A stretch of 64,000 nt of DNA from Paragordius varius (Eukaryota > Animalia > Nematomorpha): assembly GCA_964247055.1 (NCBI GenBank), contig OZ176051.1:10540001-10604000 (forward strand). The letters are read 5' to 3'. The translations under genes were made by a program, and so were the position numbers. This document shows, one piece after another, positions 1 to 64,000 of this stretch; within the stretch, counting starts at the first letter, position 1; each line of letters begins with the position of its first letter. Under the pieces are notes generated by a model. It did not search any database, had not been told where the DNA came from, and saw nothing but the letters and a program-made list of their open reading frames with translations.

Positions 1-776
1 AATGGAATATGTAAAAATAATATTTCATTAATCGTCGATTCCTTTACCAATATTCGTAGGGAAATTAATATTATTGATCAAGGATCCCAAAAATCCTTTT
101 TTATTAACTATTGACCCATTTTATCATAGTAAGACTGCCGAATATTTTAACATAAAGGAACCAAAAACATAAAATTTAAAAATTAATGCCATTGTGACCA
201 ATAATGCAGTGAACATGAAGACTGCTGAAAATTTGATTAATACAGAATATTACCATAATATGGCATGGATGCCAATGTCATATTTTAAATAATTTGATCA
301 AAGAATATATTAAACTTATTAAGATTACTGAAATTTTAAATGTAGTGAGCACGATTATATATTGCATTAAATCTAATAAATCGTATAAAAAATTTAAAGT
401 ATAAAAAAATCTGAACCATCCTAAGTTAACGTTAAGTTGATGGATGACTCGTTTTTACCCAATCTAAATAATTAGAGCTTTAGGTTTGAATAAATCCATA
501 TTTTCTCGTTAGTATTAGCTTTCTGTGATTTGAAACTTTCTATAAGTCTTTATGTATGATTCCAGGAAAGATCGTTAATTGTAGAAATTTAATTTATCAG
601 GATTGGTGAAAGTATAATTTAAAAAAAGATATACTTTATGTAAAAACCTTTTTTATGATATTTAATCAAGTATTTATGTATGTAGTTATTTATTATTGGC
701 ATAACATATGGTATGACCTAGGTCAGACATAGGTCTGACACCTTTTTCAAAAAAGGGGGTCAAAATCACAACCCTA
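1..776 (+). mobile_element. Degenerate hAT DNA transposon, 3' portion
   Basis: 182-400 translates with a frameshift to INAIVTNNAVNMKTAENL...HGCQCHILNNLIKE, matching the hAT VTDNAANM and CxxH motifs. It ends at 776 in ...aaaatcacaacccta, a hAT-like TAGGG terminus, with small subterminal palindromes at 715-740. The left end is outside the window. Confidence 0.7.
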
Positions 777-1039
777 ATGATGATAAACATTTTCACATGA
801 GGGTTAAAAAAAGAGTAAAAAAAATAATAGCTGACAAAATGAATGAAAAATTGAAAATGGCCAAAATTAAAATATTAATAGTAATAAAAAAGATATTCGG
901 GTAGTGAAAGCTATAAATGATAAAAATAATAACACAGTTATTGATATTTTTAGCAATAAAATGTATTGACACAATACATGCAAAATATACTAATTTTCTA
1001 GCATTCAAACTTCGAGATACCAAACTTACCTCCAGTTAT

Positions 1040-1575
1040 TGGGCCACCCCCAATCATTACCACAGAAGATGTTAGCTTAGCTATGCAAAAATGTAAATTT
1101 AATAAAGCGCCTGGTCCCATTGAAATTAAAACTGAAATGTGCGAGAATATTCCTGAAGCAATTTCCTAATTCACTGAGCCATTTCTGATTACAATGAAGG
1201 AAAAAATCTAAATTCCTGGAACCAAAGTATCATAATTCCAATATATAAAAACAAAGGCGACATGCTTAACTGCGACTCCTGTAGACCATTAAAATTATTT
1301 GAACATGCAACATAATTCTTTATTATAATAGAAAGGTAAATACCTCATCTTCGCAAAACCCAATTTTCAACAAGGTGTCAGCAGCTCTGACGCCATATTC
1401 ATTCTTAGTAGGTTACAAGAGAACTACCAAAGCGAAAATAAATATCAGATCTTTATTGATTTAAGCCGTGCATTCGACTGCATCCCGCGGTCCATGATCA
1501 TATTTGCTTTACAAAAAAAGAAATTCCGGAATGGATAAAAATAATAAATTTACTATATGAGAACGTTTCCAGTTG
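1040..1575 (+). mobile_element. RTE-type LINE reverse transcriptase fragment (decayed)
   Basis: Broken translation ITTEDVSLAMQKCKFNKAPGP...IIIPIYKNKGDMLNCDSCRPLKL...SDAIFILSRLQE...FIDLSRAFDCIPR, corresponding to the N-terminal motifs of non-LTR RT. Contains stops and frameshifts. Confidence 0.9.
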
Positions 1576-2623
1576 CGTAAGAACCCAACCGCGAATATAA
1601 TCCATAAAGTAAAAGAAACATTTGCAAGGGGGTTTGCAAGAGAGATCGTTAGCGATAACGCTTCGGATTTTAGTAATGAGTACTTCATGTCTACTTTAAG
1701 TACGTTAGGGGTGAAACATATTAAGGTTACCCCCTACCATTCTAAGAGTAATGGGATGCTAGAAAGGTTAGTTGGTACAATAAAAAATAAATACAAAAGA
1801 ATAAAAATAATGCGATATCCACCCACGAAGTGTTTACTAGCCTATGGGCGTATAGAAACTCTATACACTTTAGAACAAGAGAGACCCCGGCCCAATTAAT
1901 GTTCAAGCGTACACCCCATACCCCCTTAACCTGGTTAGAGAGTTTAGCAAGATTGTTAGATGAAACCCCGACGTCAGTTTGTGAGCAATGAACCAGTATT
2001 GATCAAAAATGAACTAAGTTTGGCTCGCAGGAGAGAATACGGACCTCACAGGGTTATTTTTATGGAAGGTATGGGACAAAAACCGGGAGAAATCGTGAGG
2101 TAACACGCCGATCAAAGGGCACACCAACCACAACAACAAACTAGCAACACAAGTGATGATGTAAACACTGCCAAGGAGATGTAACGATTGCCGAACATCA
2201 ACCAAACAACACGATCAACCCAAGTGACCAAATCGAACCGATTCCCCAGGTAGCCGAAAGTCCAAATTATGATAATATCCAGGAACCTGCGACAACCAGC
2301 TCCCTCACAAAAATACAGGAACGACGATACCCGATAAGAAATAGTCAGAAATTCACCCGCTATCGTTAGAAGAGGGTAGTGATGTTATAGTGGTAACTGA
2401 CAGGCTAATTTGAATGAACCTTATATTATACTATTGGATTAACCGAACAAACATAATTTGTTATATATTAATATAATGACCTCGTAACTTATGTTTGTAA
2501 TATTATTATATTATTAGATTAACCTTACCATCACTTGTGACTATTATTATTATCCCTTAAAATTGTATAAAAGCAAACATCTCATCTTGATATATGTAAA
2601 TACATTAGAACTAATTAAATTAG

Positions 2624-2654
<31 letters not shown>

Positions 2655-2664
2655 GATCATTACA
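1576..2664 (+). mobile_element. Ty3/Gypsy LTR retrotransposon 3' fragment (integrase core, PPT, 3' LTR)
   Basis: ORF 1573-1899 has the rve core (IVSDNASDFSNEYF...TPYHSKSNGMLERLVGTIK). The pol C-terminus RRYPIRNSQKFTRYR* is followed by the purine tract agaagagggtag (~2368-2379). The putative LTR runs tgttat (2383) ... attaca (2664) with a tataaaa box near 2566. Confidence 0.85.
2624..2650. repeat. (AT)n microsatellite
   Basis: Directly visible dinucleotide run inside the putative LTR. Confidence 0.95.
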
Positions 2665-3683
2665 AATTTTGACTTTATTTAACTCCCATTCTTGTAAATT
2701 TAAAATTTGTTTCATTAAAGTACATAAATATTATATCTGAATTGGTCTAAGACCGAAGAATTTTTTATATTAGAGATTATCGATAATTTTTGGTTCCGTT
2801 TTTACATTGAACTCAAAATTTTGGAATTTAAAAGTTTTAGATATGAAGCCATGTACTTTATATCATTCGAAAGAGCGCGAATCTTACAAATGGTAGTAAG
2901 TAATTTAAATTATTAGATGTAAAAGTTATTTGGGTTTATATGGTAAACATTTTTAACCCTTAAGTAAGTCAAAAATTTTTACAAACAAACCAATTTATAA
3001 TCATAATAATTAGTTTAATATAATTATTAAGGTTATATTAGTATTTAATTAATAAAAATCTTTGAAAAAGCTTTTGGTTTGTTTTTAATAAAATTATTCA
3101 TATCATAATTATTTTGCATAGTGGATACTCAAATGCTTAGTTATAACTGTAAATTATTACATAATGCCTATAAAATTCAAAATTACCTTAAACTTTGTTT
3201 TTGTCTTAAAAATTTTGAAATTATAAGCCTCGTGTTGATGAGATGGTAAATTTTAAAAAACAAAAAAAAATAAAAATGGCTATTTTGAGTGTCATAAAAG
3301 CAATAAAAAATGTTTTAATCAAAAAATCTTTCTTGTCTTATCTTATTTGGACATTTATCAAGATCTAGAAAAAATTTGAGCTATTTTCTTCCATTAATTT
3401 CAAAAATATATTAATTAAAAAAAAACGCTCTCACTTTCCCCGTTTGTCGTTCTCTATGTCCAATATTGATTACTAGTGTTGAACATATTAGTATGCATTT
3501 AATAGAGTTTCTATTAATCTTTCTAATGATATATTACAAATGGGCATTTGTTGTATATTTCAAAGAAAAACATTTTTTAGTAATATTTTGATAAAGAGGG
3601 CGCATAATCAAAAAATCAAATTATACAAAATTCTTACGTGGAGTTATAATTTTTATTTCAGATTTAGTTAAAATGATGGTAAA

Positions 3684-4914
3684 CACTGTGTGCAAAAAAG
3701 TGGGTCATTTTGATTTAACGAAAAAATTTTTTTCATGAGATAGCTTATGACCAGCGTATTCATTTGCCGCAAAAATTTATATTTGTTGACAACTTAGTTT
3801 TTGAAATATTGAGAGAAAATCGAAATCGGGCAAAAAGTGAAAATTAAGGATAATTCAAAAAATAATGATAAAATTTGAAATATTATCGTTTATTATCATT
3901 TTAAGGGATATTTTCATTATATAAATAGCCTAAAATCACATAGTTAAGGTTTCTATATATTTTAGATCAAAAGATGGCGTTCTTCTTTTATCACACAAAG
4001 ACAAAAAAATTAATGAAACTATATTAAAATAATTTTTTTTAATTATTTACTACCTAAACTTTCTATTAAAATCTTAACATTCATATTTTGTTCAGTAAAA
4101 TACACTCCCAAGTCAAAATAAAACCAAAAATTTTGTTTTTTTATTTTTGCATTTTTTTGTCATCTGATTTATGAGTATATAAAAAATACTGTTTTATTTT
4201 GGATTCTTACATGATTAGGCATTATTAAGTATATAATTGATGCAAATATGATTTAAAAGTAGTGGAATATCAACCAACAATCCTTACAATTTCCTGTAAC
4301 AAGTCTGTTTTATGACAATTGTATTGGTTGTACGGATTGTTGGTTAATATTCCACTAATTTTCAATCTTATATTGCATAAATTATATACTTAATAATTCC
4401 CACTCATTTAAGAATCCAAAATAAAACAGTATACATTTTTTATACACTCATAAACCAGATGACAAAAAATGCAAAAATAAAAAACAATATTTTTGGTTTT
4501 AATTTGATATACAAGTTTATTTTCCTGAATAAAATATAAATGTTAATTTTAATAGTGAGTTTAGGTAGTAAATAATAAAAAAAATTATTTTAATATAGTT
4601 CCATTAACTTTTTTTGTCTTTTAAGTATGATAAAAGAAAAACGCCATCTTTTGACCTGAAATTTTATAGAAACCCTAACTATATGATTTTAGGCTATTTA
4701 TATATTGAAAATATCTCCTAAAATGATAATAAACGATAATATTTCAGATTTTATCATTATTTTTTGAATTATCCTAATTATCCTTAATTTTCACTTTTTG
4801 CCCGATTTCGATTTTCTCTTAATATTTCAAAAACTAAGTTGTCAACAAATAAAAATTTTTGCGGCAAATGAATACGCTGGTCATACGCTATCTCATGAAA
4901 AATTGCACACAGTG
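3684..4914. mobile_element. Foldback / Tc1-mariner-like non-autonomous element with ~600-bp inverted arms
   Basis: Starts cactgtgtgcaa (3684) and ends ttgcacacagtg (4914) followed by TA. The arms are reverse complements all the way to a ~40-bp spacer at ~4288-4328. No coding capacity. Confidence 0.9.
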
Positions 4915-5069
4915 TAAATATGAGAAAACGCATAAAACTCGAGTTGCAGAAAAATTTGTTGTCCAGAGGTATATACCAACGAACATTTATACAATAAATT
5001 TATCCATTGACGTTACTTGTGGTCTCCATTTATTAAATAAACAATTACTTTGAAAAATAGCCTTATACA

Positions 5070-6952
5070 TAAGGTGACCAGATTTTTTGAAGGAAAAAGC
5101 GGGACAAATCTGAGAAGGGGGGTAGGTCATTGGGAGGTACAACCCAAAATTTTTATATTGTAATATTTTTTTTAACACAAATACATTATAAATATAAAAA
5201 AATTTGTACCTTACAGGTTGTTTATACCTTATTCAATAAATTTACATGTGCACGAACAGAGAGTGAAGTGATTGTAATATTCTAGAAAAAAATTATAAAG
5301 ACGAAATCATCACAAAGTGCGCTGGGTGATGCAAGAAGCGGCAAAAAAAAATTTTGATAAATTTAGCGAATAATCTTAATCAAAACATTATTGGCAGATA
5401 CACAACGCTATTCAAACAGCTACTGATTTGTTACCCCTGGATGTTGAAAATATAGATGTTAAAATGCTTGGATATTGTAGAACTGTTGGTTAGCTCCTTT
5501 ACCAGCGATTAAAATATTTATAAAAATGTGATCTCATAGAATCCTATTTTTTATCACAGGACAAAGGTCAAAATTCCAAGTCAAAAAAGGTTATAAAATA
5601 ATTTTATATCATTACCTAATCGCAATATTATAAGGCATCCAGAAAAACAAGGCTCAATAAATAGCCAAAATATAAAAATGTTTTATACAAACAGCAACGA
5701 TTATTTGGAAGACAAGACGGTGCACAATGACACTTTTTATGAAGTCTCATTATTTAATAAATATATTGAATGAAAACTTATATTATGGAAAACAGTAAAA
5801 AATAGGTAGGATAGAAATGGTTAAAATAATTATTTTTAAACAAATTATGTTCCTTACAATAATATTTTAATGTGGAATTCGCACTATCTTTACCTGGAAC
5901 CAACGCTGCTACTGAGCGCGATTTTTCCACAGTAAATCAGGTGTGGACATCGGAAAAATCAAATTTAAATGTTGAATAAAAGCCCACCGGGTAGAGAAAT
6001 ATCTTAATTTTAATTTTTGCTCGGTTTCTGAATCAAAATATCTTATTAAAGTGGGAAATAATTTTGTTTTATGGTGAGTTGATGCATCAGAGTATAGGGA
6101 TAATAAATTAATTTTCAGCAAATCTTTTTGTATTTCAGAAAATGCATGTGGCGAAAGGACATTGCACACAATGGCTTCAGCCTTTGTACGGGCACATGTA
6201 AATTTTTTATGGAATAACGTGGGAATAATCTGTGAGATACAATACATAGATCTAAAGGAATGATTGTGATTAACGGCGTGAAAAGATAACAGGCCCTCAG
6301 CTAGTGCCAAATTCTTTTCTTCCTCTCCAAAAGCGGTTTTTCGAAAAAAATCGCTAATTTTGTAAGATGATGCCGCCATATCTAAACATTTTTTATGTTT
6401 CTGTGTTTCCATATGCTTTGTAATATCATGCTTGCCGCCATGTGCTAGGGTGAATTCCCCCTCGCATATAATACATTTAACAGTTGATTCATTCTTCGTT
6501 TTTTTTGATAAAAGGAAAATCTTTCATTAATTCATCGTTGAATTTACAACCTCTTTTTGTGCTCATATTTATAAACTACTATTAGTATAATAAATATTAT
6601 ATTACCTTAATTTTCTGGAATAAACGTGTAAGGTACCGATTTGTGGTATCAAGTCTTTTAATCTAGAGATTTGTGGTATTTTGGCTTTGTGATAATAATG
6701 ACAGTAGTATTAGGAAGGAAAGTGTATAATTATATGATATAAATTCGAAAAAAAATATTTTTAATTTAAAAATAAAATTAAAATTTATATAGATTTTAAA
6801 GATATTTAATGATAAAAAAATTATTTGTATTAAAAAAAAATTTTTTTTATATAGTCGTGAAAAGCGGGACATTTTAAAAACGTAGAGGGACGCGGGACAA
6901 AGTGTGAATAAGCGAGACTGTCCCGCCAAAAGCGGGACGTCTGGTCACCTTA
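5070..6952 (+). mobile_element. hAT (Blackjack-like) DNA transposon, internally deleted and rearranged
   Basis: 13-bp TIRs taaggtgaccaga (5070-5082) and tctggtcacctta (6940-6952), perfect 8-bp TSD cttataca (5062-5069, 6953-6960), and repeated gcgggac subterminal motifs. Transposase remnants: HNAIQTATDLLPLDVE (+, ~5400-5450), dimerisation motif LSLPGTNAATERDFS (+, ~5885-5930), and an N-terminal BED-like/SDAS region on the minus strand (ORF 5909-6412 and upstream). Confidence 0.95.
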
Positions 6953-7079
6953 CTTATACACCATACGAAAGTGTAGATTTTATATGAAAAACGATACACA
7001 ACACTAACTTGTATCTTTTTAAACAGTAAATAAGAAATGACTCCTATTAAAGATTTAAGTAATATATAAAGCACCATCT

Positions 7080-7600
7080 AGTTACTTAACACTATATAAA
7101 TTAAATAGCATCCGAACTTAAGAAAACCACCCTAAAGTATATGACAATCGAGAAAGCTACACAATGATTACAAACGTTTCATACACCTGCGGGACGCGCC
7201 AATAACTTTAGAGGCTAAGGCGAAAAGAGAAATCATAAAAAGAAAAAGATTTAAAAAAGCAAATGAAAACCTGCTATTATGGTAAAATAACGAACGAAAA
7301 TAGCTATCAAAATAAATAATAGATGATTGGAAATGGCCAATTAACCTAGAGAAATAAAAAAAAGTTTTTAGATTACTAAAAAAATTAATATAAAAATATC
7401 CGTTTAGTAAAAACTATAAAATATTAATATCACAGTTGGTTACACTATTATAAAATGTATGGACAAATATATGGAAATTACAAGAAACTTTTAGCACACA
7501 AATGAGCTACCAAACCTAACTTCGATCATTGGGCCTATAATTATTACGACAGAAGATATGACCTCAGCCATAGAACAATGTAATCAGGTACCACCGAAGT
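7080..7600 (+). mobile_element. RTE-type LINE fragment (pre-RT region, heavily decayed)
   Basis: Broken translation ...KKVFRLLK... and IITTEDMTSAIEQCN (~7540-7585), which is homologous to the start of the 1040-1575 LINE fragment. Confidence 0.6.
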
Positions 7601-7779
7601 ATATACCAGAAACAACTTCATATTTCACGCTTATAATTAATTAGAAGGAATTTAAACGATTTGAACCAATATTCCAATCTGAATAAACGGGAAATATATC
7701 AAGCCTCATTCGAATCCATAAAAGCCTCTTTATTTTAATATGATGGCTCATTTGGGGAATAGTGTCCTACCCAGCGGTC

Positions 7780-7960
7780 GATATAAAAAAGAACTAAAAT
7801 TTTGCTTTTATATGGGGACTGCCTGAACCCAATTTTGATTTTATACCGTCTAATAACTTCATGATGAATTGGGTATATCCTTAGGGGGGTTTTCATGCAT
7901 AAATGGCATTTTACAAGGGAACGCGTAAATAGAGTGGTTAATTTGAAAGAGTGGCTCGAA
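7780..7960 (+). repeat. Diverged dispersed relative of the 480-bp satellite monomer (probable Helitron remnant)
   Basis: cctacccagc...actaaaattttgctttt and aaatggcattttacaagggaacgcgtaaatagagtggttaatttgaaagagtggctcga align colinearly with monomer ccttacccagc...actataatttctgcctttt and aaatggcattttacggggggagcgggtaaaaagagggcctaaatcaaaaaagtgactcga. Confidence 0.7.
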
Positions 7961-7990
7961 GTTGAAACTTGTCCATAAATGATTAAATTT

Positions 7991-8369
7991 CTTGATTACA
8001 ACACATGCATATCAGTTTTTCGATTCAATTGGGGTCACTATGATAAGACCTATTTGAAATATGGAATGAAAGACCATTGATGAACTGAAATATATATGAA
8101 GATTCATTCAAAAATCTAAATTATACTTATTTTATGGAAATATGAGGCTAAAAATTTAGTCAATATAAGTTTGCATTAGCTAAATATAAAAAAGACACGA
8201 TGTTCATTGACACAGTTTGATATGGATTTTTTTTTCAAAACTAAATTTTACTTTTATAATTTTAAATAGGATAGAAATCTAAATTTAAATTGAAATCGTT
8301 CCTTTTAGTTTTTTTATAATATCTTTTATACGGTGTGGGGTCACTGTTACCCCAATTTTAATCGAAAGG
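7991..8369. mobile_element. piggyBac-like MITE, degenerate, same family as 34261-34842
   Basis: Left end cttgattacaacacat...ttcgattcaattggggt. Right end accccaattttaatcgaaagg followed by ttaa (8370-8373). Confidence 0.55.
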
Positions 8370-8519
8370 TTAATCTATATATCAGTAAAATTCTAAAATG
8401 TTTGGGAAATTTTCCGTAGCAGTGAAAGTCTGCTTTAATTCAAAAGTGGATACATTTATGAATGCGCCAACTAGAGTTAAGCCATTTTTTTGAATGAGCC
8501 ACTCAATATACCCCACACA

Positions 8520-8700
8520 TATATAAATGGCTTGAGTTAAGTAAAGTCCCCAAAAATATTGTTTGGAAACCTCTAAACCCATTTTTATATACTTTTGTAC
8601 GTTTTTGTGTACGCGCCGAACATTGTCGGCCCGGTTTAGAAATTGAGTCTTTGTATATAGCTTTTTTTCCCCAAAAAATACATTCTCTATTAAAAAATAA
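8520..8700 (-). repeat. Second, more diverged dispersed relative of the satellite monomer
   Basis: The reverse complement contains cgacaatgttcggcgc (15/16 with monomer cgactatgttcggcgc), followed colinearly by acaaaagtata and ccaaacaat...acttaactca. Confidence 0.5.
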
Positions 8701-10530
8701 ATTTTCCAAAACAATTTTTATCATTTTTTCCCAAAGTTTTAGACAATATAAAATTAATAGGTGTGCTAAAGGCGAAAAGTTTACGCAGCGAGACACTTGG
8801 TGATGCTTCCCTCTATGTAAAGCGCCATATAAAAATGTCGTAATTTTGAAGAAAATTTTCGGAATACTATGAGTGAGACCATAATGATTGGATAAAGGTT
8901 TTAGCTTTTTGAAAGAAAAACTTTATTTAAAATAAGATAATGGTTAAAGCTTCACATTATAAAAAATACGCCACCATATAATAACGGGGTTTTAAGGCGA
9001 TTCCTACATTATGAGATATAGATAAAATTTAGCGTTCATCAAAAAATGTTTGATGACTGCTGGATTGTGATTCGTCTGTAGTCATCGCTAGCTCCTCACT
9101 TATTCGACAGTTCTGACATTCAGGATTCAATTCAGTTCCTTCATTATACAATACTGAATACAATCTTGTTTAAGTTTGCCCAAAGCATTGTAGAAAAGTG
9201 CTAAAAATATTTAATTTTACTCATGAAAAAAATACTTAATTACAGACAAAAAATATTTTTGAAATACTTGGTGTAACCTGTTATAATTATAAATTTATTC
9301 ATAGTATCCGAAATAGTTCGAATTTCATTAAATATGATTGCCGCCCAATTATATTAATATTTTTTTAATAATATTCAAACTAATTTGAATCAATATTTAA
9401 TTTATTATAGTAGTACCGTTCAAACATAAAATCAATTTAATTATTAATAATATGAATTAATCCCTTATTTACAAACCTTAAATTTTTTTTATCTTTTAGT
9501 AAATTAAATTAATATATGTAAGGGTACATGACTTTCTCGTATAATCGTTATTTTTTTAATTAATTATAGAAAACAAACATTCCGGTTATTGCATCTACTG
9601 CATGTAATATAATTGCCAATCAAACAGAATTTTATTCTTAACACTTCATTATCTTTTCATTTTTTTGTTACATCAGACTTTTTTAGCGCCATTTTTTTTA
9701 TATCGCCACCAGGCAAATAACCTCAAGCAGATTTCAAGCTACATTTTACCACCAAAACTTTATTTATTTTGATTTTAATATACGTTCCATTCAATCGTGT
9801 TTTGGACCTCTAATTAAATCTCTAAGTCACCAAAAATATAAATTTTAGCTAATACATAGAACAATATTTGAAAATTATATATGTCAAAAAAATTCAAAAC
9901 TTAGAAATTGAGCTCTGCAATGTTAAACCACCCCAAAAGGTAAAATTAAAAAAGTGAAAAGGTAATGAGGTAATTAACACTTCCATTTTGATGGGTTTAG
10001 TTACCCAGGACTTTTAAGTTGATATTTAAAAAAAACTAAAACGGTGTCAATTTAAATGTATGCATTTATCATAATAATTATGATAAGCGAAAATTTGCAA
10101 ATTTAAATTATTTTATAGACATTTTTATTTTAGGAAATTTTGCAAAATCGTGTTATTGATAACGATAAATTTAAATTTTTTATTTTTATCACATCCACAT
10201 TGATGTAAAGAGAAAAAGTTGTTTATTTTGCATGTAATATTTAGCTAATGAACGCATCTTATAAATTCAGCTCAAAGTTTACCCATAAAAATAATATGAG
10301 GTGTTTTGGAATCTTTTTTATATTTCGGTGCTTCAATGTTATATTAGAAAAAACTTGGTTTGGATTGCTCAATATTTTTATTATTTGATTTAGGACAGGC
10401 TTGAGGACAGAAATAAATATACATTGGCTTAAAATATTATTAATTTAGGCGTAAAAATATGAATTTTCTAAATATTTCAATTCACATAATTGTATCAGAT
10501 ATAATATGAATGACATGTGCAATCATAACT

Positions 10531-10949
10531 ATGCCAAGTGCGTCAGGTGGGAAAAAAGCAAAATCTACAAGTGACAATAAAAAATCAGAAAAATCCAATT
10601 GTAATAAAATTAAAGTAATTTACATTATATTTTTAGGTAAGGCACATATTATGCGAAAAAGAATCAAAATGTAAAGAAGCTTTGGCCAAATTGGAACAAG
10701 GTGGAAAATTTAATGAAATAGCAACTAATTACAGTGAGGATAAGGCTCGACACGGAGTAAGTTTTATTTGGTTTAAATAAAAATTTTTAGGGAGATTTGG
10801 GTTGGATGGATAGAACATCCCTTGTTAAGGAGTTCGCTGATGCTGCATTTGCTTTGCCCATAAGCACAATCGCATCTCCCAAGTATACAAACCCGCCTAT
10901 TAAAACCAAATTTGGATATCACATAATTATGGTTGAAGATAAAAAATAA
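10531..10949 (+). CDS. PIN4: Peptidyl-prolyl cis-trans isomerase NIMA-interacting 4 (parvulin-14), 120 aa; join(10531..10614,10637..10756,10791..10949)
   Basis: Spliced translation [28 protein letters not shown]|[40 protein letters not shown]|[52 protein letters not shown], which has the diagnostic Par14 motifs. Two phase-0 GT-AG introns of 22 and 34 nt. Confidence 0.97.
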
Positions 10950-13589
10950 AAGAATCGAATATAATATAATTTTTACATATTTATATAAATCAAGCGAAAA
11001 AATCTAATATTCATTATCATAATCATTATTTGTATAGCGATTCGCCATTAAATGGCGGTGCACCCATTTTTTACAATCTTTTCTTGATCTGGCTAATTTT
11101 AGATTTAAAGTAAGCGATTCGAGATCTCTGTTGATAATATACTTGTATAATAAAACCTAAAATCAGCCATGTTTTTAAAATTAATAGCAACAAACTCCTA
11201 AACACGCTATATTATATATGAAATGGATATTTTATACTAATAATTTAACTCTCAATGTTGGAATTTTCTCTTGTTTTATTTGATGTCGTTAAATGGTAAA
11301 GCCTATAATCTATTATTTATATTGGCAAAATTGAGAGAATTACGCATTATATTAGATGAAATTAATTAAAAATTAAGCTGAAATTATATGAATTCTATAA
11401 TGCACTAATGGCAGTCAGTTTGATCTGTAAAATCATTACTTGTACACAAGGGCATGTGCTACTTAAAAAATTCGCCTCAGAATACCACTAATTATGATTG
11501 AATGTGAATTGCGTGGTACGAAAACTCCGAATTCGGAGTCTATCCTTTATGAGATATTCTATAACCTGTGCCACATAATACCAACTTAACCTAAAAAAAA
11601 TTGTTCAAGATCTTAGCTTCGAAGCACAAAAGATTTTGTCCAGTTCAATTATAAATTCAAGTAACTTGTATCATTGCCGAATTTTATTTGATATTTCTTT
11701 ACATTCTTTTTATGACGGTTAACTAACATATATCTCTAATTTTAACGAAAAAACAATATGAAATAATTTAAAAAAATCTGGTTCGGAAAGAGCCTTTTTA
11801 AACTTTAAAAATAGCATAATATAGAAACATCAAAAGATAAACTTAGTAAAAAAAATTATATATATTATTTTTTTGATCATTGAAAAATTCTTTTAAAAAT
11901 ACCCAAAATGACATGAAAATTTTGTGGATTTTTTATCATTTTATGTAATTTTGGTTACACAATAAGAAATTGCTTTTATTTGGTTTAGATTGGCGATTTT
12001 TTAACGGGCTATTGTTGGAAAAGTAATAATTGACCATTTATAACATTCCGCGCTTACTCTTATAATTTTATTAACAAATTATTTTTAAATTACAGATTAT
12101 CTATTTTTTAATCAATTTTACTAAGCAAGAGTCCAAAAAAGATATGTTAGTAAAATATGGAATGAAAAAAATGTATGTTTATTGCGATGGATTTAAATAA
12201 AAATATTTTTTATTAAATACCACAAGATACCATATTTTATTGGTTATATGGCAAAATTTTCGTAATTAAATGAAAAAATTTCTAATCTGCTTACATCACA
12301 GTTTTTTGCGAGATTAAAGATATATATTGTTATAAAGTTTTGTTATATTTTGAGGTTTTTTTGCGTTCTTACCTGTTTTAATCTCAACCTACCCAAAAAG
12401 CCGCCATCACCCAATAAAAATTATTCATATTAAATTTGGGGAATTAGTTTGAACGTTATAGAACGGTTGAAATCTGGCCGAAAGTGGAAAACCAGAGAAA
12501 TTCTTAAGAAAATGGTTTAAACCGGGTACCCAAACCGGTTTTTACTATTTAACACCGGTTGCTATACCACATTTTTCAGATAACTTAAACTTTTATTTTT
12601 TTAAAAATATAATCTAGTACAAACATATCCCTACAGGTAGACCTGTCATATTAAGTCCTTTTCTTTTTATTATTCAATTGGATTCTTTATTAATCCGACC
12701 TTTAACACTATCATTACCACAGAGCTAATATTACTAGCGGTCACATCTTCATTCATTTAGTATCAACTACTACAAAAGGGGGTTCTATCTTTTACACTTT
12801 TTTTGTATTAAATTTCCTTGAATGAGTGTAGCACTAATTCAATCTTATGTGTTTATTTATATCATTAATTTCAGTATATAGAGATTATGATTACTAATTC
12901 ATTTTATCTGGTTTCACCTTCATCTTGGCCTTAATTTGCTGAGCCGTAGATATCTCACGAGAAAATAATTTCACAGACCTAATGTTTTCAAAAATAAAAA
13001 CGTGTATAAAATTTAGTTTTATATTATTTATATCAATAAAAAATCTAATATTTCGCTTTTAACTCTATTTATTTGATTTTAGGAGTATACTTTGCTTTAC
13101 CACAAATAGAATATACCTATTCTCTATTTAGTGTGTATGATATTTGTTTCGGTAGAGTGTTTTTTACTACCACCGGATTCCACGACACTCATATATAATT
13201 GGGTCCATAATTCTACTTGTATCTTTACCCTCATTTTTAATTTCGGGTGATTACTATTTCTATTACTTTTGAGTCATCTGCTCTTGATACTTACATTTTG
13301 TCGACGTAGTATGACTGTTTTTATTTTTAATCTTCTACTGATAGGGTGGTTAATTAGTAGTTTTAATTCTCTACGGCTATTATAGTAAAAAAAGTACATT
13401 AATTAAAAAACAAAAATATCAATACTCATACGTCTTATTATTATTTTTGTTTCTACTTTTTTAAGAGCTACTATTGCTATAGCCCAACTCACCACAAATT
13501 AGAATAATATTTATATTAAATACAATGTCATATAAATTATATATATAAATAATAATAATTTAACTTAAGGTTATAAACAATTAACATAT

Positions 13590-13656
13590 AATTTTTGGCC
13601 CGCCAGTTTTTAAAGTTAAAAATGCGGCTTGCGATGCCATTTGTCATGCACTCCTG
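13590..13656. mobile_element. hAT-Charlie-type MITE terminal fragment
   Basis: ggcccgcc...aatgcggcttgcgatgccatttgtcatgcactcctg followed by gtctaata resembles the right ends at 20480-20518 and 31490-31530. Confidence 0.45.
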
Positions 13657-13880
13657 GTCTAATAAAATTTAAATATTAGTATCCATGGTGTAGTTTTATG
13701 TCCTCAGTAAATTTAGAAATTTTGATCAATCTTTTTTAAAAATGGTGTCTTAACGGCCTATAATTATAGATTCATATATTTTATTTTAAAAATCTTTTAT
13801 TTACATATAGTATTAATTCCGCTATATTGCTTGGTAAATTTATTTTTGTATCACCTATTTTAACAGAAATACGTGATTTC

Positions 13881-14166
13881 ACAGAAAAAATGAAATTTTA
13901 CGGAAAAAACGGACAAATATAAAGACAAATATTTTTTCAAAAAAACAACCCCATACTTTTTAAATCTTGATTTTTTCAATATAATTCATTGTTTTAAATG
14001 GCTAAGTCTGAAACTGAGATATATATTACAGCACAATTAATTCTTTATTTTACAATTGTAATTAAAGAGCTTATATGGGAAAAGGTTTTAAAAAGTATGA
14101 TTGTCTTTTAGATAAAATATTTGTCTTTATATTTTTACATTTTGTCCGTAAATTTCAATTTTCACT
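13881..14166. mobile_element. Tc1/mariner-like MITE family, copy A
   Basis: ~75-bp imperfect TIRs (acag...gaaattttacgga...aaagacaaatatt / aatatttgtcttt...tccgtaaatttcaattttcact). Confidence 0.8.
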
Positions 14167-14489
14167 TGATTCTGGCCAAATAAGAATAAAACATATTAAT
14201 TTTTAAGGCTGACAAATACTCATTCAGTTAATAAAATATAACCTTCAAAGAATTCATTAATGGATTTTGGTATATGATAGGAAAAAATTATATAATAATA
14301 AAAATAAAACCCTATAACTATTCATCCAATAATTTACCTTTTAATTCAAATAAGCCGTTAATTGTGCATGGAATAAATAGAAAAAATTATTCAATAGTTG
14401 TGCATTTATATAATATCCTATTAATATGCTTATAATGGTAAAAAGTTATTATAGTATCTTGGTATTTATTATCAAAAATAAAACCGTTA

Positions 14490-14620
14490 TTGATTTTAAA
14501 AATGTTTTTATTGATTGGAAAAATGATTTCATTGATTGGAAAATGCTTCGACTGATTGGGAAATCGTTTCATTTGTTTTATAATTTGTTTCGATTGATTG
14601 AGAAAACGTTTTTTAACTGG
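14490..14620. repeat. Degenerate ~20-22-bp minisatellite (gattgattggaaaa...)
   Basis: About five to six imperfect tandem copies of ttgattggaaaa. This explains the spurious overlapping ORFs at 14387-14659. Confidence 0.7.
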
Positions 14621-14985
14621 GAAAGGTATGATAAATACAAGATTTATATATCTATATAGTAATAATTAAATCAATCACAAGAATAATATATTAAAATATA
14701 TAATATAGAATGTAAAAATTTTGCATTTTATTAAAAATTTGTTTCTAAAACTCTATAAATTTTATATAAATATCACTAAAAGCTGTAATGTCTAAATTAA
14801 AAGCGCTTTAAATTTGTCAAAACAATCGATCATGTTCAAAAGTAAAAAGGATATATAAAGTGTATTAATTTTTGAAGTAATTTAAAAGATTGACGACGGT
14901 ATTCATCTTTTGTTGCTTCCTTGACATAATCCTGTTTCGAATCAATTTTGCTAAATAAAAAGCAAAAAACTATGTATGATATATA

Positions 14986-15224
14986 CAGTAAAAACTGAAA
15001 TTATACGGAAAAAACGTAAAAATATAAAGACAATTTTAGACAATCATACTTCTTGATTTTTTTGATCATTGTTAATGGGAGTGTGAATAGAAATATTTAT
15101 TACTAATAGAATTAATTTCATATTTTAATAGCTTATATAATTAAGATTTAAAAAGGTATGGTTGTCTTTTAGAAAACAATACTTGTCTTTATTTTGTGTT
15201 TCCGTAAAATTTCAAATTTTACTG
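14986..15224. mobile_element. Tc1/mariner-like MITE family, copy B
   Basis: ta|cagtaaaaactgaaattatacgg ... ccgtaaaatttcaaattttactg|ta, with a TA duplication on both sides. Confidence 0.9.
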
Positions 15225-15299
15225 TATGCATCATCTGTGTCATAAATCGCAAATAAATTTTTGACTGTTTTTACAAATGAAAATTTAAAAGAATTAAAT

Positions 15300-15571
15300 T
15301 CTGCTATAATTATACAGACAAAGCCTAAAAATATAAAGAAAAATATTTTTTCCTAAAAACAGCCATTTTTTTAATCTTGAATTCGTAATATCATTAATGG
15401 CAAAGTAGGAAATGGAAATATATATTGAATCAATTTCATTTTTTTATATTTTACATATAAATAAGGTACATGGAAAAATTTAGATTTATAAAGAGTATGG
15501 GGATGTCTTTTAAAAAAAATATTTGTACTTATATTTTTACATTTTGTCCGTATAATTTCGGGGGTTTACTG
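15300..15571. mobile_element. Tc1/mariner-like MITE family, copy C
   Basis: Right TIR ...ttgtccgtataatttcgggggtttactg|ta ends 8 bp from the beta-galactosidase stop codon. The left TIR is degenerate. Confidence 0.75.
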
Positions 15572-15578
15572 TATTTTT

Positions 15579-18500
15579 TTAAGCATACCTTTCACCAAAA
15601 TCCAAACTATTATTTATGGGTGCTTCATTATCTGATTGAGGTTTTTGGGAGTCAGCTTTTGTCTCAGTTTCCTGTATCGATTCTATATTTTCTGTAATGC
15701 TTGTTATTGTATGGGGCGGAGGTACAACTCTAAGATAAACCACTTCAATTTCATCATGAAGAGAAAATGACGATCCCCGCGGTTTCCCAATAAACGATAA
15801 CTTTTGTCCGGAATTCATACAAGGGGGACTAGGTTCCAATTCAAGCATAATAATATGATTCATCTGTGGATGCGGTTTGAGATACAAGCCCGGCACATAA
15901 AGGGTGGATTGTGGACCCACCGGGTTATAAAAACGCCCAAGATTGTAACCATTCAAAAACACATTGCCCTGTAATAAAAATTTTTTTTATATAACTTTAT
16001 GAAGAAAAAAAAAACGCTGAATATCTAATTTTTTGTATCCTTAAATTTTATTTACAGTAATGTATGTTTAGAATTGTCAAACATACGTTTTTAATTGATT
16101 TTGCCTTTTTTAATTGCTTACAATAAATAGGCTATTATTATTTCAAAGCTTAAAAATGCGCATGTTGAAAGTTGATATATCAAACATCGTAACAATTAAA
16201 AACAAAGTAAAATCAATTAAAAAATGTTTGACATAAACATACATGACTGTAATAAGTATTGAACAACAAACTGGTTTTATTATTCAAAACAATCGGAAGA
16301 AATAGATGTTACCTTATGCCAACCCCGAGTATCAAGGTATGTATCATTCGGTTCCGATCCATATTTGCTATCAATGACGAAATGGCCTCGAAATACTTTG
16401 GGGGGGCACATCGTTTCCTCATCCGATAAGGAAGAATAGATTCGAGCCTTTTGTCTACTGTCTTGTTGTTTCATATTTTTCTGCGATTCGAATTGGTGAG
16501 TTTCTTCTTTATTTATGTCTTGGTGTTTGAATAAACGATCCACATTGACAGGTAAGGAGAGCTGCATTTTAAAATTAAATGTCATAATATACATATACAT
16601 ACCATTTTTCAGTCAAACGCAACATTTTTTAATTAAAAAAAATGGTCATATGCATTGTAAGTACTATACCCAGTCATAGTATCGAGTCCCATTTATGAAA
16701 ACACCTTGAAGGATGCCTTTAGTATCATTGAGATAGGGTCCGTAACAGATGCGGCCTTCATTTTCAACCAGGATATCCAAAGTACTACCTCCAGGTAAAG
16801 GCCAATCCGAGCTCGTAAACGTTAAATTGTACATGTCAAGCGTCCGGTCTATTGTCCCCAATATTATCTATTATAAACATACACAAATAACAAGATTCGC
16901 TCTAGTTTCAATTAAGAGTTTTTACGAAAAAAGGGTTAAGTTCCTCTGTTTGGTCAATGGTTTTGCTAAATTCGATTTAAGATTTTTGTTAAAATGTATA
17001 GCAGCAAACCTTTAGGCTAAACATTTTCTCGATTGCTACTTTGCCATTAAAATTGTAAAAAAATTTAAATAATTTATATATAAAGCGATAAATTATATAT
17101 TATTATATAAAATCCCAGGATAGTAAAGTTTCTGAAAAAAACACATTAATTTTCCAATTTTATGCATCATATAAAACTATGTACACAGTAATATATACAT
17201 ATTTAGTATGCATTTTAATAATTGCTTATTTCACACTACAAGAGGGCAAATCACAGTGGTATATATAGAAAATTCTACAAAATGTTGAATAAACAATTAT
17301 TTCCTTTCTTTTTCCATACCCTATAAGGTTACGAATTTCTCCCCAATGTGAAACAGGCAACTAAAATGCATACAATACAATTTTTATCAAAAAAAATATT
17401 TAATTAGCGTTAACATATTTTTTATTGTTATAAAAGTAGTATAGTTTCGCCATTTAAAATAATATTAACAAAAAACGATTAGGGATTGTAAATGAATGTA
17501 CTTACATCATTTAAAAGGATTTGAGCTCTGTCGGCTATTCCGGGAACACTAATCACCAATTTAATGGAATCGTCACGATTCTTGGCCATTCGTTTAACTG
17601 GATGCTCAACTATAAATGCAAAAAAGGTACAGAAATAAGGGTAAATTTTTAAATTTTAGACGTATTTCAAATTACAATCAATAATATTATGAAAATATGA
17701 TTCGTTTTTTGTGCTATTTTAATAATTTTTGCAATAATGTTTAATCAAACGATTTTACCAAGATCAGGAACAATGTGGCGATAAAGAACATAACCCCAAC
17801 CATGACCTAATTGTTCAAAAGTCAAAGGATCCCTGGTGGTGACATTGTTGGGGGCTTGTACAGCATCAATGATTAGTTCAATGAGCGTGTCATTGGGATG
17901 GACTGTCACATCGCCATACCACACTTTCCCTTGTCTGTGGTGAGAGGGTCGCGGGCCTGACGGAACACTTTTATACTATGGAAGATTATACAACAGATGG
18001 GTTATTCCGTGATATATAAACGAAAAAAAAAACAAAATTAAACTAAATTGGAAATTCAGTAAATAGTTAATAAATGACAGATATGTGAAACCATTTGTAT
18101 GCAATAGTAATCGCAAACTACTTATTTGTGGCCAAAAATATTGACTTTAAGTAAGTTAGTAAGTAAGGAAAAAGAACCTTTGAAATAAGATCTCGAATCG
18201 CCCAAAATTTTGGGGTATAATCACCCCCTTCATTGAGAGGTGCATCGAAGTCGTAACTCGTGGTGCAAGGAAGATAGGTTAAACGCTTTTTCCCAATTCC
18301 AGATGTATCATTATTATGTCCATTAAATCCATAAATATAATCATCTCGATCAAATATTCCACGTTTGACCCTTGATTTCAAATCCAGTTCTAAAGGATAT
18401 ATATTATGTAACATTCAAACCTCAAATAATTCACCTTTGAAAAATTCAAATTCAACTTTGAACATAAATTCACCCTAAAACAATTGAAATTCACCCTTAA

Positions 18501-21500
18501 ACAATACAAATTCACCCTTAAATAATTCAAATTCTACCTCGAACAATCCAAATACACCCTTAAACAATACAAATTTACCCTTATATTTAAACTCACCCTT
18601 GAATATTTGAATACCCTAAACTAAATTATGTGTTTATAAACCAAAAATTACTTATATTTTTTTATCCAATGTCATTCGTTTAAAATTAATATAAAACAGA
18701 AAAAAATAAATAATACATACATTAATGAAGAATAATATCATTAGCCCCGAAACAAATAATTTTTTTTAGGGTGAATCGAAATGCTAAAGGGTGAATTCGA
18801 AATGTTCAAGGGTAATTTTGGATTTATTTTAGGTGAATTGGAATCATTCAAGGGTAAATTTAAAGTCTTATATATTAATATATTGTTATATATCAATTAA
18901 TTAAAAACAAATTGATTTTGATTATATTAAAATAACTTTTAATCTAGTCTTTAGTTAAAAAAACGTAATTTAAACAAAAATTAATTAACAAATCTAATAT
19001 ACCTTCATCTATCCAATACATATTAGCACCATTGTAAAAGCCAGGAGTTGTTCCGCCCTCGACGACATAAAGGTTGACACATGTCGTGTTTGATGTTTGC
19101 AGAATTTGCTCCAATGTTTTAATCACGTCCTTTGAATCAACTTTGCTGTGAGGAAAACCTTTTTTTAATATATAAACTGTGTTATATAAATACAAAACAG
19201 GGAGACAAAAAACGTAAAAAATAGGAGTTAGAGAAAATTGGTATTAATTACTACATATATATTTTAAAATTAAAATGTAATAAAAAAATATCATGGTTTT
19301 ACAGTAAAATATGAATTTATACGGACAAAACGTAAACATATAAAGACAAATATTAGTTATAGACATATTCTTTTTTAAACCTTAGTTTTTCTTATATGAA
19401 ATATTAATTAAACGCCTGAAAAATATAAAATTGATTGTGTTACCAATAGTCATCTCTATTTCATGCTTTCACATTCAGAACAATAAGTTATAATTATAAA
19501 ATTTAAAAAAGTATGGTTGGTTGTCTTTTAGACAAAAATATTTGTCGTTATATTTTTACTTTTTGATCCGTATAAATTTATTTTTCAGCATATTTTAGAA
19601 GGTTTGCTCTGCGTACTGAAAAAAAAAGAATATTGGATATGCCTTTTTCAAATATCAAGGTTGATTGTCTTTTAAATAAAAAAAATTATTTGTGATTTTT
19701 TTATTTTTATGTTTTGTTTGTCCGTACCTTTTTTTAAATTTCCATAAAAATAAAGTGTTTATGTCATACCAACATGATCTATCCAACCCACATAAAATTC
19801 AGAATTAATTAGAGGTCCACGCGGTTCAACTGCTCTCTGCGTCGCAAAAGATTCATTCACATTTCCGCCTAAATATATAAATACAATATATAATTTTAAG
19901 AATGACAAATTAACTTTTTGCATTGGGCTATTTTTGAAAAAAAATGCCTAAATTAAGGATTTGAAACTGCTCAAAAATGAATAAATATAGTAATTCAAAC
20001 AAAAACTCTAAAATAAACAATTTCTATTTAAAACAGAAAATGGGGTTTTCGGGCCGCATTGTGTTTACTCACTCAAGGTTACACACAAAGATATATTAAT
20101 TTTGATTCTGAAACGAAAGGGGAAAAATAACATGTAAAATTGTTAAATCGATAAGGTAATAATTAATATCGTCATTATTAATTATGAGAAATAATATATT
20201 AATGGATAATAAAAAAAATTTTCGTATTAAATCACGCAAAATTAAAGATTATCTAAAACAAGGATGTCCGACATGCGGTCCTCCTAGACTTTATGTGCGG
20301 CCCGCGAAAAACTTGGAAATTCATAAATTATTAAAATATGCTCACAAAATCTCAATAAAATTAATATTTCGTAAACGATTTTCCTAAATAAATCTATCCG
20401 TTTGGGGAGAATTAGAAAAAATTACGATAATAAGTTTGCATGTTACAGTCTTTTTTTATAAATGCCCATATATATTTTGAATGCGAACCTGCGAAGCCAT
20501 TAGTGTCAAACACCCTTGCTCTAAAAGAAATAATAAATGTAAAAGCAAAGTTTTAAAGAACATTAACAAATAAATATTATAAACAGGGAACAGCAAATAG
20601 ATATATTTGTCTATCTATATCGCAAAAACTATTTAATTTATATTTGTTAATTTAGACTGTTCATTAAAGTTAAATTACCCGTTCCAAAATCAATTGTAGC
20701 ATAGACCCCTGGAATCTTTCCGCACTTTAACATGGAGGGATTGTCGCCATCTGTTGTGAAAAAAACTGTATCATTGCCTAAAAACATACGCGCCGTTTGA
20801 AATAAACCCGAAAGATAAACTGTGTCACAGGCAGGATAACTTCCATACTCATTTTCAATCTATAATAAGATATGCTGTAAAAATTACAAAAATTATACGG
20901 GGAGGTAAAAATATAAAAATTTAATTTTCCAAAGGACAAATCCATACATACTTTTTTAAGCCTTAATTTTTTTCATATATAAGTTATAAAACTATAATAG
21001 CAAAATATTTGTAATTAATTATTTTACCAATCTGCAAATTACATACTTTGGAGTTTATAACAATGAGTTAATATATTTTAAAATATTCAAAATTTAAAAA
21101 GTTTGGTTATCTTTTAGCTAAAAATATTTGTCTATATTTTTACGATTTGTCCGTATAATTTCAATTTTTACTGTGTAATATTTACCTAATAGGTAAAAAT
21201 TAGTCTGAAGATGGAAAGTGTGAGTTAATATAAAAAATGTTTCAAAACACACTTATAAAAAGTTTTTATATTTTTTTATTCATGACTTTAATTTTAAAAA
21301 TATGTGAATTTTATAAAATGCAAAAGACGATAAATGCCACATTGCGTGGGAAAGAAAGCATGCATTGCTTGCTTTTTATCTGGTTTGATCTTGTCAAACA
21401 ACATAATTTTAAAAAAAGTCGGTCTACTAATTAATTATCAAGTTAAAGCTTAGAAAAACCTGAAGCATAATGATTGGTCCACCATTCTTATGCAAAAACT

Positions 21501-22099
21501 TAGTGATTCGAGGAAGCAAATAAGACCACCAGTCTATAACGTGTCTAAAATACGCAGGATTGCTTGTGCGCATAGCATTAAGTCTGACTAAATGTGAATC
21601 ATTATTAAGCCAAAAAGGGAGTCCACCCTGAACATTACAAATAAATTAAAACTAAATCCCATTCAGCATCAATGTATGGACCAAGTCTGAGTATGACATC
21701 AAGATTCGTACTATTGGCAAGCGATAAAAATTTGAATAAATCGCGATCGCCAGAAAAATCAAAAACTCCCTTGGCTGTTTCATGAAAGTTCCAAGCTACA
21801 TATCTAAAATAAAATTTCGCTATAAATCGTAATTTCAAAATGAGTTAAAACACATACGTTTGAACAGCATCCAAACCCAAATATTTAAGCTTTTGAAGGC
21901 GATCTTGCCAATACTCAGCAGGAACTCTAAAGTAGTGCATGGTTCCCGATATGTATCGATAAGGCTGGCCATTTTTCAAAAACTGATTGTTTTCATAATC
22001 GATTTCAAATGTTGGTGATCCGGCATACGATGCTAACTATAATATAATTTAGAAAAAAACCTTATTTATCCATAAAAGGTAGCAAAATAAATAAATCAT
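15579..22099 (-). CDS. GLB1: Beta-galactosidase, glycoside hydrolase family 35 (GLB1/GLB1L family), 780 aa, 13 exons
   Basis: complement(join(15579..15968,16313..16561,16670..16867,17506..17609,17759..17975,18178..18389,19003..19158,19770..19868,20679..20859,21460..21627,21653..21803,21858..22036,22061..22099)). All introns are GT-AG, phases are consistent, and the total is 2343 nt. Motifs: [45 protein letters not shown] (acid/base Glu), NSEFYVGW (nucleophile Glu), [25 protein letters not shown]-terminal hydrophobic signal-like peptide. GLB1 versus GLB1L orthology is not resolved. Confidence 0.95.
18420..18870. repeat. Inverted minisatellite arrays (~21-bp unit aaattcacccttaaacaat), foldback-type element in a beta-galactosidase intron
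   Basis: About nine forward copies at 18425-18620 and about five reverse-complement copies (aagggtgaatt) at 18767-18865, separated by an AT-rich spacer. Confidence 0.8.
19302..19588. mobile_element. Tc1/mariner-like MITE family, copy D
   Basis: ta|cagtaaaatatgaatttatacggacaaaacgtaaacatataaagacaaatatt ... aatatttgtcgttatatttttacttttgatccgtataaattta. Confidence 0.85.
20259..20518. mobile_element. hAT-Charlie-type MITE
   Basis: TIRs caaggatgtccga / tcaaacacccttg (10/13 complementary), 8-bp TSD atctaaaa / ctctaaaa (close to the NTCTAGAN-type target), and gcggcccgcg subterminal motif. Confidence 0.8.
20875..21173. mobile_element. Tc1/mariner-like MITE family, copy E
   Basis: ctgtaaaaattacaaaaattatacgg ... 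ttgtccgtataatttcaatttttactg. Lies ~14 nt from a splice acceptor in beta-galactosidase intron 4. Confidence 0.85.
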
Positions 22100-22173
22100 T
22101 GTTTGTATTTTGTTACAAACTCATTCATGCACTAATTTGAATTTTCAATTTAACCGTAAAATTAGCAAATAAA

Positions 22174-23349
22174 ATGTCGTTGAAAGATAAACTTCAACCG
22201 TTGCATATGCAATTGGAAGCCCTTAATCCAGTAGAAATATTAGAAATTAAATCTAAATAGATTTAAGTAAGTTAATTAAAAAATTTACAGAGGATATCCC
22301 TAATGTTTACCTATTCATAACTTCACTTATAAAATATATATTTTTTTATGGTAAAATTTCATAAGGTAAAACATTTAACACAAAAGTTATCTATAACTTT
22401 TTTGTAAATGGGCCATATTAACAATTCCAATCATATGGGCCCATTAAGAACCTATAAACATAATGAGTTATAAATATTAATTCATTTTTAGACTTGAAAG
22501 AAAGTCGGCATCTCTCCTGAACCCAATCAACAAAAGTTTCAATTTAATCCATTATACAATAAATATTACATATTAAGGACAATATGCTTTTTGACCGTGT
22601 AAAAAATATAATTATATACCAAAGTTGTAAAAAACAAAATTGATATATTCATTGAAATAGCTTTAATATCCTTAATTAATATATAGAAATACGGAGCAGT
22701 CCAAAAAGCAATTTTCCCCGCAAAAATTTTACCATTTATTTAATATTTTAGGATTTATTAAGGTATGTTCATTTTTTAAATGGTTATTTTTAAAAACAGT
22801 TACAGTCGCGGTTATAAATGTTTTATAATTGTCAAACCTATATAAATTAATTTTTTTATATTGTGTTATCAATGATAAACAATTAAACTCCTACATTGTA
22901 GGACACATTATGGTGGCTTAATACATGAGAAAGAACACATTCAGGAGTACTCGAGAACGGAAAAAGTTTATGTCCAGTAGCAAATGAATACCGTTGCCAT
23001 GTCAACTCCCAGCATGCACGTGACAAAATCAGCTGGAAAGCGAGTCTGTGAAGAAATGACAACGATGATCCACATGATTATTCCTTTTCCGGTAACAACG
23101 ATGACGAAGGCACCAATTCACTTCGTTGCTATAAAAAGCTTAAATCACACCAGGTTAGCATTTTTTAAAGGCTGCCTGCCTTTTCTTGAATCTAAAAATT
23201 CTTTCTAGTTTTAGACAAACGGGAAAGGTAAAATGTTGACATCGAATTTCGCTTCACTGACCAATCTGAATCGGAGTCACAGTGAACCTTCGTTGGCGGA
23301 AGTTATTTTGGATGATGCCAATCGCGATAAATTAATAATTTTTAATTAG
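22174..23349 (+). pseudogene. Uncharacterised spliced gene or pseudogene, divergent from beta-galactosidase
   Basis: Coding-like pieces: MSLKDKLQPLHMQLEALNP (22174-), an acceptor at 22901, a frame ending ...NDNDDPHDYSFSGNNDDEGTNSLRCYKKLKSHQ at a donor (23153), a 61-nt phase-0 GT-AG intron, and terminal exon 23215-23349 TNGKGKMLTSNFASLTNLNRSHSEPSLAEVILDDANRDKLIIFN*. The middle frame has two TGA stops, so no intact model could be built. Confidence 0.35.
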
Positions 23350-23690
23350 ATAAATACGAATAATTTTTACTAAACTGTTAGTAATAGCTGCGTTTTTAAA
23401 GCTTTTTTGTGCCATATTATTTTTGTTAAAAAATCTTTTTTTTACATTGAGCCATTATATATATCTTGACATTTTTTCTCCAAGAATTTTAATTTTATAA
23501 CTACAAATAAAAGATAAAATATTGATTATGATTAAAATTTAGTTTTTTTGTGATATATGTGCGGTTTATTCAATTATAATTTCATAGATAGCTACATTCC
23601 AGTGCACACTAGCTATTAATAAATACGTTTTACTCAGTTCAAAGGCAAAATTTTTTTAGACCGCTATACGTCCTGCTATACGTCCTGCTA

Positions 23691-25815
23691 CACAGTGCGC
23701 ACAAAAAAATAAACAAACATGATTTATATCTAGAATGATAAGAAATCCCTTCGAAAAGGAGACCCCAAAAATTTTGGGGCAAAAATTCGACCCAAAATGT
23801 AAATATTCCATTTTTGATTAGAAATAGATTTTTGTCCATGTTTTTAAAACTTATTGAGCAAACATGATAAAACTTTTATATATTATATAAAACCTAATAT
23901 ATTCTTAAGAAAAATACATAAAATTATTTTAAAATATCAATAATTTTTTTTATTCCACAATAATAAAAAGTAAATTTTATGATATTGTCGAAATATATTA
24001 TAAAAAAATTATTTGTAAGAACACCATATTGTTATTATTATTTAAGTTTATGACTTATATATAACATACCAAAGAATTGGTATATATAATAAAGGCTATG
24101 TATCTTTTTAAGTCCCTCAAAAAATTTGTATTTTTAGAAAAATTTTCGCGATTTTTGTTGCATTTTCCTCACATGCTTCTCACTGTTTCATAAATACATT
24201 AATCCGCAATTTTCAAATGCAAATACTGAAAAAACCAATAAAACTTCAAGATTATGAAATTCCCATTACATTACTTTGGATAAATATTTATATACTATTT
24301 AATCTATAGATGATAAATTAAATTAAAGACCTTTTGATCATAATATAGAATTTTCCTTGCACCAAAATTATTCTGACATTTGTATATAATCTACCTCCAG
24401 AAACTCTATTGCCAAATTATAAATCAAACAATTATTACAATTATATATATTGAAAAACTGATAATAAATGGATTTATTTTTATTCGATATAATTTTTAGC
24501 ATTCTTTACAATAGGAATATTTAATTAGGTTTCTACAAAATTTTAAAATAAAAATGTTCCGGTCTTATCAAGATATTGTCAAATACAAACTTCGTTTGCA
24601 AAAATTGCTCCTGCAACATCTCTTCAACTCCCAACCATACGATACACAATGAATCTGATTATGAAACAGTTGGTCAATTCAAATATCTAGATCACATTAT
24701 TACTGCCAACGGTGTCGTAACTGAGGCTATCGATTGAATCACACAAACATGGAAAAGCTACCATGCACTCATAATAAATATTAATGATGCTCTCGATCGC
24801 ACTTCTTGGAGAAAAAAATACGACAAGCTTCAAATCTGAAGATAGTCTAACCCAACAACAACACTTCAAATACATATAAGAATTTTAATTTATTTATACA
24901 CAATGAATATATTAGTCAGACATAAAATGATTCCAATAGTATTCACCAATTATTGGAACTAGTATAGTTTTTTTCTATATGTTTGAGCGTTTGATGGAAC
25001 CGTTCTCCATCCTGGTCTGTAGCCCTCCACCTGAATTAGTATAATTACCTTGGTGTGGGCTCATATTTCCTTGTAATGAACTAATTTCTCAGCAAAATAC
25101 ATGTTGTAATAGGTAATTCTTTGTTCAGTTATTTTAATCAAATAGGTAGGGCGATGATACCTTCCATATATATATTGCAGAAAAGGTCTTTATTCAATTT
25201 GCAATTGAATTTATTAACTATGTTATTAAATAATATATATACTTTTATCCAAAGTAAAGGGAATTTCATAATCCTGAAGTTTAATTGGTTTTTTCAGTAT
25301 TTGCATTTGAAAATTGCGGATTAATGTATTTATGAAACAGTGAGAAGCATGTGAGGAAAATGCAACAAAAATCGCGAAAATTTTTCAAAAAATACAAATT
25401 TTTTGAGGGATTTAAAAAGATACATAGCCTTTATTATATATACCAATTCTTTGGTATGTTATATATAAGTCATAAACCTAAATAATAATAACAATATGGA
25501 GTTCTTACAAATAATTTTTTTATAATATATTTCGACAATATTATAAAATTTACGAATTTCTATTTTTGTGGAATAAAAAAAATTATTGATACTTTAAAAT
25601 AATTTTATGTATTTTTCTTAAGAACATATTAGGTTTTATATAATAAATATGGACAAAAATCTATTTCTAGTCAAAAATGAAAAAATGGAATATTTTATTT
25701 TGGGGCGCATTTTTGCCCCAAAATTTTTGGGGTCTCCTTTTCCAAGAGATTTCTTATTATTCTAGATAAAAATCATGTTTGTTTATTTTTTTACCCCCCT
25801 TTTTTGCGCACAGTG
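23691..25815. mobile_element. Tc1/mariner-like non-autonomous element with ~650-bp TIRs
   Basis: 23691-~24350 is the reverse complement of ~25170-25815, with one deletion in the right arm. The reverse-complemented right terminus cactgtgcgcaaaaaag matches the 3684 element terminus at 16/17. The left end is preceded by TA. Confidence 0.9.
24550..24790 (+). mobile_element. RTE-type LINE fragment inside the long-TIR element
   Basis: KCSGLIKILSNTNFVCKNC...ETVGQFKYLDHIITANGVVTEAID: the Cys motif plus the FKYLG-type motif of the RTE RT C-terminal region. Confidence 0.75.
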
Positions 25816-26530
25816 CTATACTATATGGTACGGTAACATGGCCTATGACTAAATTAAATATCACTGCAGGGTGAGCAAAAATTCCTAAACGCCATTCTTT
25901 TCGCACATAACATTAACATCTACACTTTCCAAGCCAAATTTTGCCCCTATTAAACCCTACAATCAAACCAATTAATACAGCTATCCGTGTTTGCGTTGGG
26001 CTCATCCACAAAGCTCAACACACAAACTGGATAAAGCTTATACAGTCTTATTCAACTAATAATAAGAACAAGAGAACCTAGATTTCAATATTAAAGTCAA
26101 ACAAGCAGTAGACAGAAAGGAAAGGGATACAATATCACGCTAAACTTCTTTAAGAGAGATAATAGTGGATAAAGGTGAAAAAAAGCTAAGACCCTTTTAA
26201 GCTTGCATTAATTTGATTTAGTCATTTCATTTATTGAACATACCGTATTAGAAAAACGCTTTTAAAAATAGAGCCAATCTTCTTGAAGAAAAATTAATGA
26301 TTTAGTCATTTATTTTTTATAATTGATACCGGGGGTTCGGTTACTCTCATAGATAAAACCATTTTATTTGCATTTTCTATGCGAGTGACATTTTTGGTTT
26401 TTTGAAACCAACCTCCTGAAATTCTATTTTATTTGCATATAAATACTTTTTAATATTAAGATAACTTATCATTGGACAAATTAAATCTTGCTAAGCCATA
26501 TCATTGATAAATTTTATTAAGCTGCTTTTG

Positions 26531-26774
26531 CAGTTCAAATTATGTGGACAAAATGTAAAAATATAAAAATATTTTTTTCCAAAAGATACCATACTTTTAA
26601 AACCTTAATGTTTCCCATAGAAGCTACTTAGTTACAATAGAAAATTGATTGTTATATCTATTTTATATTTTCAGTTTAATGACTTATAAAAATCAAGATT
26701 TAAAAAAGAATATTTTTTTTAAAAAAAATATTCGTCTATTTTTACATTATGTTCGCATAATTTTAATTTTACAG
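26531..26774. mobile_element. Tc1/mariner-like MITE family, copy F
   Basis: cagttcaaattatgtggacaaaatgtaaaaatata ... tttacattatgttcgcataattttaattttacag|ta. Confidence 0.75.
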
Positions 26775-27657
26775 TATTTTATAAAAAAGGTACAACTTCT
26801 AGGATAGCCCTTCATATTTCAAATGAAATTATTACATAATTAGTAAATTAAGGTCGAAAATGATGGATTGATTTATAATTATTTGGTAACATATTTCTTA
26901 CCACAAATGTTTTGAGGGAGATTTCTTAATAGGGAAAAGCAATTTAACTCGTTCAAAATTTTCAATTGTCATTGGGTAAATTTTAAATAATAAAACGTAA
27001 GTTCTGAAGTTTAAATGGTAAATTATTCGATTTTTAGGGTACTAATCATAAAATATTAATTCTACTCTTAAAGCAAAAGTTATCTCTCGAGAGGAGGCGT
27101 CATTTTGAAGGAAAATAGGATAGTCCGAAAAATGCGAAATAAAAAAATTCGATGTGAGAGAGTTGAGATCGAAATATAAAAGCTATTTTTTGTAAATTAG
27201 GCAATGGCTTAAAAATATAGTTGAAACACTTTAATGGATTTGTTGAGATTAATTAACATCTTTGGCCCTTATTTAGTAGGGCAAGTGATAGAAATCATTT
27301 GAAATTAAAAATATGATTGTATCCTTATACATATAATATTTATTTTTCATTTTTACGTTTTGTCTATAATGATTTATTTTTTATTGTATTTTTAATTTAT
27401 TACTATTCTTTCCAAAGTTTAGTTTTTTCGATAAAAATAAAAATAATTGTCAGCTATAAATTGTAAAATATAAAGCCTGATAAATTAGGAATGTCATGAT
27501 GCTAAAAATTAAAAATTAATAATGTGTCAACTGAACCTTAAAATAATTATTTTATCTGTATTAATTTTTAAATAATCTGAAAATACCTTCCTTTTTTATT
27601 TTTTAAAATTCTAGTTAAAATATTTATTATACAATTACATACATTGAAATTGGTATT

Positions 27658-29508
27658 ATGCTAATAACTCACCAAAAAAATCAATTAATATCTATATGGA
27701 TTACCTTAATTTTCATGATTCTAATTTTGATAATATTCACAGATAAGTATATATCAGTCAAATATATGGTCTCATGGCAAACGTATCGATATATCTTACA
27801 ACTTTGCAATAATGTATCAACTCCAAAAATATTTTTACCCCTAAATCATAAACCACAAAATGGTATTGCTGTTAAAAACATGCCCAATAAAAATTATTTT
27901 AGGCAGAATAAAAAGGTAATAACAGCCCTGTCTCATGCTTTGCAGAGCAATAATGGTTTTGTCGAATATGATATTAATCTTCCCTACTGTAAAATTCCTA
28001 AATTAATTCAACCAGCTACAAAACTTAATCGTTCAAGACGATATTCGGAATGTGCTGGAAAAACGAATCTTAAACCATTTACCAATGTAAAAAACGGTAT
28101 TTTGAGAATAAACAAAGACCGATTGAAATACTACTTTTCCGAAACTCCAAATATTTCACCGTCAAATATAATTTGCACATATGGGAAAATTGAAAGAGAT
28201 ATGACAACTCAACAGCCTGATAAAATGATTAGGTTTGTTTTAAGAGGTTCAATGACAATAAACTCACATATTAAAATCCTGGATGAATTTATACTAGTCC
28301 GTTGTTTTAAGGACGAAAATGCTCTTAAAGCAGTTATTCCTTTTTACAGCCATGTGCATTTTAATGATATCTACACAAAGAGCTCCGTATACACTGAAGA
28401 AATACCAGTTATTGCCGAAGGTAATCTAAGTTTTGTTGAAATATATGGTTTTTTTATCATTAAAATAAATTATACAGACAAAACTAAAAAACTAAGAGAC
28501 AAAAATTTTGTTAATAAGATAACCATTTTTAACCCCCATATATATATTATTTGATAAATCTAAAATACATAAATGTGTTACCAATTTACATCTCTATTTC
28601 ATACTTGGCAATTTAAAAAGACGAGATATGTTTAAAAAGTACAGTAGTCTTTTGAAAAAAAATATTTGTGTTTAGATTGGTTCTGCTCATTGAAAAGGTT
28701 GTTCCAAAAAGAAAGTCTCGTGTATTTGTTATCTCCATAAAGTTCTAATTATAGGTTAAGTTTGTATCTAATTTGTGTTAGGCTAGATCCACTTTGTTTG
28801 CTATGTTTTATGGGGTCTGCCCGCTTTACGGTGTTCACTTTGTAAAATGGTTTTTAGTATGTGGGACGGATCTCTACGATATATATGACCCCTCCATCTT
28901 AGCCTACCCATTTGGATGATATCGGCCATTGATTTTATTTAAGAGGACAGTGTGGAGGTCATGGTTCGTTGTGTAATTTGCAAATATAAAATTGTAATCA
29001 AAAATCTACGTTTTGATTGAATTAATTAGCGGAGTGTGTTTTTCAGTGCCCATGTTTCCGATCCGTATTTTAACACCAATTGAATAGCTTTGGTGTATAA
29101 TTGAGCTATTGTGAGGTTAATACATCTGTTTGCAGAATATTTCCACGAGTGAAGAATATTCCAGCTCTGAATATGCGATGCTTGACAGTTTCTTCAAGCC
29201 CTCCACCTGCTGACATCTTATCTCCCAGTTAAACCAATTTTTCAACTATCTCAATCCCAAACTTGGTGATGATAACGTAATTTAGGACTCGGAGATTCTT
29301 TCAAGCATTTTTGGCATATAAAATTTAGGTTGTTTAGTGGAAGGTTTGAAAGATTAGTAATATTTTTTATGTAACCAGAATTTGCATTGTGGGCAATGGA
29401 TCGAAGTGTTTTTAACCTCTTTGCCGCATTTTCGGCATGAGTTTTTAATTTTTTTGATACCATCCATCATTAATTTTGTAATTTAATAAATTACAAACTA
29501 TAGTTTTA

Positions 29509-29546
<38 letters not shown>

Positions 29547-32540
29547 CACCTAATAAACTTGTCTAATAGATTCTGTGCCTCCCAAAATCCAGCTACCAAA
29601 CATACTTATGTTAGGTGTTGATTCTCTCTCCAGATCTCATTACATATCACACATGAAAGCAATGCAAACATTTTTCTCCAGGAATAGCTCATTTTCCCGA
29701 ACACATTCTACCTTTTTATTTGATGGTTACGTTAAAATTGGTGATAATACCTTTCCCAATTTATATCCCTTGTTGACAGGGACCCCAATATCATTAGAAT
29801 CAATGGAACAGCATATTGCTTTTAGGGACAATTTTTTTGATCCACAACACTTTATATGGAAGAAATATGAATCACAATTAAAATACCTGACAATGTACAT
29901 TGAGGATAGCTCTGAATTGGGTACATTCAGTTATCATAAACATGGATTTTACAAAACACCAACACATTATTATTTTAGACCATTGGCCATTACACTCCGC
30001 AAATTAAGAAAATCAAGTAATCTAGTTTACATATTTCAGTGCCATAACGTTTCTTTATTAATAAACTACCGATAAGATGGGTCACATTAGTTTATAGGGA
30101 TATAATATGATAAATATGTGATATAATTAAATTATATCACATTTCTCTAAAAATATTTTTTCTTAAACTTAATATATTACTTCATTTCCAGAAACCATAT
30201 AAAATGTTTGCTCAAATGCTCTAGATTCCACGCCTTGCAATTCACATTTGTCTGAAGTCAAGCTCATGTTTAAATATACCTTAACGAGAATAAGAGACGC
30301 TCTAGGAAAAAATCCGTATTTTGCATTTGTTTTTACTAGCCGTTTAACCCATAATTCCCCCTATGAATTCGATCAAATAGAAAGTTTAATCCATGTTATG
30401 CTGTCGCGTATGCAGAAAAGGGGCGATCTCAAAAACACCATTGTAATTTTGTTTGGAGATCATGGTATAAGACACGGGGTAAATAGAAACAGTTTTACGG
30501 GTAGGTGATTTGAATATATATTACAGTAAATAAAATTATTCTTCCAATATTAATATTTTATTTAATTTAACAGGTGTTTTTATTACAGCATTTTACCCTA
30601 AATAACTTTCATTACAAACATAAGTTATTTAATCATAAAAATTAACAAATGTTTTTTATCGCCTTAATCCGTTTTTTAAGTCCCAAATTTTTAAAACTTT
30701 AAGACTACCTTAACATTTAAATAGTAACTATTGTCACATTAGTAATCTTTTTCTAGATATTAACAAAATAATTGGTTTGCTTTTTACATAATTGACATAA
30801 TGTCCGTATATCATTTTTAGATTATGGAAAATTATAAAAATAATGTCAATTTTTAATGATGGCATAAATTACACTCCTGAATCTTATTATCTAGTTCGTA
30901 TAAAATTTGGAAATCGACGGTTTTAGTTTTGGTTATAGAAATTATAAGACAAAACGTAAAAAATAGATAAATATTTCAAAGATGTTTTATTTTTTAAATT
31001 TTTAAGATTCTCAAAAACTCCTTTTTGAAATAAAACCATTTTTCAGTTTATTATGTTTTGACTTTAAACTTTTTATTTATACTGTGGCTTCACTCTAATT
31101 TAAAATATCATTATCCTAGGTCGTAAAAGGCTGGGGAATTGTCCTTAACATATGTTTGAATTATTTTAAAAGTTTTGCATAAGGTTGAGTTTAATACAAC
31201 TGCTTTCATTCAAGGCCATCATAATCAACTTTCTTTTTATCGGTTTAACTAATGGTTGTCCGACAGCGGCAAAAATTTAATAAATTACCAAATAATTTTT
31301 TCACATTTTGAAATATATGGTCACAAAATTTTGAAGGATAAATTTTCAAAAACGTCTTCCAGATCGTCAAACAACAAGCAAAAAATGGTCAAAATAATAG
31401 TAAATCTGTCATTTTTTAGAGCTTTATCATGAAAATAAAAAATATATAATGCCCATATTTTCAAATGCGGTCCGCCCGATTTTTTGAGTTGAAAATATGG
31501 CCTGCAAGCCATTTGACTTGAAACCCTATGTAAGAGACGGATTAAACATCAAATGTAAAGTTTCATAAACTTTGTAATAAATTATGGACAATTCTTAGTT
31601 TTATATTTTTATAAATTCCTATGGTTAATATAGATAGAATTAGGAGATTAAATACTCTCTAGGTATAAAATTACATCTTGGACCGTGTTTTTTAATAATT
31701 AAAGCTTGTTATTTTTGTTATTGTACAATAAATTTTGATAAATGCAATAAAGGTATGATGGCGGATAGATTACCCTTGTTACACATCTCTATTCCGAAAA
31801 CAGTTTTGCAGTTCCTTTCTCTCCAAGATGAAAACGTTGAAAAAAATTTGCTTTGGAACACCAAAAATCTCGTAACTCCGCTAAATTTACATGCCACTCT
31901 CCAAGATTTAATGGAACGTATCGTCTATCATATTAGCCAACTTTCTAACCTCAACAAAGCAAACAGTGGCAAAAATGACAATTCTAAACGGCATCAGAGT
32001 TTGTTCAATTTCATTCCTAATAATGTCAAGTGTGAAGATGTGGGAATCAGATCTGCATTTTGTCCATGTAATATTTTACCTAGCCGGATAAATATAAATC
32101 ATACGATATATCAGGTTAGTGCTCAACGAGTAATCAAAGCTTTAAATTTTATGTTAGAATCAACGAATGAAACAAAATATAAATGCCATGAATTAAGGCT
32201 AAAAACCATATCATCCGCATATATATTGGCCAAAACTGCTAAAATACTACCAGATATTTCAAACGATACTAAAATTGAAGATTTAATTACTGATAGCAAA
32301 ATAATCAGTGGTGATAAAATGGTGATTACACACCAGAAATCAATACTTTCTGATTTATGGCTTAGATTAATCATAAAAACATTTCCAGGAAAAGCGCTTT
32401 TTGAGGCAACTTTAGGCTGGGATGAAACGACACACGCCTTTACCAAATTGGACAAAGAAATTGAACGCATCAACACTTACGGACACCAATCTGATTGTAT
32501 CAAACATGATATATTGCGAAAATATTGTTTTTGTAAATAA
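27658..32540 (+). CDS. DUF229-domain protein (alkaline phosphatase/sulfatase-like superfamily), N-terminal membrane anchor, 757 aa; join(27658..28420,29570..30016,30225..30500,31753..32540)
   Basis: Three phase-1 GT-AG introns give 2274 nt in frame. Motifs: PNILMLGVDSLSR, GYVKIGDNTFPNLYPLLTG, IEDS...GF...PTHYYFRP, LTHN, NTIVILFGDHG, G|MMADRLP, NLVTPLNLHATLQD, CEDVGIRSAFCPC, IERINTYGHQSDCI...LRKYCFC. Hydrophobic segment at residues ~10-27. Confidence 0.93.
28700..29480 (-). mobile_element. RTE-type LINE 3' fragment in DUF229 intron 1
   Basis: Minus-strand broken translation ...NLNFICQKCL... LKYGSETWAL (~29050-29070) ... IIQMGRLRWRGHIYRR (~28880-28920) ... KAGRP. Confidence 0.9.
29512..29544. 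repeat. (AT)n microsatellite
   Basis: Directly visible. It ends ~25 nt upstream of the DUF229 exon 2 acceptor. Confidence 0.95.
31249..31530. mobile_element. hAT-Charlie-type MITE, degenerate
   Basis: Left end ctaatggttgtccgacagcggc and right end ggcctgcaagccatttgacttgaaaccctatg resemble the termini of the 20259-20518 element. Confidence 0.5.
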
Positions 32541-33269
32541 ATTTTGCTTTTTTATATGATCTTTAGTTAAATCCCTATGAAATAGAAGTCGTTAAAATGG
32601 TCTAGTATATATAATGATTTAGCACCCTAAATGTGTGCTTTCCCCAATTTTAGATACTATTTAATTTTTGAAATTACATTGAATAAGTATGTACAAAGGG
32701 CAGAAAACTGGTCATCAGCCTTAATGTAAAACTTCCAAAATGATTTTTAACAGAAGACTGTTTTTGAGAATGGTTAGATGTTTATTTAAAAATATTAGAT
32801 AAGTGTTTATTATTTTAATATTGTAGCGGCCCATCTTTTGGATTTATATGGTTCCTCATCATGGATTCAACTTTGTTATTTAAAATGAAAAAAATACAGT
32901 CTTCGGGCGATTTGGCTCTTCTAACACTGTCATAAAAGTTTATTATATTACATATGTTCCTATATATAAATCTTCTTTGAAAGGAGGTTTTTCACCCTTA
33001 ATTTAATTTTCAGACCTGAGAAGCAGTTTGATCAGCGAATTGCTTGGTGCAATATTTTTAAAATTAAAAAATATGATTTTTTAGATGCCATACTTAATTT
33101 AATCTCATTAACACCTTTATATATATATACATTTTCCTATTGTATTTTTATAACTAGAATTTATAATACTACACTATATTTCTTTCACTATACATTTGGC
33201 AATTTAGAATAAATTTTTTGATTTATAATTGTTAACATTTTGGTTTTATAAATTATTTGATCAAAATTC

Positions 33270-33385
33270 AGGAATCGAAAATGGAAACGGTTCTAAATGT
33301 AAAGAACTGGTTCCGGAACCGCAAAATTTTTAGGGAACCAACGCGATTCCGGTTCCACTTTTAGACCGGTTTCGTCGCATCTTTA
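33270..33385. mobile_element. hAT (Ac-like) right terminus fragment
   Basis: Clustered ggaacc/ggttcc/accggt subterminal motifs ending in gtcgcatcttta, a TAGGGATG-like terminus. Confidence 0.45.
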
Positions 33386-33481
33386 AATAAATAAATAGCA
33401 TCCTTTTTCGTATTTATTTGCCTATGTGTTTCGCGAAAAATTAGTTCTAAGCTGAATTCTGATTTTTATGAATATATAAAT

Positions 33482-33540
33482 CAGGGGTGGTCAACACAAA
33501 TGGCTTTGTGGGCCGCATTAAAAATAATATATGAGCATTA
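33482..33540. mobile_element. hAT-Charlie-type MITE terminus
   Basis: caggggtggtcaacacaaatggctttgtgggccgcatt is the reverse complement of the family right end. The other end was not identified. Confidence 0.55.
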
Positions 33541-34260
33541 TCAAATATATTTTTTCAAAAATTAATGCTCCTAAAAAACGAATATAAACACAATATTTTT
33601 CTGAGCAATCCGTTGTAATATGGCTTAAGAATTACCTGTTGATATTAAATCAAATAATCTAACCCTCCAAGGAAATGTTAGCGCATAAACAACTTTAAAT
33701 TAACATATCTCACCTAAAATCATGTCAAAGACTAATATTATTTTTTTAAAATCTTGCCTACACATCCTGTACAAAATATATTAAGCTGATTTTCAAATTT
33801 AATAACAAATGGTACTATATGTATTTATAAAAAGTGTTCGCTCTGCGATGCAAGATAACCGTCTAGAACTGACCAATGTAGTAATATTATTTAGTTTCTT
33901 ATGTATGTTACTTAAAAAAATTCAATCTTCTCATTTTGTAGTATATTTAACATGATTAACAAATATTTCCACATATTGCCAGTTATGTAGAGCGAGAGTT
34001 TTCATTAAAACTAAAAAATCCATTATAGTTTGTTTCTTCGGCGGCTTTTTTAACAATCCAAAACGGTTATTTTTGTTCAGACCAAAAAACAAACTGCTTT
34101 TGTGGCAAAACATTATTTTTGGATGAAATATTGTTTAATAAAATCATCATCGAAAAATACTTTAATTTTGACAAGTTTCAGTAATTATCTTTTTCCATTG
34201 CAAATGGTGTAAAAAACGGCTTTTTTGAAAATGGAAACTGACATAATCCAAATTATTTAA

Positions 34261-34842
34261 CACTTCGATTCAAATTGGGGTATCTAAATACCCCAGACTA
34301 AATTTAAATTAAGAATTTTAAAAAACTACTGAAAGAAACGGTCCCAATTTAAATTTATGCTTCGATCCTAATCAAAATTATATAAATATGCCTAAATATC
34401 TTGATGAAATTTTGTTTTGAAAAAAAAGTTCCATGTCAATCTACTTGGAGGCCATTTTTATTTTACACAATTTTTGCAAAATATCGTCTTCGTTTAATTT
34501 TAAGGGTAAAATTAAAGCTAATTTTTTATTTAAATCACATTTAACATTGATAGAAATAGAAATAGCGGTTTATTTTGTATTATTTTTTAATTTTACCATT
34601 TCACACATGTTATGTTGATGAAATTTTTACCTTTCAGTTTTAGCTTAAAATAAGTAATACCAAATATTTTTGAATGAAGTTTTTTATATATTTCGGTTTA
34701 TTAATGTTATATAAGTGCAAAATTTTGCCATAGTTTGGATTCCTTCCATATTTTTTAAAGAATTTAATTTTAAACAGGGCTGGGGTATTTAACTACCCCA
34801 ATTTGAATCGAAGGACTAAAAGTAATGTGTTGTATCCAAGTG
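34261..34842. mobile_element. piggyBac-like MITE
   Basis: Flanked by ttaa (34257-34260 and 34843-34846), with cactt...aagtg termini and a 34-bp subterminal inverted repeat (32/34 match). Confidence 0.8.
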
Positions 34843-34959
34843 TTAAAATAATTTCATTAAAAAATTGACCGGTTTCGTTCGGTGTCAAATGAATATTATG
34901 TTAAAATTTTGGTCTTATAATTAATTGAAATTTCTCAAAAGTCATAGTTATTATAAATA

Positions 34960-37900
34960 CTAGCGTGAATCTCGTGCTGCTACGCAGCCCGAGGAAGTCC
35001 TTCGGACTTCTGGGGGGAAGTTTGGATTTGAATGGGTCTACCGTTTTTCCTGTAGATCACAAAGCCAGCATTTTCCATTTTTATAAATATATAGATTACC
35101 ATAAATAATGTTTTAATATCCATATATCATGCTATATATGATAGATACTCCTTACTCAGCAGCTATCATCAAAGAAACGCCTGACTAAAATTTTTGCCTT
35201 TTAACAGGCATTACGAAAAATCCTTCTCGAATTTTTACAGTCTCATACCTTAAGCAAAAAAATACAATCAAAAAAATATTTTTTTGGACTTTGTTTTTTT
35301 TTTGAAAAAAATGGCATTTTACGGGGGGAGCGGGTAAAAAGAGGGCCTAAATCAAAAAAGTGACTCGACTATGTTCGGCGCAATCGAAAATAAGTAAACA
35401 AAAATCATATTTGAAATTGAATGGTCCAACACGTTCTCCAAAAAATTGACTTAACCCATTTTTCACACGGGGTGGGCCCAAACTGGGGACCTAATTCCAA
35501 AAAAGGGCGAAGCTATTGTCGGGGCATTCATTAATGATTAAATTTTTTCGATGTTTGGATTTGAATGGGTTCACCGGTTTTCCGGAAACAGATCACAAAG
35601 TTATATGAAAAATCAGTTTTTAGCGGGTAGCTCCTTACCCAGCAGCTATCATCAAATAAACGGTGGACTATAATTTCTGCCTTTTAACAGGAAATACGTG
35701 GAATCTTTATTGAATTTTTATGGTCTCATACCTAGGGCGAAAAATCGATTTAAAAAATTATTTTTGTGGACTTTTTTTTTTGAAAAAAAATGGCATTTTA
35801 CGGGGGGAGCGGGTAAAAAGAGGGCCTAAATCAAAAAAGTGACTCGACTATGTTCGGCGCAATCGAAAATAAGTAAACAAAAATCATATTTGAAATTGAA
35901 TGGTCCAACACGTTCTCCAAAAAATTGACTTAACCCATTTTTCACACGGGGTGGGCCCAAACTGGGGACCTAATTCCAAAAAAGGGCGAAGCTATTGTCG
36001 GGGCATTCATTAATGATTAAATTTTTTCGATGTTTGGATTTGAATGGGTTCACCGGTTTTCCGGAAACAGATCACAAAGTTATATGAAAAATCAGTTTTT
36101 AGCGGGTAGCTCCTTACCCAGCAGCTATCATCAAATAAACGGTGGACTATAATTTCTGCCTTTTAACAGGAAATACGTGGAATCTTTATTGAATTTTTAT
36201 GGTCTCATACCTAGGGCGAAAAATCGATTTAAAAAATTATTTTTGTGGACTTTTTTTTTTTGAAAAAAATGGCATTTTACGGGGGGAGCGGGTAAAAAGA
36301 GGGCCTAAATCAAAAAAGTGACTCGACTATGTTCGGCGCAATCGAAAATAAGTAAACAAAAATCATATTTGAAATTGAATGGTCCAACACGTTCTCCAAA
36401 AAATTGACTTAACCCATTTTTCACACGGGGTGGGCCCAAACTGGGGACCTAATTCCAAAAAAGGGCGAAGCTATTGTCGGGGCATTCATTAATGATTAAA
36501 TTTTTTCGATGTTTGGATTTGAATGGGTTCACCGGTTTTCCGGAAACAGATCACAAAGTTATATGAAAAATCAGTTTTTAGCGGGTAGCTCCTTACCCAG
36601 CAACTATCATCAAATAAACGGTGGACTATAATTTCTGCCTTTTAACAGGAAATACGTGGAATCTTTATTGAATTTTTACGGTCTCATACCTAGGGCGAAA
36701 AATCGATTTAAAAAATTATTTTTGTGGACTTTGTTTTTTTTTTGAAAAAAATGGCATTTTACGGGGGGAGCGGGTAAAAAGAGGGCCTAAATCAAAAAAG
36801 TGACTCGACTATGTTCGGCGCAATCGAAAATAAGTAAACAAAAATCATATTTGAAATTGAATGGTCCAACACGTTCTCCAAAAAATTGACTTAACCCATT
36901 TTTCACACGGGGTGGGCCCAAACTGGGGACCTAATTCCAAAAAAGGGCGAAGCTATTGTCGGGGCATTCATTAATGATTAAATTTTTTCGATGTTTGGAT
37001 TTGAATGGGTTCACCGGTTTTCCGGAAACAGATCACAAAGTTATATGAAAAATCAGTTTTTAGCGGGTAGCTCCTTACCCAGCAGCTATCATCAAATAAA
37101 CGGTGGACTATAATTTCTGCCTTTTAACAGGAAATACGTGGAATCTTTATTGAATTTTTATGGTCTCATACCTAGGGCGAAAAATCGATTTAAAAAATTA
37201 TTTTTGTGGACTTTGTTTTTTTTTTTGAAAAAAATGGCATTTTACGGGGGGAGCGGGTAAAAAGAGGGCCTAAATCAAAAAAGTGACTCGACTATGTTCG
37301 GCGCAATCGAAAATAAGTAAACAAAAATCATATTTGAAATTGAATGGTCCAACACGTTCTCCAAAAATTGACTTAACCCATTTTTCACACGGGGTGGGCC
37401 CAAACTGGGGACCTAATTCCAAAAAAGGGCGAAGCTATTGTCGGGGCATTCATTAATGATTAAATTTTTTCGATGTTTGGATTTGAATGGGTTCACCGGT
37501 TTTCCGGAAACAGATCACAAAGTTATATGAAAAATCAGTTTTTAGCGGGTAGCTCCTTACCCAGCAGCTATCATCAAATAAACGGTGGACTATAATTTCT
37601 GCCTTTTAACAGGAAATACGTGGAATCTTTATTGAATTTTTATGGTCTCATACCTAGGGCGAAAAATCGATTTAAAAAATTATTTTTGTGGACTTTTTTT
37701 TTTTTGAAAAAAATGGCATTTTACGGGGGGAGCGGGTAAAAAGAGGGCCTAAATCAAAAAAGTGACTCGACTATGTTCGGCGCAATCGAAAATAAGTAAA
37801 CAAAAATCATATTTGAAATTGAATGGTCCAACACGTTCTCCAAAAAATTGACTTAACCCATTTTTCACACGGGGTGGGCCCAAACTGGGGACCTAATTCC

Positions 37901-40900
37901 AAAAAAGGGCGAAGCTATTGTCGGGGCATTCATTAATTATTAAATTTTTTCGATGTTTGGATTTGAATGGGTTCACCGGTTTTCCGGAAACAGATCACAA
38001 AGTTATATGAAAAATCAGTTTTTAGCGGGTAGCTCCTTACCCAGCAGCTATCATCAAATAAACGGTAGACTATAATTTTTGCCTTTTAACAGGAAATACG
38101 TGGAATCTTTATTGAATTTTTACGGTCTCATACCTAGGGCGAAAAATCGATTTAAAAAATTATTTTTGTGGACTTTTTTTTTTTTGAAAAAAATGGCATT
38201 TTACGGGGGGAGCGGGTAAAAAGAGGGCCTAAATCAAAAAAGTGACTCGACTATGTTCGGCGCAATCGAAAATAAGTAAACAAAAATCATATTTGAAATT
38301 GAATGGTCCAACACGTTCTCCAAAAAATTGACTTAACCCATTTTTCACACGGGGTGGGCCCAAACTGGGGACCTAATTCCAAAAAAGGGCGAAGCTATTG
38401 TCGGGGCATTCATTAATTATTAAATTTTTTCGATGTTTGGATTTGAATGGGTTCACCGGTTTTCCGGAAACAGATCACAAAGTTATATGAAAAATCAGTT
38501 TTTAGCGGGTAGCTCCTTACCCAGCAGCTATCATCAAATAAACGGTAGACTATAATTTTTGCCTTTTAACAGGAAATACGTGGAATCTTTATTGAATTTT
38601 TACGGTCTCATACCTAGGGCGAAAAATCGATTTAAAAAATTATTTTTGTGGACTTTGTTTTTTTTGAAAAAAATGGCATTTTACGGCGGGAGCGGGTAAA
38701 AAGAGGGCCTAAATCAAAAAAGTGACTCGACTATGTTCGGCGCAATCGAAAATAAGTAAACAAAAATCATATTTGAAATTGAATGGTCCAACACGTTCTC
38801 CAAAAAATTGACTTAACCCATTTTTCACACGGGGTGGGCCCAAACTGGGGACCTAATTCCAAAAAAGGGCGAAGCTATTGTCGGGGCATTCATTAATGAT
38901 TAAATTTTTTCGATGTTTGGATTTGAATGGGTTCACCGGTTTTCCGGAAACAGATCACAAAGTTATATGAAAAATCAGTTTTTAGCGGGTAGCTCCTTAC
39001 CCAGCAACTATCATCAAATAAACGGTGGACTATAATTTCTGCCTTTTAACAGGAAATACGTGGAATCTTTATTGAATTTTTACGGTCTCATACCTAGGGC
39101 GAAAAATCGATTTAAAAAATTATTTTTGTGGACTTTGTTTTTTTTTTGAAAAAAATGGCATTTTACGGGGGGAGCGGGTAAAAAGAGGGCCTAAATCAAA
39201 AAAGTGACTCGACTATGTTCGGCGCAATCGAAAATAAGTAAACAAAAATCATATTTGAAATTGAATGGTCCAACACGTTCTCCAAAAAATTGACTTAACC
39301 CATTTTTCACACGGGGTGGGCCCAAACTGGGGACCTAATTCCAAAAAAGGGCGAAGCTATTGTCGGGGCATTCATTAATGATTAAATTTTTTCGATGTTT
39401 GGATTTGAATGGGTTCACCGGTTTTCCGGAAACAGATCACAAAGTTATATGAAAAATCAGTTTTTAGCGGGTAGCTCCTTACCCAGCAGCTATCATCAAA
39501 TAAACGGTGGACTATAATTTCTGCCTTTTAACAGGAAATACGTGGAATCTTTATTGAATTTTTATGGTCTCATACCTAGGGCGAAAAATCGATTTAAAAA
39601 ATTATTTTTGTGGACTTTGTTTTTTTTTTGAAAAAAATGGCATTTTACGGGGGGAGCGGGTAAAAAGAGGGCCTAAATCAAAAAAGTGACTCGACTATGT
39701 TCGGCGCAATCGAAAATAAGTAAACAAAAATCATATTTGAAATTGAATGGTCCAACACGTTCTCCAAAAAATTGACTTAACCCATTTTTCACACGGGGTG
39801 GGCCCAAACTGGGGACCTAATTCCAAAAAAGGGCGAAGCTATTGTCGGGGCATTCATTAATGATTAAATTTTTTCGATGTTTGGATTTGAATGGGTTCAC
39901 CGGTTTTCCGGAAACAGATCACAAAGTTATATGAAAAATCAGTTTTTAGCGGGTAGCTCCTTACCCAGCAGCTATCATCAAATAAACGGTGGACTATAAT
40001 TTCTGCCTTTTAACAGGAAATACGTGGAATCTTTATTGAATTTTTATGGTCTCATACCTAGGGCGAAAAATCGATTTAAAAAATTATTTTTGTGGACTTT
40101 TTTTTTTTTGAAAAAAATGGCATTTTACGGGGGGAGCGGGTAAAAAGAGGGCCTAAATCAAAAAAGTGACTCGACTATGTTCGGCGCAATCGAAAATAAG
40201 TAAACAAAAATCATATTTGAAATTGAATGGTCCAACACGTTCTCCAAAAAATTGACTTAACCCATTTTTCACACGGGGTGGGCCCAAACTGGGGACCTAA
40301 TTCCAAAAAAGGGCGAAGCTATTGTCGGGGCATTCATTAATTATTAAATTTTTTCGATGTTTGGATTTGAATGGGTTCACCGGTTTTCCGGAAACAGATC
40401 ACAAAGTTATATGAAAAATCAGTTTTTAGCGGGTAGCTCCTTACCCAGCAGCTATCATCAAATAAACGGTAGACTATAATTTTTGCCTTTTAACAGGAAA
40501 TACGTGGAATCTTTATTGAATTTTTACGGTCTCATACCTAGGGCGAAAAATCGATTTAAAAAATTATTTTTGTGGACTTTTTTTTTTTTGAAAAAAATGG
40601 CATTTTACGGGGGGAGCGGGTAAAAAGAGGGCCTAAATCAAAAAAGTGACTCGACTATGTTCGGCGCAATCGAAAATAAGTAAACAAAAATCATATTTGA
40701 AATTGAATGGTCCAACACGTTCTCCAAAAAATTGACTTAACCCATTTTTCACACGGGGTGGGCCCAAACTGGGGACCTAATTCCAAAAAAGGGCGAAGCT
40801 ATTGTCGGGGCATTCATTAATTATTAAATTTTTTCGATGTTTGGATTTGAATGGGTTCACCGGTTTTCCGGAAACAGATCACAAAGTTATATGAAAAATC

Positions 40901-43900
40901 AGTTTTTAGCGGGTAGCTCCTTACCCAGCAGCTATCATCAAATAAACGGTAGACTATAATTTTTGCCTTTTAACAGGAAATACGTGGAATCTTTATTGAA
41001 TTTTTACGGTCTCATACCTAGGGCGAAAAATCGATTTAAAAAATTATTTTTGTGGACTTTGTTTTTTTTGAAAAAAATGGCATTTTACGGCGGGAGCGGG
41101 TAAAAAGAGGGCCTAAATCAAAAAAGTGACTCGACTATGTTCGGCGCAATCGAAAATAAGTAAACAAAAATCATATTTGAAATTGAATGGTCCAACACGT
41201 TCTCCAAAAAATTGACTTAACCCATTTTTCACACGGGGTGGGCCCAAACTGGGGACCTAATTCCAAAAAAGGGCGAAGCTATTGTCGGGGCATTCATTAA
41301 TGATTAAATTTTTTCGATGTTTGGATTTGAATGGGTTCACCGGTTTTCCGGAAACAGATCACAAAGTTATATGAAAAATCAGTTTTTAGCGGGTAGCTCC
41401 TTACCCAGCAGCTATCATCAAATAAACGGTGGACTATAATTTCTGCCTTTTAACAGGAAATACGTGGAATCTTTATTGAATTTTTATGGTCTCATACCTA
41501 GGGCGAAAAATCGATTTAAAAAATTATTTTTGTGGACTTTTTTTTTTTTGAAAAAAATGGCATTTTACGGGGGGAGCGGGTAAAAAGAGGGCCTAAATCA
41601 AAAAAGTGACTCGACTATGTTCGGCGCAATCGAAAATAAGTAAACAAAAATCATATTTGAAATTGAATGGTCCAACACGTTCTCCAAAAAATTGACTTAA
41701 CCCATTTTTCACACGGGGTGGGCCCAAACTGGGGACCTAATTCCAAAAAAGGGCGAAGCTATTGTCGGGGCATTCATTAATTATTAAATTTTTTCGATGT
41801 TTGGATTTGAATGGGTTCACCGGTTTTCCGGAAACAGATCACAAAGTTATATGAAAAATCAGTTTTTAGCGGGTAGCTCCTTACCCAGCAGCTATCATCA
41901 AATAAACGGTAGACTATAATTTTTGCCTTTTAACAGGAAATACGTGGAATCTTTATTGAATTTTTACGGTCTCATACCTAGGGCGAAAAATCGATTTAAA
42001 AAATTATTTTTGTGGACTTTTTTTTTTTTGAAAAAAATGGCATTTTACGGGGGGAGCGGGTAAAAAGAGGGCCTAAATCAAAAAAGTGACTCGACTATGT
42101 TCGGCGCAATCGAAAATAAGTAAACAAAAATCATATTTGAAATTGAATGGTCCAACACGTTCTCCAAAAAATTGACTTAACCCATTTTTCACACGGGGTG
42201 GGCCCAAACTGGGGACCTAATTCCAAAAAAGGGCGAAGCTATTGTCGGGGCATTCATTAATTATTAAATTTTTTCGATGTTTGGATTTGAATGGGTTCAC
42301 CGGTTTTCCGGAAACAGATCACAAAGTTATATGAAAAATCAGTTTTTAGCGGGTAGCTCCTTACCCAGCAGCTATCATCAAATAAACGGTAGACTATAAT
42401 TTTTGCCTTTTAACAGGAAATACGTGGAATCTTTATTGAATTTTTACGGTCTCATACCTAGGGCGAAAAATCGATTTAAAAAATTATTTTTGTGGACTTT
42501 GTTTTTTTTGAAAAAAATGGCATTTTACGGCGGGAGCGGGTAAAAAGAGGGCCTAAATCAAAAAAGTGACTCGACTATGTTCGGCGCAATCGAAAATAAG
42601 TAAACAAAAATCATATTTGAAATTGAATGGTCCAACACGTTCTCCAAAAAATTGACTTAACCCATTTTTCACACGGGGTGGGCCCAAACTGGGGACCTAA
42701 TTCCAAAAAAGGGCGAAGCTATTGTCGGGGCATTCATTAATGATTAAATTTTTTCGATGTTTGGATTTGAATGGGTTGACCGGTTTTCCCGAAACAGATC
42801 ACAAAGTTATATGAAAAATCAGTTTTTAGCGGGTAGCTCCTTACCCAGCAGCTATCATCAAATAAACGGTGGACTATAATTTTTGCCTTTTAACAGGAAA
42901 TACGTGGAATCTTTATTGAATTTTTTCGGTCTCATACCTAGGGCGAAAAATCGATTTAAAAAATTATTTTTGTGGACTTTTTTTTTTGAAAAAAATGGCA
43001 TTTTACGGGGGGAGCGGGTAAAAAGTGGGCCTAAATCAAAAAAGTGACTCGACTATGTTCGGCGCAATCGAAAATAAGTAAACAAAAATCATATTTGAAA
43101 TTGAATGGTCCAACACGTTCTCCAAAAAATTGACTTAACCCATTTTTCACACGGGGTGGGCCCAAACTGGGGACCTAATTCCAAAAAAGGGCGAAGCTAT
43201 TGTCGGGGCATTCATTAATGATTAAATTTTTTCGATGTTTGGATTTGAATGGGTTCACCGGTTTTCCGGAAACAGATCACAAAGTTATATGAAAAATCAG
43301 TTTTTAGCGGGTAGCTCCTTACCCAGCAGCTATCATCAAATAAACGGTGGACTATAATTTCTGCCTTTTAACAGGAAATACGTGGAATCTTTATTGAATT
43401 TTTATGGTCTCATACCTAGGGCGAAAAATCGATTTAAAAAATTATTTTTGTGGACTTTTTTTTTTTGAAAAAAATGGCATTTTACGGGGGGAGCGGGTAA
43501 AAAGAGGGCCTAAATCAAAAAAGTGACTCGACTATGTTCGGCGCAATCGAAAATAAGTAAACAAAAATCATATTTGAAATTGAATGGTCCAACACGTTCT
43601 CCAAAAAATTGACTTAACCCATTTTTCACAAGGGGTGGGCCCAAACTGGGGACCTAATTCCAAAAAAGGGCGAAGCTATTGTCGGGGCATTCATTAATTA
43701 TTAAATTTTTTCGATGTTTGGATTTGAATGGGTTCACCGGTTTTCCGGAAACAGATCACAAAGTTATATGAAAAATCAGTTTTTAGCGGGTAGCTCCTTA
43801 CCCAGCAGCTATCATCAAATAAACGGTGGACTATAATTTTTGCCTTTTAACAGGAAATACGTGGAATCTTTATTGAATTTTTTCGGTCTCATACCTAGGG

Positions 43901-46900
43901 CGAAAAATCGATTTAAAAATTATTTTTGTGGACTTTTTTTTTTTTGAAAAAAATGGCATTTTACGGGGGGAGCGGGTAAAAAGAGGGCCTAAATCAAAAA
44001 AGTGACTCGACTATGTTCGGCGCAATCGAAAATAAGTAAACAAAAATCATATTTGAAATTGAATGGTCCAACACGTTCTCCAAAAAATTGACTTAACCCA
44101 TTTTTCACACGGGGTGGGCCCAAACTGGGGACCTAATTCCAAAAAAGGGCGAAGCTATTGTCGGGGCATTCATTAATTATTAAATTTTTTCGATGTTTGG
44201 ATTTGAATGGGTTCACCGGTTTTCCGGAAACAGATCACAAAGTTATATGAAAAATCAGTTTTTAGCGGGTAGCTCCTTACCCAGCAGCTATCATCAAATA
44301 AACGGTGGACTATAATTTCTGCCTTTTAACAGGAAATACGTGGAATCTTTATTGAATTTTTATGGTCTCATACCTAGGGCGAAAAATCGATTTAAAAAAT
44401 TATTTTTGTGGACTTTTTTTTTTTGAAAAAAATGGCATTTTACGGGGGGAGCGGGTAAAAAGAGGGCCTAAATCAAAAAAGTGACTCGACTATGTTCGGC
44501 GCAATCGAAAATAAGTAAACAAAAATCATATTTGAAATTGAATGGTCCAACACGTTCTCCAAAAAATTGACTTAACCCATTTTTCACACGGGGTGGGCCC
44601 AAACTGGGGACCTAATTCCAAAAAAGGGCGAAGCTATTGTCGGGGCATTCATTAATTATTAAATTTTTTCGATGTTTGGATTTGAATGGGTTCACCGGTT
44701 TTCCGGAAACAGATCACAAAGTTATATGAAAAATCAGTTTTTAGCGGGTAGCTCCTTACCCAGCAACTATCATCAAATAAACGGTGGACTATAATTTCTG
44801 CCTTTTAACAGGAAATACGTGGAATCTTTATTGAATTTTTATGGTCTCATACCTAGGGCGAAAAATCGATTTAAAAAATTATTTTTGTGGACTTTTTTTT
44901 TTGAAAAAAATGGCATTTTACGGGGGGAGCGGGTAAAAAGAGGGCCTAAATCAAAAAAGTGACTCGACTATGTTCGGCGCAATCGAAAATAAGTAAACAA
45001 AAATCATATTTGAAATTGAATGGTCCAACACGTTCTCCAAAAAATTGACTTAACCCATTTTTCACACGGGGTGGGCCCAAACTGGGGACCTAATTCCAAA
45101 AAAGGGCGAAGCTATTGTCGGGGCATTCATTAATGATTAAATTTTTTCGATGTTTGGATTTGAATGGGTTCACCGGTTTTCCGGAAACAGATCACAAAGT
45201 TATATGAAAAATCAGTTTTTAGCGGGTAGCTCCTTACCCAGCAGCTATCATCAAATAAACGGTGGACTATAATTTTTGCCTTTTAACAGGAAATACGTGG
45301 AATCTTTATTGAATTTTTTCGGTCTCATACCTAGGGCGAAAAATCGATTTAAAAATTATTTTTGTGGACTTTTTTTTTTTGAAAAAAATGGCATTTTACG
45401 GGGGGAGCGGGTAAAAAGAGGGCCTAAATCAAAAAAGTGACTCGACTATGTTCGGCGCAATCGAAAATAAGTAAACAAAAATCATATTTGAAATTGAATG
45501 GTCCAACACGTTCTCCAAAAAATTGACTTAACCCATTTTTCACACGGGGTGGGCCCAAACTGGGGACCTAATTCCAAAAAAGGGCGAAGCTATTGTCGGG
45601 GCATTCATTAATTATTAAATTTTTTCGATGTTTGGATTTGAATGGGTTCACCGGTTTTCCGGAAACAGATCACAAAGTTATATGAAAAATCAGTTTTTAG
45701 CGGGTAGCTCCTTACCCAGCAGCTATCATCAAATAAACGGTGGACTATAATTTCTGCCTTTTAACAGGAAATACGTGGAATCTTTATTGAATTTTTATGG
45801 TCTCATACCTAGGGCGAAAAATCGATTTAAAAAATTATTTTTGTGGACTTTTTTTTTTTGAAAAAAATGGCATTTTACGGGGGGAGCGGGTAAAAAGAGG
45901 GCCTAAATCAAAAAAGTGACTCGACTATGTTCGGCGCAATCGAAAATAAGTAAACAAAAATCATATTTGAAATTGAATGGTCCAACACGTTCTCCAAAAA
46001 ATTGACTTAACCCATTTTTCACACGGGGTGGGCCCAAACTGGGGACCTAATTCCAAAAAAGGGCGAAGCTATTGTCGGGGCATTCATTAATTATTAAATT
46101 TTTTCGATGTTTGGATTTGAATGGGTTCACCGGTTTTCCGGAAACAGATCACAAAGTTATATGAAAAATCAGTTTTTAGCGGGTAGCTCCTTACCCAGCA
46201 ACTATCATCAAATAAACGGTGGACTATAATTTCTGCCTTTTAACAGGAAATACGTGGAATCTTTATTGAATTTTTATGGTCTCATACCTAGGGCGAAAAA
46301 TCGATTTAAAAAATTATTTTTGTGGACTTTTTTTTTTTGAAAAAAATGGCATTTTACGGGGGGAGCGGGTAAAAAGAGGGCCTAAATCAAAAAAGTGACT
46401 CGACTATGTTCGGCGCAATCGAAAATAAGTAAACAAAAATCATATTTGAAATTGAATGGTCCAACACGTTCTCCAAAAAATTGACTTAACCCATTTTTCA
46501 CACGGGGTGGGCCCAAACTGGGGACCTAATTCCAAAAAAGGGCGAAGCTATTGTCGGGGCATTCATTAATTATTAAATTTTTTCGATGTTTGGATTTGAA
46601 TGGGTTCACCGGTTTTCCGGAAACAGATCACAAAGTTATATGAAAAATCAGTTTTTAGCGGGTAGCTCCTTACCCAGCAACTATCATCAAATAAACGGTG
46701 GACTATAATTTCTGCCTTTTAACAGGAAATACGTGGAATCTTTATTGAATTTTTATGGTCTCATACCTAGGGCGAAAAATCGATTTAAAAAATTATTTTT
46801 GTGGACTTTTTTTTTTGAAAAAAATGGCATTTTACGGGGGGAGCGGGTAAAAAGAGGGCCTAAATCAAAAAAGTGACTCGACTATGTTCGGCGCAATCGA

Positions 46901-49900
46901 AAATAAGTAAACAAAAATCATATTTGAAATTGAATGGTCCAACACGTTCTCCAAAAAATTGACTTAACCCATTTTTCACACGGGGTGGGCCCAAACTGGG
47001 GACCTAATTCCAAAAAAGGGCGAAGCTATTGTCGGGGCATTCATTAATGATTAAATTTTTTCGATGTTTGGATTTGAATGGGTTCACCGGTTTTCCGGAA
47101 ACAGATCACAAAGTTATATGAAAAATCAGTTTTTAGCGGGTAGCTCCTTACCCAGCAGCTATCATCAAATAAACGGTGGACTATAATTTTTGCCTTTTAA
47201 CAGGAAATACGTGGAATCTTTATTGAATTTTTTCGGTCTCATACCTAGGGCGAAAAATCGATTTAAAAATTATTTTTGTGGACTTTTTTTTTTTGAAAAA
47301 AATGGCATTTTACGGGGGGAGCGGGTAAAAAGAGGGCCTAAATCAAAAAAGTGACTCGACTATGTTCGGCGCAATCGAAAATAAGTAAACAAAAATCATA
47401 TTTGAAATTGAATGGTCCAACACGTTCTCCAAAAAATTGACTTAACCCATTTTTCACACGGGGTGGGCCCAAACTGGGGACCTAATTCCAAAAAAGGGCG
47501 AAGCTATTGTCGGGGCATTCATTAATGATTAAATTTTTTCGATGTTTGGATTTGAATGGGTTCACCGGTTTTCCGGAAACAGATCACAAAGTTATATGAA
47601 AAATCAGTTTTTAGCGGGTAGCTCCTTACCCAGCAGCTATCATCAAATAAACGGTGGACTATAATTTCTGCCTTTTAACAGGAAATACGTGGAATCTTTA
47701 TTGAATTTTTATGGTCTCATACCTAGGGCGAAAAATCGATTTAAAAAATTATTTTTGTGGACTTTTTTTTTTTGAAAAAAATGGCATTTTACGGGGGGAG
47801 CGGGTAAAAAGAGGGCCTAAATCAAAAAAGTGACTCGACTATGTTCGGCGCAATCGAAAATAAGTAAACAAAAATCATATTTGAAATTGAATGGTCCAAC
47901 ACGTTCTCCAAAAAATTGACTTAACCCATTTTTCACACGGGGTGGGCCCAAACTGGGGACCTAATTCCAAAAAAGGGCGAAGCTATTGTCGGGGCATTCA
48001 TTAATTATTAAATTTTTTCGATGTTTGGATTTGAATGGGTTCACCGGTTTTCCGGAAACAGATCACAAAGTTATATGAAAAATCAGTTTTTAGCGGGTAG
48101 CTCCTTACCCAGCAACTATCATCAAATAAACGGTGGACTATAATTTCTGCCTTTTAACAGGAAATACGTGGAATCTTTATTGAATTTTTATGGTCTCATA
48201 CCTAGGGCGAAAAATCGATTTAAAAAATTATTTTTGTGGACTTTTTTTTTTGAAAAAAATGGCATTTTACGGGGGGAGCGGGTAAAAAGAGGGCCTAAAT
48301 CAAAAAAGTGACTCGACTATGTTCGGCGCAATCGAAAATAAGTAAACAAAAATCATATTTGAAATTGAATGGTCCAACACGTTCTCCAAAAAATTGACTT
48401 AACCCATTTTTCACACGGGGTGGGCCCAAACTGGGGACCTAATTCCAAAAAAGGGCGAAGCTATTGTCGGGGCATTCATTAATGATTAAATTTTTTCGAT
48501 GTTTGGATTTGAATGGGTTCACCGGTTTTCCGGAAACAGATCACAAAGTTATATGAAAAATCAGTTTTTAGCGGGTAGCTCCTTACCCAGCAGCTATCAT
48601 CAAATAAACGGTGGACTATAATTTCTGCCTTTTAACAGGAAATACGTGGAATCTTTATTGAATTTTTATGGTCTCATACCTAGGGCGAAAAATCGATTTA
48701 AAAAATTATTTTTGTGGACTTTGTTTTTTTTTTGAAAAAAATGGCATTTTACGGGGGGAGCGGGTAAAAAGAGGGCCTAAATCAAAAAAGTGACTCGACT
48801 ATGTTCGGCGCAATCGAAAATAAGTAAACAAAAATCATATTTGAAATTGAATGGTCCAACACGTTCTCCAAAAAATTGACTTAACCCATTTTTCACACGG
48901 GGTGGGCCCAAACTGGGGACCTAATTCCAAAAAAGGGCGAAGCTATTGTCGGGGCATTCATTAATGATTAAATTTTTTCGATGTTTGGATTTGAATGGGT
49001 TCACCGGTTTTCCGGAAACAGATCACAAAGTTATATGAAAAATCAGTTTTTAGCGGGTAGCTCCTTACCCAGCAGCTATCATCAAATAAACGGTGGACTA
49101 TAATTTCTGCCTTTTAACAGGAAATACGTGGAATCTTTATTGAATTTTTATGGTCTCATACCTAGGGCGAAAAATCGATTTAAAAAATTATTTTTGTGGA
49201 CTTTTTTTTTTTGAAAAAAATGGCATTTTACGGGGGGAGCGGGTAAAAAGAGGGCCTAAATCAAAAAAGTGACTCGACTATGTTCGGCGCAATCGAAAAT
49301 AAGTAAACAAAAATCATATTTGAAATTGAATGGTCCAACACGTTCTCCAAAAAATTGACTTAACCCATTTTTCACACGGGGTGGGCCCAAACTGGGGACC
49401 TAATTCCAAAAAAGGGCGAAGCTATTGTCGGGGCATTCATTAATGATTAAATTTTTTCGATGTTTGGATTTGAATGGGTTCACCGGTTTTCCGGAAACAG
49501 ATCACAAAGTTATATGAAAAATCAGTTTTTAGCGGGTAGCTCCTTACCCAGCAGCTATCATCAAATAAACGGTGGACTATAATTTCTGCCTTTTAACAGG
49601 AAATACGTGGAATCTTTATTGAATTTTTATGGTCTCATACCTAGGGCGAAAAATCGATTTAAAAAATTATTTTTGTGGACTTTGTTTTTTTTTTGAAAAA
49701 AATGGCATTTTACGGGGGGAGCGGGTAAAAAGAGGGCCTAAATCAAAAAAGTGACTCGACTATGTTCGGCGCAATCGAAAATAAGTAAACAAAAATCATA
49801 TTTGAAATTGAATGGTCCAACACGTTCTCCAAAAAATTGACTTAACCCATTTTTCACACGGGGTGGGCCCAAACTGGGGACCTAATTCCAAAAAAGGGCG

Positions 49901-52900
49901 AAGCTATTGTCGGGGCATTCATTAATTATTAAATTTTTTCGATGTTTGGATTTGAATGGGTTCACCGGTTTTCCGGAAACAGATCACAAAGTTATATGAA
50001 AAATCAGTTTTTAGCGGGTAGCTCCTTACCCAGCAACTATCATCAAATAAACGGTGGACTATAATTTCTGCCTTTTAACAGGAAATACGTGGAATCTTTA
50101 TTGAATTTTTATGGTCTCATACCTAGGGCGAAAAATCGATTTAAAAATTTATTTTTGTGGACTTTTTTTTTTTTGAAAAAAATGGCATTTTACGGGGGGA
50201 GCGGGTAAAAAGAGGGCCTAAATCAAAAAAGTGACTCGACTATGTTCGGCGCAATCGAAAATAAGTAAACAAAAATCATATTTGAAATTGAATGGTCCAA
50301 CACGTTCTCCAAAAAATTGACTTAACCCATTTTTCACACGGGGTGGGCCCAAACTGGGGACCTAATTCCAAAAAAGGGCGAAGCTATTGTCGGGGCATTC
50401 ATTAATTATTAAATTTTTTCGATGTTTGGATTTGAATGGGTTCACCGGTTTTCCGGAAACAGATCACAAAGTTATATGAAAAATCAGTTTTTAGCGGGTA
50501 GCTCCTTACCCAGCAACTATCATCAAATAAACGGTGGACTATAATTTCTGCCTTTTAACAGGAAATACGTGGAATCTTTATTGAATTTTTATGGTCTCAT
50601 ACCTAGGGCGAAAAATCGATTTAAAAAATTATTTTTGTGGACTTTTTTTTTTGAAAAAAATGGCATTTTACGGGGGGAGCGGGTAAAAAGAGGGCCTAAA
50701 TCAAAAAAGTGACTCGACTATGTTCGGCGCAATCGAAAATAAGTAAACAAAAATCATATTTGAAATTGAATGGTCCAACACGTTCTCCAAAAAATTGACT
50801 TAACCCATTTTTCACACGGGGTGGGCCCAAACTGGGGACCTAATTCCAAAAAAGGGCGAAGCTATTGTCGGGGCATTCATTAATGATTAAATTTTTTCGA
50901 TGTTTGGATTTGAATGGGTTCACCGGTTTTCCGGAAACAGATCACAAAGTTATATGAAAAATCAGTTTTTAGCGGGTAGCTCCTTACCCAGCAGCTATCA
51001 TCAAATAAACGGTGGACTATAATTTTTGCCTTTTAACAGGAAATACGTGGAATCTTTATTGAATTTTTTCGGTCTCATACCTAGGGCGAAAAATCGATTT
51101 AAAAATTATTTTTGTGGACTTTTTTTTTTGAAAAAAATGGCATTTTACGGGGGGAGCGGGTAAAAAGAGGGCCTAAATCAAAAAAGTGACTCGACTATGT
51201 TCGGCGCAATCGAAAATAAGTAAACAAAAATCATATTTGAAATTGAATGGTCCAACACGTTCTCCAAAAAATTGACTTAACCCATTTTTCACACGGGGTG
51301 GGCCCAAACTGGGGACCTAATTCCAAAAAAGGGCGAAGCTATTGTCGGGGCATTCATTAATTATTAAATTTTTTCGATGTTTGGATTTGAATGGGTTCAC
51401 CGGTTTTCCGGAAACAGATCACAAAGTTATATGAAAAATCAGTTTTTAGCGGGTAGCTCCTTACCCAGCAGCTATCATCAAATAAACGGTGGACTATAAT
51501 TTCTGCCTTTTAACAGGAAATACGTGGAATCTTTATTGAATTTTTATGGTCTCATACCTAGGGCGAAAAATCGATTTAAAAAATTATTTTTGTGGACTTT
51601 TTTTTTTTGAAAAAAATGGCATTTTACGGGGGGAGCGGGTAAAAAGAGGGCCTAAATCAAAAAAGTGACTCGACTATGTTCGGCGCAATCGAAAATAAGT
51701 AAACAAAAATCATATTTGAAATTGAATGGTCCAACACGTTCTCCAAAAAATTGACTTAACCCATTTTTCACACGGGGTGGGCCCAAACTGGGGACCTAAT
51801 TCCAAAAAAGGGCGAAGCTATTGTCGGGGCATTCATTAATTATTAAATTTTTTCGATGTTTGGATTTGAATGGGTTCACCGGTTTTCCGGAAACAGATCA
51901 CAAAGTTATATGAAAAATCAGTTTTTAGCGGGTAGCTCCTTACCCAGCAACTATCATCAAATAAACGGTGGACTATAATTTCTGCCTTTTAACAGGAAAT
52001 ACGTGGAATCTTTATTGAATTTTTATGGTCTCATACCTAGGGCGAAAAATCGATTTAAAAAATTATTTTTGTGGACTTTTTTTTTTGAAAAAAATGGCAT
52101 TTTACGGGGGGAGCGGGTAAAAAGAGGGCCTAAATCAAAAAAGTGACTCGACTATGTTCGGCGCAATCGAAAATAAGTAAACAAAAATCATATTTGAAAT
52201 TGAATGGTCCAACACGTTCTCCAAAAAATTGACTTAACCCATTTTTCACACGGGGTGGGCCCAAACTGGGGACCTAATTCCAAAAAAGGGCGAAGCTATT
52301 GTCGGGGCATTCATTAATGATTAAATTTTTTCGATGTTTGGATTTGAATGGGTTCACCGGTTTTCCGGAAACAGATCACAAAGTTATATGAAAAATCAGT
52401 TTTTAGCGGGTAGCTCCTTACCCAGCAGCTATCATCAAATAAACGGTGGACTATAATTTCTGCCTTTTAACAGGAAATACGTGGAATCTTTATTGAATTT
52501 TTATGGTCTCATACCTAGGGCGAAAAATCGATTTAAAAAATTATTTTTGTGGACTTTGTTTTTTTTTTGAAAAAAATGGCATTTTACGGGGGGAGCGGGT
52601 AAAAAGAGGGCCTAAATCAAAAAAGTGACTCGACTATGTTCGGCGCAATCGAAAATAAGTAAACAAAAATCATATTTGAAATTGAATGGTCCAACACGTT
52701 CTCCAAAAAATTGACTTAACCCATTTTTCACACGGGGTGGGCCCAAACTGGGGACCTAATTCCAAAAAAGGGCGAAGCTATTGTCGGGGCATTCATTAAT
52801 GATTAAATTTTTTCGATGTTTGGATTTGAATGGGTTCACCGGTTTTCCGGAAACAGATCACAAAGTTATATGAAAAATCAGTTTTTAGCGGGTAGCTCCT

Positions 52901-55900
52901 TACCCAGCAGCTATCATCAAATAAACGGTGGACTATAATTTCTGCCTTTTAACAGGAAATACGTGGAATCTTTATTGAATTTTTATGGTCTCATACCTAG
53001 GGCGAAAAATCGATTTAAAAAATTATTTTTGTGGACTTTGTTTTTTTTTTGAAAAAAATGGCATTTTACGGGGGGAGCGGGTAAAAAGAGGGCCTAAATC
53101 AAAAAAGTGACTCGACTATGTTCGGCGCAATCGAAAATAAGTAAACAAAAATCATATTTGAAATTGAATGGTCCAACACGTTCTCCAAAAAATTGACTTA
53201 ACCCATTTTTCACACGGGGTGGGCCCAAACTGGGGACCTAATTCCAAAAAAGGGCGAAGCTATTGTCGGGGCATTCATTAATGATTAAATTTTTTCGATG
53301 TTTGGATTTGAATGGGTTCACCGGTTTTCCGGAAACAGATCACAAAGTTATATGAAAAATCAGTTTTTAGCGGGTAGCTCCTTACCCAGCAGCTATCATC
53401 AAATAAACGGTGGACTATAATTTCTGCCTTTTAACAGGAAATACGTGGAATCTTTATTGAATTTTTATGGTCTCATACCTAGGGCGAAAAATCGATTTAA
53501 AAAATTATTTTTGTGGACTTTGTTTTTTTTTTGAAAAAAATGGCATTTTACGGGGGGAGCGGGTAAAAAGAGGGCCTAAATCAAAAAAGTGACTCGACTA
53601 TGTTCGGCGCAATCGAAAATAAGTAAACAAAAATCATATTTGAAATTGAATGGTCCAACACGTTCTCCAAAAAATTGACTTAACCCATTTTTCACACGGG
53701 GTGGGCCCAAACTGGGGACCTAATTCCAAAAAAGGGCGAAGCTATTGTCGGGGCATTCATTAATGATTAAATTTTTTCGATGTTTGGATTTGAATGGGTT
53801 CACCGGTTTTCCGGAAACAGATCACAAAGTTATATGAAAAATCAGTTTTTAGCGGGTAGCTCCTTACCCAGCAGCTATCATCAAATAAACGGTGGACTAT
53901 AATTTCTGCCTTTTAACAGGAAATACGTGGAATCTTTATTGAATTTTTATGGTCTCATACCTAGGGCGAAAAATCGATTTAAAAAATTATTTTTGTGGAC
54001 TTTTTTTTTTTGAAAAAAATGGCATTTTACGGGGGGAGCGGGTAAAAAGAGGGCCTAAATCAAAAAAGTGACTCGACTATGTTCGGCGCAATCGAAAATA
54101 AGTAAACAAAAATCATATTTGAAATTGAATGGTCCAACACGTTCTCCAAAAAATTGACTTAACCCATTTTTCACACGGGGTGGGCCCAAACTGGGGACCT
54201 AATTCCAAAAAAGGGCGAAGCTATTGTCGGGGCATTCATTAATGATTAAATTTTTTCGATGTTTGGATTTGAATGGGTTCACCGGTTTTCCGGAAACAGA
54301 TCACAAAGTTATATGAAAAATCAGTTTTTAGCGGGTAGCTCCTTACCCAGCAGCTATCATCAAATAAACGGTGGACTATAATTTCTGCCTTTTAACAGGA
54401 AATACGTGGAATCTTTATTGAATTTTTATGGTCTCATACCTAGGGCGAAAAATCGATTTAAAAAATTATTTTTGTGGACTTTGTTTTTTTTTTGAAAAAA
54501 ATGGCATTTTACGGGGGGAGCGGGTAAAAAGAGGGCCTAAATCAAAAAAGTGACTCGACTATGTTCGGCGCAATCGAAAATAAGTAAACAAAAATCATAT
54601 TTGAAATTGAATGGTCCAACACGTTCTCCAAAAAATTGACTTAACCCATTTTTCACACGGGGTGGGCCCAAACTGGGGACCTAATTCCAAAAAAGGGCGA
54701 AGCTATTGTCGGGGCATTCATTAATTATTAAATTTTTTCGATGTTTGGATTTGAATGGGTTCACCGGTTTTCCGGAAACAGATCACAAAGTTATATGAAA
54801 AATCAGTTTTTAGCGGGTAGCTCCTTACCCAGCAACTATCATCAAATAAACGGTGGACTATAATTTCTGCCTTTTAACAGGAAATACGTGGAATCTTTAT
54901 TGAATTTTTATGGTCTCATACCTAGGGCGAAAAATCGATTTAAAAATTTATTTTTGTGGACTTTTTTTTTTTGAAAAAAATGGCATTTTACGGGGGGAGC
55001 GGGTAAAAAGAGGGCCTAAATCAAAAAAGTGACTCGACTATGTTCGGCGCAATCGAAAATAAGTAAACAAAAATCATATTTGAAATTGAATGGTCCAACA
55101 CGTTCTCCAAAAAATTGACTTAACCCATTTTTCACACGGGGTGGGCCCAAACTGGGGACCTAATTCCAAAAAAGGGCGAAGCTATTGTCGGGGCATTCAT
55201 TAATTATTAAATTTTTTCGATGTTTGGATTTGAATGGGTTCACCGGTTTTCCGGAAACAGATCACAAAGTTATATGAAAAATCAGTTTTTAGCGGGTAGC
55301 TCCTTACCCAGCAACTATCATCAAATAAACGGTGGACTATAATTTCTGCCTTTTAACAGGAAATACGTGGAATCTTTATTGAATTTTTATGGTCTCATAC
55401 CTAGGGCGAAAAATCGATTTAAAAAATTATTTTTGTGGACTTTTTTTTTTGAAAAAAATGGCATTTTACGGGGGGAGCGGGTAAAAAGAGGGCCTAAATC
55501 AAAAAAGTGACTCGACTATGTTCGGCGCAATCGAAAATAAGTAAACAAAAATCATATTTGAAATTGAATGGTCCAACACGTTCTCCAAAAAATTGACTTA
55601 ACCCATTTTTCACACGGGGTGGGCCCAAACTGGGGACCTAATTCCAAAAAAGGGCGAAGCTATTGTCGGGGCATTCATTAATGATTAAATTTTTTCGATG
55701 TTTGGATTTGAATGGGTTCACCGGTTTTCCGGAAACAGATCACAAAGTTATATGAAAAATCAGTTTTTAGCGGGTAGCTCCTTACCCAGCAGCTATCATC
55801 AAATAAACGGTGGACTATAATTTTTGCCTTTTAACAGGAAATACGTGGAATCTTTATTGAATTTTTTCGGTCTCATACCTAGGGCGAAAAATCGATTTAA

Positions 55901-58900
55901 AAATTATTTTTGTGGACTTTTTTTTTTGAAAAAAATGGCATTTTACGGGGGGAGCGGGTAAAAAGAGGGCCTAAATCAAAAAAGTGACTCGACTATGTTC
56001 GGCGCAATCGAAAATAAGTAAACAAAAATCATATTTGAAATTGAATGGTCCAACACGTTCTCCAAAAAATTGACTTAACCCATTTTTCACACGGGGTGGG
56101 CCCAAACTGGGGACCTAATTCCAAAAAAGGGCGAAGCTATTGTCGGGGCATTCATTAATTATTAAATTTTTTCGATGTTTGGATTTGAATGGGTTCACCG
56201 GTTTTCCGGAAACAGATCACAAAGTTATATGAAAAATCAGTTTTTAGCGGGTAGCTCCTTACCCAGCAGCTATCATCAAATAAACGGTGGACTATAATTT
56301 CTGCCTTTTAACAGGAAATACGTGGAATCTTTATTGAATTTTTATGGTCTCATACCTAGGGCGAAAAATCGATTTAAAAAATTATTTTTGTGGACTTTTT
56401 TTTTTTGAAAAAAATGGCATTTTACGGGGGGAGCGGGTAAAAAGAGGGCCTAAATCAAAAAAGTGACTCGACTATGTTCGGCGCAATCGAAAATAAGTAA
56501 ACAAAAATCATATTTGAAATTGAATGGTCCAACACGTTCTCCAAAAAATTGACTTAACCCATTTTTCACACGGGGTGGGCCCAAACTGGGGACCTAATTC
56601 CAAAAAAGGGCGAAGCTATTGTCGGGGCATTCATTAATTATTAAATTTTTTCGATGTTTGGATTTGAATGGGTTCACCGGTTTTCCGGAAACAGATCACA
56701 AAGTTATATGAAAAATCAGTTTTTAGCGGGTAGCTCCTTACCCAGCAACTATCATCAAATAAACGGTGGACTATAATTTCTGCCTTTTAACAGGAAATAC
56801 GTGGAATCTTTATTGAATTTTTATGGTCTCATACCTAGGGCGAAAAATCGATTTAAAAAATTATTTTTGTGGACTTTTTTTTTTGAAAAAAATGGCATTT
56901 TACGGGGGGAGCGGGTAAAAAGAGGGCCTAAATCAAAAAAGTGACTCGACTATGTTCGGCGCAATCGAAAATAAGTAAACAAAAATCATATTTGAAATTG
57001 AATGGTCCAACACGTTCTCCAAAAAATTGACTTAACCCATTTTTCACACGGGGTGGGCCCAAACTGGGGACCTAATTCCAAAAAAGGGCGAAGCTATTGT
57101 CGGGGCATTCATTAATGATTAAATTTTTTCGATGTTTGGATTTGAATGGGTTCACCGGTTTTCCGGAAACAGATCACAAAGTTATATGAAAAATCAGTTT
57201 TTAGCGGGTAGCTCCTTACCCAGCAGCTATCATCAAATAAACGGTGGACTATAATTTCTGCCTTTTAACAGGAAATACGTGGAATCTTTATTGAATTTTT
57301 ATGGTCTCATACCTAGGGCGAAAAATCGATTTAAAAAATTATTTTTGTGGACTTTGTTTTTTTTTTGAAAAAAATGGCATTTTACGGGGGGAGCGGGTAA
57401 AAAGAGGGCCTAAATCAAAAAAGTGACTCGACTATGTTCGGCGCAATCGAAAATAAGTAAACAAAAATCATATTTGAAATTGAATGGTCCAACACGTTCT
57501 CCAAAAAATTGACTTAACCCATTTTTCACACGGGGTGGGCCCAAACTGGGGACCTAATTCCAAAAAAGGGCGAAGCTATTGTCGGGGCATTCATTAATGA
57601 TTAAATTTTTTCGATGTTTGGATTTGAATGGGTTCACCGGTTTTCCGGAAACAGATCACAAAGTTATATGAAAAATCAGTTTTTAGCGGGTAGCTCCTTA
57701 CCCAGCAGCTATCATCAAATAAACGGTGGACTATAATTTCTGCCTTTTAACAGGAAATACGTGGAATCTTTATTGAATTTTTATGGTCTCATACCTAGGG
57801 CGAAAAATCGATTTAAAAAATTATTTTTGTGGACTTTGTTTTTTTTTTGAAAAAAATGGCATTTTACGGGGGGAGCGGGTAAAAAGAGGGCCTAAATCAA
57901 AAAAGTGACTCGACTATGTTCGGCGCAATCGAAAATAAGTAAACAAAAATCATATTTGAAATTGAATGGTCCAACACGTTCTCCAAAAAATTGACTTAAC
58001 CCATTTTTCACACGGGGTGGGCCCAAACTGGGGACCTAATTCCAAAAAAGGGCGAAGCTATTGTCGGGGCATTCATTAATGATTAAATTTTTTCGATGTT
58101 TGGATTTGAATGGGTTCACCGGTTTTCCGGAAACAGATCACAAAGTTATATGAAAAATCAGTTTTTAGCGGGTAGCTCCTTACCCAGCAGCTATCATCAA
58201 ATAAACGGTGGACTATAATTTCTGCCTTTTAACAGGAAATACGTGGAATCTTTATTGAATTTTTATGGTCTCATACCTAGGGCGAAAAATCGATTTAAAA
58301 AATTATTTTTGTGGACTTTGTTTTTTTTTTGAAAAAAATGGCATTTTACGGGGGGAGCGGGTAAAAAGAGGGCCTAAATCAAAAAAGTGACTCGACTATG
58401 TTCGGCGCAATCGAAAATAAGTAAACAAAAATCATATTTGAAATTGAATGGTCCAACACGTTCTCCAAAAAATTGACTTAACCCATTTTTCACACGGGGT
58501 GGGCCCAAACTGGGGACCTAATTCCAAAAAAGGGCGAAGCTATTGTCGGGGCATTCATTAATTATTAAATTTTTTCGATGTTTGGATTTGAATGGGTTCA
58601 CCGGTTTTCCGGAAACAGATCACAAAGTTATATGAAAAATCAGTTTTTAGCGGGTAGCTCCTTACCCAGCAACTATCATCAAATAAACGGTGGACTATAA
58701 TTTCTGCCTTTTAACAGGAAATACGTGGAATCTTTATTGAATTTTTACGGTCTCATACCTAGGGCGAAAAATCGATTTAAAAAATTATTTTTGTGGACTG
58801 TTTTTTTTTTGAAAAAAATGGCATTTTACGGGGGGAGCGGGTAAAAAGAGGGCCTAAATCAAAAAAGTGACTCGACTATGTTCGGCGCAATCGAAAATAA

Positions 58901-61900
58901 GTAAACAAAAATCATATTTGAAATTGAATGGTCCAACAAGTTCTCCAAAAAATTGACTTAACCCATTTTTCACACGGGGTGGGCCCAAACTGGGGACCTA
59001 ATTCCAAAAAAGGGCGAAGCTATTGTCGGGGCATTCATTAATGATTAAATTTTTTCGATGTTTGGATTTGAATGGGTTCACCGGTTTTCCGGAAACAGAT
59101 CACAAAGTTATATGAAAAATCAGTTTTTAGCGGGTAGCTCCTTACCCAGCAGCTATCATCAAATAAACGGTGGACTATAATTTCTGCCTTTTAACAGGAA
59201 ATACGTGGAATCTTTATTGAATTTTTATGGTCTCATACCTAGGGCGAAAAATCGATTTAAAAAATTATTTTTGTGGACTTTGTTTTTTTTTGAAAAAAAT
59301 GGCATTTTACGGGGGGAGCGGGTAAAAAGAGGGCCTAAATCAAAAAAGTGACTCGACTATGTTCGGCGCAATCGAAAATAAGTAAACAAAAATCATATTT
59401 GAAATTGAATGGTCCAACACGTTCTCCAAAAAATTGACTTAACCCATTTTTCACACGGGGTGGGCCCAAACTGGGGACCTAATTCCAAAAAAGGGCGAAG
59501 CTATTGTCGGGGCATTCATTAATGATTAAATTTTTTCGATGTTTGGATTTGAATGGGTTCACCGGTTTTCCGGAAACAGATCACAAAGTTATATGAAAAA
59601 TCAGTTTTTAGCGGGTAGCTCCTTACCCAGCAGCTATCATCAAATAAACGGTGGACTATAATTTCTGCCTTTTAACAGGAAATACGTGGAATCTTTATTG
59701 AATTTTTATGGTCTCATACCTAGGGCGAAAAATCGATTTAAAAAATTATTTTTGTGGACTTTGTTTTTTTTTTGAAAAAAATGGCATTTTACGGGGGGAG
59801 CGGGTAAAAAGAGGGCCTAAATCAAAAAAGTGACTCGACTATGTTCGGCGCAATCGAAAATAAGTAAACAAAAATCATATTTGAAATTGAATGGTCCAAC
59901 ACGTTCTCCAAAAAATTGACTTAACCCATTTTTCACACGGGGTGGGCCCAAACTGGGGACCTAATTCCAAAAAAGGGCGAAGCTATTGTCGGGGCATTCA
60001 TTAATTATTAAATTTTTTCGATGTTTGGATTTGAATGGGTTCACCGGTTTTCCGGAAACAGATCACAAAGTTATATGAAAAATCAGTTTTTAGCGGGTAG
60101 CTCCTTACCCAGCAACTATCATCAAATAAACGGTGGACTATAATTTCTGCCTTTTAACAGGAAATACGTGGAATCTTTATTGAATTTTTACGGTCTCATA
60201 CCTAGGGCGAAAAATCGATTTAAAAAATTATTTTTGTGGACTTTGTTTTTTTTTTGAAAAAAATGGCATTTTACGGGGGGAGCGGGTAAAAAGAGGGCCT
60301 AAATCAAAAAAGTGACTCGACTATGTTCGGCGCAATCGAAAATAAGTAAACAAAAATCATATTTGAAATTGAATGGTCCAACACGTTCTCCAAAAAATTG
60401 ACTTAACCCATTTTTCACACGGGGTGGGCCCAAACTGGGGACCTAATTCCAAAAAAGGGCGAAGCTATTGTCGGGGCATTCATTAATGATTAAATTTTTT
60501 CGATGTTTGGATTTGAATGGGTTCACCGGTTTTCCGGAAACAGATCACAAAGTTATATGAAAAATCAGTTTTTAGCGGGTAGCTCCTTACCCAGCAGCTA
60601 TCATCAAATAAACGGTGGACTATAATTTCTGCCTTTTAACAGGAAATACGTGGAATCTTTATTGAATTTTTATGGTCTCATACCTAGGGCGAAAAATCGA
60701 TTTAAAAAATTATTTTTGTGGACTTTTTTTTTTTGAAAAAAATGGCATTTTACGGGGGGAGCGGGTAAAAAGAGGGCCTAAATCAAAAAAGTGACTCGAC
60801 TATGTTCGGCGCAATCGAAAATAAGTAAACAAAAATCATATTTGAAATTGAATGGTCCAACACGTTCTCCAAAAAATTGACTTAACCCATTTTTCACACG
60901 GGGTGGGCCCAAACTGGGGACCTAATTCCAAAAAAGGGCGAAGCTATTGTCGGGGCATTCATTAATTATTAAATTTTTTCGATGTTTGGATTTGAATGGG
61001 TTCACCGGTTTTCCGGAAACAGATCACAAAGTTATATGAAAAATCAGTTTTTAGCGGGTAGCTCCTTACCCAGCAACTATCATCAAATAAACGGTGGACT
61101 ATAATTTCTGCCTTTTAACAGGAAATACGTGGAATCTTTATTGAATTTTTACGGTCTCATACCTAGGGCGAAAAATCGATTTAAAAAATTATTTTTGTGG
61201 ACTTTGTTTTTTTTTTGAAAAAAATGGCATTTTACGGGGGGAGCGGGTAAAAAGAGGGCCTAAATCAAAAAAGTGACTCGACTATGTTCGGCGCAATCGA
61301 AAATAAGTAAACAAAAATCATATTTGAAATTGAATGGTCCAACACGTTCTCCAAAAAATTGACTTAACCCATTTTTCACACGGGGTGGGCCCAAACTGGG
61401 GACCTAATTCCAAAAAAGGGCGAAGCTATTGTCGGGGCATTCATTAATGATTAAATTTTTTCGATGTTTGGATTTGAATGGGTTCACCGGTTTTCCGGAA
61501 ACAGATCACAAAGTTATATGAAAAATCAGTTTTTAGCGGGTAGCTCCTTACCCAGCAGCTATCATCAAATAAACGGTGGACTATAATTTCTGCCTTTTAA
61601 CAGGAAATACGTGGAATCTTTATTGAATTTTTATGGTCTCATACCTAGGGCGAAAAATCGATTTAAAAAATTATTTTTGTGGACTTTGTTTTTTTTTGAA
61701 AAAAATGGCATTTTACGGGGGGAGCGGGTAAAAAGAGGGCCTAAATCAAAAAAGTGACTCGACTATGTTCGGCGCAATCGAAAATAAGTAAACAAAAATC
61801 ATATTTGAAATTGAATGGTCCAACACGTTCTCCAAAAAATTGACTTAACCCATTTTTCACACGGGGTGGGCCCAAACTGGGGACCTAATTCCAAAAAAGG

Positions 61901-64000
61901 GCGAAGCTATTGTCGGGGCATTCATTAATGATTAAATTTTTTCGATGTTTGGATTTGAATGGGTTCACCGGTTTTCCGGAAACAGATCACAAAGTTATAT
62001 GAAAAATCAGTTTTTAGCGGGTAGCTCCTTACCCAGCAGCTATCATCAAATAAACGGTGGACTATAATTTCTGCCTTTTAACAGGAAATACGTGGAATCT
62101 TTATTGAATTTTTATGGTCTCATACCTAGGGCGAAAAATCGATTTAAAAAATTATTTTTGTGGACTTTGTTTTTTTTTTGAAAAAAATGGCATTTTACGG
62201 GGGGAGCGGGTAAAAAGAGGGCCTAAATCAAAAAAGTGACTCGACTATGTTCGGCGCAATCGAAAATAAGTAAACAAAAATCATATTTGAAATTGAATGG
62301 TCCAACACGTTCTCCAAAAAATTGACTTAACCCATTTTTCACACGGGGTGGGCCCAAACTGGGGACCTAATTCCAAAAAAGGGCGAAGCTATTGTCGGGG
62401 CATTCATTAATTATTAAATTTTTTCGATGTTTGGATTTGAATGGGTTCACCGGTTTTCCGGAAACAGATCACAAAGTTATATGAAAAATCAGTTTTTAGC
62501 GGGTAGCTCCTTACCCAGCAACTATCATCAAATAAACGGTGGACTATAATTTCTGCCTTTTAACAGGAAATACGTGGAATCTTTATTGAATTTTTACGGT
62601 CTCATACCTAGGGCGAAAAATCGATTTAAAAAATTATTTTTGTGGACTTTGTTTTTTTTTTGAAAAAAATGGCATTTTACGGGGGGAGCGGGTAAAAAGA
62701 GGGCCTAAATCAAAAAAGTGACTCGACTATGTTCGGCGCAATCGAAAATAAGTAAACAAAAATCATATTTGAAATTGAATGGTCCAACACGTTCTCCAAA
62801 AAATTGACTTAACCCATTTTTCACACGGGGTGGGCCCAAACTGGGGACCTAATTCCAAAAGAAGCTATTGTCGGGGCATTCATTAATGATTAAATTTTTT
62901 CGATGTTTGGATTTGAATGGGTTCACCGGTTTTCCGGAAACAGATCACAAAGTTATATGAAAAATCAGTTTTTAGCGGGTAGCTCCTTACCCAGCAACTA
63001 TCATCAAATAAACGGTGGACTATAATTTCTGCCTTTTAACAGGAAATACGTGGAATCTTTATTGAATTTTTATGGTCTCATACCTAGGGCGAAAAATCGA
63101 TTTAAAAAATTATTTTTGTGGACTTTTTTTTTTGAAAAAAATGGCATTTTACGGGGGGAGCGGGTAAAAAGAGGGCCTAAATCAAAAAAGTGACTCGACT
63201 ATGTTCGGCGCAATCGAAAATAAGTAAACAAAAATCATATTTGAAATTGAATGGTCCAACACGTTCTCCAAAAAATTGACTTAACCCATTTTTCACACGG
63301 GGTGGGCCCAAACTGGGGACCTAATTCCAAAAAAGGGCGAAGCTATTGTCGGGGCATTCATTAATGATTAAATTTTTTCGATGTTTGGATTTGAATGGGT
63401 TCACCGGTTTTCCGGAAACAGATCACAAAGTTATATGAAAAATCAGTTTTTAGCGGGTAGCTCCTTACCCAGCAGCTATCATCAAATAAACGGTGGACTA
63501 TAATTTCTGCCTTTTAACAGGAAATACGTGGATTCTTTATTGAATTTTTACGGTCTCATACCTAGGGCGAAAAATCGATTTAAAAAATTATTTTTGTGGA
63601 CTTTGTTTTTTTTTGAAAAAAATGGCATTTTACGGGGGGAGCGGGTAAAAAGAGGGCCTAAATCAAAAAAGTGACTCGACTATGTTCGGCGCAATCGAAA
63701 ATAAGTAAACAAAAATCATATTTGAAATTGAATGGTCCAACACGTTCTCCAAAAAATTGACTTAACCCATTTTTCACACGGGGTGGGCCCAAACTGGGGA
63801 CCTAATTCCAAAAAAGGGCGAAGCTATTGTCGGGGCATTCATTAATGATTAAATTTTTTCGATGTTTGGATTTGAATGGGTTCACCGGTTTTCCGGAAAC
63901 AGATCACAAAGTTATATGAAAAATCAGTTTTTAGCGGGTAGCTCCTTACCCAGCAGCTATCATCAAATAAACGGTGGACTATAATTTCTGCCTTTTAACA
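34960..64000 (-). mobile_element. Helitron (rolling-circle) element, 3' terminus at 34960, carrying the tandem array
   Basis: The minus strand ends ...ctcgggctgc-gta-gcagcacgag-attcacg-CTAG followed by T: a GC-rich 10-bp hairpin (1 mismatch) 7 nt upstream of CTAG, matching the canonical Helitron 3' signature. The 5' end is not in the window and no RepHel ORF is present. Confidence 0.8.
35020..64000. repeat. ~480-bp tandem satellite array, 60 complete units plus a partial unit, running off the window end
   Basis: The anchor gtttggatttgaatggg recurs at 35020, 35553, 36032, 36511, 36993 ... 63864 (28311 bp over 59 intervals, mean ~480 bp). After the first unit, differences are mostly confined to about eight recurrent sites and poly-T length. 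The supplied track shows no ORF in the array. Confidence 0.99.

Follow-up and report, generated by a model that had tools for sequence, protein, structure and literature searches.

Among 51 animal genomes surveyed in Mol Biol Evol in September 2026, introns shorter than 30 bp were detected only in the Myxobolidae, where medians are 22 to 27 bp, and in Dicyema, and further lineages with introns of this size were predicted (PMC13644364). The argument made there is of the same kind as the one used here: the exon junctions are conserved, U2 is canonical, and A residues precede the AG. Among parasitic flatworms, Gyrodactylus salaris and Echinococcus have a micro-intron mode of about 32 to 36 nt that is concentrated at intron positions 1 and 2 (PMC4040987), and among ciliates, the introns of Paramecium are about 25 nt and those of Stentor 15 to 16 nt long (PMC5014332, PMC9505925). 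The list of short-intron lineages in the earlier note on this DNA (ciliates, chlorarachniophyte nucleomorphs, microsporidia, and dicyemid mesozoans) leaves out the myxobolid myxozoans (PMC13644364). For Nematomorpha, no report of tiny introns was found in the literature searched, the main hairworm genome paper (Cunha et al. 2023) lying outside it, and introns go unmentioned in the Nematomorpha genome papers searched.

Here, a gene of the Par14/PIN4 parvulin family was analyzed in a window of 64,000 nt, the whole stretch of DNA under study, to which all positions without a contig name refer. The plus-strand interval from 10531 to 10949 very probably represents an intact, single-copy, three-exon Par14/PIN4 gene from which introns of 22 and 34 nt would be removed by ordinary U2-type GT-AG splicing. 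As in the myxobolids and Dicyema (PMC13644364; PMC6736024), canonical GT-AG introns of less than 30 nt are found at conserved positions between conserved flanking exons, with A residues a few bases before the AG as the putative branch site and a conventional U2 and spliceosome, and the published medians of 22 to 27 bp overlap the 21 to 28 nt observed here. In those lineages, however, tiny introns are the norm (the Dicyema mean is 38 bp) and the genomes are compact, whereas here they form a minority beside introns of 200 to 1500 nt. Splice-site logos of the myxobolids and Dicyema are reduced to about GTa and AG, whereas most verified introns here keep a T-run. The layout is like that of the parasitic flatworms (PMC4040987), with a micro-intron mode beside introns of up to many kb and a bias toward the 5' end of genes, but the flatworm short mode of about 32 to 36 nt compares with about 23 to 25 nt here, verified down to 21 nt, and the phylum of the present host is probably different (Ecdysozoa, hairworm-like). 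The present case thus seems to combine myxobolid or dicyemid intron length with a flatworm-like, two-class, 5'-biased layout in an apparently different phylum. Ciliate introns are similar in length, AT-richness, and canonical GT-AG ends; ciliates, however, are unicellular and essentially all of their introns are tiny, whereas in the present host, an animal, introns fall into two classes.

Par14/PIN4 gene and its second intron

Three open pieces on the plus strand at 10510-10949 correspond to a Par14/PIN4 parvulin gene, whose locus is present in a single copy in the 110.6-Mb assembly. Its parts are listed in Table 1 together with the tiny introns of other genes. All homology searches were run exon by exon, and no joined spliced protein was used as a query. 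Exon 2 corresponded to residues 5-44 of human Par14 chain 1eq3 (E 9e-12) and exon 3 to residues 45-96 of the same chain (E 1e-18), and Pfam assigned Rotamase_3 to exon 2 and both Rotamase_3 and Rotamase to exon 3 (E about 2e-8). Human Par14 was the best solved relative of both exons, which places the gene among the Par14/PIN4 parvulins. The two exons are intact, show 71-79% identity to the nearest Par14-type proteins, and together form a rotamase domain colinear over 92 residues with human Par14/PIN4 (1eq3, 3ui4, and 1fjd). As in human Par14, this domain is preceded by a basic, unstructured-looking N-terminal extension without a WW domain.

Exons 2 and 3 abut between Par14 residues 44 and 45 with neither gap nor overlap. 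Because these flanking exons are exactly colinear with human Par14, the stretch between them is an intron, proven by homology as firmly as protein colinearity allows; the 34-nt second intron named in the earlier note is reproduced at exactly this place. The TAA stop codon shares bases with an AATAAA hexamer (10945-10950), a sign that the PIN4 3' untranslated region may be very short. The Rfam search of the window gave no matches.

Table 1. Coordinates of the Par14/PIN4 gene, of tiny introns in other genes, and of mitochondrial repeats
Feature	Location	Strand	Description
PIN4/Par14 exon 1	10531..10614	+	Basic K/S/G-rich N-terminal extension
PIN4/Par14 intron 1	10615..10636	+	22 nt, GT-AG, phase 0, 14% G+C, T5 run then AG
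PIN4/Par14 exon 2	10637..10756	+	40 aa; first half of PPIC-type rotamase domain; Rotamase_3
PIN4/Par14 intron 2	10757..10790	+	34 nt, GT-AG, phase 0
PIN4/Par14 exon 3	10791..10949	+	Second rotamase half (10791-10946, 52 aa); TAA stop 10947-10949
Beta-galactosidase (GLB1-like) intron	21628-21652	-	25 nt, GT-AG; exons 21653-21802 and 21460-21627 correspond to 7kdv 67-116 and 117-168
CCT-zeta introns	G000:C4 3727789-3727811, 3727702-3727724	-	23 and 23 nt
BiP-type HSP70 intron	G000:C4 12482291-12482313	+	23 nt
Further BiP introns	Same gene	+	28 and 69 nt; read from sequence
Second CCT intron	G000:C1 9887362-9887387	+	26 nt; colinear with paralogue at residues 25/26
PLK1 orthologue intron	G000:C5 4615598-4615618	-	21 nt; exons correspond to PLK1 4j52 residues 25-60 and 61-99
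PLK1 orthologue intron	G000:C5 4615457-4615480	-	24 nt; Pkinase profile positions 83/84
CHK1-like kinase intron	G000:C6 3032618-3032641	+	24 nt; profile coordinates near-contiguous
Cases read by eye only			TCP1-alpha, 24 nt; second CCT, 25 nt; a CDK, 25 nt
Mitochondrial repeats	L040 (G000:C44:5980-10320) positions 53-314, 770-1472, 4064-4257		

Boundaries of the 22-nt intron and its upstream exon

In the frame of exon 2, a TAG codon at 10634-10636 stands directly before the motif Val-Arg-His-Ile-Leu-Cys-Glu-Lys. The acceptor AG at 10635-10636 is forced, because this in-frame TAG blocks any other upstream acceptor that would preserve Val-Arg-His. Two other ways of entering exon 2 were rejected: an acceptor at 10641 leads to an immediate stop, and spliced-leader (SL) trans-splicing onto 10637 would leave no in-frame ATG, none being present in exon 2. 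On the donor side, the upstream ATG-initiated open reading frame (ORF) contains six GT dinucleotides, and both reading and a mechanical scan found that all except the one at 10615 (10539, 10542, 10548, 10571, and 10601) are out of phase. Left unspliced, the frame from the ATG at 10510 crosses the interruption and stops at 10672-10674 as an ORF of 54 aa. Splicing out the 22 nt restores the frame, with an exact match on the downstream side and a match limited to the Met-Pro start and the Ile-Lys end on the upstream side. Two claims of the earlier note were thereby borne out, namely, that this GT-AG stretch is needed for a conserved PIN4, with exact coordinates and lengths and a premature stop if unspliced, and that its donor is the sole phase-0 site joining the upstream exon to VRHILCEK.

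The ends of the interruption, GT at 10615-10616 and AG at 10635-10636, are of the U2 type. A U12-type intron was rejected, the start being GTAATT and not (G/A)TATCCTT, with no TCCTTAAC-like branch box. The AG is preceded by the T5 run and, at distances of 8, 10, and 13 nt, by A residues; the sole yUnAy match is TTTAC, the A of which is 8 nt from the 5' end of the intron. The region 7-12 nt before the AG holds no T(T/A)TAAT-like motif; the intron has only TTATAT and, farther 5', TTTAC. The branch point would probably be one of the A residues 8 to 13 nt before the AG. At 22 nt the intron falls within the verified class of 21 to 28 nt, toward its low end, and it is under 30 nt long, occupies a position conserved in animals, and is flanked by conserved exons. 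At the level of sequence comparison, it is confirmed as a real ultra-short intron that would be spliced by the ordinary mechanism.

The frame of exon 1 is open from the earlier ATG at 10510; the Met-Pro at 10531 is more likely to be the actual start. The exon encodes 28 low-complexity residues, 64% of them K/S/G/A, that begin with Met-Pro-Ser and end with Ile-Lys. It carries no Pfam domain and no WW-encoding ORF was found upstream, so that a basic extension takes the place of the Pin1 WW domain. Orthologues were gathered by an exon 3 search of 1.84 billion representative proteins. The complete Par14 orthologues start with Met-Pro-(Pro/Ser)-Lys followed by a K/G/S-rich stretch, and six of them (P0029, P0007, P0050, P0009, P0049, and P0030) have [A/T/S/Q][V/I/L]-Lys right before Val-Arg-His. 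BLASTP of exon 1 against the orthologue N-termini gave nothing significant, and a MAFFT multiple alignment placed the exon wrongly; the extension is 28 aa long here, whereas the complete orthologue P0029 has 44 aa ahead of Val-Arg-His, with no alignable similarity. The frequency of such an arrangement by chance was estimated from 172 TTTAG sites located in the 36 kb outside the satellite, each searched for an ATG-ORF of at least 28 codons that ends in phase 0 at a GT 18-40 nt upstream. Twelve sites (about 7%) passed; of these, the PIN4 site alone was K/S/G/A-rich, and just one ended in [V/I/L]-Lys. A Par14-like upstream ORF was present at the PIN4 site only, out of the 172. The position, composition, and Met-Pro and Ile-Lys ends of exon 1 are indirect but consistent evidence that it is the putative true Par14 N-terminus.

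Both introns also coincide with points at which database models of Par14 break down. Mispredicted models diverge exactly before Val-Arg-His(-Ile-Leu) in P0008, P0023, P0026, P0028, P0037, and P0044 and exactly before Gly-Asp-Leu-Gly-Trp in P0001, P0006, P0017, and P0054. We infer that the divergence points reflect intron read-through in the PIN4 models of other animals; read in this way, they would put both PIN4 introns at ancestral positions. The same mispredicted models suggest that introns before Val-Arg-His and Gly-Asp-Leu-Gly are common to human PIN4. Most likely, both introns are ancestral ones that have shrunk to near the physical minimum.

Tiny introns in other genes

Homology-verified introns of 21 to 28 nt were found in six other conserved genes (Table 1), which supports the view of the earlier note that the spliceosome of this uncompacted genome can deal with introns of about 22 nt. 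With the 34-nt intron of PIN4 added, these make up the verified range. In CCT-zeta, the two introns flank a 64-nt mini-exon that consists of 21 full codons and the last base of a split codon; the three exons correspond to residues 2-45, 47-67, and 68-134 of human CCT6, and residue 46 is the split codon. The first listed BiP intron interrupts the motif Gly-Ile-Asp-Leu-Gly-Thr-Thr-Tyr-Ser / Cys / Val-Gly-Val, and residues 3-14 and 16-61 of the intron-free HSC70 paralogue from the same genome align on either side of it. Flags for stops inside hits were raised in two gene families. In CCT hits they arose from over-extension of the HMM into ordinary introns and were rejected as signs of tiny introns; in kinase hits the same flags exposed the in-frame introns of 21 and 24 nt.

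The verified tiny introns are all GT...AG, with a G+C content of 9-20%; both phase 0 and phase 2 are represented, and lengths may or may not be multiples of three. In most of them a T-run precedes the final AG, and TAAT or TAAA lies 7-12 nt before this AG. The PIN4 introns would belong to this genome-wide class, which is 21-28 nt long (occasionally about 34 nt), AT-rich, and usually closed by a T-run and AG.

The frequency of the class was surveyed in exon tables compiled for the families CCT and HSP70. Among 54 resolved junctions, 1 intron was shorter than 40 nt, 6 were of 67-165 nt, and 47 were of at least 200 nt, reaching 5.5 kb; most introns in the surveyed genes measured 200-1500 nt. When the introns adjacent to mini-exons, which the tables miss, are added, roughly one in eight introns in the CCT and HSP70 genes is tiny. 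In every case, the tiny introns are among the first few of their genes, the later introns of which are 200-1500 nt long. This 5' bias was seen in BiP, CCT-zeta, TCP1-alpha, PLK1, GLB1, and PIN4, and 5'-placed loci lie at G000:C4:3727702-3727811, C4:12482291-12482313, C5:4615457-4615618, C1:9887284-9887387, and C6:5287869-5287892. A homology-free ORF-bridging test on 109 kb of gene-rich loci and the window gave no excess of GT...AG over control dinucleotide pairs, and likewise its AT-island version, both being too noisy. Because this statistic did not separate GT...AG from the controls, the class was demonstrated through conserved proteins only.

Within the window, the GLB1-like gene of family GH35 (15500-22100, minus strand) is a multi-exon gene. 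In addition to its 25-nt intron, it contains one of 54 nt (21804-21857) and a candidate of 24 nt (22037-22060). Its downstream introns are hundreds of nucleotides long.

Alternative explanations

The acceptor at 10636 could be real and be served by another donor, either in a distant upstream exon or at a GC within the same ORF, where phase-0 GC sites at 10540 and 10558 would give introns of 97 and 79 nt. The ORF at 10531-10614 would then be partly or wholly coincidental, a reading favored by the lack of significant homology in exon 1, by the roughly 7% of TTTAG sites at which some ATG-ORF ends at a nearby in-phase GT, and by the predominance of ordinary long introns in the genome. Against it, no Par14-like N-terminus was present among the plus-strand ORFs within 700 nt upstream, the Met-Pro start, K/S/G composition, and Ile-Lys end were unique to the adjacent ORF, neither GC site has a donor-like context, and introns of 21-26 nt were verified in other genes. 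Another donor is thus unlikely, and splicing from the GT at 10615 is preferred.

That the 22 nt represent an assembly or sequencing artefact, in whole or through a length error of 1 nt, or a frame-breaking insertion in a young pseudogene, is very improbable. A length of 3n + 1 does behave as a frameshift, and long-read assemblies are prone to errors in AT-rich homopolymer runs. The segment, however, resembles the other verified tiny introns: it is bounded exactly by GT and AG, carries a T5 run before the AG, and contains 14% G+C. An artefact would need to look like an intron at a site where the presence of an intron is conserved. Its seven codons, if read as coding, would be hydrophobic where orthologues have a basic stretch before Val-Arg-His, and exons 2 and 3 have kept their frame and their similarity to Par14-type proteins. 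Handling of the interruption without a spliceosome, through programmed frameshifting or bypass by the ribosome or through ciliate-like removal of an internal eliminated sequence, hardly deserves credence: no observation specifically favors it, the boundaries are canonical GT-AG, the same architecture recurs in phases 0 and 2 with 3n and non-3n lengths, and both U1 and U2 are canonical in this host, a bilaterian animal.

Spliceosomal RNAs and probable splicing mechanism

The earlier note had proposed a survey of the spliceosome, and for its snRNA part, both U1 and U2 turned out to be canonical. The U1 snRNA (124.3 bits) has the canonical 5' end ACUUACCUG and the U2 snRNA (177.7 bits) the canonical branch-binding box GUGUAGUA. 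No sign of a separate splicing machine was seen among the U1, U2, and tiny-intron features examined. The most economical reading is that tiny introns are cut by conventional intron-definition splicing with the major spliceosome at near-minimal spacing, and the canonical U1/U2 machinery would presumably recognize the PIN4 introns as well.

The snRNA genes are clustered at G000:C3:257000-528000 and G000:C6:565000-634000, with more than 25 hits for U2 and more than 10 for U1. The range of the copies from full-scoring to sub-threshold suggests arrays with many decaying members.

Host genome and possible consequences for annotation

Contig C44 is a mitochondrial genome of 15,693 bp with a complete COX1. 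ARAGORN in metazoan-mitochondrial mode identified about 20 tRNA types on it, and in default mode none. Two kinds of repeat were found on the contig. Palindromes that are perfect and have zero spacer show arms of 131 and 97 nt, and units of about 72 bp, every one with a 52-nt hairpin, are repeated in tandem; ARAGORN calls the latter repeated Val/Asp tRNA-like genes. Palindromes and hairpins are a trait described for the mitogenomes of Nematomorpha (PMC6649704). Mitochondrial DNA of 15.7 kb that is of the bilaterian type with about 20 tRNA types rules out a myxozoan or dicyemid host. The G+C content of the non-satellite window, 25-32%, compares with a reported 26.93% in the hairworm Gordionus montsenyensis (10.1101/2023.06.26.546503), whereas the assembly size of 110.6 Mb agrees poorly with the 200-300 Mb of published hairworm assemblies (10.1101/2024.06.11.598342). 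The host is probably a hairworm.

There is about an even chance, in our judgment, that the bilaterian host, most likely a member of Nematomorpha, represents a third independent animal lineage with spliceosomal introns of less than 30 nt, having a floor at or below 21-22 nt and a discrete 5' class in an uncompacted genome with kb-sized introns and canonical U1 and U2. If this holds, the "rampant gene loss" and roughly 70% BUSCO of hairworms could partly reflect genes that are mis-annotated where tiny introns occur. Gene finders and aligners that by default accept no intron shorter than about 30-60 nt would frameshift or truncate genes such as PIN4, BiP, CCT subunits, and PLK1, and mis-annotation of this kind would lower completeness scores and raise apparent gene loss. 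A single spliceosome must define introns of 21-26 nt and of kb length inside single genes. With two intron sizes per gene, the host would therefore offer a natural system for the study, in animals, of what sets the minimal spacing between the two splice sites and the branch point.

Other features of the window

From 35148 to 64000, the window consists of a 482-bp satellite in about 60 copies of 98% identity, which runs off the window end and has a uniform 36.5% G+C and a positive GC skew. A DUF229 (sulfatase-like) gene lies on the plus strand at 27650-32540; it has three or more large exons with ordinary introns between them. On the same strand, an ORF at 1573-1899 with a weak integrase-core match (rve_3, E 0.005, below the Pfam cut-off) is probably retroelement debris.
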